A DNA stretch of 64,000 bases, taken from a virus (lineage: Duplodnaviria; Caudoviricetes). The notes beneath the pieces are model-generated. The model was not told where the DNA came from and made no database searches. It worked only from the letters and a program-made list of their open reading frames with translations. The translations under genes and the position numbers were made by a program. Where the stretch lies: positions 192,001 through 256,000 of IMG/VR virus record IMGVR_UViG_3300032233_002382, one strand, 5' to 3'. This document shows, in pieces, positions 1 through 64,000 of this stretch. The first letter of the stretch is position 1, and each line of letters opens with the position of its first letter.

Positions 1-40
1 AGTGGGGACACTGTTTTAATGTGGCAAAATCATAACTCAT
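1..40 (-). CDS. 5' fragment of next baseplate-region gene (MSYDFATLKQCPH...), runs off window
   Basis: AGGAGG SD then ATG at 40 on minus strand; open to window edge. Confidence 0.7.
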   Translation of the reverse strand, partial: MSYDFATLKQCPH

Positions 41-51
41 GACGCCTCCTA

Positions 52-822
52 TTACATATCACCAGATTCATTAACCGCTTCTTCCTCGTCCAAAGAAGAA
101 GGACCTAAGCCATCTTCAGCATTCGCGGCGATAAGATCAGCTTCTCGTGTAACGTCAACCACTTCACCAACTCGCCCCGAAATAGGGTCGCCGGTCTTTG
201 CTATCAACCCCATCGAACCTAGCATTAGAGCAGTATTTATGATATCCTGCTGTTTGAAGTCTGCGGAACTCAGTGGGTCTACCCGCATTTCTTTAAGCAT
301 GTCGATTTCAAGCTGGATATTGTCAGAATAATCTATAGTCCTTTTGATTTTGAACTCCAGATATTCTCGTTTCCTCTTAATAATTTCGAGCATCCAACGC
401 TTGGCGACTTCGGTCCGAACTCCGATATCGCGGTCGAATCTAGCAGATTGCACTCTGGTGCCATCGCTTAGGGTACTCGAATATCCACCGGTTACGTTGT
501 CGGGATCATTCGTCAATCCGGTGCCAGGAGCAAGAGTTACCGGCTTATCCCTGGTTCTTAGAAAGAAATCCTTTTCCGGTACTCCCCCCATGGCTCTGTA
601 GGCGGCAAGCAACTTCGCACCGTAGCTGATATCTGGGGAAGCCGAATATTTTGAAGGCAAGCCAGTGTCTGAATCGAAGGTCGTGGTGAATTTTCCGACT
701 TTCTGTAGCAACATGTTTAAGTATGCTATACGATCTTTAATATCCTGCTCTTGATATTTCGAAAATTTGTTTAGAGCGTTAAGCTGATCAAGTGAGGCGG
801 TGCCATAAAAGTTAAACGCCAT
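52..822 (-). CDS. hypothetical baseplate-region structural protein (256 aa)
   Basis: AGGAGG SD; tightly packed downstream of spike/wedge genes; function from position only. Confidence 0.6.
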   Translation of the reverse strand: MAFNFYGTASLDQLNALNKFSKYQEQDIKDRIAYLNMLLQKVGKFTTTFDSDTGLPSKYSASPDISYGAKLLAAYRAMGGVPEKDFFLRTRDKPVTLAPGTGLTNDPDNVTGGYSSTLSDGTRVQSARFDRDIGVRTEVAKRWMLEIIKRKREYLEFKIKRTIDYSDNIQLEIDMLKEMRVDPLSSADFKQQDIINTALMLGSMGLIAKTGDPISGRVGEVVDVTREADLIAANAEDGLGPSSLDEEEAVNESGDM

Positions 823-824
823 GG

Positions 825-3131
825 TTAACCTCCTCCTGCCTTCAGTAAATTCGCCAGCGCTTTAACCGCATTTACACTAGATGTAACTGATTCCGGTCCT
901 GGGCCTCCAGCTGTCGCCACGAAACCGAGATACAAACTGTTGGATGAATATCCGGGTAACTTCGAAGGTTTATCTTCCGAGGAACTTAAGCCAGACACTA
1001 AGCCGTCGAGACCATCGTTCGTATCTACGAACAGCAGAGAGGCCGTTAGCGAAATGTCTAGGAGGTTTACTATCGCCACGATCGTCTGTACCACGGTCTC
1101 AAGCTGCTTAATTCGATAAACTAGAGACTGTTTGATTTCATCTATTTTCTTACCGATATCATCAAGAGCCTTCACTAAGTTAAACACGAATTGTTCGAAA
1201 TCTCGCAAGAAGAATGATATGTCGGGAAATAGAGATCCTACCGAAATCGTGCTCCAAGAAAGCCAAGCCTTCTGGGGCGTGACCGGGATAGTGCAAAGCG
1301 CCATCATTTCAGATAGATTTTGGCGCTCCTCAGCAGTGATACAGGATAAAGGGCATTGTTTAGTTATGAAATCCTCGCCTGCCGTGGTATCTAAACTTAC
1401 CGTTCTTCCAGTATCAACATCTGTTTCGACAAAGGATAAAATCGAATCCATGCCAGGCTTACTTAGGCCGTTAACGATTTCGCCCTTAGAAATGTCTGGA
1501 AATCCCCACCGATAATCAGGAATATAGTAACCAGGCTTTTCAGACAAGAAAGTGAGTTCATCACCGTCATCGTCGGGTGCTGGTGTGTAATCATCTCTTT
1601 GCTTGTCGGTGCGAATCACTTTTCTAACTAGTGTCTTAACCCCTCGTTTATTCCAATAATCTGAAAGCCTTTTGTAAAGCCCAGCGTCTGAATACATTCT
1701 TGCGACAATAAGATTTGTTAGCTCCCGGACTGCTGCTCTAGCAAACGGTCCTTCGCAGAAGGATTTACTATCCCCATACGAGCGCTTCCAAGGCAGAAGT
1801 ACGGCGCCTATCTGCGTAGCCTTCCCATATCCAGTTAGCTGCGCGCTACCGTACGCACTTGTTGCAGATACTGACGGTAAGTCCACATTGAGCATCGCGC
1901 CTAGCAAAAGTGTATCGAATATGTCTTCATATGGATTAAATTCGCTAAGACTAAAAATGGGAACGACACCACGAACCACAGAGCTATGCTTGCCAACTAC
2001 CGTGCCTTTTGAGTTCGGATTATAATTCACAACAGGAATAGAGAGATTCTGGATGTCGTACCATCTAGACCCCTCTTTCGTTATGTCGGTGTCTTTGATG
2101 CTTAAGTACGGATCTATTTCGCCGCTATACGCTGACACTCTATAGTAATATGACTGTCCAGCGACGACATCAGTATCTATATATGTGTAGTTATTCGACA
2201 GAAATCCTAACGCTCCGCCTCTAAATGTGTCGTCATATTTTATTCGCTTTTCAAAAAATCGATATTCAGTTGAGTTATCCTTCTCTTTTATGCTTTCCGT
2301 GGCGGGAGGGGACTGTAATCCGTACTGTTCGTATATACTTTCGTTCAGTTTTCCTTGGGCGGCATTATTCACTTTTACCGTCAGTAGTTTTCCTGGGATG
2401 CCGTCGACATTTACTTGTGTACGCTCGATGAGGAAATAAGGATACCTATAAGAGTTTATGATGCTGGCCGTGGAGTTAAAAAACCCAGGTACATTAGATC
2501 CGCTTGAGTCAGCTTGCATCTCCCACTGAAGAACAAGAGAGTTCGACTTTGAACCACTAAAAAGATCTTTGAATGTAGCCAGTAAAGCGCCTGCTTGATC
2601 GACACTCTTGACCGTTAAGTTCACCGGGGAGGGTAAATTCAGCCAAGCACTTGATGGAGTGTTATATAAATAACGAAGCGTATTAATGAATTCATATATT
2701 CTTCTAAAATCGGTCACGCTAATGTAACCGATCAACATAAATGCAGATGAACCCTTCGTATACTTCGGTGCGTTGACGTCTGTTTGATCAGTTAGCTTAT
2801 TTACAACAGTCCTTTCGAACGCATCATATCCGCCATATACGGACGCCAACTGAGCGTTTATGGTAGGCAAACTGGTGTTCGGAATTACGGCTAAAAACGA
2901 AAGACCAGTTGCGTTTATGGTAGCGATGAGCTTTCGAATCAAAGCCAAAAGAAGCAAAAGAACTGCCTTGATTGGGCTGGTAAGCCCAATCAAAAACGTC
3001 TTGACAAAATCAAGGACTAACTCGACGACCTTTTCCGCTAGTTGCAATGCCTGTAATGCAGAAGTAAGTCCATCGCGAATAGGCTCAACGAATTCTTTTG
3101 TGTTTATAGAAGCATTAAGCCATTTCGACAT
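825..3131 (-). CDS. putative baseplate protein (768 aa) with helical termini and an FnIII-like YYYRVSAY segment
   Basis: long ORF with SD; synteny; function inferred from position. Confidence 0.55.
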   Translation of the reverse strand: MSKWLNASINTKEFVEPIRDGLTSALQALQLAEKVVELVLDFVKTFLIGLTSPIKAVLLLLLALIRKLIATINATGLSFLAVIPNTSLPTINAQLASVYGGYDAFERTVVNKLTDQTDVNAPKYTKGSSAFMLIGYISVTDFRRIYEFINTLRYLYNTPSSAWLNLPSPVNLTVKSVDQAGALLATFKDLFSGSKSNSLVLQWEMQADSSGSNVPGFFNSTASIINSYRYPYFLIERTQVNVDGIPGKLLTVKVNNAAQGKLNESIYEQYGLQSPPATESIKEKDNSTEYRFFEKRIKYDDTFRGGALGFLSNNYTYIDTDVVAGQSYYYRVSAYSGEIDPYLSIKDTDITKEGSRWYDIQNLSIPVVNYNPNSKGTVVGKHSSVVRGVVPIFSLSEFNPYEDIFDTLLLGAMLNVDLPSVSATSAYGSAQLTGYGKATQIGAVLLPWKRSYGDSKSFCEGPFARAAVRELTNLIVARMYSDAGLYKRLSDYWNKRGVKTLVRKVIRTDKQRDDYTPAPDDDGDELTFLSEKPGYYIPDYRWGFPDISKGEIVNGLSKPGMDSILSFVETDVDTGRTVSLDTTAGEDFITKQCPLSCITAEERQNLSEMMALCTIPVTPQKAWLSWSTISVGSLFPDISFFLRDFEQFVFNLVKALDDIGKKIDEIKQSLVYRIKQLETVVQTIVAIVNLLDISLTASLLFVDTNDGLDGLVSGLSSSEDKPSKLPGYSSNSLYLGFVATAGGPGPESVTSSVNAVKALANLLKAGGG

Positions 3132-3138
3132 ATATCAC

Positions 3139-3285
3139 CTACAGACCGCGTTTGAGAGATTCTAAATGAGAGAGCTCACGCTTTCTCTCATCAATAACAT
3201 CCCTAAGCACGTCGGCTATTTTGGTTAGCTCACGAGTCACACTCGAGCTATTGAGATTAGAAGGAGCTACCCACTTGAAGTTCAC
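3139..3285 (-). CDS. small coiled-coil protein (48 aa; GTG start overlapping upstream TGA)
   Basis: GTGA start/stop coupling at 3282-3285; the ORF-track start at 3423 lies inside the upstream gene. Confidence 0.5.
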   Translation of the reverse strand: MNFKWVAPSNLNSSSVTRELTKIADVLRDVIDERKRELSHLESLKRGL

Positions 3286-6200
3286 AGGGATGCCATCGCT
3301 TGAAGCATCAGACGTTTCTGCTGGTTTTCGATGAATTTCTGAGTCGATTCTTCCCGGTTCAAAGTCGACAGGTTCTTCTTCGTTATGAACCCGTTTGTCT
3401 TGTCCGTGCGTTGACTGATCCATAGAAATCTCCTATTATATAAAGAGTCACCGGATTTACACAGATTCTCGATTAATCCTATTAAATCATCCCTGTTTTG
3501 TGATCTCACGCCTAACTGGTTTAATCGAGTAGTCTTATCAGTCAAATCAACGCCGCTTCTCCAGTTAACGGTCTGATCCAAAAATGTATTGGTAGTCGCA
3601 AATGCAGTGGCTAAATATTGCGGAATCAAGTCGGTCATGAAAGTATAACGATTCAGAAGAATGTATGGAGCCGTGTCGAGTGTACTGAACCCATAATATG
3701 GGGAATTGGTCGAAACGGTTAGAATGTTTCCATTCGAGCCAGTGACCTTATAGAATCCCAAGTTAGGACCAGAAGTCACATAGACATACGTTAAATCTGA
3801 TACCGTGAATGTTTGTGTAGAATCAGTTAGTGTATCCCCGTCGAGCATAGCAGTGCTTGAGATTAAATTCTGACCAAAGTATCGAGCTACATAGTCCAAA
3901 ACCGCGAGCTCATTTGCAGGTTTAGGGATCTGAGACGGAGGAGTTATCGGTATGTGTTGATTCGTCGATAAGACTCTGACTAAACTATCTAGAGTAGAAA
4001 GGTAAGACTCATACTCGGAAGATTTTACAAACGACTCTGGAGATGGTGTAGCACTAGTAAAAGGAGCCGTAACAGTGAACTTTGTACTCGAAACGACTTG
4101 GTCTACGGTTCTTGTTTCGCCACTGTTGCTTCCAGAGATAAACGTGATCCGCTCACCAGATTTCAGAGTCGGCAACGAAGGGTTTGTCAGTGTTATTTTA
4201 TCTGGAAATATTGCAGCTTTACCGAAGTTGTTCGAATTGTTCAGATATTCGACTTCGTCTGTAGTGTAGTCCGATTCCGACATAAAATGAACGGGAGGAA
4301 CAGGATAAAAGCCATTGTCGTTGTCCGTTCCACCGAACAATGCCGGGATTTTCTTCGGGGTCGTGCTCACGTTGGTGTAATCGACGCGCGAAGAGAGCAC
4401 TTCGTTTGGGTAAACTACATCTTGGATATCTAAGAATTGCAAAAAATCATATAGATCGTTCTTAATTTCCCCGGTGTCATAATTTATGTCGAAATCTCTT
4501 GAAGGATTATAGAACCGATTATCTTGGTAAAGCGATTCATCATTAGAGTCATTCTTAATTTGATTGTTTAATACTATGCCGCCGACATTGACCGCCACAG
4601 GATCTTGAAGCGTGATAACGCAGGGAGCGTCTCCTGCCACACTAATGATTATATTAGACCCGACAAAAGTGCCATCGTCTGAAAAAATAGATACAGGTGC
4701 TTTTTGCTTAAATGGTGGATTTAGAGCAGTCGAGTCCCCATTCGATCCGATTTGGACTACAGTATCAGAAATGCGTTTGAACCTGAAAGAAGATCTTGCC
4801 GAGACGATAGTTTTAATATCAACGAGGTTCGTCAGACCCACGTTTCCTATAACCTGACCTCGTAGCTCGGAGTCTGCATCTGTTTTATCATTAAACACGA
4901 AGTTCCGATTAGCAGATGTAGGGAATAACCGAGAATACTGTGAATAATCATAAAGAGGCTTGTAAATTTTAACGGATTCGATGTCAAAAAAGGACACTAG
5001 TTGGAATTCATCGTAAACGAATATTCGATCATCAATGTCATTACGAATCGCGGCGGGATTATCGCGGTCTACACCTTCAGATAAGTTAAACTTAAACTTC
5101 CCGGAAAGGCCGCCGATTATTCGGCCATCGTAATTCGCTAGATTGTCTTCAAGGCCATTCGTAAGGTCGTTATAATAAAGCAACAGTCGTTTTGTAACTA
5201 AGTCAAGGTTAGCATAACGTTGCTCATCGAAGTACAGGCTCGGAATTCCTCTAGATTTTAAGTTCAGAGAAACGGAGTATGAAGTAATCGGGCCGGATGA
5301 TGTCTGGTTTGTAGACGAAGAAACGGCCTGACTAACTTCTGGAACATAAGAGAGAACCGTCTCGATTCTGTAATAAAAAGAATCTGGACCATACAAATCG
5401 AATTTTCCTATCAATCTTTGGTCTATGAGGCCATTTGAGTCGTTAGGCGATAAACTGCATGCATAATTCAGATTAATGATCGTGCCTGCGGGAAGGGTCT
5501 TCCGAGCCACATAAAAAGCGAGTAGCGAATGACCTCTCTGAAGAGAACTTGCCAGCTTGATCTGTCCACCATCCGATACGATATAATCAGCCGGAGAGTT
5601 CAGCAATCTAGGGCTATTTGATATTAAAAATAGATTAAATGGACTAGAAGTAATGGCAGATTTCTTGGTCGACAGTAGTGTCGGTGGATCGGTCACTGTA
5701 CCTAAACTAAATCTCACTTCTGGGAAGAGATAATTTCTAGATGCTGCATTCGATACCGATACTGTCGTCTTAAGATCGGCCCCGATTTCCGAAGCTATAA
5801 TTAAGAACAGGTCATCATCAAGCTTTATGAACTGACCAGGCTTCAAATCTAGAGTCGCGTTAATCGTTATCGAAGTTTGATTCTGAGCTACTGTGGCAGT
5901 CGAGAATTCTTGAACATCCGTAAAGGTAATTGGGTCACAGACTTTAAACTCCCCAGCGTAATCGAATTGTATTTCACTGATGAATTCAAGCTTCGTAGTG
6001 TCAGACGTGGAGTCGTAGACTACTGATTGCACGGGAAGTAAATATTTATCTAAATAATAGACTACACCGCCCACTTTAATGCTGTTGGAGAGATCGCCAT
6101 TTAAGACCAGCGAGTTTGTCGTTGCAATAAAAGTAGGCTTATCAAGAATAACTGGGCTATACTGAGTGTTAAAGCTACGATTTCCGCCAGGGCTTTCGGC

Positions 6201-8546
6201 AACATAGTATGTTACGGTTATACGCTGATTCGTGAAAATATTGGGGAGAATTAGTTTATTAGGAGCTTCGAAGTTACTAGAAGTTACTGAATACTCGACT
6301 CCATCCACATATACTGTAAACCCACGCTCTGGTATTACCGTAAGTCCATTCCGGTTAAAGAATACTGTATTAGACCCAGAAGTGTAGGAAGCGGTCTCTA
6401 ACTGAATTTTAGAAGCTAAATACTCTTCAAAGTCTTTCTCTTCGTAGCTAATACCACCTGTCGTCGAGATCGTCGCCGTATATCTAACAAAATAGACGCA
6501 GCCAGGGTCACTAGGTCTTATCAAGCTGACCTGACCGCTAGATGCAATAACTCGATATTCGGATTCTGAAAGCACTTGCAGGGGAGCACTGATAGAGCTG
6601 GCTCTAGATACCACGAATTTCTTCATAGGAGGATTCAAAATCTCCCAGAAGTTATCTGCTATTGTTTCATAAGTAGGTTTAACATCAATAGTCGCCGGAC
6701 CAAGGCTTCGGAATGGTCCATTTATCTTTATGGTTTTCGAATTTGGAACAGATAGGATTTTATAGACGCCAGCATTCAATCCGGCGTTAATTACCGCAAA
6801 CGCATTAGTATCTGAATTTGAAAAGACGTCCGATGTTGCCACAAACGTTCGTTCATCCTGAATGGCACCGTTTATATTACTTTTATTTATGGCTGAGCCT
6901 TCGCCTACGGATTCTAGAAATGTAATTAGACCCGAATTCTTATCGAAAGAATAGTCAGTGCCTTCATCTACCGGCAGACCGTTGAATTTTCCAGATATAC
7001 CTTGAGAAAACACGACAGAATCATCTAGCTTAAGAAAGCTACTAGGAGATGGCAAAGTTTTTGTAACTGTCTTTCGGTTGGAGAATTTAAACTGAGATGA
7101 ATTTATGTCGAGCAAATAACCGAAACCTTGCTGACTAGGGTTCGTGGCATCGACTAAATCTCCGATGAATGTACCACTACCTCCAGCGTTCTGATCAATC
7201 CTGAATCCAATATAGGGAGTTTGCAACGGTTTCGCAGGAATAGGGAGAAATGGGCTTGACCCTAAACCGTCTGAAATCACGGAATCGTTTATACGATAGT
7301 ATTCTATGAAATCAGGAACAACAGGGTTTCCGGGGCCGTTTACGGCGCTACGATACACCTGGACTGTAACACCCTTTTCAATAGACAAGTAAGTGTCAAC
7401 GGCTATGATCTCATATCCGTAAACGTCTCTATCGTTAGTCGCATTAAGCCAGACCTTACCATTCTTACTATTTATGGCAACAACTCCCGAGTCAAGGACC
7501 GGTTCATCTTCTTCGACTATTTCAGTATTAAAATAATAATTCGTTTCGCCAGTTTTCTTCGCGTAAAACACGAACCTTGATGAATCGGTCACATTCCTGA
7601 ATTTAGGATTAATTCCTACATAAACAGCATCTCTTACATTTGTATCAGAAACCAGCCCGACTGGGATCTGAGATAGAGTTAAAGATTGTAGGATTAAGCC
7701 GTCATATACTATCTCAAGTCCCTGGAATTTCGGATCCGACGCTACAAGTACACGTCCTGTATCAAGAGCGACATGAGCTACTTCCGACGACGTCGGAACC
7801 ACCATCTGGGCTTCATTATTAAAATAACTTACGGACAAGTATGGATAGTTCGCGATTTTAAGAAGCACTTTCGAATTTTTCGCGGGTACGGGATTCAAAT
7901 AAGCTACATAATTGTTATTATCATCTATCGTGGCTATGACCCCTTTTTCCTTGCTACGGTCATAGAACGATTGACGCGAGACGTAAACAGACTGACCTTT
8001 AAACCGAGCATCTTCTAAATCAAGAGGATTGAAATTAAACTCACCCGTTCTGGTGCTCACTTGAACACATCCAGCCGGGGGCGGGTTCAACCATCCGTTT
8101 ATTCCGACGTCTACTAGAATTACCTCGAATTTCGATATGACTGGAGATCCGACGGTTACTATATAGGGAGCTGAATCTAAGGAAGCAGAAATTGGAATGG
8201 CTGATTTGATACGCGGTTCGTTGCGTATGGCGCCACATGATATACGCTGAGCGCCTGGGTTGGGGAAAAACCTTCTCCCTACGCTGTCATACCCAAACCG
8301 AATTATCGAATCATTTTTCGTCCAGTTAAATCGTAAATTCGGATCGGATATCTCGAGACCTGAAGATCCGATGCTTTGACCAGAAACCCATATGCAATAA
8401 TCTGATCTTGATGTCGTCTGGTTAAATTCAGACGTATTCGAAGATAAGACTAGATTTCGAGGAGGGTAGAAATATGGATTACAAGATTCAGAATACCTAA
8501 TGCCTTCGAGAATTGCACCACTTGTGTTTAAACCCATACAAGACAA
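3282..8546 (-). CDS. large baseplate/wedge-type structural protein (~1750 aa), beta-rich multi-domain
   Basis: very long ORF after the spike genes; repeated Y-S/T-V/I-D-x-x-x-G-x-I beta motifs. Confidence 0.6.
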   Translation of the reverse strand: MSCMGLNTSGAILEGIRYSESCNPYFYPPRNLVLSSNTSEFNQTTSRSDYCIWVSGQSIGSSGLEISDPNLRFNWTKNDSIIRFGYDSVGRRFFPNPGAQRISCGAIRNEPRIKSAIPISASLDSAPYIVTVGSPVISKFEVILVDVGINGWLNPPPAGCVQVSTRTGEFNFNPLDLEDARFKGQSVYVSRQSFYDRSKEKGVIATIDDNNNYVAYLNPVPAKNSKVLLKIANYPYLSVSYFNNEAQMVVPTSSEVAHVALDTGRVLVASDPKFQGLEIVYDGLILQSLTLSQIPVGLVSDTNVRDAVYVGINPKFRNVTDSSRFVFYAKKTGETNYYFNTEIVEEDEPVLDSGVVAINSKNGKVWLNATNDRDVYGYEIIAVDTYLSIEKGVTVQVYRSAVNGPGNPVVPDFIEYYRINDSVISDGLGSSPFLPIPAKPLQTPYIGFRIDQNAGGSGTFIGDLVDATNPSQQGFGYLLDINSSQFKFSNRKTVTKTLPSPSSFLKLDDSVVFSQGISGKFNGLPVDEGTDYSFDKNSGLITFLESVGEGSAINKSNINGAIQDERTFVATSDVFSNSDTNAFAVINAGLNAGVYKILSVPNSKTIKINGPFRSLGPATIDVKPTYETIADNFWEILNPPMKKFVVSRASSISAPLQVLSESEYRVIASSGQVSLIRPSDPGCVYFVRYTATISTTGGISYEEKDFEEYLASKIQLETASYTSGSNTVFFNRNGLTVIPERGFTVYVDGVEYSVTSSNFEAPNKLILPNIFTNQRITVTYYVAESPGGNRSFNTQYSPVILDKPTFIATTNSLVLNGDLSNSIKVGGVVYYLDKYLLPVQSVVYDSTSDTTKLEFISEIQFDYAGEFKVCDPITFTDVQEFSTATVAQNQTSITINATLDLKPGQFIKLDDDLFLIIASEIGADLKTTVSVSNAASRNYLFPEVRFSLGTVTDPPTLLSTKKSAITSSPFNLFLISNSPRLLNSPADYIVSDGGQIKLASSLQRGHSLLAFYVARKTLPAGTIINLNYACSLSPNDSNGLIDQRLIGKFDLYGPDSFYYRIETVLSYVPEVSQAVSSSTNQTSSGPITSYSVSLNLKSRGIPSLYFDEQRYANLDLVTKRLLLYYNDLTNGLEDNLANYDGRIIGGLSGKFKFNLSEGVDRDNPAAIRNDIDDRIFVYDEFQLVSFFDIESVKIYKPLYDYSQYSRLFPTSANRNFVFNDKTDADSELRGQVIGNVGLTNLVDIKTIVSARSSFRFKRISDTVVQIGSNGDSTALNPPFKQKAPVSIFSDDGTFVGSNIIISVAGDAPCVITLQDPVAVNVGGIVLNNQIKNDSNDESLYQDNRFYNPSRDFDINYDTGEIKNDLYDFLQFLDIQDVVYPNEVLSSRVDYTNVSTTPKKIPALFGGTDNDNGFYPVPPVHFMSESDYTTDEVEYLNNSNNFGKAAIFPDKITLTNPSLPTLKSGERITFISGSNSGETRTVDQVVSSTKFTVTAPFTSATPSPESFVKSSEYESYLSTLDSLVRVLSTNQHIPITPPSQIPKPANELAVLDYVARYFGQNLISSTAMLDGDTLTDSTQTFTVSDLTYVYVTSGPNLGFYKVTGSNGNILTVSTNSPYYGFSTLDTAPYILLNRYTFMTDLIPQYLATAFATTNTFLDQTVNWRSGVDLTDKTTRLNQLGVRSQNRDDLIGLIENLCKSGDSLYNRRFLWISQRTDKTNGFITKKNLSTLNREESTQKFIENQQKRLMLQAMASL

Positions 8547-8549
8547 TAC

Positions 8550-9122
8550 CTACAAAAGCTTTCCAGTTCCTACCATGGCCGAAGGGATGAAAGAACCGGA
8601 ACCGGTTATCACAACTCCTACAATAGCGCTTGGCAGACAGGTATCTATCGCATTACCAACAGCAGTAGCATACTGAGGTATTGCGGTCCCAGTCAGTCCG
8701 CTACTAGCCAGTCCAGTTAGGATAAAGGGTATTGCACCCACTGGAACCAGTACTCCAGCACCGACACCTATCCCGACAGTAGGGGAAGGAACCGAAATAG
8801 TAGCAGTCGCCAAAATGGTACAAAGACTAATGCCAAGTGCAGTCGAAAGGGCTGGGATCATGTTGCCTGTCATGCCAGCTGCCGCGAATCCGGAACTGAA
8901 TGCTGGGATAGCAGTAGCAGGTGTTAATACAACAGTCCCGGTACCCTGTCCTACTCCAAGAATTCCAATGTCTAAAGTGGCCGAAGTCACAACACTTGTA
9001 AGGTAGGTAGCTATACCATTCCCAAGACCATTCGCAAGTTGAACGTTATTCGGACCAGCAACGCCAGTCGACACTAAATTGCCTAATATAATGCCCGATG
9101 CTGAAACAGGAGTTATTGGCAT
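8550..9122 (-). CDS. Gly/Ala/Thr-rich hydrophobic protein following the spike (possible spike tip)
   Basis: stop/start coupled to spike gene; very few charged residues. Confidence 0.5.
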   Translation of the reverse strand: MPITPVSASGIILGNLVSTGVAGPNNVQLANGLGNGIATYLTSVVTSATLDIGILGVGQGTGTVVLTPATAIPAFSSGFAAAGMTGNMIPALSTALGISLCTILATATISVPSPTVGIGVGAGVLVPVGAIPFILTGLASSGLTGTAIPQYATAVGNAIDTCLPSAIVGVVITGSGSFIPSAMVGTGKLL

Positions 9123-11371
9123 TATCCTATCGCGATCGTTGGTATGCCAAGAATCGGTATACCGGTTAAATAATCAATGTGAGGTCCTGGTACTGGACTA
9201 GGTATGCCCGCCACTGCGAACCCAACCGTAGCAGTACCGATCGCAGTAGTTGGAGCGGTGAACAGATTCAATGATGTACTAGAAATGGTAGTTGAAGCCG
9301 CCTGGATCGATACCGGACCAACTGGGGCAGCTAGTGACAAAGCACCGGATTTAACTGACACCGAGTAAGAACCAGTCGTAACGGAGGTATCTACCAAACC
9401 AGTAACGACCGACGTTAATATATTTCCGGTGGTAACCGAGTCGTCTATGCCAGTCCCTGCAACCACAGACCTCGTGATGCTCCCGGTCAAAACGGTAGTC
9501 TTATCTACGCCAGCTACAGTCGTTGCTTCTTTGCCGACCGCATAGTTACAAGTGACGCTCTGACCGTGATCATAAGACGCCTCACCAAGAATCACTGTGT
9601 TTGCAGCGCCTAATGACTTGATGCTCATGCCGGATTCACCAGCATTTTGTTCGATAGAACTACCAATAGCTATATTCCGACCACCTGCGCTACTAAGATG
9701 GTTCGCGCCAGCGACAGTCGAGATATTAGATGACGCAGATATGTTAGCGGCACCACCGAGTCGCCAGTCCAGGGTAGGCCTGCTGGTTTCATCATCATCT
9801 CCCAGGAACTTCCAAACTATGGGTCCAAAAAGAGTGATGTTTAACGAATTCCTATTACGATCTCGTCCAATTTCTAAATTCATGCCGCCCTGCAGTCTTA
9901 CATCTGCGCTAAGACCGGTATTATCGTCTCTTCCAATGTTCATTTTTACTAGGCCTGCGATGCTCGCATCAATACTCTGACCTAAGTCTTGACTAGTACG
10001 ACCCGTTGTTGTCTTCGGCACGCTCAGGAATACTTTCCCTTCCTTAGAAACGCCGAAGCTATATACGTTATCGGTGCGCGGAGATTTTATTCGATAGAGT
10101 CTCGCCAGGCCCATGGTGTCTGCGAGCTCGATACCATCCGGAGTCGATAAATCTAAGCTTTGCAGAGAAGCGGGAACCCCGAACGATCCGTCCTTGGGAC
10201 TATCAAACACATTCATACGTAGAATGCGCTTATATAAATCACGTCCTGGGCCAGAATAATCATTACCAACCACTGTTCCGTGAACATCTTCAATGTAGTA
10301 CGGCTTCTGGTCTATCTGAAACCCATCCACTTCCTCGGTAACCGATATAACCCCGTCACTCACATGGTTTAATTCTCGACGATCTTCAATATAGGCATAC
10401 AGAGAGTTAATAGGATTGTTTCCAATATCGCCCTGCATAACGTAGCTGGTTCGAACCCCAGCAGGATCGACTATAGAAGGGTATTCAAGCTCGGCTTGTT
10501 CATAAGAGTGCGTTCTGAAGCCGTCAGCATCTATAAGGTTTTGTTCTTTTAAATAGTCATATGCAGGCGAGGATTTAGGCACTGACTGATTAAACAGCCT
10601 TTTATCACCAGATGAACGAAGATTGTAGGAACTCGGAATGTTGGTTAAAGATGAAAGTGGATATATTTCTTGAGGGAGCGACAGCATTCCTCGTCTAATC
10701 ATACCTCTATAATAAGAACCAGCTGCGTTACTTACGTAATCATTTAGTGTGTTTAGAACGGACGTTTGATCACTATCACGGAGACGAATTTCCATACCAG
10801 ATCGCGATGTTAGCATTACATCGCGATCCAATAGGATGTCCGACCCATCTTTTGAAGTCGCAATATAATCGCCTTCATAAGCCTTACGATTCTTCAGTCG
10901 AACCGTATCCAGGAATAAGTTGGGATCATATTTTAGTTCAGGTCTTTTCGATAACAATGCATCTATTTGATTCTTGTCCGCAACAGCAACTGGATTATAG
11001 GAACGAGCAGGGTATAATCCTGGTGGCAAGCAAGTAATAATGACAGGATGTTGAGTATACATACCAAACGCGCGCCAGCCCAGAATAACCATCGAGCCAC
11101 GTTCGATAATGGAGCCAGAAAACGAACGAGGACCGCCACCAGACATCGGGATTTGAACGTCGTGCCATTGCTCATTTCCCGTTATGGCAGTGATCGAACA
11201 TCGCATCGACTCGACATCGACGTGTACGACGCGACCAATCCAGAGTAATTTCTTTGATTCAATATTACTAGTATCAGTGGCTTTCCGGGTGGCGCTTACT
11301 TTAGGGTTAGCAGCGCTTCTAGTAGGCTTATTCGCAAGCTTGCCTTGGTAGGAATCTTTCTTTTCGCCCAT
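9122..11371 (-). CDS. baseplate central spike (gp5/gpV-like): N-terminal OB-like domain, C-terminal beta-helix
   Basis: GRVVHVD...V-x-IP...GSMVILGW N-terminal pattern; V/T/S/G-rich beta-repeat C-terminus; follows hub gene. Confidence 0.7.
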   Translation of the reverse strand: MGEKKDSYQGKLANKPTRSAANPKVSATRKATDTSNIESKKLLWIGRVVHVDVESMRCSITAITGNEQWHDVQIPMSGGGPRSFSGSIIERGSMVILGWRAFGMYTQHPVIITCLPPGLYPARSYNPVAVADKNQIDALLSKRPELKYDPNLFLDTVRLKNRKAYEGDYIATSKDGSDILLDRDVMLTSRSGMEIRLRDSDQTSVLNTLNDYVSNAAGSYYRGMIRRGMLSLPQEIYPLSSLTNIPSSYNLRSSGDKRLFNQSVPKSSPAYDYLKEQNLIDADGFRTHSYEQAELEYPSIVDPAGVRTSYVMQGDIGNNPINSLYAYIEDRRELNHVSDGVISVTEEVDGFQIDQKPYYIEDVHGTVVGNDYSGPGRDLYKRILRMNVFDSPKDGSFGVPASLQSLDLSTPDGIELADTMGLARLYRIKSPRTDNVYSFGVSKEGKVFLSVPKTTTGRTSQDLGQSIDASIAGLVKMNIGRDDNTGLSADVRLQGGMNLEIGRDRNRNSLNITLFGPIVWKFLGDDDETSRPTLDWRLGGAANISASSNISTVAGANHLSSAGGRNIAIGSSIEQNAGESGMSIKSLGAANTVILGEASYDHGQSVTCNYAVGKEATTVAGVDKTTVLTGSITRSVVAGTGIDDSVTTGNILTSVVTGLVDTSVTTGSYSVSVKSGALSLAAPVGPVSIQAASTTISSTSLNLFTAPTTAIGTATVGFAVAGIPSPVPGPHIDYLTGIPILGIPTIAIG

Positions 11372-11378
11372 ATGTCAC

Positions 11379-14300
11379 CTACTTAGGAGTCTTGGAGGGG
11401 TCTATACCTACGGGCGGCACTGACCCACCAGCGGCGTCATAATACCCAGGGTTTATCAATTGCGAGAAAGATGGAGAATCAGGAGTGTTATTCACACTAC
11501 GTTTAAACGCAGTAACAGCATTATCTATGCCCGTTTTCATCTTTTCGAAAGCGGATGGAGTAAGACCAAAATTCCAGTTCGGATTATTATTCAAAGTCTT
11601 TAGCGCCGATATATCACCGTTGGCAGCCGCCTGGAAGAGGCTATACTCTTGAGGAGTGTAATTCTTAAAAGTGGGGTCAACTTCGTTGGTGTTTATTCCA
11701 TTTATTTCTACAGGAACGTTTCCTTGAGTATAACGTTGTTCCCGACCATTATTCGCTTTTAAACGGTCGCTGAAGGACTTACGAAGTTCCGCGTTGAGGG
11801 CGGCAAAGAACTGACCAGAAGTAATATTACCTTTAAATGCAACAGGTTTGGAACCTTCATCTCCAGTACTGGAGAAGAGCTCAGTATTTGATCTTGATTC
11901 ATCGACTGAAACCGAAGAGCTTGACCTGAGGACTTCAGCGATGGGGCTGTTACCTATAGAATCTCTGGCATCTTTGCTTGACTTCGCATATGTGCTGTCA
12001 CTCGAACCATTCACGATGCTTTCGATCACACTAGTCGGCAATACGTTTATCCAGTTAGGTCTGCCTAAGCCACAAGAGCAATCGGCAACGAATTGAGATA
12101 AGCCGCTATTGTCGACGGTTGGCGATAATTCAGTTAGAGCTTTAGCTGAGAGAACGGCGTCTGCTTCTACGAATGCAGTATTACCATTTCCTGATTTCAT
12201 ATCATTAAATGTTTGCCTACTCGTCAGTGTGACAGAAGTAGTATCAATAGTCACTGGTCCTGTCACAGGCAGATTGGTAAACGTAGCGCCCGTTTGCCAA
12301 TCTTCCGTAGTCATTTTCTCGAGAGATTTTGCGAAGTCCGAAGGAGATGAGTCACCAGACGCAGATGTTGGAGTGGATACCGAATCAGTTAGTAAATTTC
12401 CGGTCGGCGCAAATTGAACAGTAAGATTGTTTGTCGGGGAGTCATTTTTAGCCAGTCTATCCAGATCGATCTTTGAGGCTCTACCATATCGATAATGACC
12501 GACTACTTCAAATCCAAACTCATCGCTGACGGGTCTTATGATAAGTTGTAAAGACGGCAGAGATTCAGACACCTCCTGCCGCTTAAGAAGAGCATTTAAG
12601 TTAGCATTAGCCTTTTTTAAAGCCTCTTCTGCTGCCTTCGATTTTGCAGGATCTTCCTTTTTGGTCTTAGCCGCCTCAGCGGATGCAGTTGAGGCCGCAG
12701 CAACCGCCTTCTTGGCAGTGACTATATTCTTTGATAAATTGGCACTAGCTTGCTTACTCGCGGCAGTTTGCGTAATCGGCTCAGCAGAACCGTCAGCAGT
12801 GCTATAAACTATAGACTCAGCCGGAACCATCTGGAATTCCTTAATTAGACCAGATTTATCCCAGGCATAGTCATAGATACCGGCATTCGTGGCTGCAGCT
12901 TCATATCGGTGCTGCCTTATTCGGCCGATTAATTGTTGTCTTTCGGCATTCTGGAGCACATTAACTACATCGGATTGTAACTGGCTCATTCGGGCAGCGC
13001 GATCCTTTGATTTTTTCTGGTCAGTCTTTACTGCTGCAGTTACAGGAGCACCAGCATTCAACAAAGCTTTTGCCAAAGTCTCGCCACTGAGCGTCTTACG
13101 GAATACCATGACAACATTCGGATATCCTAGCAACTTTCCAGTTTTCGGGTGCCTTAGGATCACCGGTTCATTTGGATTCGGCCCAGGGTTTTCACTTTGA
13201 GAGTACGCCTGACCAGTCGTAGTACCGCCACCATCCGGAAATGACACTTTATATGAGGGTATTTTGATAGTGGCTGTCTTTCCGTCTGGATTCGTAGGAG
13301 GTTTCGGGGCACCCTTAGGCTTCGGGCCGTTGAAAACGTATCTGACCGGAACTTCAACGTCTTGACCGCGCTCCATAATACCGATGTTCTTTGGTGCTAT
13401 AAATTTACCACGCTTGCCCGACACAGTAACGGTTGTAGTGGCCGAACCGCCTACTGAATAGGAGTGAGAAATCGCGGTTATATAAAAGAAAGAGTCATAC
13501 TTTTCAACATAGATGGGGAAACCCATTCGAAGCTCGGGTCTCATCGGGATTTGGAAGTTCCCAGTAACACGCTTAGCGTTAATACGATCTAAAAGGTCTA
13601 CGAGATAGAAAAAGAGCTTCTTAGCGTTTGAAGCCCATGCTGACTGCTGCTCATGCTTACGCCATCCGTATCTACGTAGTAAGTGATAGTCAAAAACGCC
13701 AGTATTAGCGGCAGTAATTTCATCATTTAGGCCGACATCCATCAACCCGCCGTACGCGTTGGCTGACCCGGTCATGTGAGTGACGACTTCGGCTTCAGAA
13801 TCAGTAATGCTATCTTCAATTAATTCGAAATTCTGGATCCAAGAAACAGGTTTATTAGGAAGAACGTTTAAGTTAAAGAACGGCGGCTTGAATATTATCT
13901 CTCCAGTCGTGTCGCAATAAAATTCATACCCAATCTGATCGCGGGCTTCAAGCGCTATTTCAAGCTTTGTCTTAGAATTTGTCTGGAAAAAATCAACATC
14001 CGCCGCACGAGAAAGCTCCTGCCTAGCAAAAGCGGTCTCGGCCACGTCTGTTCTAAGTGTGTTCGATTCTTGTGATTGATTCTTGCTAAATTCGAATTCA
14101 GACTCAAAAATCTTCTGACTAAAGGCGATGGGTGATACAGTCGCGCCCAGTGTATTCGTGGTATAAAGCTGACCGGAAGCTCCATAGATTACAAAATTAT
14201 TCCATATCCGACCGAATTTTGCCTGCCAATAGACCATGACATCAGTTAGCGTGCTAGATGTATAGTCTTTTTCAATCCCGTTTTCCGGTGTAAATTTAGG

Positions 14301-14903
14301 ACCAAAGGAACCGGTCGTAAACATAAAATCGCCCATTGCTTCACGTGCTAACTGAATCACAACCGCGATAGGATTCATTGCTGCAAATTGATTGGCATAC
14401 ATCTGCCAGCCCTGCGTGCTCGTTCCGGTGGGGTTCAACCAAGCTGTGCTTAACACAGTTTGAGTAAGCTCCCACCATCTTAGAATGTCTCGACATTGTA
14501 TTGAAATCGAAGTCACACCATTAGACCATGAAGACTGAACGCTGCTGACTAACCCCCAAAACACTTTGTAGTATTGAGGCAACCCACCTACCAAGTAGTA
14601 ACCTTTCGCATATATCTCGACTTCCATCATGGGAATAACCATAAATTGGTTTTCCACGTAAAAATTGTTTACGTCATTATCGGGGATTGTTAGCGATATA
14701 GTCGCGCTTCCAGGCGGAGAATCAACAGATGCTTCAACGCTGACCGACGTGATATAATCGTTTAAATTCACACGCTTTTTACACTCTCCACATCCGATAA
14801 CTGTCGTTTCTCCCTGGATAGCTACATACATGTCTGGAGCAAGCGCTACGAATGGGCGACGATTTGGAGTATATGTACCGGACCAAGCCGAAGTCCTACT
14901 CAT
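11379..14903 (-). CDS. baseplate hub (gp27/GpD-like, 1174 aa)
   Basis: TSKLEIA...YEFYCDTTGEIIFKPP and RPELRMGFPIY...FYITAISHSY motifs typical of hub proteins. Confidence 0.7.
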   Translation of the reverse strand: MSRTSAWSGTYTPNRRPFVALAPDMYVAIQGETTVIGCGECKKRVNLNDYITSVSVEASVDSPPGSATISLTIPDNDVNNFYVENQFMVIPMMEVEIYAKGYYLVGGLPQYYKVFWGLVSSVQSSWSNGVTSISIQCRDILRWWELTQTVLSTAWLNPTGTSTQGWQMYANQFAAMNPIAVVIQLAREAMGDFMFTTGSFGPKFTPENGIEKDYTSSTLTDVMVYWQAKFGRIWNNFVIYGASGQLYTTNTLGATVSPIAFSQKIFESEFEFSKNQSQESNTLRTDVAETAFARQELSRAADVDFFQTNSKTKLEIALEARDQIGYEFYCDTTGEIIFKPPFFNLNVLPNKPVSWIQNFELIEDSITDSEAEVVTHMTGSANAYGGLMDVGLNDEITAANTGVFDYHLLRRYGWRKHEQQSAWASNAKKLFFYLVDLLDRINAKRVTGNFQIPMRPELRMGFPIYVEKYDSFFYITAISHSYSVGGSATTTVTVSGKRGKFIAPKNIGIMERGQDVEVPVRYVFNGPKPKGAPKPPTNPDGKTATIKIPSYKVSFPDGGGTTTGQAYSQSENPGPNPNEPVILRHPKTGKLLGYPNVVMVFRKTLSGETLAKALLNAGAPVTAAVKTDQKKSKDRAARMSQLQSDVVNVLQNAERQQLIGRIRQHRYEAAATNAGIYDYAWDKSGLIKEFQMVPAESIVYSTADGSAEPITQTAASKQASANLSKNIVTAKKAVAAASTASAEAAKTKKEDPAKSKAAEEALKKANANLNALLKRQEVSESLPSLQLIIRPVSDEFGFEVVGHYRYGRASKIDLDRLAKNDSPTNNLTVQFAPTGNLLTDSVSTPTSASGDSSPSDFAKSLEKMTTEDWQTGATFTNLPVTGPVTIDTTSVTLTSRQTFNDMKSGNGNTAFVEADAVLSAKALTELSPTVDNSGLSQFVADCSCGLGRPNWINVLPTSVIESIVNGSSDSTYAKSSKDARDSIGNSPIAEVLRSSSSVSVDESRSNTELFSSTGDEGSKPVAFKGNITSGQFFAALNAELRKSFSDRLKANNGREQRYTQGNVPVEINGINTNEVDPTFKNYTPQEYSLFQAAANGDISALKTLNNNPNWNFGLTPSAFEKMKTGIDNAVTAFKRSVNNTPDSPSFSQLINPGYYDAAGGSVPPVGIDPSKTPK

Positions 14904-16660
14904 TGTTCTACCCCCTGCTCATACGCTTGAACTTCGTACCGACATGTGAAATTGAAATCGTAGCTTAGGTTATGGGGCTTATCTGCCGTATCACTAACCG
15001 TAAAGCTATCAAACGAACCAACGTAAATTCGACCATCATAGTATATGTAGCAGGATAAAGGATAAATCGGAATACCACCGTTACCATTCATTTCAGTCGG
15101 ATCTGTGTACATAATGCCGTTGGTCTTGTAAATTGATACCATTTGCATCAAATTCTGATATGAGACCGAGTAAATGCGATTAATATTCGTTAGTCCTCCT
15201 TGCGGCTTCGATGAACCGTCAACGAAGAACTGAGCCGGAGTAGAACCACTGGCCGAAATACTTAAAGGCTGCTCGTTCCACATGCTCACAATGCTTCCAC
15301 GCCGACCTTTGGCCACATCGACTGTGGCTGCATACGAACGCGAAAAAGAGGCGGGGTTTACTATGAAATAAATCGGACTTAAGTTAGAATAAGCGATAAT
15401 CTGATTGTTTACGCTCTGAATCAAACGCTGAATCGATTTCATCTGACGAGTGGCATCGATCGCATTACTACTACCAAGAGAAGCCGCAGGATTAGTAGCA
15501 TTAAATGTCACATCGGTACCGAAAATAGATGCCGTTCTAAAGCCGTTCGTAGCTGCTTCAGTAAGACCTGTTGTAGCGCTAACACCGGTAGTCAGTTCGA
15601 GTCTCCTGCGATTTATGGCTTCGACTAGATCTTGATAAGCTTTCGTTCCCTTCATCTCTTCTGTTCTAGCGCCCAGGTCACCTACCGTAACGCTTCCTCT
15701 GCGACTCTTGTCTAGACTATTTACGAAGTCATAGGCGCGCTGCTCCAATACTACGGTTTGATCATAACCAGGATCGCCCGGTTTAGCCGGTCTAGCTTGG
15801 TCTGAACGTTGTGTGTAAGTGGAGTCCTGCTTTCTTCCATTCCCGAACAAAGTCCAACCTGTGGAAGTCGACTGACCCACTAATTCATCATTGGGACCAA
15901 AATCGACCTTTCCGGGAGCATTCAATGTATTAGGGATTTCTAATTCACCAGACGGCCTTACTTTGTACTTCGAATCGCCGATTTTATCTGGAGGCACTCC
16001 GGCCGAAGCTGAATACATGTTTTGGGCGCTTAAAGGCCATTCATTGCCATCTACTTGGTTGTACAGGTATTCGGATGCTATGGAAATTTGGTCTGCCGCA
16101 TTACCACTATCAAGCGCCGAAGCCCAACGTTTTCCAGCGGACTCTCCGAGGGTTGCAGCCACTTGACTGGCGGACAATCCCACGATGCCGCCAACCGGTG
16201 CTTCGCCAGCATCTAAGGGTAAATTCAGCATCGAAGATTTTGAATCAGCGCCGGAACTCGCAAGTAAGACCGCAGCCAACTCCTCAGGAGGCAACTTCGA
16301 ATTCAGAATCGCATCTAAAGCTGCCTTATCTTTAGACAACTCATCCACGTTTGCTTCAGCTTTATACTTGAAACCGAATTTAGGATCAGTTGTGTTTACG
16401 GGCTGAATTTGTTTATCGGTAATTTGATTACCAGGCGTATATTTGATAGCCATGAAATCTACGAGCTTTTGCGGCGGGATAACTCCGATGATCATTAAAT
16501 TCCGGTTTTTATCTATATTTTCATTTACGCCCCTGGGTTGATAGGCCCGTAAAACGGTAGGCGTAAAGGACAACTGCTTATTGATAGTATTCGCAAACTT
16601 TTCTAGCTCTTGAGCCTTCGAGTTAGCGACGATCTTCTTCACAGTGTCGTTTAAAGCCAT
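14900..16660 (-). CDS. tail tube initiator-like protein with inserted, apparently degenerate lytic transglycosylase-like domain
   Basis: C-terminal VNPASFS...W...ISASGST...G.FDSFTVSD..F.F pattern paralogous to 16663..17265. Confidence 0.6.
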   Translation of the reverse strand: MALNDTVKKIVANSKAQELEKFANTINKQLSFTPTVLRAYQPRGVNENIDKNRNLMIIGVIPPQKLVDFMAIKYTPGNQITDKQIQPVNTTDPKFGFKYKAEANVDELSKDKAALDAILNSKLPPEELAAVLLASSGADSKSSMLNLPLDAGEAPVGGIVGLSASQVAATLGESAGKRWASALDSGNAADQISIASEYLYNQVDGNEWPLSAQNMYSASAGVPPDKIGDSKYKVRPSGELEIPNTLNAPGKVDFGPNDELVGQSTSTGWTLFGNGRKQDSTYTQRSDQARPAKPGDPGYDQTVVLEQRAYDFVNSLDKSRRGSVTVGDLGARTEEMKGTKAYQDLVEAINRRRLELTTGVSATTGLTEAATNGFRTASIFGTDVTFNATNPAASLGSSNAIDATRQMKSIQRLIQSVNNQIIAYSNLSPIYFIVNPASFSRSYAATVDVAKGRRGSIVSMWNEQPLSISASGSTPAQFFVDGSSKPQGGLTNINRIYSVSYQNLMQMVSIYKTNGIMYTDPTEMNGNGGIPIYPLSCYIYYDGRIYVGSFDSFTVSDTADKPHNLSYDFNFTCRYEVQAYEQGVEQ

Positions 16661-16662
16661 GG

Positions 16663-17265
16663 CTAGCCCACTTTCACGGGGAATTTATAAATGAGACGCT
16701 CGACTTTAAACTCCCAATTTAACTTAAACTGAAAAGGATTTTCCTCTTCTTCCGCGACCTCGAATGTACTAAAGAATCCCCCGAATACTCCTCGATCGTA
16801 AATGCAGATGACTCTGCCACGAATAGCCGGGATACCTTTTGAATCGTAAACCATCCCGTTACTATGAAATAAGTCTAAGAGGTCTTGAAAACGTTCATAA
16901 GCTATCGTGCTGGAACGACCCGGTTCGTATCCAGAAACCGATAGTCCTGGGCGTGCCGAAGTAAGACCCACTTTGGGCGCGATAAATGCTCCGGTTGATG
17001 CAGATGCGGAAATCGAGTCCAATTCATCAGGCCAGTGATATTCGACAAACCCACCATAAGTCATAGTCACGTTCTTAACTTTAGACATTCTCTCTTCTAC
17101 GGAGTTAGGATTTATGTGTAACGCGAGAGCCACGTCATATAAAGGTATGTTCGAGTTCGGCTCCGTCACGGTGAATAAGAATGGTCGACCCTTAGAGGCG
17201 ACCTCATAGTTAAAGGCGTCGCCTATACTTGGATTAGGAATAGAAGGTATCGAAGCTCGTGCCAC
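16663..17265 (-). CDS. tail tube initiator (gp48/gp54-like)
   Basis: INPNSVEE...W.DELDSISASAST...GFFSTFEVAEE..F.F pattern; immediately after tape measure. Confidence 0.65.
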   Translation of the reverse strand: MARASIPSIPNPSIGDAFNYEVASKGRPFLFTVTEPNSNIPLYDVALALHINPNSVEERMSKVKNVTMTYGGFVEYHWPDELDSISASASTGAFIAPKVGLTSARPGLSVSGYEPGRSSTIAYERFQDLLDLFHSNGMVYDSKGIPAIRGRVICIYDRGVFGGFFSTFEVAEEEENPFQFKLNWEFKVERLIYKFPVKVG

Positions 17266-17276
17266 GCCAACCCCCT

Positions 17277-20200
17277 CTAGCCAGTAGGCTCACCTGCCTG
17301 AGCTTTCTTTTCGATCGCTTTATTAAACATGTCGGCAAACTGTTCCGGATCACTAATGCTGCCACCATTTATAGTAACATGATAAGTACGAGCGCCAGAT
17401 TTTAAGGACTCGAGCATTTTCTCATTCGTAACGCCTGCACCTCGCATGGTCGCCATCGAGGTGGTCATATCTTTAAATCCACTGAATCCGTATGTTCCTC
17501 CGCCGCCAATACCGGCTGCCATTGTAGCGGCGAAAGCAGGATCAGATTGAGATTTCGCTAGGAGCATGGCATGCCGCACCAAAGGATCTTCGACACCCTC
17601 ACGAACCGATTCAGTAATTATCTTATGCCAAGCAGTCTTGATGGGCGCGGGGACTTTTCTCTGGTTATCCTGTGCGGTTTCCGCGAGAGCTTCGGTACTG
17701 GCTTGAGTAGCCGATGCGGCGGCTGCGGTCATGGTCTGCGCTTCAGCAGCCGTGGCAGTATTAGCGGCGGTTGTCTGAGCGGCGGCTGCAGACGATGCAG
17801 CACTTGGAGCACTTGGAGCAGCACCGGCCGCAGCCTGTGCTGCAGGCAAGGAAGCAAGCACGTCCTGACCAGCCTCATACCTAGTATCACCAAGCGTGTT
17901 GAAAGCTTTGCTACGAGCAGCTAACTTCCGGTGCAATTTGGTTTCTTGGTCCGTAATCAGCTCTTCAGGGCGAGTGCTCGAACCAGCAACTTTCGCTGCC
18001 ATCTTTACTCGTGCAGAAGCTTGAAGATTACCCATTTTCTCCGCATATTCCTGCAAGGCACCTTTTACTATGTCTTCGGATACTCCCGCTTTTTTAGCTT
18101 CCGCTACTGCGCCTTGAATGTCTCCGGATTCTAAGTAAGTTTTAAACGCCTGTCGGTACTCCTCCATTGCTTCCGCATTCGAGGCCATACCTCCAGTACC
18201 ATAAATACCACCACCTGCTTTGGCACTTATGCCCCTGGACATCATGGAAGCCATTGCATCGGCAGCTTCAATCACATAGCCGCTCTTCGATGCTTTGAAA
18301 TCAATCTGTTTTTCCATGATTTCGGCCAAGCTCTCTGTATCATATCCTCTGGCAACCGCTGCGTGTAATTCTTGGCCTCGTATTTTAGCTTCTGATGCAG
18401 TGGACTCAGAAGTACCGGTTTCAGCTCCTTCCATCGCTTTCGTGAAATTCATCAGATTTTCATGCTGTATGCTACCTTCTTTACTATCACTTATCCATTC
18501 GAAGACATCATTTAAGACATCAAGGATTGGCTGGAAAACACCATATATTTTCTCTAATAAGAACGCAATAACGTTGCTGAGTTTATCCGATATGGACATC
18601 GTAGCTTTCGCTTGTTCTTTCGCCATTAGCTTCGCATCATCCATCGGATCTACCAACGCTTCAGTATTCATTAAGGCAGCTTTTACCATTGCTTCCTTAA
18701 CATTTTCTTTTAAGAATTTTCTTAAAGCTTCAGGACCTTCTTTAGCAGCTGCGGCATAACCTGCACCAAGTTTTTTATCGTTTGAGACCATTTTTAACAA
18801 AACAGCGTCAGCCTCTTTCGATCCAGTTCTTAAGTCATCATGCCAGCTCTGCAAAGATGCATTCATGGTGCTGTAATACTGCTTCATGGCTTGAATCTGT
18901 TCCTGCGAATAACCTCTTTGCTCGGCCACATGTTCTTTAATACCTACAAGTTTTCCACCTACGAACGCACCAATTTCCTTACCCATTAATTCAAATGCAG
19001 TTCCTTGTGACACACCTTCTAGGCTGCTAGCGATTTTTGTAGCGTCGCCGCTTGCGGCAAGCACATAATTTTCGAAAATCTTAAGAGTTTCGCCATATTG
19101 AGTCGCGTCCATTTCTCCTGAGGCTTTTAAATCATTCAGTGATTTTACAAATTCCTTACGGCCCGACTCCCCCTTCTTTAAGAGCTCCACCATTCTTGCG
19201 CCGTGCTTTGAATTTGCAGAAAGTTTATTGATCATGTCTTCCTGAACCATCTTACTGGTAGTACCTGCACCAACGATTAGAGTGGTCTGGAGTTTTTGCT
19301 GAAAAGACCTTCCGCGAAACATATTTTTAAACGCCATCATGAATCTCTCGACATCTTTCGGGCTCATGGATTTACTTAAAAATTTCATGGTGCCTATCAG
19401 GTTCTCTATTCGATTTTCAAATAAATCGACATCTGGTATTACCTTGTTAAAAATATTCATGAACTTTTCTACAGGCATACCAGCGTTAGAGACTGTGAAA
19501 ACAATGTCGTTCATGAGTCGTTGAGTATCTTTAGCAGCATATCCCGCTTCACTTCTGAACTTGCCCATCATTTCCGCTACGGCGGTAGATTCCATATTTA
19601 AGGCAGCACCATATACAACCGCTCGCTCAGAGAATTCCTTGATACCACCATCCATGCTTGATAATGTTGCTTGCGTCCTGATCAATGAACCGGTCGTGGC
19701 TCTAGTATAGGCATTAATGACACCTGCCGTGTCCTTTGATGTTTTTCCGTATTGTAATAAAGCACCAGCTGAGTCAATAGAGGCTTGTCGAAGACCCTTG
19801 ATCGCATTTGAGTAGTCGGCACTATCGCCAGTCATATCATTTAGAAAGGCGGTCCCACTAACCAAAGTTTTATTCAACTCCGTCATATGATCGCTTGCGG
19901 CTAGCAAAATCTGAACGAAGGAAGTGATCGCTCCAGCCGCCATCGACATCGCTGGACCAAATTTTGTGACCATTCCGATTACTTTGTCCATACCTCCGAT
20001 GCCCATGCTAGAAGCTGCACCGGCAACCAGTTTTCCTGCACCACCGGCAGCCTGAGCCACTCCACCCAAAGCGCCAGCGCCCTTGGTAGTCAATGCCTTG
20101 CTTATGCCACCAGTAATTCCTTTTACAGTATCAGCACCTTTTCCACCGGCCGAAAATGAAGCTTCCTCTCGAAGATTCTTAATTTTTGATTTTGTTAGAG

Positions 20201-20657
20201 TCTGGAGTTTTTTCTCTTGATCACTTCTTTTCTTTAGTTCGCTACGAGATTTTGTGGTGCTTTTATTTAGATTCGATAAAGACGTGGATAAAGTCTTTGC
20301 ATTTTTCTTTAACTCACCCAGTTTGATCTGATCGCCGGTCGTTCCTACACCAGAAGCTGTTTTGGTAGCAATACGAGATTCCAATTCGGATATTTGCTTC
20401 GCGTTATCTTCAAGTTCGTCTACCACACGACCCATTTTCTTGACATCATCAGTCACAGCTTTTGATACGGCTCCACCAAGATTTTTTGTAGCCTCCTGCA
20501 TCTTGCGAACATTTTTCATCATGGCAGTGGTTGACATACCACTACCCATACTCATCTTGCCGACATTTGCGCCGATCTTCTGAAGATCCTTATAGAACTT
20601 AGATACTGATCGCTTATCTACTTCTACTGGTATTACTACTTTCGCTTTATTAGCCAT
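17277..20657 (-). CDS. tape measure protein (1126 aa)
   Basis: long Ala/Gly/Met/Lys-rich helical protein between chaperones and tube initiators; ends HVTINGG-type motif. Confidence 0.85.
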   Translation of the reverse strand: MANKAKVVIPVEVDKRSVSKFYKDLQKIGANVGKMSMGSGMSTTAMMKNVRKMQEATKNLGGAVSKAVTDDVKKMGRVVDELEDNAKQISELESRIATKTASGVGTTGDQIKLGELKKNAKTLSTSLSNLNKSTTKSRSELKKRSDQEKKLQTLTKSKIKNLREEASFSAGGKGADTVKGITGGISKALTTKGAGALGGVAQAAGGAGKLVAGAASSMGIGGMDKVIGMVTKFGPAMSMAAGAITSFVQILLAASDHMTELNKTLVSGTAFLNDMTGDSADYSNAIKGLRQASIDSAGALLQYGKTSKDTAGVINAYTRATTGSLIRTQATLSSMDGGIKEFSERAVVYGAALNMESTAVAEMMGKFRSEAGYAAKDTQRLMNDIVFTVSNAGMPVEKFMNIFNKVIPDVDLFENRIENLIGTMKFLSKSMSPKDVERFMMAFKNMFRGRSFQQKLQTTLIVGAGTTSKMVQEDMINKLSANSKHGARMVELLKKGESGRKEFVKSLNDLKASGEMDATQYGETLKIFENYVLAASGDATKIASSLEGVSQGTAFELMGKEIGAFVGGKLVGIKEHVAEQRGYSQEQIQAMKQYYSTMNASLQSWHDDLRTGSKEADAVLLKMVSNDKKLGAGYAAAAKEGPEALRKFLKENVKEAMVKAALMNTEALVDPMDDAKLMAKEQAKATMSISDKLSNVIAFLLEKIYGVFQPILDVLNDVFEWISDSKEGSIQHENLMNFTKAMEGAETGTSESTASEAKIRGQELHAAVARGYDTESLAEIMEKQIDFKASKSGYVIEAADAMASMMSRGISAKAGGGIYGTGGMASNAEAMEEYRQAFKTYLESGDIQGAVAEAKKAGVSEDIVKGALQEYAEKMGNLQASARVKMAAKVAGSSTRPEELITDQETKLHRKLAARSKAFNTLGDTRYEAGQDVLASLPAAQAAAGAAPSAPSAASSAAAAQTTAANTATAAEAQTMTAAAASATQASTEALAETAQDNQRKVPAPIKTAWHKIITESVREGVEDPLVRHAMLLAKSQSDPAFAATMAAGIGGGGTYGFSGFKDMTTSMATMRGAGVTNEKMLESLKSGARTYHVTINGGSISDPEQFADMFNKAIEKKAQAGEPTG

Positions 20658-21775
20658 CAGGTATCTCCGTCAACCGCTGGTGTCACCTGAGTGAAATTGT
20701 CTACCATATACTGACGCATACGTTTCACTCGGTCATTCATTTCAGATTCGTTAATAACAGATGAACCAAGCGGGCCGGTCGATATATAGCCAGTCTTACG
20801 CAGCAGCTCTGAGCGTTCTTTTTCGATTTCCAACGATCGTTGAACCATCTGTCTACGATGATTCTCGACGGCTATATCGTGGAAGTCCTTTTCATTGTTC
20901 AAGGCCGATGTTAGCTGCTTGGCAAGATCCTCGGCGGTCTCGGCTCTGAAACGACCGACGACTTCAGCGGTACGCCCGTCGGGTAAGCTAATTTGTTCGG
21001 TATACTTCTCTTCTCCGACCACGCGGTTAAGATAGTTCTTAAGTACCTTCATCTTAAGTTCTTCGCGCTCAGTGCGTTCTCGCTCTAACCTCGATCGGTC
21101 ACGGTCCTCAACACTTCTCATACCTTTGCCGACAAAGCATCCGCCAATGAATTTAGCATTAGCCCAGTCAGCTTCCACTTTTTCTTTATTATCCAGTATG
21201 TTGTTAAGTGCCACCCAAGCATTTTGGCATTGGTTTATACCAAGCTCATTCGTTCCAGGTATTCCGGAAATAGACTGATCATTGATCATTGATTGACGAA
21301 CTTGCAACCATTTATATCTAGATCGAGATTCGTAGGAATATGGCTCGACTAAAGGAAAAAGACGCATGGCCTTACTGTTCAGGGCAGATAGATTTTCAAT
21401 TATCTTATCAGTCAAGCTCGCAGGGAATTTAAGAAATGTCTTTATTAGTTTGTCGATATGCTTGGGTCTTTCAAATATAGCGTTACGCCCGTTTACGTAG
21501 AAGACACTATATGCAATAAAAGCGGCCTTAAACTCCGGAGAGTTGAGGAACTTAGGAGATTTCGGGGGCTTAAGAAAATTAATAAGACGGAGCTCTGACT
21601 GATTCAAAGTCTTGAAAATAAAATGCTGGTTTTGGATCGTAGCGGAAGATATTAAGAACCCAGTAAACAAATACTCCTCAAGCTCTTCCCACACGGTTTC
21701 ATCGGTGGAAAGAGCTGAGTCTGGGACGCGAATGTCAATTCGGCCCCCAATACCTTGCTCAGGGGGAGCTGACAT
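20657..21775 (-). CDS. tail assembly chaperone-like protein (372 aa)
   Basis: position between tube and TMP; F.FKTLN..E motif. Confidence 0.55.
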   Translation of the reverse strand: MSAPPEQGIGGRIDIRVPDSALSTDETVWEELEEYLFTGFLISSATIQNQHFIFKTLNQSELRLINFLKPPKSPKFLNSPEFKAAFIAYSVFYVNGRNAIFERPKHIDKLIKTFLKFPASLTDKIIENLSALNSKAMRLFPLVEPYSYESRSRYKWLQVRQSMINDQSISGIPGTNELGINQCQNAWVALNNILDNKEKVEADWANAKFIGGCFVGKGMRSVEDRDRSRLERERTEREELKMKVLKNYLNRVVGEEKYTEQISLPDGRTAEVVGRFRAETAEDLAKQLTSALNNEKDFHDIAVENHRRQMVQRSLEIEKERSELLRKTGYISTGPLGSSVINESEMNDRVKRMRQYMVDNFTQVTPAVDGDT

Positions 21776-21778
21776 TGA

Positions 21779-22570
21779 CTATCCTTTCGTCGGCATATAC
21801 CTTGGATTGAGGTTTGCTGCCGGGTTCAAGACAACCTGCGGATCAGGCTGGTTCGACCTCGGTTCAATTACATCATCTGAAGCAGTCGGCGCAGGCGGAA
21901 ATACTGCAGGTTTCACAGATTCAGGCGTTGGTTGAGGCGTCTGAGTAGCAGCGAATTTAGCAAAAGGATCAAATGCTACCTCAGTAACAGGAGCGGTTTT
22001 AGCAGGCTCGGAAATCGGGGGAGTCATAGAAGAAGCGCTGACTTCGGAAGCTTCGACTAGAGGAGGCTTTCCAAGCTGCTCGCGAAGATCCGCAACTCTC
22101 GCCTCAAGCTCCTTTAGTTCTTCGATGCTATCTTTAGCATTTTCGAAAGATATCTCTTTCAAATGCTCTTTTTGTAGCGATTCCATCAAGTCAGCAAGTA
22201 TCGAGAAGCTGTCGTCGATAAATTGAGCGCTCCAACCGGCTAACTTAGAGTGTAAATATTTGTCCAAGGTAAGTTTAGTAGGCTTACCATCCTTACCAAC
22301 ACCCGGTAAGCAAGGGCCTGCATCTCTGTACTCTCTTAAATCGAGATCATTGATGCCGACAATACTATTGGCAAGCGTCATCCTCTTAGTTTCGTGAACT
22401 AAGGCTGTACCGATTTCGTCAGCGTTTGATAGTATTTCGGTGACTCGCTCCTGTCCCATCAGGGTAATAGGAGAAAGCCAGAGCGTCGTGCTACCAATTT
22501 TGCGCTTCCAGATTACGTCGGTGCCGACTTTGTTAATGTTTCTTTCTAATTCTGCGATAAAGTCATCCAT
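21779..22570 (-). CDS. tail assembly chaperone-like protein; likely ATG start 22570
   Basis: position after tube; coiled coil plus Pro-rich tail; leaderless promoter pattern upstream. Confidence 0.55.
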   Translation of the reverse strand: MDDFIAELERNINKVGTDVIWKRKIGSTTLWLSPITLMGQERVTEILSNADEIGTALVHETKRMTLANSIVGINDLDLREYRDAGPCLPGVGKDGKPTKLTLDKYLHSKLAGWSAQFIDDSFSILADLMESLQKEHLKEISFENAKDSIEELKELEARVADLREQLGKPPLVEASEVSASSMTPPISEPAKTAPVTEVAFDPFAKFAATQTPQPTPESVKPAVFPPAPTASDDVIEPRSNQPDPQVVLNPAANLNPRYMPTKG

Positions 22571-22590
22571 ATTCCACAGTACCAAATACG

Positions 22591-22627
22591 AATCGACCCC
22601 AGGAATCTAAGATTCCTGGGGTCGATT
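22591..22627. terminator. 18-bp perfect inverted repeat after tail tube gene
   Basis: AATCGACCCCAGGAATCT-A-AGATTCCTGGGGTCGATT. Confidence 0.75.
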
Positions 22628-22643
22628 GTCATACCGATCTTAA

Positions 22644-23333
22644 TTAACCAGCGGTGGGACCACGGGCGAAGAGTAAGGAGCCTGAACCAGCCGGATCATA
22701 CGGGTTGTTGCCGGAGTTCAGTAGATCGCCGTAGTGGGTCGGGTCGAGCTGGTAGTTAGAACCGTCGGTGACATCGGTCGCCATCGCGGCGGCATCTTCC
22801 ATAACGATCGCCGAATCGCTCGGGAATGAAACGCTATAGCTGTTTAACCAACAGCCTAAGAACACAGTGATGATTGCACGGTTCGTCTGGCTGTAGGTAT
22901 CGAGGGGCAGTGTGACACCAGCACCGATTTGGTTCGCGTCAGCCTGCGTAACCAGCTCTGAAAAGACAAGCTCGGATTGAATGTCGAACGGCCACTTGTG
23001 CTGCCGGAGCGACCGGACGATACCGTCGACACCACCCTTATAGCCTAACTCTTGAACAATGCCAGCGGTGTATAAAAGAGTACGGTTCAGCGTTAAAGAC
23101 ATTGGCTCCGTTACGCCGGGCACCAACTCAGCGATCTTATCACCGAAGCCGACGCCGCGTACGGGATCCAGGCCGCGAGACTCGCTATAGTCGAAAGTCG
23201 ACAAAACGCCGACCTGCTTGAAAGAGGTCGAGCCAGCGGGCTTAGATAATACGCGATTCTTCTGCGAAATCGCAACTCGCGTATTAGGGCTAGAACCAAC
23301 TGTGTATATGTAAGTATCTGAGTTTCTGGCCAT
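22644..23333 (-). CDS. tail tube protein (229 aa)
   Basis: VGVLSTFD.SESR...VRGVGFGD.IAELVPG...LTLNR..LY pattern; F.GCWL.SYS; GAGG SD; C/G-ending codon bias like sheath. Confidence 0.8.
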   Translation of the reverse strand: MARNSDTYIYTVGSSPNTRVAISQKNRVLSKPAGSTSFKQVGVLSTFDYSESRGLDPVRGVGFGDKIAELVPGVTEPMSLTLNRTLLYTAGIVQELGYKGGVDGIVRSLRQHKWPFDIQSELVFSELVTQADANQIGAGVTLPLDTYSQTNRAIITVFLGCWLNSYSVSFPSDSAIVMEDAAAMATDVTDGSNYQLDPTHYGDLLNSGNNPYDPAGSGSLLFARGPTAG

Positions 23334-23379
23334 TTTGCCACCTCTTCTAAAACTTCAGAATAAAAGACGAATAAACGCG

Positions 23380-23769
23380 CTATGACCTAGAGATCCTGCG
23401 CGCTATCTTAACAAAAGACGCTTGCTTGAATTGCACATCGACTTCTGCCGGTTCGATTTCATCTTCCACAACAGGTTTCATGGCAACGCTATCTTTAAGC
23501 AGAGCGTCTTGAGCCCACTGTGTACCAAGCAGGGATTCATCTTTTAAGGGAACATTGCGAGAAATATAGAATACATTACAAATTCTTTTCTTACCATCTA
23601 CAATAATCTCAAAGACTCCCGGACGAAGTTTGGACATCAAAGCTACTTCGTCCGGGACAATCTCTGTTTGCCAATTCTTTCCAGGGTACTTCACGAACGC
23701 AGCCACTCCGGGGACCAATTTGACTCCAGTTACGTACTGGGAATCTTTTTGGGTCGGAATGTGCGCCAT
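23380..23769 (-). CDS. hypothetical protein (129 aa)
   Basis: ORF coupled to upstream gene; ends KQASFVKIARRISRS. Confidence 0.6.
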   Translation of the reverse strand: MAHIPTQKDSQYVTGVKLVPGVAAFVKYPGKNWQTEIVPDEVALMSKLRPGVFEIIVDGKKRICNVFYISRNVPLKDESLLGTQWAQDALLKDSVAMKPVVEDEIEPAEVDVQFKQASFVKIARRISRS

Positions 23770-24239
23770 TACTCTTGCTCTGCCTTAGAGTGATGACCCT
23801 TACCGCGAGCAGAGAAGTTATAAGTGTCGGGATCGTTAAGCTTACCGCCACTGTAGAGCTTGTGGACAGCAGATTCGATCTCCTCGAGCGAATGGGCAGA
23901 AAGCTCATCGGCCGTGTCGCATAGAGAGAAGATACCGGCGACCTTCGTCACAAGTCTAGCGATCTGAGGCCGTAAGGAAGCATAGCGCTCCTGATTCGCG
24001 ATATCGACCGCCTTATTCAGACCGGCCATAATGCTCATCACGCGAGCATAGTTCTTGGCCGGGACGGCGGCAGCCTGGTGCAACCGGGCGATTTCCTTCT
24101 TGACTCCGGAAAGGTCTACATCGCTGGAGGACACTCGAGTCATCGACTCAATGTCTGACACGACTGAAGCGACCTTCGGGTCGAGAGGGTTTAGCTTCGA
24201 AAGGGTGCCGATCGCGGCGGCTAATCTACGGGTATTCAT
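23769..24239 (-). CDS. putative abundant virion/internal protein; likely start 24239
   Basis: GGAG SD before ATG-AAT-ACC; codon bias similar to tube and sheath. Confidence 0.55.
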   Translation of the reverse strand: MNTRRLAAAIGTLSKLNPLDPKVASVVSDIESMTRVSSSDVDLSGVKKEIARLHQAAAVPAKNYARVMSIMAGLNKAVDIANQERYASLRPQIARLVTKVAGIFSLCDTADELSAHSLEEIESAVHKLYSGGKLNDPDTYNFSARGKGHHSKAEQE

Positions 24240-24286
24240 AAAGCTCTCCATGGTTATGACCTTCATGTGGACCGACTATGAAGATC

Positions 24287-24589
24287 TTATTGATCGGACC
24301 TAGACTGTCTAATATATCCTATAGTATTCAGACGACGTGTGATTCGAGACTCTCCTTCAGTCTTCATGAAATTGGAGAATCTAGTCGCACCGTCGATGAA
24401 GGCTTCCTCAGGATATAGTACGCCCTCCGAGTCGTTCGTATTCATTAAAACTAACGACTCCTGGGGTCCTTCCTGCACTTTATGGTCGATCTTCATAACC
24501 AGACTATAACCGAGAGGATTAAGTATCTGTCGATTTATCTCGAAAAGTAGGCCAGATTCCTGGAGCTTCTTTAAAGGCACATGATTCAT
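24287..24589 (-). CDS. hypothetical phage protein (100 aa, GLLFEINRQILNPLG)
   Basis: ORF with GTATAGT-N5-ATG leaderless start. Confidence 0.6.
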   Translation of the reverse strand: MNHVPLKKLQESGLLFEINRQILNPLGYSLVMKIDHKVQEGPQESLVLMNTNDSEGVLYPEEAFIDGATRFSNFMKTEGESRITRRLNTIGYIRQSRSDQ

Positions 24590-24601
24590 ATGGTACTATA
24601 C

Positions 24602-25807
24602 TCAGTACTGGTCTTTGACTACTTCTAGTACGCTATTCGCCAGATTTGTTATTTCCTCTACAGTTTCTTTTCCAAGTCTTCTCTTATAGCGTTTTAGAGT
24701 CGATAAAAGCTCATCATGTGCATCTGCATATGCCGTCACGGAGTCATCCCAGTCGGAAGTATCTTCATTCCGAACCAATGCGGCAATTGAATTGTTATAT
24801 TCTTTTATGGTTTCATCAAGGACAGAACGAATCTTAGTTACGAAATCTTCCGGATCGACATACTTCCCGGCAAGTTTACGGTCTAGATTTTGGAAATTTT
24901 TCCGAAGAACAGTCTCCGAAGGCTTACTACCATCCTTGTAAGCCTTGATGCTATCATTATAGTCTGAAACCACTTCCTTTAGTGGCGATCCGTCGAATTC
25001 ATCATCGTCTTCTTTAGCGTCTTCGCCTTGATCATTTTCAGAATCGCCCCAATCGAAATCGTCAGATTCTATGGATTCCACAATAGCTTTAGTAAATTTT
25101 TCCGGTTTATCGAACACGCTTGAGTCGAGGTTTAGTTCTGCGAATTCCTTCATGGCGGTTTCGGCATGCGTATCTTCTATAGTATCAGCTTTATCAATTA
25201 GTTCCTTTATGTAGCGCTGTATCTCAGGCATTTTGCCTGATAAGGCAGTGTTAAAATTTTTCTTCTTTGCGACGTTTTTCTCTCCTAGGTTAGTATTAGA
25301 AAGCGCCTTGATCGCCGCGTCTGGGTCCATATTTTCTGGATCCGTCCTCATCAATGAGTTCACTCGATCATAGTCAAGGGCTTCAAATACTCCAGGATTA
25401 TCTTTAATATACTTAATTATAATCTTGGCTAATTCGCCGCTACCATCTTGATCAAGCCCATCCTTGATATATTCTGAAGGTCTTTGGAGTTTTTGATTCA
25501 AAGTATTCCAAGCTTTTTCGGCGTTTTTAAGCTGTTTCTTGTACGAATCAATGCGAGCCCGCTTATTTAACCATTCCTGGAATGCTTGCTCTTTATCGCG
25601 ATACCACTCCTTTGCACCACCAGTCAGGTCCTTTTTAAACGCTTTCCCAAGTTTATCTTTTAAACCACCCCAATCAATTGCTTGCTTTTCAATAGATCCG
25701 ATTATAAATTGCAAATCGGAAGCGACAGCATGCCGGGATGGTGCGTCAGAACCATCAATATAATTCGCGAGACGAATACATACCTGGGCAGTATTGATAG
25801 GATCCAT
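24602..25807 (-). CDS. paralog family member 1, putative internal head protein
   Basis: shared N-terminal leader with 26198..27193 and 27197..28363; highly charged. Confidence 0.6.
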   Translation of the reverse strand: MDPINTAQVCIRLANYIDGSDAPSRHAVASDLQFIIGSIEKQAIDWGGLKDKLGKAFKKDLTGGAKEWYRDKEQAFQEWLNKRARIDSYKKQLKNAEKAWNTLNQKLQRPSEYIKDGLDQDGSGELAKIIIKYIKDNPGVFEALDYDRVNSLMRTDPENMDPDAAIKALSNTNLGEKNVAKKKNFNTALSGKMPEIQRYIKELIDKADTIEDTHAETAMKEFAELNLDSSVFDKPEKFTKAIVESIESDDFDWGDSENDQGEDAKEDDDEFDGSPLKEVVSDYNDSIKAYKDGSKPSETVLRKNFQNLDRKLAGKYVDPEDFVTKIRSVLDETIKEYNNSIAALVRNEDTSDWDDSVTAYADAHDELLSTLKRYKRRLGKETVEEITNLANSVLEVVKDQY

Positions 25808-25868
25808 ACATATCCTGATATATTCAAAATTTAGAACGGAAATTCTTCTGCGTGTACTTTAACCAAAT

Positions 25869-26201
25869 ATGGATAATATAATTAGACCTTACCGATATTT
25901 CATTCAAAAGGGCGAAGCATACTGCCCGAAATGTGGTAAGGGACTCGGAGAGGAGCGTCGGCTCGAGCGAACAGTATGTCACGGGGGTTGGTTTAGAAAA
26001 TGCCCCAAAGATGAACATTTCCACCACAAATGCCGACATTGTAGTGGTCAATGGCTAGAAAGCACCATGGAGATGCACGAGAGGGAAGTGAAATTTACCA
26101 TAAAGAATATGGTCGAAATAGCTATGAAAAGCTCCATGACATCTGAAGAAATCAAGAATTATATCGACGAACTGGTAGTGAAGTCGGTCATGGAAAGTTA
26201 G
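25869..26201 (+). CDS. small zinc-finger protein (CPKC...HHKCRHC)
   Basis: Cys/His pairs; CGGAAATTC motif upstream. Confidence 0.6.
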   Translation: MDNIIRPYRYFIQKGEAYCPKCGKGLGEERRLERTVCHGGWFRKCPKDEHFHHKCRHCSGQWLESTMEMHEREVKFTIKNMVEIAMKSSMTSEEIKNYIDELVVKSVMES

Positions 26202-27193
26202 TTATAAGTTCGCTTCTTTAAGCGTACGTAGTCAGGTACGGAGATAAAGAAATCTCCTTTCTTATTGTATCCATAATCTACGTCCATATACCGAAGCACT
26301 TCCACAACCTCATCATCGGGTTTCTTCTTTAATTTCACCCATTCATCTTTATCATCTGGATACGGCGGATTAGCGTTTACATCTAGATATTCTTTAAGAA
26401 TTTCGTCGCGACTCTTCCCCGTTGGTTCTTCATAGTCTTCTTCTGATTCATACCGATCTTCAGTCGGTTCCGGACGCTCGGATCGGTCACTGCGATCGGA
26501 CTCGGAACCACTACCCTCCTGAGGCTCCGGCTCATCGCGGTGCGGAGCCATCTTAGATTCCTCGACGTCTGGCTCCTTATCCAGGCTTTCTAGCTGCTCC
26601 TTGGCATTTTCATACTTATAATAATTTGATTCTAATGCTCTATTGACAGCCTGGTAGTAGTTTTTAATCGTAATGAGTATGCTCTTTAATTCCTTTAGGA
26701 TTTTATCTTTCGTATATTTGTTTTTCTTGTCGGAGATATGAACTACCCATTTCTTCCATCCTGCTTTAAAATCGGCGTCCGATTGCCAGTCTTCCATCTT
26801 ACTTAACAATCCCTTAAGCGGATACAGCCTTTTATAATTTAATTTGGTATTTGCATACAACATAGGTAGGATCTTGAACTGCTCAGCAGGAATATCACCG
26901 AGTTTGTCCCCCTTACCCTCAAGGAACTTCCCCTTAACTAACCAATCAAACAGTTTTTTGAGCTGACCGGGTTGTTTGTTAAGATACTCATATTCACGCT
27001 TCAGCTCGTTTAAGCGTTTCTTTAAACTCTCACGAGAGTCCTCATCGGAAGCATGCTTACGGACCGACCCTGATTCAATACCCTTTATGAGCGATATTAA
27101 CTCGGCAGATACCTTCACACGACTTGGACGATCAGAGCTATCTATGATATTCGCAAGATGTAAGCAATAGCTGGAAACCTGATCAGGCGTCAT
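26198..27193 (-). CDS. paralog family member 2, putative internal head protein
   Basis: shared leader; KAGWKKW motif shared with member 3. Confidence 0.6.
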   Translation of the reverse strand: MTPDQVSSYCLHLANIIDSSDRPSRVKVSAELISLIKGIESGSVRKHASDEDSRESLKKRLNELKREYEYLNKQPGQLKKLFDWLVKGKFLEGKGDKLGDIPAEQFKILPMLYANTKLNYKRLYPLKGLLSKMEDWQSDADFKAGWKKWVVHISDKKNKYTKDKILKELKSILITIKNYYQAVNRALESNYYKYENAKEQLESLDKEPDVEESKMAPHRDEPEPQEGSGSESDRSDRSERPEPTEDRYESEEDYEEPTGKSRDEILKEYLDVNANPPYPDDKDEWVKLKKKPDDEVVEVLRYMDVDYGYNKKGDFFISVPDYVRLKKRTYN

Positions 27194-27196
27194 AAT

Positions 27197-28363
27197 TTAG
27201 CCTCTGAGTGTGATAAAACGGCGAGTAAGTCTTCGCTTGCTCGCCCTCTTACCTATATATTTTCCACTCTTATCATACGATTTGGACCACTCCATTTCCT
27301 GCCGAGCCATATCGAAACGCACCCTGAGTCGTCTTATATCGTCGACCCGGAACACATAGTACCGCTGACCATCTATATATTTTAACTTAAATGGACGTCT
27401 GAGATCGTTCATAAATCTGAGGAAATCGTCATCAACATACTCGGCTACATATCTTATTGTCTGGTTATCGCTGCTAATCGCACCAGGCGGATTCTTATCG
27501 GGGTTGAAGAAATCGTTTAATATCGCGAATTGCTTCTTCGTGAATTGCTTAGACGATTCTGAATCTCCGTCATCCCGAGGCTTCTTGGACGGTTTTTGAT
27601 CATATGAATCATCGGGCTTAGAGCGTTCTTGTAATTCAGACTTTTCTTTATTATCCTGGCCAGACGGTTTTTTATTCGTAGGCTCAGGTTCGTCACCTGG
27701 GAATGGTTTTAACTTCGTCTTTTGATCCTTAGTATCCTTTTTCTTTTTTAGCTTCACTCCCTGCGATTTAAGCATTTCTTCCGCTGCCGCCATGTTGTCC
27801 TGGACAAATTCCTCATATAAATCGATAGTGCGGAGTATTGCACTAAACTCCCGCTTAAAGGCTTTGTCTATTGGTTTATTGCCCTCAAAATAATGATTAC
27901 TATCGACATAGTCACACCACTTCTTCCATCCTGCCTTCATCTTTGAGAAAGTATTCCATCTAAAAATATCTTGTAAAGGAGAACCCCAGGACAACGGAAA
28001 GCTTTTAGAGACCGGAGAATTCGAACTATATAGATATACTAGAAAGTTTGCCACATCATCCGGCATGTCACCGTAATCATCTACCCAAGTATAATCAGAG
28101 AGCCACTTCCTGGTCGTATCAACGAGATCGATACGTTTCTCGTACTTCTCGAGAAGATCAATCAGATGCTGCTGTTCGGGTGTAGGCTTACGTTTAAAAA
28201 GATCTCGGAAATTGAAAGCAAAATGGGTGGTCGGAGCCCCAGATTCGAGTAAATATATTATAGCGCGTATATCAGAAGAAATAGATATCCTACTCGGGGA
28301 TGCCGAACCGTCGATTTCATCGGCGATGTATTTTAGCAGTGACGAAACTTCACTTGGATGCAT
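27197..28363 (-). CDS. paralog family member 3, putative internal head protein
   Basis: shared leader; KAGWKKW and DEPEP motifs. Confidence 0.6.
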   Translation of the reverse strand: MHPSEVSSLLKYIADEIDGSASPSRISISSDIRAIIYLLESGAPTTHFAFNFRDLFKRKPTPEQQHLIDLLEKYEKRIDLVDTTRKWLSDYTWVDDYGDMPDDVANFLVYLYSSNSPVSKSFPLSWGSPLQDIFRWNTFSKMKAGWKKWCDYVDSNHYFEGNKPIDKAFKREFSAILRTIDLYEEFVQDNMAAAEEMLKSQGVKLKKKKDTKDQKTKLKPFPGDEPEPTNKKPSGQDNKEKSELQERSKPDDSYDQKPSKKPRDDGDSESSKQFTKKQFAILNDFFNPDKNPPGAISSDNQTIRYVAEYVDDDFLRFMNDLRRPFKLKYIDGQRYYVFRVDDIRRLRVRFDMARQEMEWSKSYDKSGKYIGKRASKRRLTRRFITLRG

Positions 28364-28413
28364 GATGTCCCCGGAAATTCCCCGAAACGAACGTAATCAC
28401 ATGGGGATAAGGC

Positions 28414-29331
28414 ATGAAAGCACTAGCGATATCGAATTTTCCCGTACATTTTAACGAGAGTAAAATTCGACCCGAATTCACAAGACGTGGATTCGATGAT
28501 GTGGAATTCATAAGCACCAGCAGAGTCCGGAGTCTTTCCAGAAAGTCTCTGGACGAACGAGACAGAGTCTTTCTATTCTGCGACATGCTGGGACACAGCG
28601 ACTACTACGCCATAAGAGACTACCTTAAAAAATCCGGAAAGAGGCTCGAATTACTTAACCGGAAGTCGTCGTCTTGGGAAATTGAATCAAAGGAGACAGT
28701 CTTGCCACCCGCCAAATCGGTAAATCCAGAGAGTCTTCCCTCATTAATAAGGGACTTCGACCTCTTAATGTCGAAGGGTACGACCGAGAGTGTTATTTTG
28801 AAGACTCTGTCAAAATACTGGACAGCGCGACCTCTTAACAATTTTGCCCAGTTGGTTAACTACGTTGAACGCTATAGACCAACGGTTGAGATTCCGGAAC
28901 TCAAACCGACTGATTTTGATAGAGCGATTAAAGAGGATCAATCGGCAGTAACTAAGGAAGAGCGCGACGAGCCAACTGAATTCCCGGTAGGAGAAGAAAA
29001 ATCATATCAAGAATTACTAGATATGACTAAATTTCTTGAAGAATATAATTCGGAATGCAACGGTAAGCTAAAAAGGGCCGAATCAGACCTGCTGGCGCTG
29101 AGAGCTGAAATCACCGAGTTACGCAAGCAAAATACTGAGCTTACAGGTGAAGTTCTTAAATCAAAACAAAGCTTGGGAATTGGTGGCACCACATCCTTGG
29201 TCGATCTACCGAATCTTGCTAATTCGAAGTCAGCTGCCGTTGCCATAAAGACTTTGGTCGAACTTCGCGTGCTTAGCCCCGAAGAAGGCCTTGAGAAGAT
29301 CATCAAAAGTATTCTTATGGTCGAAGTGTAA
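28414..29331 (+). CDS. protein with DUF2325-like N-terminal domain and coiled-coil C-terminus
   Basis: DRVFLFCDMLGH...YLKKSG pattern; heptad region; CGGAAATTC upstream. Confidence 0.45.
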   Translation: MKALAISNFPVHFNESKIRPEFTRRGFDDVEFISTSRVRSLSRKSLDERDRVFLFCDMLGHSDYYAIRDYLKKSGKRLELLNRKSSSWEIESKETVLPPAKSVNPESLPSLIRDFDLLMSKGTTESVILKTLSKYWTARPLNNFAQLVNYVERYRPTVEIPELKPTDFDRAIKEDQSAVTKEERDEPTEFPVGEEKSYQELLDMTKFLEEYNSECNGKLKRAESDLLALRAEITELRKQNTELTGEVLKSKQSLGIGGTTSLVDLPNLANSKSAAVAIKTLVELRVLSPEEGLEKIIKSILMVEV

Positions 29332-29337
29332 ACTAGT

Positions 29338-29877
29338 GTGGAGGGTATGAACATGATTAACAAGACATTAATAATCACGCACGTTAATTCCGAAACCAAC
29401 CATATCGTAGCTTTAGACGGAGAAGCAAAGACTGCTTACGGTCTTTACGTCGCCGACGCTAAGGACAGCGTTGGAAAGTCAATTACGATTCAAACCGCAA
29501 AGCCTAAATCAATTTCGGAATGCCCTAGCAAGTTCTATAACGCATACAGAATATCAGAAATGTTTGGTCCTTACGAATCTGAATGGAAGTATGCTGAGAT
29601 AGACGAGAACTCAGTGATATTCGTTGGAGAAGTACCCTTTCGGCAGATTCCGCTAAGTGTTCAAGAAAAGCGGGAGTTGCTGCTCGATAAAGTGCAGGTC
29701 GGATCAGTCTGGACGGATGGTAAGAAGCATTGGTGTGTTCGTGATAAATGCGTCGAGACCCTGGCTGGGAATAGCAAGCTCCGGATATGGATTACCGACC
29801 TGCTAGGCAAGCATGGTCAGGCAATTTATGCCACTAGCTTAATCGATAAATACACGATCGTGACATTTCAGCAGTAA
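29338..29877 (+). CDS. hypothetical protein (179 aa)
   Basis: GGAGGG SD; co-oriented with upstream gene; ends at hairpin. Confidence 0.6.
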   Translation: MEGMNMINKTLIITHVNSETNHIVALDGEAKTAYGLYVADAKDSVGKSITIQTAKPKSISECPSKFYNAYRISEMFGPYESEWKYAEIDENSVIFVGEVPFRQIPLSVQEKRELLLDKVQVGSVWTDGKKHWCVRDKCVETLAGNSKLRIWITDLLGKHGQAIYATSLIDKYTIVTFQQ

Positions 29878-29925
29878 ATACACATCGGCCCCCATCATTC
29901 AAATGATGGGGGCCGATGTGTATTT
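29876..29925. terminator. 24-bp perfect inverted repeat, bidirectional terminator between convergent genes
   Basis: AAATACACATCGGCCCCCATCATT-CA-AATGATGGGGGCCGATGTGTATTT. Confidence 0.85.
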
Positions 29926-29928
29926 GAA

Positions 29929-32900
29929 CTAGGTGCGGATGCGAATGCTAAGGGTCACGACGATGTACTCGAGTGGGAACACCGGAACGTAAATGGCTTC
30001 CACGCGAAGAATGGTCGGGTCCTTCTCATCGACGGTAGCCGCAATCCCAGCGACTTTGTTAACAATCTGAGCCGAAATTAGATTGTTAAAGAGTGCAGTT
30101 ACGGCCTTCTCGACCTGGCCAGGGATGGAGGGGAGGAACTTCTGGCCGATGAACGGGTCGAGAGTAGCGCGGATCTGCTGCTGCACGTACTGGATTGTCA
30201 GCGTCACAGACGGCGTACGGGTGATCACTGAATTCGTGTTAGTGGTTAGACCGTGGCGAACTCGTAGATTTCCGAGATCGAGCTGCTCGACTACCGTCAC
30301 GCCCGATACCGCGACCTGATTTGCAGTGGTCGGGTCTAGATTACGACCGACCTGCTTGAAGCCCGTAATGCTTCGGCGGGTCCAAGGGGTAGCGACATCC
30401 ACGGACGGGGCACAAGTCGAAGCGGCTAGAGCAGCCGCCATATAAACGCCGCTTACCAAACGGTCGGAGACGTTACCGAGATTATCGGAAACGGTCACGA
30501 CGTAGGAGTCCGGGTAGACAACAGACATTAAGCTGCTGTTGATACCCTTTGCAATTGCCTGAACTCCCGTTGGGGTAGTGCCAACCTCAACGCCGACGAG
30601 ACCGGTGCGCTCACCCTCTTGGCGCGGAGTGCTCATGAAGGTGACGTGGTTTGTCAGATAAGCGGCGACCGGTGGGGCTCCGGTGAGTGGAACAATGATG
30701 TCAGGCTTTATGTTTCCACTGATCGGCTTCTTAAGTTCGTCGATAGCAGCTATGTAAGCGGCGTTAGAAGCGACCGGAGAATTCGGAAGCTTTAACACCT
30801 GCTTCAGACCTACGACAACCGCGCCATTGAGAATGGCTAGACGAGCCGCTAAGCTCAGCGGGTTATCAGGGGTCGGATCGCCGAAGTTCGCCTGAATCTT
30901 CTTCAGGTCCGTGTAGAGAGCTGTCGATAGATCTGACTTAAGGTACTCGTAGCTGATGTAGTAGTAATCACCAACGTTCGGTACATTGCCGGTGCTCTTA
31001 TAAGTCTTGACCAGGCCGGTTGTACCGGCGGTGATGCCGACCGTGTTGCTCACGGTCAGCTCAACACCGTTCACCGCGAGAGTCGGAACAGCCGAATCAC
31101 AAAGGAACGTGCTGCTGCAGACTAACGTGAAGCTGCCGCCTGAAGTGTAATCCCCTGTCTGCGGAGCTAAGATCGTGAACCGGAGTCCAGTACGACCGTC
31201 GGTATACGTCTGGCCAACTTGACCAACACCAGAGGAACCAGCATTCAGGTCGGAACTCGACACTGCATAACCGGAGATAGCGTCCTCTCCTTCATCCGCA
31301 GTGTCATTACCAATGCCGATACCGGTATCATCGATGAACACCGTGTCACTAATGGCATCGCTGAAGCTCAGCGAGGAGACGATTCCCGCAGACTTCGAGT
31401 TGATCTTCAGGAACGTGCCCTGACCCGTTACAGTCTCTGGGTAAGCGACTGCTAAACCAGAGAAAGTGGCATCAGCATTCAAAGCCGCTGCGATCTTGCT
31501 GGCGTCGGGTTGAACCCGATTCGTGGTCTTGGCAGTAAGCCCTAAGACTGACAGAGCAGTACTTCCAGAGGCCGCATTCTTAACCGTAACAGCAGACTTC
31601 ACGGTGTTAGTCAGTGAGCTAATTACCACCTTAGCCAAAGTCGGATCAGCGACGTCAGCGTTAGCGCCTGCACCAACGGTAGCTGGCAGACCAGATGTAC
31701 TGGTTAGAGCCACTGAGGTGTTCGTCGTATCATTTCGACCATGGACGTGGAACGGAGTGATTTGCTCATCACGGTGAGCGTTGAAAGCTCCGTTAGTGCT
31801 GAGGTAAGCAAGCGCCTCAGTTAAAGCGATGGTGCTTTCGAACAGAGGACCATTAGATCCGGACGCGTCACTTACTGTGACCGGATTCGTCGTGTCTGAA
31901 ACCACGTGAACCGAAGCCTGGCTTAAGTGGCTATTGAATTTCGCCTTTATCTGGTTCGCTAACGCAGCTCCAGTCGATAAGCTGTCGGTAGTCACCGTGA
32001 GAGCAGCAAGGCTTATCGAGTTCGTCGAATCCGCCACGAAGTGGCTATTCGTGTTTACACGGTGAGCTTCGTATGCTGAACGGATATCATTCAGGAGGTA
32101 GAAGATAGCATCCTGGCTCTTGATGGTTCCGCCGCTTGTATAAGCGCCCACAAACGTTGATCCAACCAGGTCAAACGTGGTCAGACCAGTCGACGTAATC
32201 TGGAATGTCCCATTGGCGTTGGTCGTAAGACCACCAGTTCCAACTACGCCCGAGATATTCACCCAACGACCGGTGGCTAAACCATGGTTGGCGGTCGTCG
32301 TAACTGCGATTAGTCCAGAGCCATTGTTAGCCATTGAGCTAACAGCGAACGGAGTTAAAGTACCTACATCGAATGCCGTATTGCTTGTGGAAACGACATT
32401 GGTCGAATCATCGATACCGTGGGCACCTAACTGTAGCAAGTGCGAGTTGTACTTGGTCTGGATCAAGTGTGCTAACGACAGAGCGCTCGATAAATCAGTC
32501 GGAGTCGAAAAAGCAAAACCGTTAGCGGTGTCGCTCGTGTTGTGGACGCCGGACTGAGTAAGGTGTGCGTTGATCTTAGTGGCTAGTTCATTAAGCAGTG
32601 TTATCGACGTGCTTAGGTTAGTCGCGACAGGCGAACTTATCGTGTTGGTAGTATCAGCGTTCGCGTGTAAGGTCGCACTGGTGCGGTGATTTGAATTGTA
32701 GTTCGTACGCAGCTCGTTTGCTAGAACCACGAGCGATGCCTCTAAAGCGGCGACGCTGGAGGAAGCTGCGAAAGCGGCAGTCGCAGAGTATGAATCGTTA
32801 ATGGCGTCTACCACCTGCTGGGCAGTAACGCTCGATCCAAGAGGCAACGTGGTCTGCCAGTCCTGACCATCGACGTTCAGGGCAAGACCATTATTAAGAG

Positions 32901-35310
32901 CAGTAATCTTGAAGTTACCAGTGTTGCTCGACACAACCACAGCGTTTTGATTCAGGGCATCGGACGAACCGTAGCTTGAGGCTATAGTTAGACCTAAAGC
33001 GGTCGAAGCGTCAGAGTCACCGGGGTTTACTGGCATCACCAGAACCCGAGCAACTAGACCGCCGCCGATACCGGACGGCAAAGAGCCGGAGTTACGGCCC
33101 TTGATCTTTAGGATAGCCTCCGAACCATATAGGACTACTGAAGCCAGGTTATTAGGAGCGGTCGACGCGAAAGTGCCGGTTCCGTCGGTGTGAACCGTAA
33201 TATCGGCGTCAATAGCGGAGTTTATGGCAGAAGCGACGGAAGTTAGAGACGTGAGCGAAGCTAAGTTCACGTCAATTTCCACACCGTCAACATCTAACAT
33301 TAGATGGTCAGTGCTTAGCAGCGCCAAGCTCGCATCGATGGGCTGTCCTAGTAGTACAGCAGGGAATGAGACTCCAAGGTCCGTAGCAGTGCTTATTCCA
33401 TCGATCACGGCAGTTCCGAAAATTCTAGAGGCCGTGTAGATGTTATATGGGCCAGCAAGAGCAGAAGTAATAGAAGCGTGGGTAGCAGGCTCAAGCGCGT
33501 TATTGAAAGTGATAGTAACGGTCTCAGCAACCGGATTGCCGTCACCAGAATAGAGAGCGTCAGGGTTTGTCTCAACGCCAGACGGCCAATTGATCGTCTG
33601 CGATAACCCCGTGACTACACCGAACCGCACGTTATAAAGCGGGAGAGCCGTGTTGCGGCTCGAGACCATCGAGTACTGACCGATTCCGGAGGGTCCTGGA
33701 GTGATAACAGACAGCGTGTAGGTGACGTTATCCTGGATCCGGTTATAGTAATAGGTCGCGTAAACTTTGTAATCAGCCGGAACAGGATTCCGGAGTGTAA
33801 TCGTGCGGTCGATTACCTCGAGAACTTCAACTGCTCCCTTGGCAAACGCATCACGCCACGTCTTGCCAACGTACGCCACAACGAGATTCGGATTGGTGGT
33901 ACGAAGATCCTGGCGACCATTCGTGACCTGGTTAAAATAGGAGACAGACAGAGGAGTGTCACGACCATTGCCAGTGGTCGGCACATTGGCCAAGCGCCAC
34001 TTGCTCAGGTCGTTCGTCGAAACCAGGCTAAGCTCTTCGCCGAATATACGGTTATCGACGAGCATGCCAGACATCTGTACACTGTCGAAGGCTACATTGC
34101 CGATAGTGCTGCCGGTGGTGATGTTATAGGCAGCACCCCAGTAGATCTTCGACTGATCAGCGTCGTTCAATACAACGTAGTCAGCGCCCTGCTTATAAGA
34201 GGCGTCCCCAGGGCCGATGCCAACGTTGAGAACATTTGTGATATTACTGTTCGGCAGATAATCGAACGTGTCCTGCCACGGGTTGTACCAGTACTCAACG
34301 CTCACGGTGGAACCAGCTACCGGGGCGAATGGTAGAACAACAGAGCGGGTGGCACCGTCGACAGACACCGGAGTCACCGGCACGTTATCGACGAGCACAC
34401 GAACATCAGCCACGCTCGTGGTCGTACGGCCCTCATCTGAACCATCGACAATTGGTCCATTGAACACGACGAAGGTCTTATTTCGGGTGGTCGTCTGAAG
34501 AGCATTGAATCCAAAAGCGCCGTTCGCGCTACCATTACCGATCTTAAGCTGACCGGTAGTGGTAAGCCCTAAGTGAGAAAGACCTTCGGCGTCAGTGCTA
34601 GCATAAGCAGTTAGACCGGTTATGCCCTTCGAATTGATTTCGGATACGAGCTGGCTAACAGTGCGAGCGCTACCGGCTGTTAGAACGACCGATGTAACGG
34701 TCGCACTATCGTTGATGAAGAGCTCGAGTGTGTTGGTGGAAGAACCGATGCTGTAAGTAGTCGCAACAGGAGCCACGATGACGGCGGAGCCAGGCGAAAC
34801 CTGTTCAGAAACGTCGTCCGTCACTCGAGTGTCTTTGCGACGGAAGTAGTAGTTCACCGTCACGAAATCCGACTCAGAAGGAGGGACGATGAGCGAAATG
34901 ATGCCGTGGGCACCGTCGACCGCACCAACCGCAACCGGCTCACCGTTGACCGACACAGACACAAACTGAGTGTCGTTGGTCGGGCTGGCATTTAATCCAT
35001 TGCTCGAGACAATGGGATAATTCCTGACGCGAAAACTAAACTTATTCCCATCGGTCGGACCTAGAGTCGGGTTCGCGAAGGTACCAGACACCACCCAATG
35101 GGATGATACGTCTTCTCCGAAAATAGGCGTATTGGCTTGGCTACTCGAACCACGAATCATCTCGATATTAGACTGGAGAATACTTTCCTTACCAGTCCCG
35201 ATGAAAACGGGGATTCTAAGTCCGGCTATCAGATTTCCGACGACTGGCTCGATTAGAGTAGTCGTATAAACACCGGGAGGAGCATAAGTGGAAAAAGGTC
35301 CGATAGCCAT
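29929..35310 (-). CDS. contractile tail sheath protein (1793 aa)
   Basis: YAPPGVYT N-terminus; C-terminal VRHGLTT...I...L..FIGQK...V...E.DPT...VEA.YVPVFPLEYIVVT sheath signature; AGGAG SD. Confidence 0.92.
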   Translation of the reverse strand: MAIGPFSTYAPPGVYTTTLIEPVVGNLIAGLRIPVFIGTGKESILQSNIEMIRGSSSQANTPIFGEDVSSHWVVSGTFANPTLGPTDGNKFSFRVRNYPIVSSNGLNASPTNDTQFVSVSVNGEPVAVGAVDGAHGIISLIVPPSESDFVTVNYYFRRKDTRVTDDVSEQVSPGSAVIVAPVATTYSIGSSTNTLELFINDSATVTSVVLTAGSARTVSQLVSEINSKGITGLTAYASTDAEGLSHLGLTTTGQLKIGNGSANGAFGFNALQTTTRNKTFVVFNGPIVDGSDEGRTTTSVADVRVLVDNVPVTPVSVDGATRSVVLPFAPVAGSTVSVEYWYNPWQDTFDYLPNSNITNVLNVGIGPGDASYKQGADYVVLNDADQSKIYWGAAYNITTGSTIGNVAFDSVQMSGMLVDNRIFGEELSLVSTNDLSKWRLANVPTTGNGRDTPLSVSYFNQVTNGRQDLRTTNPNLVVAYVGKTWRDAFAKGAVEVLEVIDRTITLRNPVPADYKVYATYYYNRIQDNVTYTLSVITPGPSGIGQYSMVSSRNTALPLYNVRFGVVTGLSQTINWPSGVETNPDALYSGDGNPVAETVTITFNNALEPATHASITSALAGPYNIYTASRIFGTAVIDGISTATDLGVSFPAVLLGQPIDASLALLSTDHLMLDVDGVEIDVNLASLTSLTSVASAINSAIDADITVHTDGTGTFASTAPNNLASVVLYGSEAILKIKGRNSGSLPSGIGGGLVARVLVMPVNPGDSDASTALGLTIASSYGSSDALNQNAVVVSSNTGNFKITALNNGLALNVDGQDWQTTLPLGSSVTAQQVVDAINDSYSATAAFAASSSVAALEASLVVLANELRTNYNSNHRTSATLHANADTTNTISSPVATNLSTSITLLNELATKINAHLTQSGVHNTSDTANGFAFSTPTDLSSALSLAHLIQTKYNSHLLQLGAHGIDDSTNVVSTSNTAFDVGTLTPFAVSSMANNGSGLIAVTTTANHGLATGRWVNISGVVGTGGLTTNANGTFQITSTGLTTFDLVGSTFVGAYTSGGTIKSQDAIFYLLNDIRSAYEAHRVNTNSHFVADSTNSISLAALTVTTDSLSTGAALANQIKAKFNSHLSQASVHVVSDTTNPVTVSDASGSNGPLFESTIALTEALAYLSTNGAFNAHRDEQITPFHVHGRNDTTNTSVALTSTSGLPATVGAGANADVADPTLAKVVISSLTNTVKSAVTVKNAASGSTALSVLGLTAKTTNRVQPDASKIAAALNADATFSGLAVAYPETVTGQGTFLKINSKSAGIVSSLSFSDAISDTVFIDDTGIGIGNDTADEGEDAISGYAVSSSDLNAGSSGVGQVGQTYTDGRTGLRFTILAPQTGDYTSGGSFTLVCSSTFLCDSAVPTLAVNGVELTVSNTVGITAGTTGLVKTYKSTGNVPNVGDYYYISYEYLKSDLSTALYTDLKKIQANFGDPTPDNPLSLAARLAILNGAVVVGLKQVLKLPNSPVASNAAYIAAIDELKKPISGNIKPDIIVPLTGAPPVAAYLTNHVTFMSTPRQEGERTGLVGVEVGTTPTGVQAIAKGINSSLMSVVYPDSYVVTVSDNLGNVSDRLVSGVYMAAALAASTCAPSVDVATPWTRRSITGFKQVGRNLDPTTANQVAVSGVTVVEQLDLGNLRVRHGLTTNTNSVITRTPSVTLTIQYVQQQIRATLDPFIGQKFLPSIPGQVEKAVTALFNNLISAQIVNKVAGIAATVDEKDPTILRVEAIYVPVFPLEYIVVTLSIRIRT

Positions 35311-35329
35311 TATTTTCTCCTGATTCGAA

Positions 35330-35388
35330 GTATCTAACGAATCTAGGTCTTGTCTGGTCTAAATATACTTAAGTCTATGTCTGATCTA
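35330..35388 (-). repeat. eight AGA(C/T) units at about 5-nt period in the sheath 5' leader
   Basis: minus strand TAGAT CAGAC ATAGAC ttaagtatatt TAGAC CAGAC AAGAC CTAGAT tcgt TAGAT. Confidence 0.65.
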
Positions 35389-35489
35389 CAGCTCTCATCA
35401 AACATAGGGAGGCTATTGAAAGCCGACCAACCCAAGTATAAGGAGATCCGACCTAGTGTCACATTAAAGCGGAAAAATAAAATTTCAAA

Positions 35490-35927
35490 TCATTCGTCAG
35501 ATTTTATAGATTTCTTAAAGGTCCCAATCCCATCTTCTCGAGTCTTTAACACAGATTTATCTACAGCAGAATAAGAACCGTCTGAATTGCTTGCAATCGC
35601 ATTGGTATTCAGTGACTTTCGAGCTTCATTTATACTCTTCTGCCGTTCCTTAATCATACCCCATTTTTTCTCGGAGCTTCTTGCAACCGCTTTATCTAGA
35701 GTCGGGTAATCAAGATCATGTACACCCGAGTTGCCATGTACTCCACTAGTCCCTCTTACATCACCTTTAAAGGAAAAACCAAATACCGAACCATGAAGCC
35801 GGGGCGCCAATAGCTTGCACTGAGGACATGGATGTGACTCAGAATATTGCTTTATCTCATCACGACTCATAAGTAGTTCTTCGAAATCAGCTTCGCACGT
35901 GGCACATCGATATTCATAGATTGGCAT
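35490..35927 (-). CDS. FmdB-family zinc-ribbon protein; ATG start 35927
   Basis: MPIYEYRCATC...FE...CPQC signature. Confidence 0.8.
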   Translation of the reverse strand: MPIYEYRCATCEADFEELLMSRDEIKQYSESHPCPQCKLLAPRLHGSVFGFSFKGDVRGTSGVHGNSGVHDLDYPTLDKAVARSSEKKWGMIKERQKSINEARKSLNTNAIASNSDGSYSAVDKSVLKTREDGIGTFKKSIKSDE

Positions 35928-35942
35928 AAGTAACAATACGAA

Positions 35943-37139
35943 TCAAATGATCCGTTCATAACCAATCGGCTTGCCGATATTGTAAGAGAACCTACCTATC
36001 GGATCCATTTGGACTAAATCGACCACTGCCGACCCGTCCAGGTTACCTTTAGACAGTTCCTCTGAGGCGGATACCATTTCCGCCCTTGAAACGACAACTG
36101 GAAGCGGCACATATATGAACCAGTCTACGCGAAATCCTAGAGAGATATTACTATCGTAGTAATATTCGTCGGTTTCAGGGTTATATACATCTTCATTCTC
36201 TCCACCAGGAGAGAGGTTAATGAGTTCAAGCCCTTCAAAACCCAGGGTATTCTGACGTTCAAGTATCTTCATCACTACGTAATCAGAAAGCTTTTCACGG
36301 TCCTCAGAATCCTTAGAGAAGGCTATTAGATCGAAGTTTACCTCGAATCGTCCACCGTAGACATTCGCAACCTCAGTTCTTTCATCCGTCACAACGACCG
36401 CGAATTTATCATATAACTGGGAGCGATCTCCAAATGCTATTACGATGCCAGGAAGAATCGAGACGTTAAACTCTTCTTGCTTAAAATCAAAAGGCCCGAG
36501 TTCAGGCATTTTATATCGATAGTCAGCGGTAATATACGCACCTTCAGGCTGGTCCTTAAGGAATGTTATCAGGCCTGTCGATTCGTCTACTAGAAAATCA
36601 ACGTCGCGAATTAAAGCCTTTCGGTCATTTAACCAAAGTCTAATGCTATTTGGGTATATGTTATCGTGAGTAAGCTGAGCTTCACCGAAAGCCGAATAGT
36701 CGAACACGATCAAAGGTTCACCCGACACTGTTAAGTCCGGATAGACCACTACTTGACCGGGAATGTTCTTAGCTACATCCGGAATCGCAATCACTTCAAA
36801 CGTATAAACACCCGGAGCCGTGGGAAAAGAGCCACCGGGGGAAATAGAGCCCAAAATGTTATTGTTTTCTCTAATCCATTCAACCGTGGTGTTCGGAGAA
36901 TCAGAGACAGGCACTTGCATGCAAAAGGACTTCAAACGTCCCATAAAATTGTCGGCGGATAGGACAACCCTATCCGCCGACGTTCCATCAACTATTATAC
37001 CGCGAGAAGGACGTTCTTCAAATGAGTACTTATTTTGTACGTTTTGACTGTCTTCGCGATAGCGGGGGTGTTGATATAGTATCTCCCGTAATTCCTTGAT
37101 TATCCTACGCTTAGTAGCATTTGATAACCAAGAAATCAT
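35943..37139 (-). CDS. putative tail terminator/tail completion protein with inserted Ig-like domain
   Basis: position upstream of sheath; KYSFEERP.RGIIV and V.F.L..F.KD..DREKL.D motifs. Confidence 0.55.
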   Translation of the reverse strand: MISWLSNATKRRIIKELREILYQHPRYREDSQNVQNKYSFEERPSRGIIVDGTSADRVVLSADNFMGRLKSFCMQVPVSDSPNTTVEWIRENNNILGSISPGGSFPTAPGVYTFEVIAIPDVAKNIPGQVVVYPDLTVSGEPLIVFDYSAFGEAQLTHDNIYPNSIRLWLNDRKALIRDVDFLVDESTGLITFLKDQPEGAYITADYRYKMPELGPFDFKQEEFNVSILPGIVIAFGDRSQLYDKFAVVVTDERTEVANVYGGRFEVNFDLIAFSKDSEDREKLSDYVVMKILERQNTLGFEGLELINLSPGGENEDVYNPETDEYYYDSNISLGFRVDWFIYVPLPVVVSRAEMVSASEELSKGNLDGSAVVDLVQMDPIGRFSYNIGKPIGYERII

Positions 37140-37152
37140 GGTCTACACCCCG

Positions 37153-38154
37153 TTATTCCTCCATTTGAGCATACACAAGAAGCCCAGTACCAACGGCGGT
37201 CATCGGATCGGTGGCATGCCGAACTTCCGAAATCGGAATCGGAAATTTCGCCCGATGCTTCTCGAAACGCTCCGCGAATTTGGCCACAAATCCCTTAGCC
37301 AGACTTGTTCCGCCAGAGATAACGATAGGGATGGGTTTCGGGATCGTTATTTCATTCTTGCTCTTTAGGAACTGCGATATTATGCTCGAAATCGCATAAT
37401 CAATCAAACTTTCGATATAAACCGTTAGAGCCTCGGTCTCTCGGTTATTAGGCGACGCGATATCGACACCTGATTCTTTTAGAGCACAGATTTTAGCCGC
37501 TGTAGTCCCAATAGCTTTAGCGGCTCCCGAGTCGATCCAGTCACCACCACGACCAACGCTGAATTCAAGCGCCGACATCGCATTGTATGAAAGGCAAACG
37601 TTCGTCATACCGGAACCGAAGCTAATACCAAGACCGCTGAAATTCGAGCTGGCGCACTCCGAATAAATTACGGCAAGAGCCTCATTCACAGGCTCCGCAT
37701 TGTATCCGAGTTCACCGAGAATCTTACCCAGCACCTTGCTATGATAAGTTATGTCGGAGCCTGTAACGTCGATAGCGGATGCAGGAACTGAGTAGCAACA
37801 ACGCTCGTTAGGCTTCTTAGGATCGCCTAAAATCGTCTTCATCATAAGACCAATAACTTGTTGGGCATCGATCTCACCCGAAGCGACAATACCTCCAGCC
37901 ATGGGACGACGGGCTTCGCGATTAAATAAATTGGCAGTATCTAAAGCCGCGTCACCTACGACTAACAGTTTCCCGTCCATTTCGACATAATTCGTATTAC
38001 TGATTTTAAGCATCCGCTTGTTTTCGGGCGGAAGATCAATGAATGCATTCCGGATGCGTGCGGTAGTGACGTTTGATCCGGACTTTCTGGCGCTAACGAA
38101 ATTCATCGTGCCAACGTCCAGACCGACTCCAAAAGACTCTGCAGGGTTTGACAT
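37153..38154 (-). CDS. actin-fold ATPase, volactin-like
   Basis: Phosphate1 GLDVGTMN, Connect1 EPVNEALAVIY, Phosphate2 GISFGSGMTNV, GRGGDWID, Adenosine ISGGTS, Connect2 DPMTAVGTG; AGGAGG SD. Confidence 0.9.
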   Translation of the reverse strand: MSNPAESFGVGLDVGTMNFVSARKSGSNVTTARIRNAFIDLPPENKRMLKISNTNYVEMDGKLLVVGDAALDTANLFNREARRPMAGGIVASGEIDAQQVIGLMMKTILGDPKKPNERCCYSVPASAIDVTGSDITYHSKVLGKILGELGYNAEPVNEALAVIYSECASSNFSGLGISFGSGMTNVCLSYNAMSALEFSVGRGGDWIDSGAAKAIGTTAAKICALKESGVDIASPNNRETEALTVYIESLIDYAISSIISQFLKSKNEITIPKPIPIVISGGTSLAKGFVAKFAERFEKHRAKFPIPISEVRHATDPMTAVGTGLLVYAQMEE

Positions 38155-38188
38155 ATCGCCTCCTAAACGAATAATACCGAACGAAGGT

Positions 38189-38749
38189 CTATTTTCGCTT
38201 ACGAAGCGATTTTAAAACATCAGTAGCTGAATCGATGTCGCTTCTGACGCTACTATCAGTTTGAATGTTTATCTTGGTTTCTATACCTTTTGGAACAATG
38301 TTTGATGGTATGAAAACAGGATCTGCGACGGTCGACTGATAGGATCCGACATTGGCCGCACTTAAGTGGGCGGGCAAATTAGAAGGCGTCGGAGATGTTG
38401 GAATATTCGATAAAGCGTCAGCGAGTTTCGAAATATTACTGTTAAGGGCATCTAGCTTATTATCGATAGATTTTAACAAAGTTACCTGAGGTTCTTCTTC
38501 GACTACCGGCTCTTCCTCAGGCGGTTTTTGATACTCAACGACCTTAGAATTGGCTGTTTTGGTAAATGACTTATCGCTATTAAACAACCTCAATGATATC
38601 ATGTGTCGCACCTGCTTCGCTTGGAGCGAACTGTCATATAAATGTCTAGGTATTACCGCACTATCCCCATATTTCTCAAGCCTCACACCAATATCAGAAA
38701 GATAAATGAGCTCTTGTGATTTATTTGTAATTAAATAACTAGTCATCAT
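38189..38749 (-). CDS. putative actin partner/adaptor (186 aa)
   Basis: N-terminal ITN.S...IYL.DI motif, Pro/Glu linkers, coiled coil, basic amphipathic C-terminus; directly upstream of actin. Confidence 0.55.
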   Translation of the reverse strand: MMTSYLITNKSQELIYLSDIGVRLEKYGDSAVIPRHLYDSSLQAKQVRHMISLRLFNSDKSFTKTANSKVVEYQKPPEEEPVVEEEPQVTLLKSIDNKLDALNSNISKLADALSNIPTSPTPSNLPAHLSAANVGSYQSTVADPVFIPSNIVPKGIETKINIQTDSSVRSDIDSATDVLKSLRKRK

Positions 38750-39450
38750 TTCTCCAGAATCCCCATTATGGCCGGAGTGAATTCTTCGGCAATAAGCTGA
38801 TTTATTTGGTCGATAAATTTTGACATTATACCTTGAAAATCCCCCTTAGGATGCTTTTGAACGAATTTTGTGTTCCTTACAGTTCTTTGGACCGAAACAC
38901 GTAATTTCTTATCCACTACTTCCATTCCTCGAGGAGCAGTCGCTTCGAGTTCATGCTCTACGTACCTCTGACCGGAGTTCTTAACATTCGAATTACGTGT
39001 GCGGTCTGATGAAATTTTCCGGGCATCTCTCGGCATTTTTAACTTATCTTGTAAGGGCTTTCTAGCGTCATACCGACCGTTGATTCTTTCAGGCCGATTA
39101 TTTCGACCTATGAAGTATGACTTCACATATCCTTTCGCTTGCGATTTCGATTGTACTAAAGACGCTTTCTTCTTATCTTTAGCTGAGGTTTCGGGTCGGT
39201 TGTACCCCCTTGGAGCTTCGTCCGTGGTTGAATCATCACTAAGGCCTTCGGCATCGATGTTTATCTCGAACATTACTGCGTCATCTGCAAGATGGGCATA
39301 AACTTGGTAATCTTTTAAGTATTCAGAGTCGGAGAAGCCAGACTCATCCAATATCTTCTTTAAAGCTAAGAGACCCTTGACCGCAATCGGCTCATAAATT
39401 GACAGCATAATATCATCAAACGATGTCGGAAGAATGAGTTCAGGCTTCAT
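38746..39450 (-). CDS. neck-region protein (234 aa), basic central region
   Basis: coupled ORF in neck module. Confidence 0.5.
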   Translation of the reverse strand: MKPELILPTSFDDIMLSIYEPIAVKGLLALKKILDESGFSDSEYLKDYQVYAHLADDAVMFEINIDAEGLSDDSTTDEAPRGYNRPETSAKDKKKASLVQSKSQAKGYVKSYFIGRNNRPERINGRYDARKPLQDKLKMPRDARKISSDRTRNSNVKNSGQRYVEHELEATAPRGMEVVDKKLRVSVQRTVRNTKFVQKHPKGDFQGIMSKFIDQINQLIAEEFTPAIMGILEK

Positions 39451-40763
39451 CTTCTATAAGTATTTTCGAATACAGGGGTTCGACCACGAATTTCCCGCTC
39501 ATCCGGAATCGCCTGGCGTTCCGTCGTCATAGGGGTTGCGCTGCCTTCACCCGGAATTATATATCGAGTCTGCGGGATGACTAAGCTCGAAGTATCCAAC
39601 ACCGGAACCTTATACCGAATATCCGATTCATCTAAGTGAGAAATAGAAAAATGTTGTTGCAATTGCATCCCACGATTCGTTGGCATACGAACTGGACCTA
39701 GTCCATATCGATCACCATTCAATTTCACAATAAAGTCTCTCTGAGATAGGAGCGGACTTGGGCCGGTCCAAGTTTCATAATTATGCGTTAGACTTCTACC
39801 ACGGTTGCTTTGAGCAATCGATCGGTCCGCATCGTCCGGAGCAATAATTAAGTCGTATGGACCATCATAACCACCGATAATGCCCGTACCAAAACAAGTT
39901 AGACAGTCTGAAGCTGGCTGCTTATTTGTAAATGAATAACAACCGCACTTTGGTCCTACATATTTACGAATAAAGCATTTTACGCGTTCACCGCTTTGAT
40001 CTAGTATGAACTTATTCCGACGAATTGCTTCCCGCCAAATCCAGTCTAACTGTTCGATAGCGTTAGAATTAGTCGTGGTCGCTTTCTTGAGTTCAGTCTC
40101 GATAAGAGCACCATTCTCGTCATAAGCAATTGTAGTCACGCGATAAAACACGCGCTGATATAAGACAGTCTTGCTAACGGCATTAAAATATCTATACGAG
40201 GCCAATACGACCGAATCTAAGTTCGGCACGACGGACGGAACCATCTTTTGACTTATCACGTCAAAAGTCGGATTTGTTTCGATCACCACTTCGCCAGTTT
40301 GAGAAACAACCGATCTCACTTTAGCTTGACGACCGTCAATAGTGACATACATATTCGCGTCAATATCATCGGAATTGATAGCAGGCTGCAAGTAAAGCGG
40401 AGTGTTAACCGTTTTAAAGATCCAACGTCCCAGAGAGTCCGTCGGACCAACAGTGAGCCAATTTTTAGATACTTCTTCCTTAAAAACAGCTTTTACCTGG
40501 GTTCGATCCCGATAGAAATTCGCCTGAATTGGCGTGGCATTTAGTTTAATATAAGGACCGAATTGGGAATCAAAACTTCGATAAACGTTCACCCCGATTA
40601 CATTAAATTTCGTGTTCGCAGATAACTCTGCCGGATTAGACCACCAAATATCTACAGTATACTTATCAAATGCAGAAGCACAAGTAACCGTCAGAGGAGA
40701 CAGAGGTCTCTCCGGGTTAATGATCTCTAACGGTGATATAGGCCTATCGGGAGGTGACGGCAT
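39447..40763 (-). CDS. neck/head-closure protein with FnIII-like N-terminus and CxC..CxxC zinc motif
   Basis: KCGCY...SDCLTCFGTGIIGGY...P.L..RDFIV...G.RY motifs typical of myovirus head-closure proteins. Confidence 0.65.
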   Translation of the reverse strand: MPSPPDRPISPLEIINPERPLSPLTVTCASAFDKYTVDIWWSNPAELSANTKFNVIGVNVYRSFDSQFGPYIKLNATPIQANFYRDRTQVKAVFKEEVSKNWLTVGPTDSLGRWIFKTVNTPLYLQPAINSDDIDANMYVTIDGRQAKVRSVVSQTGEVVIETNPTFDVISQKMVPSVVPNLDSVVLASYRYFNAVSKTVLYQRVFYRVTTIAYDENGALIETELKKATTTNSNAIEQLDWIWREAIRRNKFILDQSGERVKCFIRKYVGPKCGCYSFTNKQPASDCLTCFGTGIIGGYDGPYDLIIAPDDADRSIAQSNRGRSLTHNYETWTGPSPLLSQRDFIVKLNGDRYGLGPVRMPTNRGMQLQQHFSISHLDESDIRYKVPVLDTSSLVIPQTRYIIPGEGSATPMTTERQAIPDEREIRGRTPVFENTYRR

Positions 40764-40792
40764 CTTATTTTAGCCGTCGCAATAAGGCCCGA

Positions 40793-41071
40793 TTACTGGG
40801 CAGTATTATCTTCTTCTTTGAACTGCACAACTACTTCGCCGTTAGGACCGACGTTCACATCCTTGACGTCGGCAGGCTTAATTTTATTGTCTGACAGAAG
40901 ATCATCTATGATCTTCTGACGAGACAGATACATCGAATCGATGGCCTCGAGCATCTTTCGGGCTTTGAGCGTCAGTACAACATGCTCAGAAGACCAGTGA
41001 CTTATAGACGCCTCGAACTGCGTCAACTGGGCGAGAGATTCTTTAGAAAGCTGAAGTTTAGCAGTGGTCAT
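40793..41071 (-). CDS. small coiled-coil hypothetical protein
   Basis: ORF with GTATGGT-N5-ATG start. Confidence 0.6.
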   Translation of the reverse strand: MTTAKLQLSKESLAQLTQFEASISHWSSEHVVLTLKARKMLEAIDSMYLSRQKIIDDLLSDNKIKPADVKDVNVGPNGEVVVQFKEEDNTAQ

Positions 41072-41101
41072 GATATACCATACCGAACAAATATCTTAGT
41101 G

Positions 41102-41740
41102 TTAGTCGTCTGAGGACGACTCGTCATCCGAATCATCATCCGAATCGTCAGACTCATCGAGCAGGTCTTCTAGAGATTCCGCTGAACCAGAAGACTCATC
41201 CATTGAAGATTCTAGGTCATCCGATTCGTTGTCATCGGAGTTCTCAGAATAATCTACCGACCCTTCTAAGTCTAACTCACTGCTTTCATCCACTTGATCC
41301 CCATAATCTTCGGAGAGTTCACCGGCATCAGAAGATTTCGATCCTTCTTCCTCTGAGGTATCGGTATCAGAACCATCACCTAGTCCAAATTCATCCGCCC
41401 CTAGATCGCTCTCATCTATTAAAGAACAGTCTATCTTAATGGGCAACACTTTTACTTCGGTTTTGTTTAACCCAAGGTCATCGGATACTACTTTCATACT
41501 CGATTCAATCGCACTTTGAAGCTCGGCTTTGAGCTTGGAGACAAGATCAGCTTTAGACACCTGTCCATCAAAAGTAGCATTTAACAACAATTCGACATTA
41601 CAAGCATATTCGGTAGTGGCAGAGGTAATATCCAATTCCGAATCGACATCATCGCCTACTTCTAATTCGTCCTGCGACTCGTCAATATCTTCCTCATACT
41701 GAGCTGCAATGCGACTAGCGATTCGATTTAAATGACGCAT
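41102..41740 (-). CDS. very acidic protein with RIASRIA leader; likely ATG start 41740
   Basis: D/E/S-rich C-terminal half; GTATAAT-N6-ATG. Confidence 0.6.
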   Translation of the reverse strand: MRHLNRIASRIAAQYEEDIDESQDELEVGDDVDSELDITSATTEYACNVELLLNATFDGQVSKADLVSKLKAELQSAIESSMKVVSDDLGLNKTEVKVLPIKIDCSLIDESDLGADEFGLGDGSDTDTSEEEGSKSSDAGELSEDYGDQVDESSELDLEGSVDYSENSDDNESDDLESSMDESSGSAESLEDLLDESDDSDDDSDDESSSDD

Positions 41741-41762
41741 AGTTAAATTATACAAAAAGGAT

Positions 41763-41930
41763 CTATATATAGAACATCACAAGAACATTATAGATATCTT
41801 GTCGTTGTAAATAAGCCGCCCGCTTACATCCCCGGCACTTAGAATCAAGTCCGTCGGATTTAGATCGACTCCGAGCGAACGCGTGTAAATCCAGTGTTAA
41901 TTTGCATGTAGAACATATCTTCTGATTCAT
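41763..41930 (-). pseudogene. 55-aa zinc-binding N-terminal remnant of an HNH/endonuclease-VII-type homing endonuclease
   Basis: manual translation MNQKICSTCKLTLDLHAFARSRSKSDGLDSKCRGCKRAAYLQRQDIYNVLVMFYI*; absent from ORF track. Confidence 0.6.
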
Positions 41931-41968
41931 AAAGCAAAATAATCACATTCGTCTTAGACAGACAATGA

Positions 41969-42880
41969 TTAAATTCCCAAAAACCTGCGAGGAGTTAAAG
42001 CGCCTCTGCCAACTGAAGGACCGAATGAGGACCTGATGCCGACGCCATATCTAGACTGCTGAATACCGCGTATAACTTTTACAGTCGCCTTCGCTCCGGT
42101 ATCAGCGTTAAGCATGTCTTTGAAACGAGTATCTATAGCATCCGCCATACTTTGATATTTCGAAGATTTTTCTAAATCAAGAGACACTCCACCGATAGAG
42201 TATCCAAATTCCTCAGCGGTCCAGTTAATCGATAGTGCCTGAAGAGCATAAACCATCGCCCCGGTAAGCACCAAAGAACGCCAACCAGCATTCTGCTGGA
42301 TCAACTGATCGATGGTCGCATAAAAAGTCCTAGGTGGGTACATATTAACAACATCGAGTGCGACCTTTAGGAATTCCAATAATTCAGGGTCTTCCCATAT
42401 ATACCCGAATACTCTATTAAATTGATTTACCGCTTCCTCCCCACTAGGGGGCTGGAAGTGATAATTTCGAGCTGGATTAGCGTCTCTAAGAAGAATTCTT
42501 AATGAACGAACAAGCTCAGATTCATTATTCGAGGCACCAGGGAGTGCTACGGGGGCCACGTCATTTGCTATAACGCAGAATTCTTGAACGACATTTGCGA
42601 ATGGTGAAGTGAGGTATTCCCTCATCTTCCATCTGATCCGGTAATCACCAATGTTCGCATCGATCGGGATGGTGAAATTAGCATAATACTCGCCGACTGC
42701 TGGGTTAACGGGAATCCGATCAGCAGGTGGGAGAAGGACTTCGACCCCCGTAGTGAAGTCGTATACATTATAAAATATCTGAGCGGCATTACGAGGCGTA
42801 CCGTCCTTAGACTTCAGGAATATGGACAGGCCGTTTGCGCGTCCTAACTGCTGGCAACGTTTGAATATGACACCGCTCAT
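41969..42880 (-). CDS. head-tail adaptor/neck protein with N-terminal Ig-like domain
   Basis: LRILLRD...IWEDPEL..FL..AL..VN..PP...YSIGGVSLDLEKSSKY pattern. Confidence 0.7.
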   Translation of the reverse strand: MSGVIFKRCQQLGRANGLSIFLKSKDGTPRNAAQIFYNVYDFTTGVEVLLPPADRIPVNPAVGEYYANFTIPIDANIGDYRIRWKMREYLTSPFANVVQEFCVIANDVAPVALPGASNNESELVRSLRILLRDANPARNYHFQPPSGEEAVNQFNRVFGYIWEDPELLEFLKVALDVVNMYPPRTFYATIDQLIQQNAGWRSLVLTGAMVYALQALSINWTAEEFGYSIGGVSLDLEKSSKYQSMADAIDTRFKDMLNADTGAKATVKVIRGIQQSRYGVGIRSSFGPSVGRGALTPRRFLGI

Positions 42881-42894
42881 ATTAATACCCGCTA

Positions 42895-44379
42895 CTATAG
42901 GTCTACGAGCGATTCTAAACGATTTATTTGACGATTGAGTTCGTTCAGTCGAACATGCAGTATTTCACGGTCTTCATCGTTCTCAGGGATTTCATACTCC
43001 AATACTTCCTTTTCTTTAATAGCATCCTCGTATTGAGATCTATAAATCGAGTCCATCTGCTCCGTCAGCGACTGGATTTGATCAGCGTGCTGCTTGCGAT
43101 CCGAACCGTATAGGCTGTACATCTTCTTCTTAAGTGATTGTATCTCGGGTGTGTCGAAGGCATCTGGTGTAACATATTTCTTTTTGAATTCGAAGTCGCG
43201 AATTCTTTCCTGTTTCTTCTTAATACTTCTATCTTTAAGAGATCTACGTTTTTTAATAGAGGTCTCTAACTCAGGTCTGATATCTATGTCGTGTTGCTGC
43301 CCAACGTATTTAAGCATCAACATCAGCTTAGAAACCGCTGTGACCAACGCTTTTACATCAGCGGCACTAGTGTGACTTGCATCTTTATTTAGTATACCCA
43401 ATGCCGAGTTTACGTAGTCTAAATTATAGTAGTTTGGTTTACCGTTGAGCAGTTTAGAAAAACGATCGACAATATCGCGATCGTTGACTTTATCGATAAC
43501 AGAATCTACGTACACCTGCATGAACTCTTGAGAATCTAGGTTGTCACATTTCTTAAGGGCAGAATCATTGATACCGTAAATCCTGCAACGACGCGAAATG
43601 AACTCACGATCGAACGGAGCATTATGTGCTACTAAAACGACTTTATAACTGGACGAAATGCGACGCACAAATTCAATGAATTCTTCTAAAAGATCTGACT
43701 CGGGCTTAAAGTCCGGAGGCATCTCACTGGTGGGAATTTCAATGGCTGGGCCTAATTCACTCTCAAAATCTTTGGTCGGTTTACGTTCTAAAGGCTTGTA
43801 ATTGAGAGGCTTAGGCGGTAACGAGATATTGCGCTCGCTAACGAATCGGTCTAGTGGATAACGATTAAATTCTAAAATGGCTCTGACAGTCGGACCACCC
43901 CTGGCGGTATCAAGATTCTTTATCGTATCTTCTGTTAAATCCGCAGTTCCGTGAATATGGCCGAGGTATTCGGGTTTATATCCACCATGAGTCGAAATGA
44001 ACTCTTGTTCTTCCTCTTTAGTACGTTTTTCGATGAAATCTTTTAAACCAACAGCTACAGCTGAGACTTGAGTAATTTGCACGTTTGGGAGTTGGTTTGG
44101 TAAACCCGTAGTCTCAGTGTCATAGAATACGAATGCATGATTCGTAAATTTGCTAAAAATCGAGTCAAAAAGATCTGCGGCCTTTACCTTCCCGGAGTCA
44201 TCGACTGGAAGTTCATAAGCACTCATATGTGAACCCGAAGAAATCTTTAAGCTAATTGCTCGTAAATCTGCACGTGGTAAGGAGGCAATACTAGTGCCAT
44301 AATCGGGTCGTTCCATTATATGACCGACCCATTCTCGATTGCTAGAAAGGCTATCAGAGAGTTTGTTGATTTTTAACAT
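42895..44379 (-). CDS. DEDDh 3'-5' exonuclease (DnaQ-like); likely ATG start 44379
   Basis: ExoI YDTETTGL, ExoII AHNAPFD, ExoIII HTSAADV. Confidence 0.85.
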   Translation of the reverse strand: MLKINKLSDSLSSNREWVGHIMERPDYGTSIASLPRADLRAISLKISSGSHMSAYELPVDDSGKVKAADLFDSIFSKFTNHAFVFYDTETTGLPNQLPNVQITQVSAVAVGLKDFIEKRTKEEEQEFISTHGGYKPEYLGHIHGTADLTEDTIKNLDTARGGPTVRAILEFNRYPLDRFVSERNISLPPKPLNYKPLERKPTKDFESELGPAIEIPTSEMPPDFKPESDLLEEFIEFVRRISSSYKVVLVAHNAPFDREFISRRCRIYGINDSALKKCDNLDSQEFMQVYVDSVIDKVNDRDIVDRFSKLLNGKPNYYNLDYVNSALGILNKDASHTSAADVKALVTAVSKLMLMLKYVGQQHDIDIRPELETSIKKRRSLKDRSIKKKQERIRDFEFKKKYVTPDAFDTPEIQSLKKKMYSLYGSDRKQHADQIQSLTEQMDSIYRSQYEDAIKEKEVLEYEIPENDEDREILHVRLNELNRQINRLESLVDL

Positions 44380-45116
44380 CCGCAACTCCCTGCGCACGAA
44401 TTATACACCCCGCATAAACCAGGGTAACAAGCAGGTTTACAATGACACCCACAATTGTGACCCACGTTTGAGACGTTGGCAACAGGTTGCGGACAAAAAA
44501 CATTAAACTTCATAGAAGGAGCGGATGTAATGCCTGTGAAGGGGTCCGTATAATTCCATTCAATCGAATACGTTCCAGAAAGACCGTTAACAATCCATAT
44601 CACGAAATAATGGCCTACACCAGCGCGAGAGGCCACCTGATAATCGACCACAACGCAGCCATCAGGGCGAAGTATTCGGTAACGAACATTATCCGCATCC
44701 ACTAACTCACAATATTCATTCTTTATGTAGAGAGCAAGGTCATCTACGCTTGTCACATATCCCACAACATACGTCTTAGAAGATGGATCAGGAAGAAGAG
44801 ACGCAGGTTTCACCTGACCATCGACAATCGTAAACTGACCAGACTGAGCTACATAAAAATTCGTCGAATAAATCTCAGATCCATTAACAAACCACTTTGC
44901 TACATAGGTCCCAGGATTTACAGTTCGGTACGGAGCGTAGTACACACCATCATAATAGTTTATACTTGATAGATCCCGACCACTCACAAGGGTACAGTTA
45001 GTGTCGAATATAGAATATGTTACTTTTAAAGCGTCTAAAGTTCGACCTTCTAAATCGCGAATGATAATCGAAAGATCACCACGACTTAAATCAGTATTTA
45101 CATTAAAGAAATTCAT
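44373..45116 (-). CDS. tandem Ig-like domain protein with Cys-rich tail
   Basis: two G.Y.A..W repeats resembling the N-terminus of 41969..42880; C-terminal CGCHCKPACYPGLC. Confidence 0.55.
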   Translation of the reverse strand: MNFFNVNTDLSRGDLSIIIRDLEGRTLDALKVTYSIFDTNCTLVSGRDLSSINYYDGVYYAPYRTVNPGTYVAKWFVNGSEIYSTNFYVAQSGQFTIVDGQVKPASLLPDPSSKTYVVGYVTSVDDLALYIKNEYCELVDADNVRYRILRPDGCVVVDYQVASRAGVGHYFVIWIVNGLSGTYSIEWNYTDPFTGITSAPSMKFNVFCPQPVANVSNVGHNCGCHCKPACYPGLCGVYNSCAGSCGC

Positions 45117-45117
45117 T

Positions 45118-45828
45118 TTATTTATAGAATGAACTGGTCAACCCACCAGATATTGAAGTGGTGGAAGCCGGAATTATGTCGAATTCTCGAGCGATTATCG
45201 CGCCGCCAGCTGGATAGGTGAAGCTTAGTTTAATGAACCCAGTCGAACTCGGATAGAACCGGATCGAATAAAACCCAGGTGAACCAATGATCTCATTGAA
45301 ATAAACGTTGCCAGATACAACGGAAGAATCCGGAATGTTGGTTCCATCAAGAAGATTCCAACCTACGTTCACATTATTGACAAATGCGGACAAGAATAAA
45401 TCGCTAGCGACGATCCCATTAATACGGCTGGGCGGAGTGCTAGTGTTGAAAAAATCTAGTTGATCTAAGACGAGCTTACATGTAGACACAGTTCTAACAG
45501 GGACTGAATCAGTCGGAGCAGATACACCCCCACCACCTCCGCCACCACCAGAACCAACCGTTATGTTCGCGTACCATTGATTGTACGTATATGGGCCTAT
45601 TCCGGGAGAAGTAACGGCAATTTCTCCTCGCGCATACTGACCAGCTCCTAAAGATATGGGAAATTCATACTGACCGACATCTACATTCACGAAAGCGGGG
45701 CCGACGGATGAAACTACCACTCCATTTGCATTGCAAATAGCGAATGAAGTCCATGTGGGCGCAGCACCCGAATTTATAAGGTTACCGCTCACAGACCGCA
45801 CAAAAAGCACTTCTCGTATTGACGACAT
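45118..45828 (-). CDS. two-domain Ig-like virion protein with poly-Gly linker; likely start 45828
   Basis: GAGG SD; GSGGGGGGG linker. Confidence 0.55.
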   Translation of the reverse strand: MSSIREVLFVRSVSGNLINSGAAPTWTSFAICNANGVVVSSVGPAFVNVDVGQYEFPISLGAGQYARGEIAVTSPGIGPYTYNQWYANITVGSGGGGGGGGVSAPTDSVPVRTVSTCKLVLDQLDFFNTSTPPSRINGIVASDLFLSAFVNNVNVGWNLLDGTNIPDSSVVSGNVYFNEIIGSPGFYSIRFYPSSTGFIKLSFTYPAGGAIIAREFDIIPASTTSISGGLTSSFYK

Positions 45829-45838
45829 CAGACACCTC

Positions 45839-48751
45839 TTATGGAGCGCTCGTGCCGTTGACGAACGCAATTTCTACCCAGAGATTTCCGTCCCAAATAA
45901 AGATGATTGTAGCACCCGCTGAAAGAGTACGGGTGGCGCCGTTTAAGGAGAGTTTGTTAGCAGAGCCTCTTTGAATGACTATATTATTTGACATGCCTAC
46001 AATAGATTGTAATACCAACACCTGGCCAAGTGTTGGAGTGCCCCAACTGATAGTGGGAGCACTAGTCAGAGTAATATTACCGCCAGTCGTGTTGTTTAAT
46101 CGATGGTAAGAGCTTGTCGGGTTAATCGTGTTAGAAGCGGCTGTAATGGATTGAACCGCAGCTCCCGAAAAAATCACAGTCCCTAAACCTACAGATATCA
46201 AACCACTTGTTATCTGAGAACCTGATATCGCTATTGGAGTCGAAGCCGCAGTAGTAAGCTGTCCCTGGGCATTTGTAGTGAAGGTAGCGACTGAACTTGC
46301 AGAGCCGTAAGACGCTGCGACTACCCCCGTATTTGCAAGGTTTAAGCTAGTACTACCACCTAGTGAAACCGCACCACCACCAGTTAGACCAGTTCCAGGA
46401 TTTAAAGTAATGCTGGAGTTAGCTAAAGCTGCATTAGGAAGCTGACCAACCGTGAAAGTAGTACCGTCAGCAGTATAAACTGCCCTGTTGGCGACGCCAC
46501 CAGCCGATGTTAAATTGGTGCCACCCTGAGCTACTGACACAACACCAGAAGTTATCTGGGAGCCACTGATCGAAATATCTTGGTCCGTAAGCGACGTGAC
46601 TCGACCTTGAGCATCCGTTGTGATAGTAGCGCTTCGAGACGCGGTGCCTTTGGTAGTGGCCGTACCGACGTTTTGTAAGCTGATTGTTACATCAGCGGTT
46701 AACACACCGCCACCAGTAAGGCCGGTTCCGGCTATGACCTGGCGGGAGTCTGGGACTTTCCCAGATAAATCAGAGACTAAACCAATTACCTGTGATTGAC
46801 TAATATCTACAGAAATTGGAGCGACGCTGGTGACACGACCCTGATCATCGGTAGTAAAGACAGGAACTGAAGAAGCGGAACCGTAACTACCAGCGGTCCC
46901 AACATACGGCATCGAGATCGTTCGATCGGCCGATAGATCGCCTCCCCCCGATAAACCAGTTCCGGCAAAAATAGATGTGGTCTTATCCGCTTTATCATTT
47001 AAAGATGAATCGAGGCCAGTCACTTGATCGATAGTAATCAAGATCGGGGTGTCAACCGCGCCGATGACTCTACCAAATTCATCGGTAGTGATTACTGAAG
47101 TCGAAGAAGTAGAACCAAAAACCCCGGTAAATCCGAAAGACGGTAATGAAATAGTTACATCGCTAGACAGGAAGCCGCCACCAATTAGACCAGGACCAGC
47201 AAGCACCGAACGCGCGTCGGTCACAAAGCCAGACAAAGTTCCCGTTAGACCATTTAACGATAAGACACCTATATTTTCTACAGTAATGCTTCCGGGACCG
47301 TTTATAATGGAAATGCCAGGACCAGTGGAAATCTGAGCCGAGGTGTAGTTAACACCATCCCCAATAGGAATGAACCCGTTTGAAGGAATAGTGCTGATGC
47401 CCAAACCGCCATAACCTACGGGTAAAATTCCAGTTACGTCAGCACCGGCTGTTAGGTTCACTGGAGTCGCCGGGCTTTGCAACACACCATCAATCACGTG
47501 GACTAGGCCTGTACCCGAAATCGAGGGGACTGTGGTAGCCACGCTTCCTGCTGTGTTATCTCCGAAGGATAAGGTGATTGTTTGAGAAGCTATAGTGGAA
47601 CTTGCTTCGACTTCAATGTAAATACGGTCAGTGGTTAAAAGCGGAGTATTAGGGACGGCAATTAAGTTAAAGTATTGCTTAACAACAGTGGGAACGTAAA
47701 GGAATACTGGTTCAGAAGTCGAAATCAGCGTTGGGGTCAAACCGTCATACTTATAAAGTTTAAACCTGAAAAACACTGAATCCGCTAAGGAAGACGGCGA
47801 ACTTGCCCAGATGTTAAAATCCCATAGACCCGAAGGCAAAGATATTGAATTCGGGTCCGATGGGTCAGTTACGAAGGCAGCTACCGTGGCATAGACCCCG
47901 CCGGTAGGAAGCACAGACGAAGTAAAGCTTGTTGAAGATGATTGAAAGGAACTAGAAAGAAGCTTCGTTGAGCCAAAAAGTCCCGTGGTCGGTGCGGTTC
48001 CCGGAACATAATCATTAAAATAATAAATTTTACCGCCACCACCGGAGCCACCAGACGAAGGTGTGGTAGGCACCCATGCAGTTCCATTCCATGTGGGAAC
48101 GGTCCCAGGGACAGGGGTTTCAAGGGCTATTGGATTTAACTGCCACGAAAATAATACGGGATTTGGATAGCTGCTATCTGAAAGATCACCGCCTGCCAGA
48201 CCGGTCGGGGGTCTAGAGTCGCTCAAACGAGGATCGTTTCCTTCGGTTACAGTATTTGCAGCACTGCCATATACAGGCTGGAAGGTCCGATTTGCCGAAA
48301 GGTCACCGCCGCCCGTTAAACCATTTACAGAATTTATGACTATCGATTTATCGGCCTTATTGTCGGATAAACCAGTGATACCTAAAGCTAAGTCGTTTAG
48401 AGAATTTGAGATACTGGATAAATCCGAATTTAAACCTGATACTTGAGACTCTGATATAAGTATATCACTCGCGGTAATGCCCGAAACTCGACCTTGAATA
48501 TCAAGAGTGAGAACGGAAATCTGATCAGCGGCACCATAAACACCAGGAATACCTACATCAGGCATCGAAATCGTTCGATCGGCGCTTAAATCACCGCCGC
48601 CGGTCAAACCGGATCCTGCACTGATTGTTGTGGCTTTGAAAGCTAAAGAATCGGGTATCTGTGAGGAGGTCAGCTTGCCGTCATTATCTAAAGTCGCCGT
48701 ACCGTTCGCGGTACCGCCATTCGAAGGTATGTTCGGTCCAATGATAGGCAT
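45839..48751 (-). CDS. tail/head fibre protein (970 aa)
   Basis: about 6 copies of AGxGLxGGGxLSxDxTIS...YGS...TD.QGRVT fibre repeat. Confidence 0.8.
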   Translation of the reverse strand: MPIIGPNIPSNGGTANGTATLDNDGKLTSSQIPDSLAFKATTISAGSGLTGGGDLSADRTISMPDVGIPGVYGAADQISVLTLDIQGRVSGITASDILISESQVSGLNSDLSSISNSLNDLALGITGLSDNKADKSIVINSVNGLTGGGDLSANRTFQPVYGSAANTVTEGNDPRLSDSRPPTGLAGGDLSDSSYPNPVLFSWQLNPIALETPVPGTVPTWNGTAWVPTTPSSGGSGGGGKIYYFNDYVPGTAPTTGLFGSTKLLSSSFQSSSTSFTSSVLPTGGVYATVAAFVTDPSDPNSISLPSGLWDFNIWASSPSSLADSVFFRFKLYKYDGLTPTLISTSEPVFLYVPTVVKQYFNLIAVPNTPLLTTDRIYIEVEASSTIASQTITLSFGDNTAGSVATTVPSISGTGLVHVIDGVLQSPATPVNLTAGADVTGILPVGYGGLGISTIPSNGFIPIGDGVNYTSAQISTGPGISIINGPGSITVENIGVLSLNGLTGTLSGFVTDARSVLAGPGLIGGGFLSSDVTISLPSFGFTGVFGSTSSTSVITTDEFGRVIGAVDTPILITIDQVTGLDSSLNDKADKTTSIFAGTGLSGGGDLSADRTISMPYVGTAGSYGSASSVPVFTTDDQGRVTSVAPISVDISQSQVIGLVSDLSGKVPDSRQVIAGTGLTGGGVLTADVTISLQNVGTATTKGTASRSATITTDAQGRVTSLTDQDISISGSQITSGVVSVAQGGTNLTSAGGVANRAVYTADGTTFTVGQLPNAALANSSITLNPGTGLTGGGAVSLGGSTSLNLANTGVVAASYGSASSVATFTTNAQGQLTTAASTPIAISGSQITSGLISVGLGTVIFSGAAVQSITAASNTINPTSSYHRLNNTTGGNITLTSAPTISWGTPTLGQVLVLQSIVGMSNNIVIQRGSANKLSLNGATRTLSAGATIIFIWDGNLWVEIAFVNGTSAP

Positions 48752-48827
48752 ACATGCTCCGAATCGCGTTCAGCGACTTACACTAGGAAGCATGAATAAT
48801 GGTTTATGAACTCGCTAATGATACCGC

Positions 48828-49076
48828 TTACTGATCAAAACATAATTGCTTCATGGCGATAATCTTCTGGGAATACTCGTGCGCTTTAACAGTTGCGGTA
48901 CCCGAATAATAAGCGGTACGCAAATCCGAAATCGATCCACCGACGTTGCTAAATACAAAGTATTTTCGCGGACCGACCTTACGTTCGCGTTTAAGGGTAC
49001 AACCAGCCAAAATCAAATAGGCAGCAAAATAAATGTCGTGAGTTTCGTGTTCATCAGCGCTAAGAGTGGTTATCAT
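48828..49076 (-). CDS. DUF5659-like small protein
   Basis: T.DIYFAAYL...G..L......KYFVF pattern; leaderless start. Confidence 0.55.
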   Translation of the reverse strand: MITTLSADEHETHDIYFAAYLILAGCTLKRERKVGPRKYFVFSNVGGSISDLRTAYYSGTATVKAHEYSQKIIAMKQLCFDQ

Positions 49077-49101
49077 GAGTTACCATACAGAACGAATACG
49101 A

Positions 49102-49137
49102 ATCAGCCCCATATCCTGGATAGGATATGGGGCTGAT
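49102..49137. terminator. 16-bp inverted repeat hairpin
   Basis: ATCAGCCCCATATCCT-GGAT-AGGATATGGGGCTGAT. Confidence 0.75.
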
Positions 49138-49152
49138 CCGACTGAGGGAATA

Positions 49153-49953
49153 TTACAGGGTAAACGGGGTGCTGCCGTCGTCCTCGAGGCAGTAAAGAGC
49201 CGCACCAGCGGGTAGACCGACGCGAGCGCCACCAGGCTGAAACGAAGAAGAGCTAAACTTGCTTAAGTTTCCGTAAGCGAAGCTTAAAAGAACTGGACCG
49301 GTCTCAACTAACTGGGGAGCAACGACGTCCTGGATGGCCGAAACAAGGGTGTTCTGAGCAGCGGTCGTAAGGTACTGCCAAGAAGTCAGACCAAGTATCG
49401 TAGCACTGCTAACGTCTATGGAAGAGGCAGTAGGATAAACGCCCGCCTCAAGAGCCGCGACGGATAATCCGACAACAGCAGTCGTGGATAAACCGAGCAC
49501 CGTCTCCAAGGTAGAAGTCGCATCTACCTTAACGTAACCACTCGGACCTTTGTTGGTGCCGGTCGAATCGATGAAAACTCGGTTAGTGCCGCTGTTCCGA
49601 GCTACTAGTCTAAGAGAGTTTGCGGAAAAACCGGCATTCAGATCACTGATGATAGTAGCGATCGGAACGGCTGCACCGGCAGTCACGGTAATGGTAGCAT
49701 TCGAGCCGGTAGCAGAATCCTTAATTACAAGAACGTTCGCACCAGCCGCAGTATTGAACGTAGCGCCAGCCACGGTTCCGTTTAGGGTGACCGGAGCATA
49801 AGCATTCAAAACTGACAGAAGAGCGTCAGACATGGGCTTAGAGAAGTACCGGCTTTGGCCAGGAGGCTCGGCGGAGAAGCAGCGCTGAACGCGGCTTTCT
49901 ACGTCGTTAACGTAAACTTTCTGGATATCGGTACGAAGGGCTCCTACGCGCAT
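49153..49953 (-). CDS. putative virion decoration protein
   Basis: AGGAG SD; T/A/V-rich inserted domain resembling sheath insert domains. Confidence 0.5.
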   Translation of the reverse strand: MRVGALRTDIQKVYVNDVESRVQRCFSAEPPGQSRYFSKPMSDALLSVLNAYAPVTLNGTVAGATFNTAAGANVLVIKDSATGSNATITVTAGAAVPIATIISDLNAGFSANSLRLVARNSGTNRVFIDSTGTNKGPSGYVKVDATSTLETVLGLSTTAVVGLSVAALEAGVYPTASSIDVSSATILGLTSWQYLTTAAQNTLVSAIQDVVAPQLVETGPVLLSFAYGNLSKFSSSSFQPGGARVGLPAGAALYCLEDDGSTPFTL

Positions 49954-49971
49954 ATTAGACTCCTATATAGC

Positions 49972-50544
49972 TTAGAGGGTGAAGGTGTTGCTGTACTTAG
50001 AATTAGCGAAGACCTGAGCGGTCCAGCCAGCACCCGGAACTCCGATAGTTACGGTGCCATCAAGAATATCGATCTGGGTAGCTAAGAAGGCGGAGAATCC
50101 AGACGAAGGAATCGTCTGACTATCGCCAGTCAGGTTCGTGAGAATCACGTAGGTAATATCTGGAGCTACCGAAAGGAAGGTGGTGCCGGTAATCGTGGTA
50201 GTACCCGCAGCATTCGATGCGGCAGTAATAGTAGAAGTCGTAACTAGGTTCGAGGCGACGATCGCAGTACTAACTACTCCGGCAGTCGTCAGCCCGCTGA
50301 TCGTGCCTAGATTATAAGAAAGAAGAACTTCGTCAGTAGGGACTAAATCGACGTAACCCTTGACGGCAGGGTTGGCCGGATTGGACTTAGGAACGTAGAT
50401 CTTTTGCTTGGCAATTTGAGCGTAATTCGTGAAGTTGCTCTGACTCCGGTCGATCTTATCGATCAGAACGGTATCGAGATTCACGCTTAGGCTATTAACC
50501 GAAGACGGGTTTTCATTTATGACGCGAACGAGATTTATTGGCAT
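49972..50544 (-). CDS. putative decoration protein: shared N-terminal anchor domain plus IPT/Ig-like C-terminus
   Basis: IYVP...GYVDL motif shared with 55094 and 61802 genes. Confidence 0.55.
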   Translation of the reverse strand: MPINLVRVINENPSSVNSLSVNLDTVLIDKIDRSQSNFTNYAQIAKQKIYVPKSNPANPAVKGYVDLVPTDEVLLSYNLGTISGLTTAGVVSTAIVASNLVTTSTITAASNAAGTTTITGTTFLSVAPDITYVILTNLTGDSQTIPSSGFSAFLATQIDILDGTVTIGVPGAGWTAQVFANSKYSNTFTL

Positions 50545-50559
50545 TTATTTACTCCACTA

Positions 50560-51198
50560 TTATAATGGCATACCCGCTAGCAGTCTAGCTTGAATCTGGA
50601 AGTCAGTGGAAGCAGCAGTTCCTCGTAAGAACAAAACGGTGCTAGTCGGGAACGCAGACCCGAATATGATTCCAGTGCCAACACCAGGCATCGGAAATTC
50701 AGCACCATTAGGTTCAAAGGCAACATACAGAGTCTGTCCCGACTCGACCTCAAAATTAAAATTATTCGCCGTGAGAGGAAGCTGAAGCTCTTCAGCAGTC
50801 AATCCTACTGAGCCAGACAAAACGAGAGTTCGGTTAGGAACAGAAGAAAATGGCAACACCATTTGAGGTGTCTCGGGCGTTCCTACCACACCATAAGGGT
50901 CGATAGGAGCGATCCGCACCCAAAATGGTGTTGTATCATCAACAGCAGCCACAGAGGCAGTATAATCGGTCGGATCGAATAAAAATCTCGTTAACCCACG
51001 GAATTGTGAATCCTGAGTGTTGAGCGTTATGGGTGTAACTGATTTATATCCATTTGACGGAACATCTTGGAACGCATTAAATGTTCCGTTGAAGTCCGTG
51101 CTAGCCTGGAATTGAAACCCAGACACACCAGAACGCTTCGGGAGCGTGATATCCACAACCCCTGGCCGACGTCTGTAAATCGAAAGCGTCCTAGGCAT
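50560..51198 (-). CDS. hypothetical beta-rich virion protein
   Basis: ORF in decoration cluster. Confidence 0.5.
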   Translation of the reverse strand: MPRTLSIYRRRPGVVDITLPKRSGVSGFQFQASTDFNGTFNAFQDVPSNGYKSVTPITLNTQDSQFRGLTRFLFDPTDYTASVAAVDDTTPFWVRIAPIDPYGVVGTPETPQMVLPFSSVPNRTLVLSGSVGLTAEELQLPLTANNFNFEVESGQTLYVAFEPNGAEFPMPGVGTGIIFGSAFPTSTVLFLRGTAASTDFQIQARLLAGMPL

Positions 51199-51233
51199 CC
51201 TAGGACAGATGATTTAATAAAACCCCAACAAAA

Positions 51234-51632
51234 TCATTCAGGTTTTTCAGTCTTGACCTTCGAAACATAAGTAGCAGCTGAATCCGGTCCTGAGTCCTTT
51301 AATGCTTCCATCTGGGCTTCTTTCCATGAGCCCATCTCGACGCCTTTGTAATTCGGAACGGCGCCTTTCTTGATGCTAGCGAATTTCTCATTTTGGCGAC
51401 GTTCGGCAGCTGCCGCCTGTTTAGCACGATATTGCTTAAACCGATTACCCTTAGACGGCCAGCTTCCCGATGGACCATCCACGAAGGACACTAAAGGAAC
51501 CGTAGGAGTGAACGTATAATCACAGGAACCACCACATTCACAGGTGGGGTGATGTAGATCTCGAGAAGAGATCGAGCAGGAATCTTCCTGAACTTCACCA
51601 CAGGAAGTGCACTTAAAATCGTAAGTAGGAAT
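51234..51632 (-). CDS. FmdB-family zinc-ribbon protein with ATT start
   Basis: AGGAGG-CTACC-ATT CCT ACT TAC GAT TTT AAG TGC = (M)PTYDFKCTSC...CECGG, in frame with ORF 51234..51491. Confidence 0.8.
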   Translation of the reverse strand: MPTYDFKCTSCGEVQEDSCSISSRDLHHPTCECGGSCDYTFTPTVPLVSFVDGPSGSWPSKGNRFKQYRAKQAAAAERRQNEKFASIKKGAVPNYKGVEMGSWKEAQMEALKDSGPDSAATYVSKVKTEKPE

Positions 51633-51658
51633 GGTAGCCTCCTACCCCACTATACTGA

Positions 51659-52759
51659 TCAATCGTTCTCATCTTCCGGTATCTGTTCGAACTGAGACTC
51701 CTGAACTATCTGCTCAATATCATCCTGAGATACCTGCTCATATTCCGAGTCATCACGATCTTGCAGTTCTTCATCTTCAAATATAATCTCGATATCATCA
51801 TCATCTATTTCTTCGATAGGAATCTCTACGTACTCATCCATCTTTGCCCAGTTATCCTGGATAGCATCTTCGATGTTTTCATCAGGCAATTCTTCATACA
51901 GCTCGTTAAGATAACTTTCAAATCGCTTCAAAGCAGCATAAGTATGCTTACATAACCAGATCTTTTTATCAGGATCGCGGACGTTGGGTGTTTCAGCCGT
52001 TCCCATCGGGGCGCCAAGAAGATATTTATTACGCTTGGCGTGGTATTCGGGACCGTTATACTGCCAATATTTACAATCGCAGTTTAACACAATATTATTA
52101 TCGTCGATCATGCTCAAATTGACAGTATGAGCGTCTTTACCACCCGTGGCAGTGAATGAGAACACGTTAGTTTCAGGATCGTGGCTTAGCACCTTGATGC
52201 TGATGGACTTCGCGTTGTCTTTTGCAGGTTCGACCGCCTTAGTCAAAAGATATTCGGGAGTTAGAGCTACTCTTAGAATAAGTGGTCTATTTAAGCGAGT
52301 CGAAGAATGTCGTACGGGCGATTCTTCCGTGCGATACGGATAGCTCACATATTGAGTAATGTCAACATCCGACATGTAACTTGTGTCTGTTGGCACCTGA
52401 ATATTCTCGTCTTGGTAAAGATCTTGGTGACGAGTCTTAGAATCGGGAGTTACAACATCAAATATGGAGCCCGGCTCACTTGAAGGAATTGTAGGTTCGA
52501 CATCTTCATACTTGAATGTCTGATAACTGAATAAATCACCTTCAGGAGTTGCTCCAGACGGGGTCACCCCGTCAGCCACTTTTTTGGCGACAGATATATG
52601 ACTGCTTGCAACAGTGACTTCCGCCCTAATAGGAATGAGGAAGATCTGTTTTAAATGATCTGGTATTGCAGCCGCAAAACTCACGATATCAGGGAACACA
52701 TCCTGACATTTAAACGCATATTCAGCAGCTTCAGACAGAATGAATCCGGAAGATTCCAC
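51659..52759 (-). CDS. SWIM-type zinc finger protein with acidic tail
   Basis: CDCKYWQY...CKH (CxC-n-CxH); AGGAGG SD with GTG. Confidence 0.75.
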   Translation of the reverse strand: MESSGFILSEAAEYAFKCQDVFPDIVSFAAAIPDHLKQIFLIPIRAEVTVASSHISVAKKVADGVTPSGATPEGDLFSYQTFKYEDVEPTIPSSEPGSIFDVVTPDSKTRHQDLYQDENIQVPTDTSYMSDVDITQYVSYPYRTEESPVRHSSTRLNRPLILRVALTPEYLLTKAVEPAKDNAKSISIKVLSHDPETNVFSFTATGGKDAHTVNLSMIDDNNIVLNCDCKYWQYNGPEYHAKRNKYLLGAPMGTAETPNVRDPDKKIWLCKHTYAALKRFESYLNELYEELPDENIEDAIQDNWAKMDEYVEIPIEEIDDDDIEIIFEDEELQDRDDSEYEQVSQDDIEQIVQESQFEQIPEDEND

Positions 52760-52768
52760 GGTCGCCTC

Positions 52769-53137
52769 CTAAGCATCGCCCCGATCAAATACTATCGGGT
52801 TACCCGTGCGACGGGGCATCTTAAGTCGAACATCCTCAAGCACACGTTCTAACTCATCAACCTTGTCTGGGCGTAAACTCTGCCGAAGTTCTTCGTAGTC
52901 TATCTTATTCATAGCTAAGGCTGCAGCTTCTAGCGCCTTTTCAAGCTTCATCAAAGTGTTCGGAACAGCTTCTATCACATCACCAGCTACAGCATAAAAA
53001 TGATCTTTCTTCGGGGATTCGTTCACTAAATCTAGTACTCTGACTATATATCCTTTGAGTTCGTCGCATCGAAGACGAGCGTCCGATAACTCCTCCTGTA
53101 TATAAATAGTGGCGCCAGCAGTATGATTAGTAGCCAT
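52769..53137 (-). CDS. helical hypothetical protein (122 aa)
   Basis: clean ORF in operon. Confidence 0.55.
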   Translation of the reverse strand: MATNHTAGATIYIQEELSDARLRCDELKGYIVRVLDLVNESPKKDHFYAVAGDVIEAVPNTLMKLEKALEAAALAMNKIDYEELRQSLRPDKVDELERVLEDVRLKMPRRTGNPIVFDRGDA

Positions 53138-53165
53138 ACTACTGGCGCCCCATTAAAAAACGATA

Positions 53166-54146
53166 TTAAGCGTCGAACTGTTCAGGGTATTCTTTGACTA
53201 AGAGCTTCCTCATCTGGTCACCTTCAGCAGCATAAAGCGCTTCAATAAATTCAGCCGAAGGGTTTACGGACTTAAGCGCTGCAAGTCTATCAGCCAATTT
53301 GCCTTCAAACACCCAATCCGAAGGAAAATCCGGGCAGATCGAACGAGCGATCCGGATTCTCGGAGATAATTTTTCGGTAGAAATCGCCTTAGCTGGCTTA
53401 GGATCACGAATGTTACTAGTGTCTCTGATCGATATGCCTTCAACATGATCGACACTAGAGTTTCTCACACGACCGACTACATTTGACTCATCTGAAGAGT
53501 CAGTTTCTATGCGATCAACTCTTCCGACGTTCGATTTAATCGTCACGCCTTCCTTTACGACAGTTTTTTCGATTAAATCGGCTCTGACATTCGATAAGTT
53601 TTCAAGCTCTTGGAGCTTGCGACCTGAATCACTTCGGGAAGCTTCGAAAGTAGCCTTAGCACTGGTCTTTATGCGAGCGATTGTGACCGCCCCCTGGTCA
53701 TCAGATGTGTCGCTCTTAACGTCTAACCGGCTCTTTCGATTATCTTGAGCCGTAATTATCTTAGGCCCCTGGGGCGAAGCGGAGGACCGATCCGCAACCT
53801 GTAGCACTTCATCTTCATCAAGAGAAGAAGTCTCGATGACAGCGGGAGAAGCACGCTGCACTTTGTTTAGATCGCGGTTGATTGTTTGAGCCTTAGCTAT
53901 GTTTCGCGTAGGTCTGACAGCCTCGACCGAAGGCATGTCGTCCATGGCCAAAGTAGCCCAGCCACTTAATACGGCCCCGCGCATCTGAGGCTGACTGAAC
54001 TCCATACCAGAGTATTTCAGGATCGAACCGTCATACTCGAATTCGTCGCCCTTCATAATGTCGACCGGACTAGCTCCACCGACTCGAATCTTCATCTGAG
54101 CGAAAAATTTAAGGAAGTTTCCGCGCTGCCACTTAATTTGCTCCAT
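53166..54146 (-). CDS. hypothetical protein (326 aa)
   Basis: AGGAGG SD inside hairpin arm. Confidence 0.6.
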   Translation of the reverse strand: MEQIKWQRGNFLKFFAQMKIRVGGASPVDIMKGDEFEYDGSILKYSGMEFSQPQMRGAVLSGWATLAMDDMPSVEAVRPTRNIAKAQTINRDLNKVQRASPAVIETSSLDEDEVLQVADRSSASPQGPKIITAQDNRKSRLDVKSDTSDDQGAVTIARIKTSAKATFEASRSDSGRKLQELENLSNVRADLIEKTVVKEGVTIKSNVGRVDRIETDSSDESNVVGRVRNSSVDHVEGISIRDTSNIRDPKPAKAISTEKLSPRIRIARSICPDFPSDWVFEGKLADRLAALKSVNPSAEFIEALYAAEGDQMRKLLVKEYPEQFDA

Positions 54147-54150
54147 AATA

Positions 54151-54186
54151 TTGAGCCTCCTGCGATACTATACGCAGGAGGCTCAA
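54151..54186 (-). promoter_or_regulatory. 14-bp hairpin sequestering the SD, with TATAGT -10 box in its loop
   Basis: minus strand TTGAGCCTCCTGCG-TATAGTAT-CGCAGGAGGCTCAA-TATT-ATG. Confidence 0.75.
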
Positions 54187-54214
54187 AAATGTTTATAGAA
54201 AATTTAAGAGTAGG

Positions 54215-55051
54215 TTAGACTGGAGGCCTATGACCGGGTTTCATCGTTACCCGAGTGTTCGTTGGAGGTATCGTAATCAAACTTAATTGATGTAGAACGT
54301 AGTCAGTCAATTCCTTTACTGCATCTACATCCCAGACCTGGGTAGTCCGAACGGCAGGATCTTTAACATGGTCATTAACAGCCAGAACAATATCATCTTT
54401 GTAGATATCCATAATTCCATGCTTCTGTAGCCATTTTTCATACCGATCCATCCATTTATAAACATCAGGTCCGATCACTAAGGGCTCACTAACCTTTTTG
54501 CTTTCTGGAGGTACCTTTTTCTTTACTTCCTCAATAAAATCTACGATCGTGGGACAAGGGTCTGTTAGGAATTCAACACCATTTTCGACTACGTTCTCTT
54601 TTTCATCCAATTCAATAAATAAGTCGGAAACCCAACGATAAGTGTCGATACCGGCAATCGCACCGCCACCCAAAGCTTTGTTGTAGTATCTCACAAATAG
54701 TGCAGCATCAACAATCTGAGTGCCCGCTTTTGTTCTACTAGGTTTAGCGCCAGTCCAGTTTGTGGACGGCTCTTCAGATTTATATGATGGGTCACGAGAT
54801 ACCAGAAAATGAATAGTTCCTCTTCTATTAGTATTAACAAGCTCCGACGATTTCATGCCGAATGTGGATGAGTCCCCTTTAAACGCCTTCGTGCCTTCTG
54901 CCGTAACATCTTCCATACTTAAGAAAACACCAGAGCAAGCCTTCATCAGAGCATCAGCTACGCCACGGTTAATCTTGGTACCCAAAGTACGATCTGTAGC
55001 CGTGTTAAGGCTACCAGCAATTCGAGAGGCGATTCTTATAAATATATCCAT
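54215..55051 (-). CDS. hypothetical protein with RIASRIA leader
   Basis: CAGGAG SD; MDIFIRIASRIAG. Confidence 0.6.
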   Translation of the reverse strand: MDIFIRIASRIAGSLNTATDRTLGTKINRGVADALMKACSGVFLSMEDVTAEGTKAFKGDSSTFGMKSSELVNTNRRGTIHFLVSRDPSYKSEEPSTNWTGAKPSRTKAGTQIVDAALFVRYYNKALGGGAIAGIDTYRWVSDLFIELDEKENVVENGVEFLTDPCPTIVDFIEEVKKKVPPESKKVSEPLVIGPDVYKWMDRYEKWLQKHGIMDIYKDDIVLAVNDHVKDPAVRTTQVWDVDAVKELTDYVLHQLSLITIPPTNTRVTMKPGHRPPV

Positions 55052-55093
55052 TTGGTTCTCCTGTATTGGAAAATAGTTAAAGAAAGCTTAACA

Positions 55094-57763
55094 TTAGAAG
55101 GCGTCCAATTCGACCACAAGGTCAGCGGATGAAAGACCGGAAGAGCCTACGACCTCAACCGAAAAGAATTCCCCTAGTTGGAGATCCTCTGATACGGTAT
55201 AGCAAGTAGCTAGTTTATCAGAATTAGATAGAGTAGCAGTCATGGCGGTAGGAAACCCAGAACCTGAAATGCCAGTAGAAGAACGTTTTAACGTCACAGT
55301 CGTCGTCTTTCCCGTTCCAGGCGGGACCCGAAGTGTGATCATCATCCCTTGTATGATCATCTTTTGCTGGGCCCTCATAAACACTTCGGTGTTGTCGAGA
55401 TTCGTCACAAGAGTACCGGGCCACATATAGTGAGCAGGAGAGGCATCTACATTTCCTTTAAGACCAAAAGTGAATAACATAGGGGTGACGTAAGTAGTGA
55501 AGGGCCGTTGACCGGCAGTCTTGTTTACAAGATCGCAACCGGGACCTAGCTGAATCCCGTAGGTGATGAATCCAGATCCGGGACTTGTCTGCAGAATATC
55601 CGATCCTGAGTAATTCAATAAAGTGAAAATCAATGAATCAGTACCAACTACACCATTAGTGAAGCAGGTCCAAACAGACCCAGAATAAGTTCCACCATAT
55701 ACTCGAGTGCTAGCATTTAATGAGGATGACCCGACAGGAAAATCATTAGCGCGAGTCCACGCGCCTCCACTATTAACTATCCAAATACCATTGTTCGTTC
55801 CAACTGTCTGGCCAGTGGCTAATACTTGCATGCCAGTTGTCAAAGCGACGCCCTGAAGTGTGTAGGCGCCTGTCAAAGCGATATTAGTGGTCGCAGCTAC
55901 CACAACAGGTAATTTAGTGGTAGAAGTAATAAAGGGTGCGCTCCCGATAGAACTTGTTCTGAATTGAGCGGAACCTAATGAATTCGATGATGAGACGCCT
56001 ACATAGCTTCCGGTCGAATTGATATCTGTAGGCTCTCTTACGTAGATATTGGTATCCCGGAAAGTGATTTCGGTCGCAGTTGTTATATCAACCCCGCGTT
56101 TATTACCGCCCCCATTCGAATAAATATTTACGGTTACGCCACGTGTGAAATTAAAACTAAATGCTGAGTTACCAAGCAAAGTAGACCCGTTCGCCAGTAT
56201 TCCTGTAACGTTTGTAGAAGCCGCTGCAGATAGTCCGGAGTTGTCGACAGTGATAACGGCGGTGCGTAGCTTACTGGTGCCCGATGTATTGCCGGGCAGT
56301 GCGATACCAACCAAGTTAGTCGTTGAATTACTAGAATTAAGCTGAAGATTCAGGTCTTCAACACGACTGTTTTCACCCATAGTGAGCATCGTGACAACGC
56401 CACCGGGGTTAGAAGCATTCATCAGGATCTTAGTAGTTTGAACGTTTTGACCACGCATCGCACAACCAGTTGGCATCGTCAAACCGGTTGTTGAACTTGA
56501 AAGCGTATAAGTTCCAGGCATGATCCAAAGCGTAGCGGGAGACCCGAAAGAAGCGACCGCAGATAAACCAGCTTCGACTGTCTTAAATGATCGACCGTTT
56601 ACAGAGCCCGTGGCATCATTACCGTTAACGATATCAACTACTGCAACATTACCTAACCCGCCTAAACCCGGAAGCCCAGAAGGTCCGATCGCTCCAGTAG
56701 GTCCGATCGGACCCGTTATGCCCTGAATTCCTTGAATTCCCTGGCTCCCGGTTGCGCCGGTCGGCCCTTGAATGCCTTGTATTCCTGAGGGACCAATGGG
56801 GCCTGTGGGGCCTTGTAGACCAATAGGCCCTGTAGAACCAACCGATCCAGTTGCGCCAACAGGACCGGTCGGGCCCGTTAAGCCAATCGGTCCGGTCGAA
56901 CCTGTGGGACCAACAGATCCATTAGGACCAGTCGGACCTACTATTCCGCCGTGAGTAAGAGCATGGATTACTCCATACTGATCTTTCCAGTATAATTCAT
57001 CATCGGATACCTCAGTATATATAGAGCCTCTTGGGACGTCGATGCCTGGGGTGGGAGTAAGAACTACAGCAGTAGGATCCGATATTAACGAAACTGTGTT
57101 TCCACCAAAGTATGCAACCGTATCTGGATCTAAACCTCCGGCACTACCGGAACCAGAAAGTAGCACTCGAGTTTTGCCGAATGGTAGTTTTAAAACTACT
57201 CCAGAAAGTGACGCAGCAGCGATATTAACGCCAACGCTACTAACATCGATTCGATATGTTGCTATATTATAGCCCGATAAATCGGTGCTTTTGTGTACAG
57301 CTAGTATAGGATAATTACCATTTAAACCGGCAAAAGCACCAGATAATCCTGACACCTCGACAGTTTCATATCTAATGAAGCCAAAGGATTCTGCAAAATC
57401 GAGGACGAAAGACAGTGTATCATTCTGACGTTGTACGTTGTTAACTAGAGCTGTTAGGGGAGCTCCGGTCTTAGTAGTACCGCCTTCGTCTTTGTGATCC
57501 TTAAGCAAAAATACGAAATCCGCCGTAATTAAACCAGCTTGGACGAATTTAAATATGCTTCCCTCCTGGAGGGAAAGCATGGAACGGGATGACATAGGGA
57601 CGTCGACATAGCCGCCGACCGGTACGTAAACCGGAACTTTTCGGTGTTGGTACTCCAAACCAGTATCAAGATCATTTATTTGTACTGATGTTATATTAGG
57701 CGACCCGTCCGCCATGAGACCAGTATGAGTAAGACGCACATAAAAAACAGTCAGATTATTCAT
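55094..57763 (-). CDS. collagen-like fibre: anchor domain, Gly-X-Y repeat, pectin-lyase-like beta-helix, tail-fibre insert
   Basis: GPTG.. triplets at about 56650-56950; WIMPGTY beta-helix start; [10 protein letters not shown]...TNNGIW...WTRA motif. Confidence 0.8.
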
Positions 57764-57795
57764 GTGGAGGCCTCAAGATAGGTGTAATTTGACAT

Positions 57796-59496
57796 ATGCA
57801 TGGTAGATCTATACCTCAATATTTCATTAGAAATCCACCTGAAGAACCAAGATATCAAGAAAGACTCAAGTTAGAGCTAAGTTGGTTTGAAAATACGGTA
57901 GCTGAAGACTACATACTGACCGTAGCTGAAATATGCCGCAACATTAGAGACATACCCCATACGATCAGGGGATCCGCTGGATCGAGCCTTGTCATATACC
58001 TTCTTGGCATCTCTGACATCGACCCAGTTAAATGGAATATAGCTCCAGAGCGATTCTTTCATCCGAAACGCAAGGATCTCCCCGATATCGACTTGGACTT
58101 TCCAGATATAAGAAGAGAAGAAGTATTTGACAGAATTCACCAGTTGTTCCCAAATCGAACAGCACGAATATCGAATCATATAACATACAAAGACAAGAGT
58201 GCGATTCGCGAGGCGATTCGTAGGTTAGGAGTTCGAAAAAAGCTGCCTCGAGGCTTTAAAATACATGAAGTGGTACCGGGTCGAGAGACCGATGCAATAG
58301 AAATAGCGGCAGATCTAAAGGGGCAAGTAAGAGATCTATCTCTACACTGCGGTGGAGTCATCGTGTTCGACAGAGAAGTTCCGCCAGACATTCGGATGAA
58401 AGAGAAAAAAGGCCAAATTAGAATCGATAAGTTCGAAACCGATATCATGAACTATTTTAAAATCGACATTTTGTCTAATATATCGCTAACTCAGCTCAAT
58501 GATTGTGATTCAAGACCAATACTAGAATATCCTCCTGAAGACGCAAAAATCACTGAAATGCTTAGCCAGGGAAAATCTTTAGGTATTACGCAAGCAGAAT
58601 CACCAGCATTTCAGAAAATGCTAAGAGCAGTCAAACCTAAAAGCGTAAACGATATGATAATGTGCATGGCGCTTATTAGACCGGCGTCAGCCTGGAGAGG
58701 TCATAGAGTTAACTTCATGGAGGAATGGAATAAAGAACGAGATACTGAATTCCTTATATTCGAGGATGACGCCACGAAAGTAATTCAAGAGATATCAGGT
58801 CTTTCGGGTCCCGAAGCTGACGCTCTTAGAAGAGCATTTGTTAAAAGAGACCACGAAGCCACTGAAGATTTCAGAAATCTGATATCACACCGAGATGATG
58901 CTCAGACGATCATAGATGATCTTGAAGCATTCAGGTCGTTCAGCATGTGCAAGTCCCACTCAGTTGCATATGGTCACGTGGCCTGGGCATTAGCGTGGCA
59001 AAAAGCACACAACACGAAAGCCTTCTGGAAGTCGGTGCTTAACCGAACTCAACCAATGTGGAGACCGTGGGTCCATGTCGAAGAAGCCAAGCTTGCTGGA
59101 TGGAAAGTGATCCCAGGAAAGAGACCATTTGCAGTGAAAGACGATACGCTTATCGGGCAAGAGTACGTACCGCAGTTATTTAAATCGGACCCATGGTGGG
59201 AGCTTAAAAAGTATAAAATGTGGTCAGGAAATGAGTTCCCTAAAGAGTGTTACCGAAGCGATGACGGAGAAAGAATTGAATTCTACGGAATAATCGGAAC
59301 GCACCGGATACTTAAGAGAAAAGATGGACAAGCAGTCACGTTTGCTACAATAGGAACATCGCCAGGATCATATGTAGACTTGATACTAGAGGGAGCTATA
59401 GACCTAAAGAGGTATCAAGCAATTCAAGGCAACGGTGAATTAGGGATTAAATTCGGCTCCGAATTTACGAAAGTCAAACAGTACTCTATACTTTAA
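57796..59496 (+). CDS. dnaE: minimal DnaE-type (Pol III alpha) polymerase lacking PHP domain
   Basis: RGSAGSSLV.Y.LGI..IDP, ERF..P.R...PDIDLDF, HCGGV, KIDIL, F.MCKSHS.AY, C-terminal OB-like segment. Confidence 0.85.
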   Translation: MHGRSIPQYFIRNPPEEPRYQERLKLELSWFENTVAEDYILTVAEICRNIRDIPHTIRGSAGSSLVIYLLGISDIDPVKWNIAPERFFHPKRKDLPDIDLDFPDIRREEVFDRIHQLFPNRTARISNHITYKDKSAIREAIRRLGVRKKLPRGFKIHEVVPGRETDAIEIAADLKGQVRDLSLHCGGVIVFDREVPPDIRMKEKKGQIRIDKFETDIMNYFKIDILSNISLTQLNDCDSRPILEYPPEDAKITEMLSQGKSLGITQAESPAFQKMLRAVKPKSVNDMIMCMALIRPASAWRGHRVNFMEEWNKERDTEFLIFEDDATKVIQEISGLSGPEADALRRAFVKRDHEATEDFRNLISHRDDAQTIIDDLEAFRSFSMCKSHSVAYGHVAWALAWQKAHNTKAFWKSVLNRTQPMWRPWVHVEEAKLAGWKVIPGKRPFAVKDDTLIGQEYVPQLFKSDPWWELKKYKMWSGNEFPKECYRSDDGERIEFYGIIGTHRILKRKDGQAVTFATIGTSPGSYVDLILEGAIDLKRYQAIQGNGELGIKFGSEFTKVKQYSIL

Positions 59497-59543
59497 ATAT
59501 GAATCAACCCACCAAGATGAACATTGGTGGGTTGATTCATATT
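59496..59543. terminator. 20-bp inverted repeat, bidirectional terminator between convergent genes
   Basis: AATATGAATCAACCCACCAA-GATGAACA-TTGGTGGGTTGATTCATATT. Confidence 0.85.
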
Positions 59544-59547
59544 GGAA

Positions 59548-59775
59548 TTACTTAGAGCTCGGACCTGATCCTTTGACCGGAGGCTTAACGGGTTTTTCCT
59601 CCCTGACGACCTTTAAAACATAACAGCCAACGCCAGCTGGTGTTGCTGCTAGCGCAGCCGCTTCTGAATCCCAGGAAGCTGTTTTCTCATGCCCTATCGA
59701 ACTAACCCAAGCGTTTTCGGTCGATAGGAAATGATGAGTTAGATCATTCTTTAGATAGAATTTAGAGGTCGCCAT
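59548..59775 (-). CDS. small hypothetical protein (75 aa)
   Basis: AGGAG SD. Confidence 0.6.
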   Translation of the reverse strand: MATSKFYLKNDLTHHFLSTENAWVSSIGHEKTASWDSEAAALAATPAGVGCYVLKVVREEKPVKPPVKGSGPSSK

Positions 59776-59784
59776 TAATTACTC

Positions 59785-61797
59785 CTACATAGCGCTGACG
59801 CCGGTATGCTTATACCAGTCGCCAGCGCCAGTGCTTGAAGTGGTAAAGATGCTAGTCGCTAAATCAGCGGCCAAGCTAGCAGTTATGTCGCCTGCATCCC
59901 AAGTATTTAAAGTCGCCTTCGCTGGCATGCTGGTCGCTTGGAAAACGACCGGGATACCGGGACCGCGAGGCCGAATCTTCGAATCCGGGCGATCAACAAC
60001 GTTTACTATCTTAAACTGGCACGTGCCAGATAGGTAAACATTCGAGTCGAAAGCCGGTACCGCGCCAGCGCCTGCACCGTCTAAGCAATTTAAATCTTCT
60101 ACAAACATCCCGCCGTCCGCTCCCACAAATGTTGAAGCAGCCCCATTTATGGCGGCAGCCGCATCCAAAGACGCGTTTGAGTCACCACCAGACGCTTCAA
60201 GGTAGGCGCACGTTAACCGACCGGAAATGCTAATGTAACCGCCATCTCCGCCGTTATTCCCAGTCCCAGTACCTCCGTTAGCATATAGATTGTCGATGAT
60301 TGCATCTCCTGAAACGAAAAGCTGCCCACCACTACCACCAACACGATTGGCGAAATCGGTTATCACGGCACCGCCACGAATATTCATCGTATCACAGATT
60401 ACGTCACCGTCGACGTAAATATTGCCGCCATTGCTACTGGATCCGGCCAAATTGGCGACGGTCGTATTGCCGAGGCGGTCTCCACCATCGAGGTCAATAG
60501 TGTTATTAGCTACATTAAGGTTACGACAGTTTATTTGGCCTCCATAACCCGCGTTGTGTGTTTCATCAGCTGAATTGCAATATCCGCCGTTTCCGGCGAT
60601 ATAATCACTAGTAAAATTGCCCTCAACGCTCACATACCCACCATTACCCCCCGAACCATTATTGGCTGAACCACCAAAGAATTCAAAATTTTGATCGCAA
60701 ATTAAATTACCCCCAACCGAAATGTAAGCGCCATTGCCACCGTTTCCACCAGTTGCAGATTCACCATAGGCATAAAATTCATCGCAGGTTAAACTTCCGA
60801 GGACGTAAATACTACCACCTGACCCGCCGTTACCACCGTTGCCGGAGCCACCATAGATTTCGATTTCATCGCAGACAATATCACCATCGACGTCTATGAC
60901 AGCGCCATTGCCTCCATTACCTGCATTACCGCTACCGCCGCTACACCAAAAATCGTCAACATTTGCTGAACCATTTACATAAATGATGCCAGCATTGCCG
61001 CCGCTTAAATCTCCCCAACCACCCGCAAGACGAACATCGCCGCTTGATAAATAGCCATTTATGTCGATGAAACCACCCGAACCTCCATCAGACCCATTAC
61101 CGTAACCACCGTCTAAATCTAAAGTTCCAGTGCTAGTGAAATTCCCGTACACATACATTGACCCAGCACCAGCAGCATTAAATCCAACTTGTCCGTCTCC
61201 GCCTTGCAAACGAATACCACCGTTTATGGCCACATCACCATAAACATCAAAGGTGCCGCCAGTACCGGCTGCTAATACCCCATCAGAGTTAGCACCATCA
61301 AGGTATACATCACCAGTATACCAAGACCCGTAAACAATAATGTCAGCACCATTGGTTGCGGTATTGTCGACAGCCTCAGCTGTAAAGGGCGAACCGCCGC
61401 CGCCTAAGGTGCCATATACGCTTCCAGCCACTCTAAAAGTCGCTTGTGAACCACCACACTGAGGCCAGTAAAAATTCGTATAATAGAAAGATCCACCGAC
61501 TGTGATGTTGCCTTGAGGAACCGTAATGTCAGCGGGCGTCATATCCCAGTTATGGGCTATCACATCACCTTCGACCTCGACCGAATGGCCGTCGGGACCG
61601 ATCAAATCTCCGACTACATATAATGTACCTTTAACCAACACTGGACTAATAACGTTTACATTTCCTTCGCAGTAGACATTGCCGGAGTATGTACCGTCGA
61701 GATCTCCGCCATTCGGGATAACGGTGCCACCACCGCCACCACCGCCGGAATAAACGGTGGTGAATAATGTGCCGAATCCATCATTTGCAAGAGTCAT
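59785..61797 (-). CDS. Gly-rich repeat beta-solenoid protein (adhesin/fibre-like)
   Basis: at least 10 approx 33-35 aa repeats I.V.G......GG.G..G.GG.GG. Confidence 0.7.
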   Translation of the reverse strand: MTLANDGFGTLFTTVYSGGGGGGGTVIPNGGDLDGTYSGNVYCEGNVNVISPVLVKGTLYVVGDLIGPDGHSVEVEGDVIAHNWDMTPADITVPQGNITVGGSFYYTNFYWPQCGGSQATFRVAGSVYGTLGGGGSPFTAEAVDNTATNGADIIVYGSWYTGDVYLDGANSDGVLAAGTGGTFDVYGDVAINGGIRLQGGDGQVGFNAAGAGSMYVYGNFTSTGTLDLDGGYGNGSDGGSGGFIDINGYLSSGDVRLAGGWGDLSGGNAGIIYVNGSANVDDFWCSGGSGNAGNGGNGAVIDVDGDIVCDEIEIYGGSGNGGNGGSGGSIYVLGSLTCDEFYAYGESATGGNGGNGAYISVGGNLICDQNFEFFGGSANNGSGGNGGYVSVEGNFTSDYIAGNGGYCNSADETHNAGYGGQINCRNLNVANNTIDLDGGDRLGNTTVANLAGSSSNGGNIYVDGDVICDTMNIRGGAVITDFANRVGGSGGQLFVSGDAIIDNLYANGGTGTGNNGGDGGYISISGRLTCAYLEASGGDSNASLDAAAAINGAASTFVGADGGMFVEDLNCLDGAGAGAVPAFDSNVYLSGTCQFKIVNVVDRPDSKIRPRGPGIPVVFQATSMPAKATLNTWDAGDITASLAADLATSIFTTSSTGAGDWYKHTGVSAM

Positions 61798-61801
61798 GGA
61801 T

Positions 61802-62215
61802 TTATCCTAGTCTAATGAGGAAGGTTAAGGCGCCACCTGTGGTATTGGTGATGGTAGTAGTAGTAAACGCCGCGTTATGAACGGCGTTGAAGGTACCGGT
61901 AGCATCGACCCAAGTCGGACCTACCGCTTTAACGACGGAAACGTCGGGCGGCAAACCGAAATTGTGGTTTAAAACCACATTCGCTCCGCCAGCTAGGGTG
62001 ACGTTATCTTCTAAGGTAATGATGCCATTATCGCGCCACTTACGTAAGTCGCCCTTGAATGCGGAACGAATTACTTCGGTGGTATTCGGTAAATAGACCG
62101 ACTGACCAGGATTAAGATAACGGTCCTCACCCTGACGACCTTCGGTCTGGGCCTGAGCTATGAACCGAAGATCGTGAAGATATATACGGATTGTAGAAAC
62201 GTTTGTGATTTTCAT
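61802..62215 (-). CDS. putative decoration protein with shared N-terminal anchor domain
   Basis: ITNVS..IYLHDL...YLNPGQSVYLP...S...G.L. Confidence 0.55.
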   Translation of the reverse strand: MKITNVSTIRIYLHDLRFIAQAQTEGRQGEDRYLNPGQSVYLPNTTEVIRSAFKGDLRKWRDNGIITLEDNVTLAGGANVVLNHNFGLPPDVSVVKAVGPTWVDATGTFNAVHNAAFTTTTITNTTGGALTFLIRLG

Positions 62216-62246
62216 AATTAAAGTCTCTTATTTAAAGGATAAAATC

Positions 62247-62255
62247 CGGAAATTC
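62247..62255 (+). promoter_or_regulatory. CGGAAATTC upstream element (also at 25837-25845 and 28372-28380)
   Basis: identical 9-mer in intergenic DNA upstream of three plus-strand units. Confidence 0.6.
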
Positions 62256-62288
62256 CTCTTATATTAAGTTCAGAATCATGAGGCAAGC

Positions 62289-62915
62289 ATGAACATTTTT
62301 GTGACCCATCACAACCCGGAAATCGCAGCAAAGCACCTGTGTGACAAACACGTTCCCAAAATGATCTTAGAAAGTGCGCAGATGCTATCTAATGCGTTTC
62401 ACGTCCTCGGACTCCCGCACCTGGCCCCATACAGACAGCTAATGCTGAAGCATCCTTGTTGCAAATGGGTACTTGAATCGAGAGGCAACTTCGAATGGTT
62501 GCTTAGGCACGCAAAACAAATTGCCGAGGAATTTGAACAGAGATTCGGGAAGAAGCACAAGTGTGAAGATGTAATTCTAAGTATGGAACGGAATTACATG
62601 AACCTCAGCTGGCCCAAGAAATCACGGACCAAATTCGTTCAGTGCATGCCAAGGATTTATCGCAATCGCGATGTCATCGTTGCGTACCGTTCATATATTA
62701 AGCACGCCAAGATGTTCGCTAAATGGAAAAAGGGGCGTAAGAAACCATCATGGTTCCTGAAGCATTACATCGAATTTAACCATGAAGAAATCGGTAATTA
62801 TATGACCGAATCGATTCCGCTACCTGATAGTGTTCCGCAACATCATATTGATTTCAGTGCTACAATCGCTTGGGCCAAGTGGTCAGTCGAGCAGGAGAAT
62901 GCAAATCTAATGTAG
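62289..62915 (+). CDS. pyrimidine dimer DNA glycosylase family protein
   Basis: MNIF......A..LCDKHV.KMILESAQML...HPC..W...N..WL...F..QCMP...AYR.Y signature. Confidence 0.85.
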   Translation: MNIFVTHHNPEIAAKHLCDKHVPKMILESAQMLSNAFHVLGLPHLAPYRQLMLKHPCCKWVLESRGNFEWLLRHAKQIAEEFEQRFGKKHKCEDVILSMERNYMNLSWPKKSRTKFVQCMPRIYRNRDVIVAYRSYIKHAKMFAKWKKGRKKPSWFLKHYIEFNHEEIGNYMTESIPLPDSVPQHHIDFSATIAWAKWSVEQENANLM

Positions 62916-63994
62916 CCCCTACCGGCGGGACCAAAGGCACTTCCTGGGCTGCTACCAACTCCCGCCTTGTCTATCATATAGTCCGTAAAAGCCACGTCAT
63001 TGGCTTCAGACTTCAGCTTTGTCCAAAGGAAGAAGGAACCTGAGGGAGTGAATGTTGTAAAATGTGGAGAATGAAGCAAGGCGTCTAATAACAAGTTACG
63101 TCGATTTTCATACTCCTTAGCCATTTCCGTCTGATGACTATTCCCGATCGAAAGAGCCGTCACAGCACCATATTGAGCGACACTGTTCACCCCGTTTGTA
63201 CTACACCTGAGCAATTTCTTAATACGATCAAGAACTGGCTCGTTATTCGATACGACATAACCAATCCTTAGACCGCTCATTGCATAGCTCTTAGAGGAGC
63301 TAAATAAAGAGATAGTTCGATTATATGCACCAGGTAGAGAAGCCACGCTTACATGTTTTAATCCGTCGAAAATCACATGTTCGTAAGCTTCATCAGACAC
63401 AATGATCAAGTCATACTTTTCTGCTAGATTAACGAATTCCTTTAAAACTGACTCAGAAAGCACGACTCCAGTTGGATTATGTGGAGTATTTAGGAAAATA
63501 GCTTTGGTATTGGGCGTAATATAACGCTCGACCATGTCCGCTGTATATGGATTGGGCTTGCTTAGGTCCATGGGACATCTAACAGCATAGCCACCAGCTA
63601 GTCTAATATTTTCTGCAATTTCGGTCCACATCGGATCCGGAATAATCACTTCATCATTGGTTTCGAGAATCGAAGCAAAGGTTAAGAAAAGTGCATGCAT
63701 TCCGCCACTAGTGACCACCACATGGTTTGGGTCAGATACCGGTATATGATTTGATCGGCGGCATTTTTCGACAATCGCACGACGCAGTTCGACGATTCCA
63801 GCTGACGCCGTGTAATGTGTATAGTCTTTATCTAAAGCATCGCGCATAGCCTGCTTAACTTCCGGATGGACTGCGAAGTTCGGATCTCCAGACTCCAGTC
63901 GGTATACCTTACGGCCTTGAGACGCCAAACCGAGCAAGCGGTCTCTGACGGTTACAATCGCACCGAAGCTAATCTGGTCTAATTGAGAAATCAT
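62843..63994 (-). CDS. PLP-dependent aminotransferase class I/II (Asp/aromatic AT-like)
   Basis: NTPHNPTG, SDEAYE, SSSKSYAMSGLRIGY (PLP lysine), G.GYIRF. Confidence 0.92.
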   Translation of the reverse strand: MISQLDQISFGAIVTVRDRLLGLASQGRKVYRLESGDPNFAVHPEVKQAMRDALDKDYTHYTASAGIVELRRAIVEKCRRSNHIPVSDPNHVVVTSGGMHALFLTFASILETNDEVIIPDPMWTEIAENIRLAGGYAVRCPMDLSKPNPYTADMVERYITPNTKAIFLNTPHNPTGVVLSESVLKEFVNLAEKYDLIIVSDEAYEHVIFDGLKHVSVASLPGAYNRTISLFSSSKSYAMSGLRIGYVVSNNEPVLDRIKKLLRCSTNGVNSVAQYGAVTALSIGNSHQTEMAKEYENRRNLLLDALLHSPHFTTFTPSGSFFLWTKLKSEANDVAFTDYMIDKAGVGSSPGSAFGPAGRGYIRFAFSCSTDHLAQAIVALKSI

Positions 63995-64000
63995 GAGACA

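What the first reader, a model, noticed from the sequence alone, without database searches (positions are those of the whole stretch)
37153..38749. Volactin-like actin plus putative capsid-docking adaptor inside the virion neck module
Seen in sequence: 37153..38154 has all actin-fold ATP-binding motifs intact, sits between neck and tail-terminator genes, and has its own SD and a -10-like box (GTATTAT). Knowledge: its motif string (GLDVGTMN; VGD.AL..AN.FN.E.RRPM..GI; PNER..YS.PA; EP.NE..AVIYSE; NF.GLG.SFG.GMTNVCL; RGGDWID; GGTS..GF) matches, from memory, the haloarchaeal shape actin volactin rather than MreB, FtsA or ParM. Well-studied jumbo-phage cytoskeletons are tubulin (PhuZ). Seen: the upstream 186-aa gene starts YLITNKSQELIYLSDIG, resembling MKITNVSTIRIYLHDLR of putative decoration protein 61802..62215, then has a linker, a coiled coil and a basic amphipathic tail (DIDSATDVLKSLRKRK). 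Inference: a two-gene system in which the adaptor docks on particles through the decoration-type domain and on an actin filament through its tail, moving or positioning virions during assembly.
Basis: partly seen in the sequence, partly recalled or inferred. Interest (0 to 1): 0.9.

Follow-up and report, generated by a model that had tools for sequence, protein, structure and literature searches.

The report
Huge-phage volactin actin with adaptor
A giant uncultured bacteriophage carries, between its neck and tail genes, a highly conserved actin-like protein of the archaeal "volactin" family and a small partner whose tail is predicted to plug into that actin, which suggests these phages build their own actin filaments late in infection.

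Summary
The gene is real. ORF 37153-38154 (-) is a full-length member of Pfam Volactin (264 bits against a cut-off of 35). It is 44% identical to Haloferax volactin. Its high-confidence model is closest to the filament formers MamK, MreB and BeeR, not to chaperones or sugar kinases. The window lies in a 308-kb virus record.

The block neck-like gene, basic 234-aa gene, 186-aa gene, actin, tail-terminator-like gene, Zn-ribbon, giant sheath recurs in every related huge-phage contig examined. It holds in four actin clades, down to 44% identity. The actin is the best conserved protein of the block.

The 186-aa partner evolves fast but keeps a C-terminal motif (FIPS, then an amphipathic basic helix). 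A complex prediction places that helix in the actin's IA/IIA cleft, the site ParR uses on ParM (score 0.71, best control 0.00).

Movement of virions is untested.

This scan has found and followed up the same phage family on other DNA. I found it in no paper I could search. Verdict: a new variant of a known kind (actin plus adaptor), with unknown cargo.

The parts
37153..38154 (-). Volactin-family actin-like ATPase, 333 aa
   Evidence: Pfam PF25216, 263.7 bits, full length. 44% identity, E 1e-92, to Haloferax gibbonsii volactin. AF2 pLDDT 95.2; closest solved folds are MamK, MreB and BeeR.
38155..38188 (-). 34-nt spacer with AGGAGG Shine-Dalgarno (38164-38159) before the actin start; GTATTAT at 38177-38171
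   Evidence: Read directly. No sigma-70-type site was called on this strand here.
38189..38749 (-). Adaptor candidate (P186), 186 aa
   Evidence: A positional orthologue lies upstream of the actin in all related loci. It is fast evolving, at 22-33% identity.
38576..38749 (-). P186 N-terminal domain, residues 1-58, small alpha/beta unit of unknown partner
   Evidence: AF2 pLDDT 86-96 by 10-residue block. Conserved motif Y.ITN..SL.IEDIGV.L..RG. Only weak fold matches: uL30-like Z about 5, YqbF Z 3.8, Bacillus phage G gp158 E 4e-3.
38408..38482 (-). P186 central helix, residues 90-114, possible oligomerisation element
   Evidence: AF2 helix 90-114. Present in the orthologues. Oligomerisation is an inference.
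38192..38311 (-). P186 actin-binding tail, residues 147-186: FIPS motif, strand, amphipathic basic helix
   Evidence: Conserved DP.FIPS.I.P and D.D.S..ALK.LRKK motifs. Complex prediction ipSAE 0.71 against controls at 0.00. The helix lies in the cleft formed by actin residues 137-149, 164-172 and 315-331.
38746..39450 (-). Conserved basic 234-aa protein with DAR-rich middle. Its stop overlaps the P186 start and its start overlaps the 438-aa gene's stop.
   Evidence: Coordinates. Conserved in position at 26-37% identity. Alignment A7. No family or PDB match.
39447..40763 (-). 438-aa neck / head-completion-like protein with Cys cluster
   Evidence: Atlas structure neighbours include T4_neck-protein and Phage_HCP clusters; this is a lead only. 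53-65% identical in relatives.
35943..37139 (-). 398-aa tail-terminator / tail-completion-like protein
   Evidence: Atlas: SP10_terminator (features 0.91), neck terminator, gp17 tail completion, T4 gp15; a lead only. Weak DUF2460 and TIGR02217 hits.
35490..35936 (-). 148-aa zinc-ribbon protein
   Evidence: Pfam Zn_ribbon_8, E 4e-8. Conserved in position.
29929..35310 (-). Giant tail sheath, 1793 aa
   Evidence: phrog_2839 tail sheath, E 2.6e-33, on residues 1445-1792. E1_FCCH-like insert at 999-1064.

Best explanation
The two genes encode a phage-borne actin cytoskeleton module. The 333-aa protein is a volactin-family actin that most likely polymerises with ATP into dynamic filaments, as its haloarchaeal relative does. 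The 186-aa protein is its dedicated adaptor. Its last 40 or so residues wrap over subdomain I of the actin and put an amphipathic helix into the cleft between subdomains IA and IIA, which is free only on monomers and at one filament end. This is how ParR couples cargo to ParM. The adaptor's small N-terminal domain and central helix would hold a phage-specific cargo. Both genes sit in the late neck/tail-terminator operon of a large huge-phage lineage. The cargo is therefore most likely a virion assembly intermediate or the assembly site, so that filaments position or move particles late in infection.

Shown: family membership, fold, conservation of the pair and of the operon position.
Predicted by model: the binding mode.
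Inferred: polymerisation, the cargo and the biological role.
For: Family and fold:
- Pfam Volactin at 263.7 bits, full length.
- 44% identity, E 1e-92, to a Haloferax volactin, against 22 bits to an MreB.
- In the tree the family is separated from MreB by a long, fully supported branch.
- AF2 model pLDDT 95.2, pTM 0.92.
- Top Foldseek matches are the MamK filament (TMq 0.72), MreB, BeeR filament, crenactin and actin; EutJ comes only at rank 26.
- The family profile hits MamK at 4.7e-15, BeeR at 1.7e-10 and MreB at 6e-8.
- Volactin forms dynamic, ParM-like filaments that touch the membrane by their tips (PMC10869688).

Conservation:
- 2357 homologues at E<=0.001 among the 6286 candidates scored; the 120 best listed are 63-84% identical, on contigs up to 439 kb.
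- One copy in each of three complete 393-436 kb genomes.
- The same gene order recurs in all 17 IMG/VR loci, in LR745208.1, in three mis-binned MAG contigs and in two further clades at 44-45% actin identity.
- The actin is the best conserved gene of the block: 62-74%, against 43-55% for the sheath.
- Inteins sit in the phosphate-2 motif of close relatives.

Adaptor:
- The C-terminal motifs are conserved although overall identity is 22-33%.
- The same motif ends a membrane-helix protein upstream of a distant phage volactin (L114).
- Complex prediction: ipSAE 0.71, best of 3 controls 0.00; the mark was reached by 58 of 80 solved complexes and 2 of 110 mismatched pairs. The runs agree in at least 83% of contacts and the partner's pLDDT is at least 61.

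Operon: genes are overlapped or closely spaced on one strand, with an SD before the actin.
Against: - No experiment or transcript data exist for this phage, and polymerisation is only extrapolated from a relative at 44% identity.
- The complex score is the model's own confidence, was obtained with my own alignments, and may echo solved helix-in-cleft complexes such as ParM with the ParR peptide.
- A helix in that cleft fits a monomer-sequestering inhibitor as well as an end-binding adaptor.
- The adaptor's N-domain has no recognisable relative, so the cargo is unknown.
- Gene position in a structural operon is only circumstantial evidence for a role in morphogenesis.
- Distant phage volactins (L003, L114) sit in non-structural contexts.
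- Predicted interface residues of the actin are not more conserved than the rest (0.71 against 0.77).
Confidence: 0.5

Rival explanations
1. ParMRC-like DNA positioning. The actin and adaptor move or segregate phage genomes (replicating DNA, or a plasmid-prophage state), and the adaptor binds DNA rather than particles.
For: The predicted binding site is the one ParR uses on ParM. Volactin dynamics resemble ParM (PMC10869688). Some family members are fused to a ParB HTH domain (P0181). Distant phage volactins lie near replication genes such as DnaB (L114).
Against: There are no direct-repeat (centromere-like) arrays anywhere in 35300-41200. The adaptor's N-domain is a small alpha/beta unit with no DNA-binding family hit. 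The genes lie inside the late neck/tail operon in four clades. The gene order is adaptor then actin, the reverse of parM-parR.
Confidence: 0.12
2. Non-polymerising assembly ATPase. The actin-fold protein works as a chaperone or assembly factor for neck, terminator or giant-sheath assembly, and the 186-aa protein is a client or co-factor.
For: The position between neck-like and terminator-like genes, next to a 1793-aa sheath, is conserved. The ASKHA fold also serves Hsp70-type chaperones. Phosphate-2 lacks the usual Asp.
Against: The nearest sequence and fold relatives are all filament formers: MamK, MreB, BeeR and crenactin. No Hsp70 or sugar-kinase family hit. The same phosphate-2 variant occurs in haloarchaeal volactin, which polymerises in vivo. 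The protein has no substrate-binding domain beyond the 333-aa actin core.
Confidence: 0.13
3. The 186-aa protein is a polymerisation regulator, either a monomer-sequestering or a capping factor, and not a cargo adaptor. It would keep the actin off until the right moment.
For: The predicted tail covers subdomain I and fills the IA/IIA cleft that longitudinal contacts need, much as WH2/thymosin-type peptides do on actin (established knowledge).
Against: A confidently folded, conserved N-terminal domain and a central helix are not needed for sequestration. In a distant phage the same tail is attached to a membrane helix (L114). In haloarchaea the upstream gene is a four-TM CdpA-like protein (PMC12126565). 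Both point to anchoring.
Confidence: 0.12
4. Host manipulation. The phage actin remodels host cell shape, size or division to make room for very large virions.
For: Volactin affects cell shape in Haloferax (PMC10869688). MreB-like folds act in cell-shape control.
Against: The phage protein shows no significant similarity to bacterial MreB (22 bits). It brings its own phage-specific adaptor. Its place in the virion operon is conserved, and it is not among early-type genes.
Confidence: 0.08

Closest known systems
Volactin (VolA, HVO_2015) of Haloferax volcanii with its neighbour HVO_2016 (CdpA-like membrane protein); Pfam PF25216
   Same: Same Pfam family, full length, 44% identity to a Haloferax orthologue, and the same S-x-G-x-G phosphate-2 and RGGDWID motifs. 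In both cases the gene directly upstream on the same strand ends in a short amphipathic basic helix. The adjacency of HVO_2016 is noted in PMC12126565.
   Different: It is carried by a virus and sits in a neck/tail operon. The upstream partner is a soluble 186-aa protein with a small alpha/beta N-domain, not a four-TM CdpA-like protein. The haloarchaeal genes form one shallow clade, separate from the phage clades. The cell-shape role does not transfer.
ParMRC plasmid segregation (ParM actin, ParR adaptor, parC centromere)
   Same: An actin-like ATPase plus an adjacent small adaptor gene. The adaptor's C-terminal helix is predicted in the IA/IIA cleft, which is ParR's site on ParM (the ParR site is established knowledge).
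   Different: A different actin family: ParM/StbA models do not hit. The adaptor lies upstream rather than downstream. No ribbon-helix-helix domain and no centromere repeats. The context is structural-gene, not a plasmid partition locus.
MamK, the magnetosome actin (PDB 5LJV, 5LJW, 5JYG)
   Same: The closest solved relative by profile (E 4.7e-15) and by fold (TMq 0.72, filament form). It is also an actin that positions large cargo.
   Different: Only 19-20% identity. It is a different Pfam family and a cellular organelle system with other partners.
PhuZ tubulin spindle of nucleus-forming jumbo phages (Chimalliviridae)
   Same: A phage-encoded cytoskeletal polymer in jumbo phages that positions the replication compartment and delivers capsids (PMC13282480).
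   Different: It is tubulin, not actin, and is not encoded in the neck/tail operon. No tubulin-family gene was found in this 308-kb record. No dedicated adaptor gene pair is known to me.
AlpC/AlpA of Corynebacterium prophage CGP3
   Same: A phage-encoded actin-like protein with its own adaptor.
   Different: AlpA links phage DNA to the filament and the system serves DNA replication or transport. It is a different actin family and a different genomic context.

Membership tests
Volactin (Pfam PF25216) | Score above the curated gathering cut-off, over the whole profile | tested here: met
   263.7 bits against a cut-off of 35; profile positions 3-321 of 321. 263.4 bits in the genome search.
Volactin (Pfam PF25216) | Clear full-length similarity to the founding haloarchaeal proteins, and closer to them than to MreB | tested here: met
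   44% identity, E 1e-92, over 331 columns to the Haloferax gibbonsii orthologue. MreB reaches 22 bits, E 0.013. The tree separates the family from MreB with 100% support.
Volactin (Pfam PF25216) | Family-typical nucleotide-binding motifs (DxGT phosphate-1, catalytic Glu, S-x-G-x-G-M-T-N phosphate-2, GGTS adenosine motif) | tested here: met
   All are present in the translation and invariant or nearly so in 54 members. The phosphate-2 pattern retrieved 344 relatives, including haloarchaea.
Volactin (Pfam PF25216) | Assembles into dynamic filaments | not testable with these tools
   Shown only for H. volcanii VolA in vivo (PMC10869688).
Polymerising actin-like proteins (MamK/MreB/ParM/actin) as opposed to ASKHA enzymes and chaperones | Four-subdomain actin fold whose nearest relatives are filament formers | tested here: met
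   AF2 pLDDT 95.2. Foldseek ranks 1-25 are MamK, MreB, Mbl, BeeR and crenactin; EutJ is at rank 26. The profile search gives the same order.
ParMRC-type segregation system | Adaptor's C-terminal peptide binds the actin's IA/IIA cleft | tested here: inconclusive
   Predicted only: ipSAE 0.71, best of 3 controls 0.00; runs agree in at least 83% of contacts; partner pLDDT at least 61. This is not a measurement.
ParMRC-type segregation system | Adaptor is a DNA-binding (ribbon-helix-helix) protein | tested here: not met
   No DNA-binding family hit. The N-domain model has four short strands, two short helices and a fifth strand, and fold searches give no RHH match.
ParMRC-type segregation system | Centromere of direct repeats next to the genes | tested here: not met
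   0 direct-repeat families in 35300-41200.
   BLASTP E 0.08 over 14 residues. Profile E 0.87 among 1242 ORFs. The Atlas model of 61802-62215 is an Ig-like sandwich over residues 17-137, against a 58-residue alpha/beta unit here. The Atlas part is a lead only.

The most novel reading that the evidence does not exclude
Huge phages of this lineage run a virion-coupled actin motor. Copies of the 186-aa protein attach through their N-domains to a ring-shaped assembly intermediate, such as the neck or the tail terminator. The ring of C-terminal helices then holds the growing end of a volactin filament as the ParR ring holds ParM. Insertional polymerisation would push or align capsids and tails for head-tail joining or for ordered packing before lysis. 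The same helix-in-cleft adaptor principle, with exchangeable N-terminal anchors (membrane helix, CdpA-like protein, virion domain), would then be the general way volactins are coupled to cargo in archaea, bacteria and viruses.
Probability: 0.2. Interest if true: 0.9.

Novelty: new variant of a known kind. Interest (0 to 1): 0.68.

Why it matters
Phage cytoskeletons are known mainly as the PhuZ tubulin of nucleus-forming jumbo phages. The 2026 review of jumbo-phage biology that I read does not mention actin homologues at all.

This actin is more conserved than the sheath. It is fixed in the neck/tail operon of a widespread huge-phage lineage with genomes up to about 440 kb, and it has its own adaptor.

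If it polymerises, virion assembly in these phages is spatially organised by actin. That would be a second, independent invention of a viral cytoskeleton in bacteria.

It also bears on volactin itself. Volactin's binding factors are stated to be unknown. The phage adaptors give a short, testable binding motif and a predicted binding site.

The family tree also shows that most volactin diversity lies outside the haloarchaea in which the family was named.

Tried and rejected
- Single-sequence search of the actin against PDB chains found nothing related. Only the family profile reached MamK and MreB.
- PHROGs has no family for the actin or the partner. tblastn against 50,697 phage records found only two uncultured huge phages and no isolate.
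- The search for homologous proteins with the 186-aa protein returned only itself. Orthologues had to be taken by position.
- The genome-contig scan with the 54-sequence alignment failed for lack of a conserved stretch. It was repeated with 15 closer sequences.
That row was removed and the job re-sent.
- Profiles of the 398-aa, 438-aa and 234-aa families against PDB sequences gave no usable hit.
- Fold searches of the partner model (PDB Foldseek, BFVD, VIA-align wide, Atlas) gave only weak rows: uL30-like Z about 5, YqbF Z 3.8, phage G gp158 E 4e-3. No fold assignment was made.
- 61802-62215 has no match in five related records, three of them complete.
- Conservation of the predicted interface residues showed no enrichment (0.71 against 0.77, p 0.07), which is uninformative because the comparison includes the core.
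- Expression: no RNA holder is listed among the public runs. The only full holder may be the source sample.
- Host clues: no tRNA in the window. Amidase_2 and Phage_lysozyme are absent, and SLT gives only 19.4 bits, below its cut-off. MAG labels (Methylobacter, Legionellales) are on phage contigs and may be binning artefacts. The host is left open.
- Tubulin/PhuZ: no match in the 308-kb record, which is only about 72% complete.
- Literature: 'volactin' occurs in 17 papers, and none of the 14 listed concerns a phage. There are no hits for PF25216. The jumbo-phage papers opened mention no phage actin.
Full report
**Where the window lies.** The window is bases 192001-256000 of a 307,777-bp IMG/VR virus record, estimated 72% complete. 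Nearly all long ORFs are on the minus strand. The stretch in question belongs to a tight run of minus-strand genes:
- 438 aa (39447-40763);
- 234 aa (38746-39450), whose start overlaps the previous stop;
- 186 aa (38189-38749), whose start overlaps the previous stop;
- a 34-nt spacer with AGGAGG;
- 333 aa (37153-38154);
- a 13-nt spacer;
- 398 aa (35943-37139);
- a 148-aa zinc-ribbon protein;
- a 1793-aa protein.

The 1793-aa protein is a tail sheath (phrog_2839, E 2.6e-33).

**The actin.** The 333-aa protein matches Pfam PF25216 (Volactin) over the whole profile at 263.7 bits against a cut-off of 35. No MreB, ParM, actin or Hsp70 model hits, and FtsA reaches only E 0.03.

It is 44% identical (E 1e-92) to the volactin orthologue of Haloferax gibbonsii, but scores only 22 bits against an MreB. 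The nucleotide-binding residues are invariant across 54 diverse members. Phosphate-2 reads S-F-G-S-G rather than D-x-G-x-G. This is a family trait, because the same pattern retrieved 344 relatives that include the haloarchaeal chromosomes.

No solved structure is related by plain sequence. The family profile reaches MamK (4.7e-15), BeeR (1.7e-10), MreB (6e-8) and FtsA (1e-5). An AlphaFold2 model built on the 54-row alignment has pLDDT 95.2 and pTM 0.92. Its best Foldseek matches are the MamK filament (TMq 0.72), MreB, Mbl, BeeR and crenactin, with EutJ only at rank 26.

The nearest relatives are all filament formers. Volactin itself forms dynamic, ParM-like filaments that touch the membrane by their tips, and its binding factors are stated to be unknown (PMC10869688).

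**Distribution.**
- The word-index search gave 2357 homologues at E<=0.001 among the 6286 candidates scored. The best 120 are 63-84% identical, on contigs up to 439 kb.
- The exhaustive search of 50%-identity representatives gave 1075 clusters at E<=0.001 and 330 at E<=1e-30.
- Among 50,697 deposited phage records only two uncultured huge phages carry it: LR745208.1 (485 kb, 53% identity) and LR756511.1 (595 kb, 32% identity).
- Three complete relatives with terminal repeats (393-436 kb) have one copy each.

In a maximum-likelihood tree of 131 sequences rooted on four MreBs, the family is separated from MreB by a long branch with 100% support. The window falls in a clade of 15 phage sequences (99). 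The haloarchaeal volactins form a single shallow clade (99) among much more divergent metagenomic lineages.

**Synteny.** tblastn of the window's neighbours against 17 IMG/VR loci shows the same order everywhere: neck-like, 234-aa, 186-aa, actin, terminator-like, Zn-ribbon, sheath. The only variation is small variable or homing-endonuclease ORFs inserted next to the actin.

| Protein | Identity to the window's copy in the IMG/VR loci |
|---|---|
| Actin | 62-74% |
| 438-aa | 53-65% |
| 398-aa | 44-60% |
| Sheath | 43-55% |
| 234-aa | 26-37% |
| 186-aa | 22-33% |

The same block occurs in other places too:
- LR745208.1;
- contigs binned as Methylobacter, Legionellales and an uncultured bacterium;
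- two further clades whose actins are only 44-45% identical to this one (L111, L116).

The 398-aa protein resembles SP10_terminator, gp17 tail completion and T4 gp15 clusters. The 438-aa protein resembles T4 neck and head-completion clusters.

More distant phage volactins (L003, L114) are not in a structural block.

**The partner.** The alignment of positional orthologues shows these elements:
- a conserved N-terminal segment (Y.ITN..SL.IEDIGV.L..RG);
- a Pro-rich linker;
- a helix;
- a DP.FIPS.I.P motif;
- a C-terminal D.D.S..ALK.LRKK helix.

AlphaFold2 models residues 1-58 confidently (pLDDT 86-96 by 10-residue block). It places helices at 90-114 and 172-185, with the rest disordered. The C-terminal motif is present in every structural-module locus read, including the 44-45% clades.

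The motif also ends a 111-aa protein with an N-terminal membrane-type helix, directly upstream of a distant phage volactin (L114). In haloarchaea the upstream gene is a roughly 300-aa membrane protein that also ends in a short amphipathic basic helix. This is the CdpA-like HVO_2016, whose adjacency to volactin was noted in PMC12126565.

**Do they bind?** I sent the actin (54-row alignment) and residues 136-186 of the partner (14-row alignment) to complex prediction.
- The score was 0.71 with the best of three controls at 0.00.
- That mark was reached by 58 of 80 solved complexes and 2 of 110 mismatched pairs.
- The three runs agree in at least 83% of contacts, and the partner's pLDDT is at least 61.

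Partner residues 162-169 pair with the actin strand 27-34. The FIPS segment lies on actin 55-69 and 98-108. The terminal helix (172-183) lies in the cleft made by actin 137-149, 164-172 and 315-331.

By established knowledge this IA/IIA cleft is the site used by ParR on ParM and by WH2-type helices on actin. It is free only on monomers and at one filament end. The result supports binding but does not show it. My own alignments were used, and a pass may echo solved helix-in-cleft complexes.

**What is not supported.** The proposed relation of the partner's N-domain to "decoration protein" 61802-62215 fails several checks:
- It rests on 8 identities in 14 residues (E 0.08 for a single comparison).
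- A profile of the N-domain scores that protein at E 0.87 among 1242 ORFs.
- That protein has no match in five related records, three of them complete.
- Its Atlas model is an Ig-like sandwich spanning residues 17-137.

Fold searches for the partner's N-domain give only weak rows: uL30-like Z about 5, YqbF Z 3.8, Bacillus phage G gp158 E 4e-3. The cargo-binding end is therefore uncharacterised.

**Mechanism and rivals.**
- **Main reading (confidence 0.5).** A late-expressed volactin filament is coupled through the adaptor's C-terminal helix to a phage-specific cargo, most likely a virion intermediate or the assembly site.
- **ParM-like DNA positioning (0.12).** There are no repeat arrays in 35300-41200 and no DNA-binding domain in the adaptor. 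However, a ParB-HTH fusion exists elsewhere in the family.
- **Non-polymerising assembly ATPase (0.13).** All near relatives are polymers.
- **Pure regulator or sequestering role for the partner (0.12).** This is hard to square with its conserved folded N-domain and with the membrane-anchored variants.
- **Host-shape manipulation (0.08).**

**Novelty.** Actin-plus-adaptor systems and phage cytoskeletons are known kinds. A volactin-type actin fixed in the neck/tail operon of huge phages, with a helix-in-cleft adaptor, appeared in no paper I could search. Earlier notes and follow-ups of this scan describe the same family on other DNA. I treat them as leads and rest the verdict on the tests above.

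Noticed in passing
P0127 and P0129 (relatives, 63% and 52% identical); corresponds to window residues ~182-190 of 37153-38154: Close phage relatives of the actin are about 700 aa long because an intein, with a LAGLIDADG or HNH endonuclease, is inserted in the phosphate-2 motif. This fits a conserved, functionally important site in a phage gene.
   Followed up: partly
P0181, P0190, P0133 (family representatives): Other domain architectures occur in the volactin family: ParB-HTH plus volactin, volactin plus Wzz/GNVR/ParA-type BY-kinase, and a tandem double volactin.
   Followed up: no
L071:5020-5922, L044:4873-5829, L035:5059-5961 (haloarchaeal loci): The gene directly upstream of haloarchaeal volactin encodes a roughly 300-aa membrane protein that ends in a short amphipathic basic helix. 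That is the same layout as the phage adaptor. The adjacency (HVO_2016, CdpA-like) is noted in PMC12126565, but tail-to-cleft binding was not tested here.
   Followed up: partly
L114:1856-2191: In a distant phage clade, in a replication-type neighbourhood (DnaB, GIY-YIG, M15 peptidase), the gene abutting the volactin encodes a 111-aa protein. It has an N-terminal membrane-type helix and the same C-terminal motif as the window's adaptor (..TLKNLDMLKRHKK).
   Followed up: partly
window 36951-36981 (-), inside the 398-aa gene: A perfect 13-bp inverted repeat with a 5-nt gap (GTCGGCGGATAGG / CCTATCCGCCGAC), followed by a T-rich run, lies inside the coding sequence. It was also called as a terminator-like site.
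   Followed up: no
L014:4586-4900, L015:4206-4505, L019:11006-11290; also L007, L008, L016, L019, L020: Between the actin and the terminator-like gene, relatives carry variable inserts. These are a roughly 100-aa Pro-rich protein ending in an HeH/SAP-like motif (..SGTKADIATRLV..), HNH-type ORFs (..VCCWCHV..) and ORFs that begin WTIYCH. The window has none of them.
   Followed up: no
window 38746-39450 (-): The conserved 234-aa protein between the neck-like gene and the adaptor is very basic, with repeated DAR/RDAR motifs in its middle (alignment A7). It has no family or PDB match. It is translationally coupled on both sides and may be a third part of the module.
   Followed up: partly
window 29929-35310 (-), residues 999-1064: The 1793-aa tail sheath carries an E1_FCCH-like beta domain (29.4 bits against a cut-off of 29.5) among more than 1000 residues of insertions ahead of the conserved sheath C-terminus.
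   Followed up: no
window 42895-44397 (-): A 500-aa protein with an RNase_T/DEDD exonuclease-like segment (24.5 bits) and a long coiled C-terminal part sits among the structural genes.
   Followed up: no
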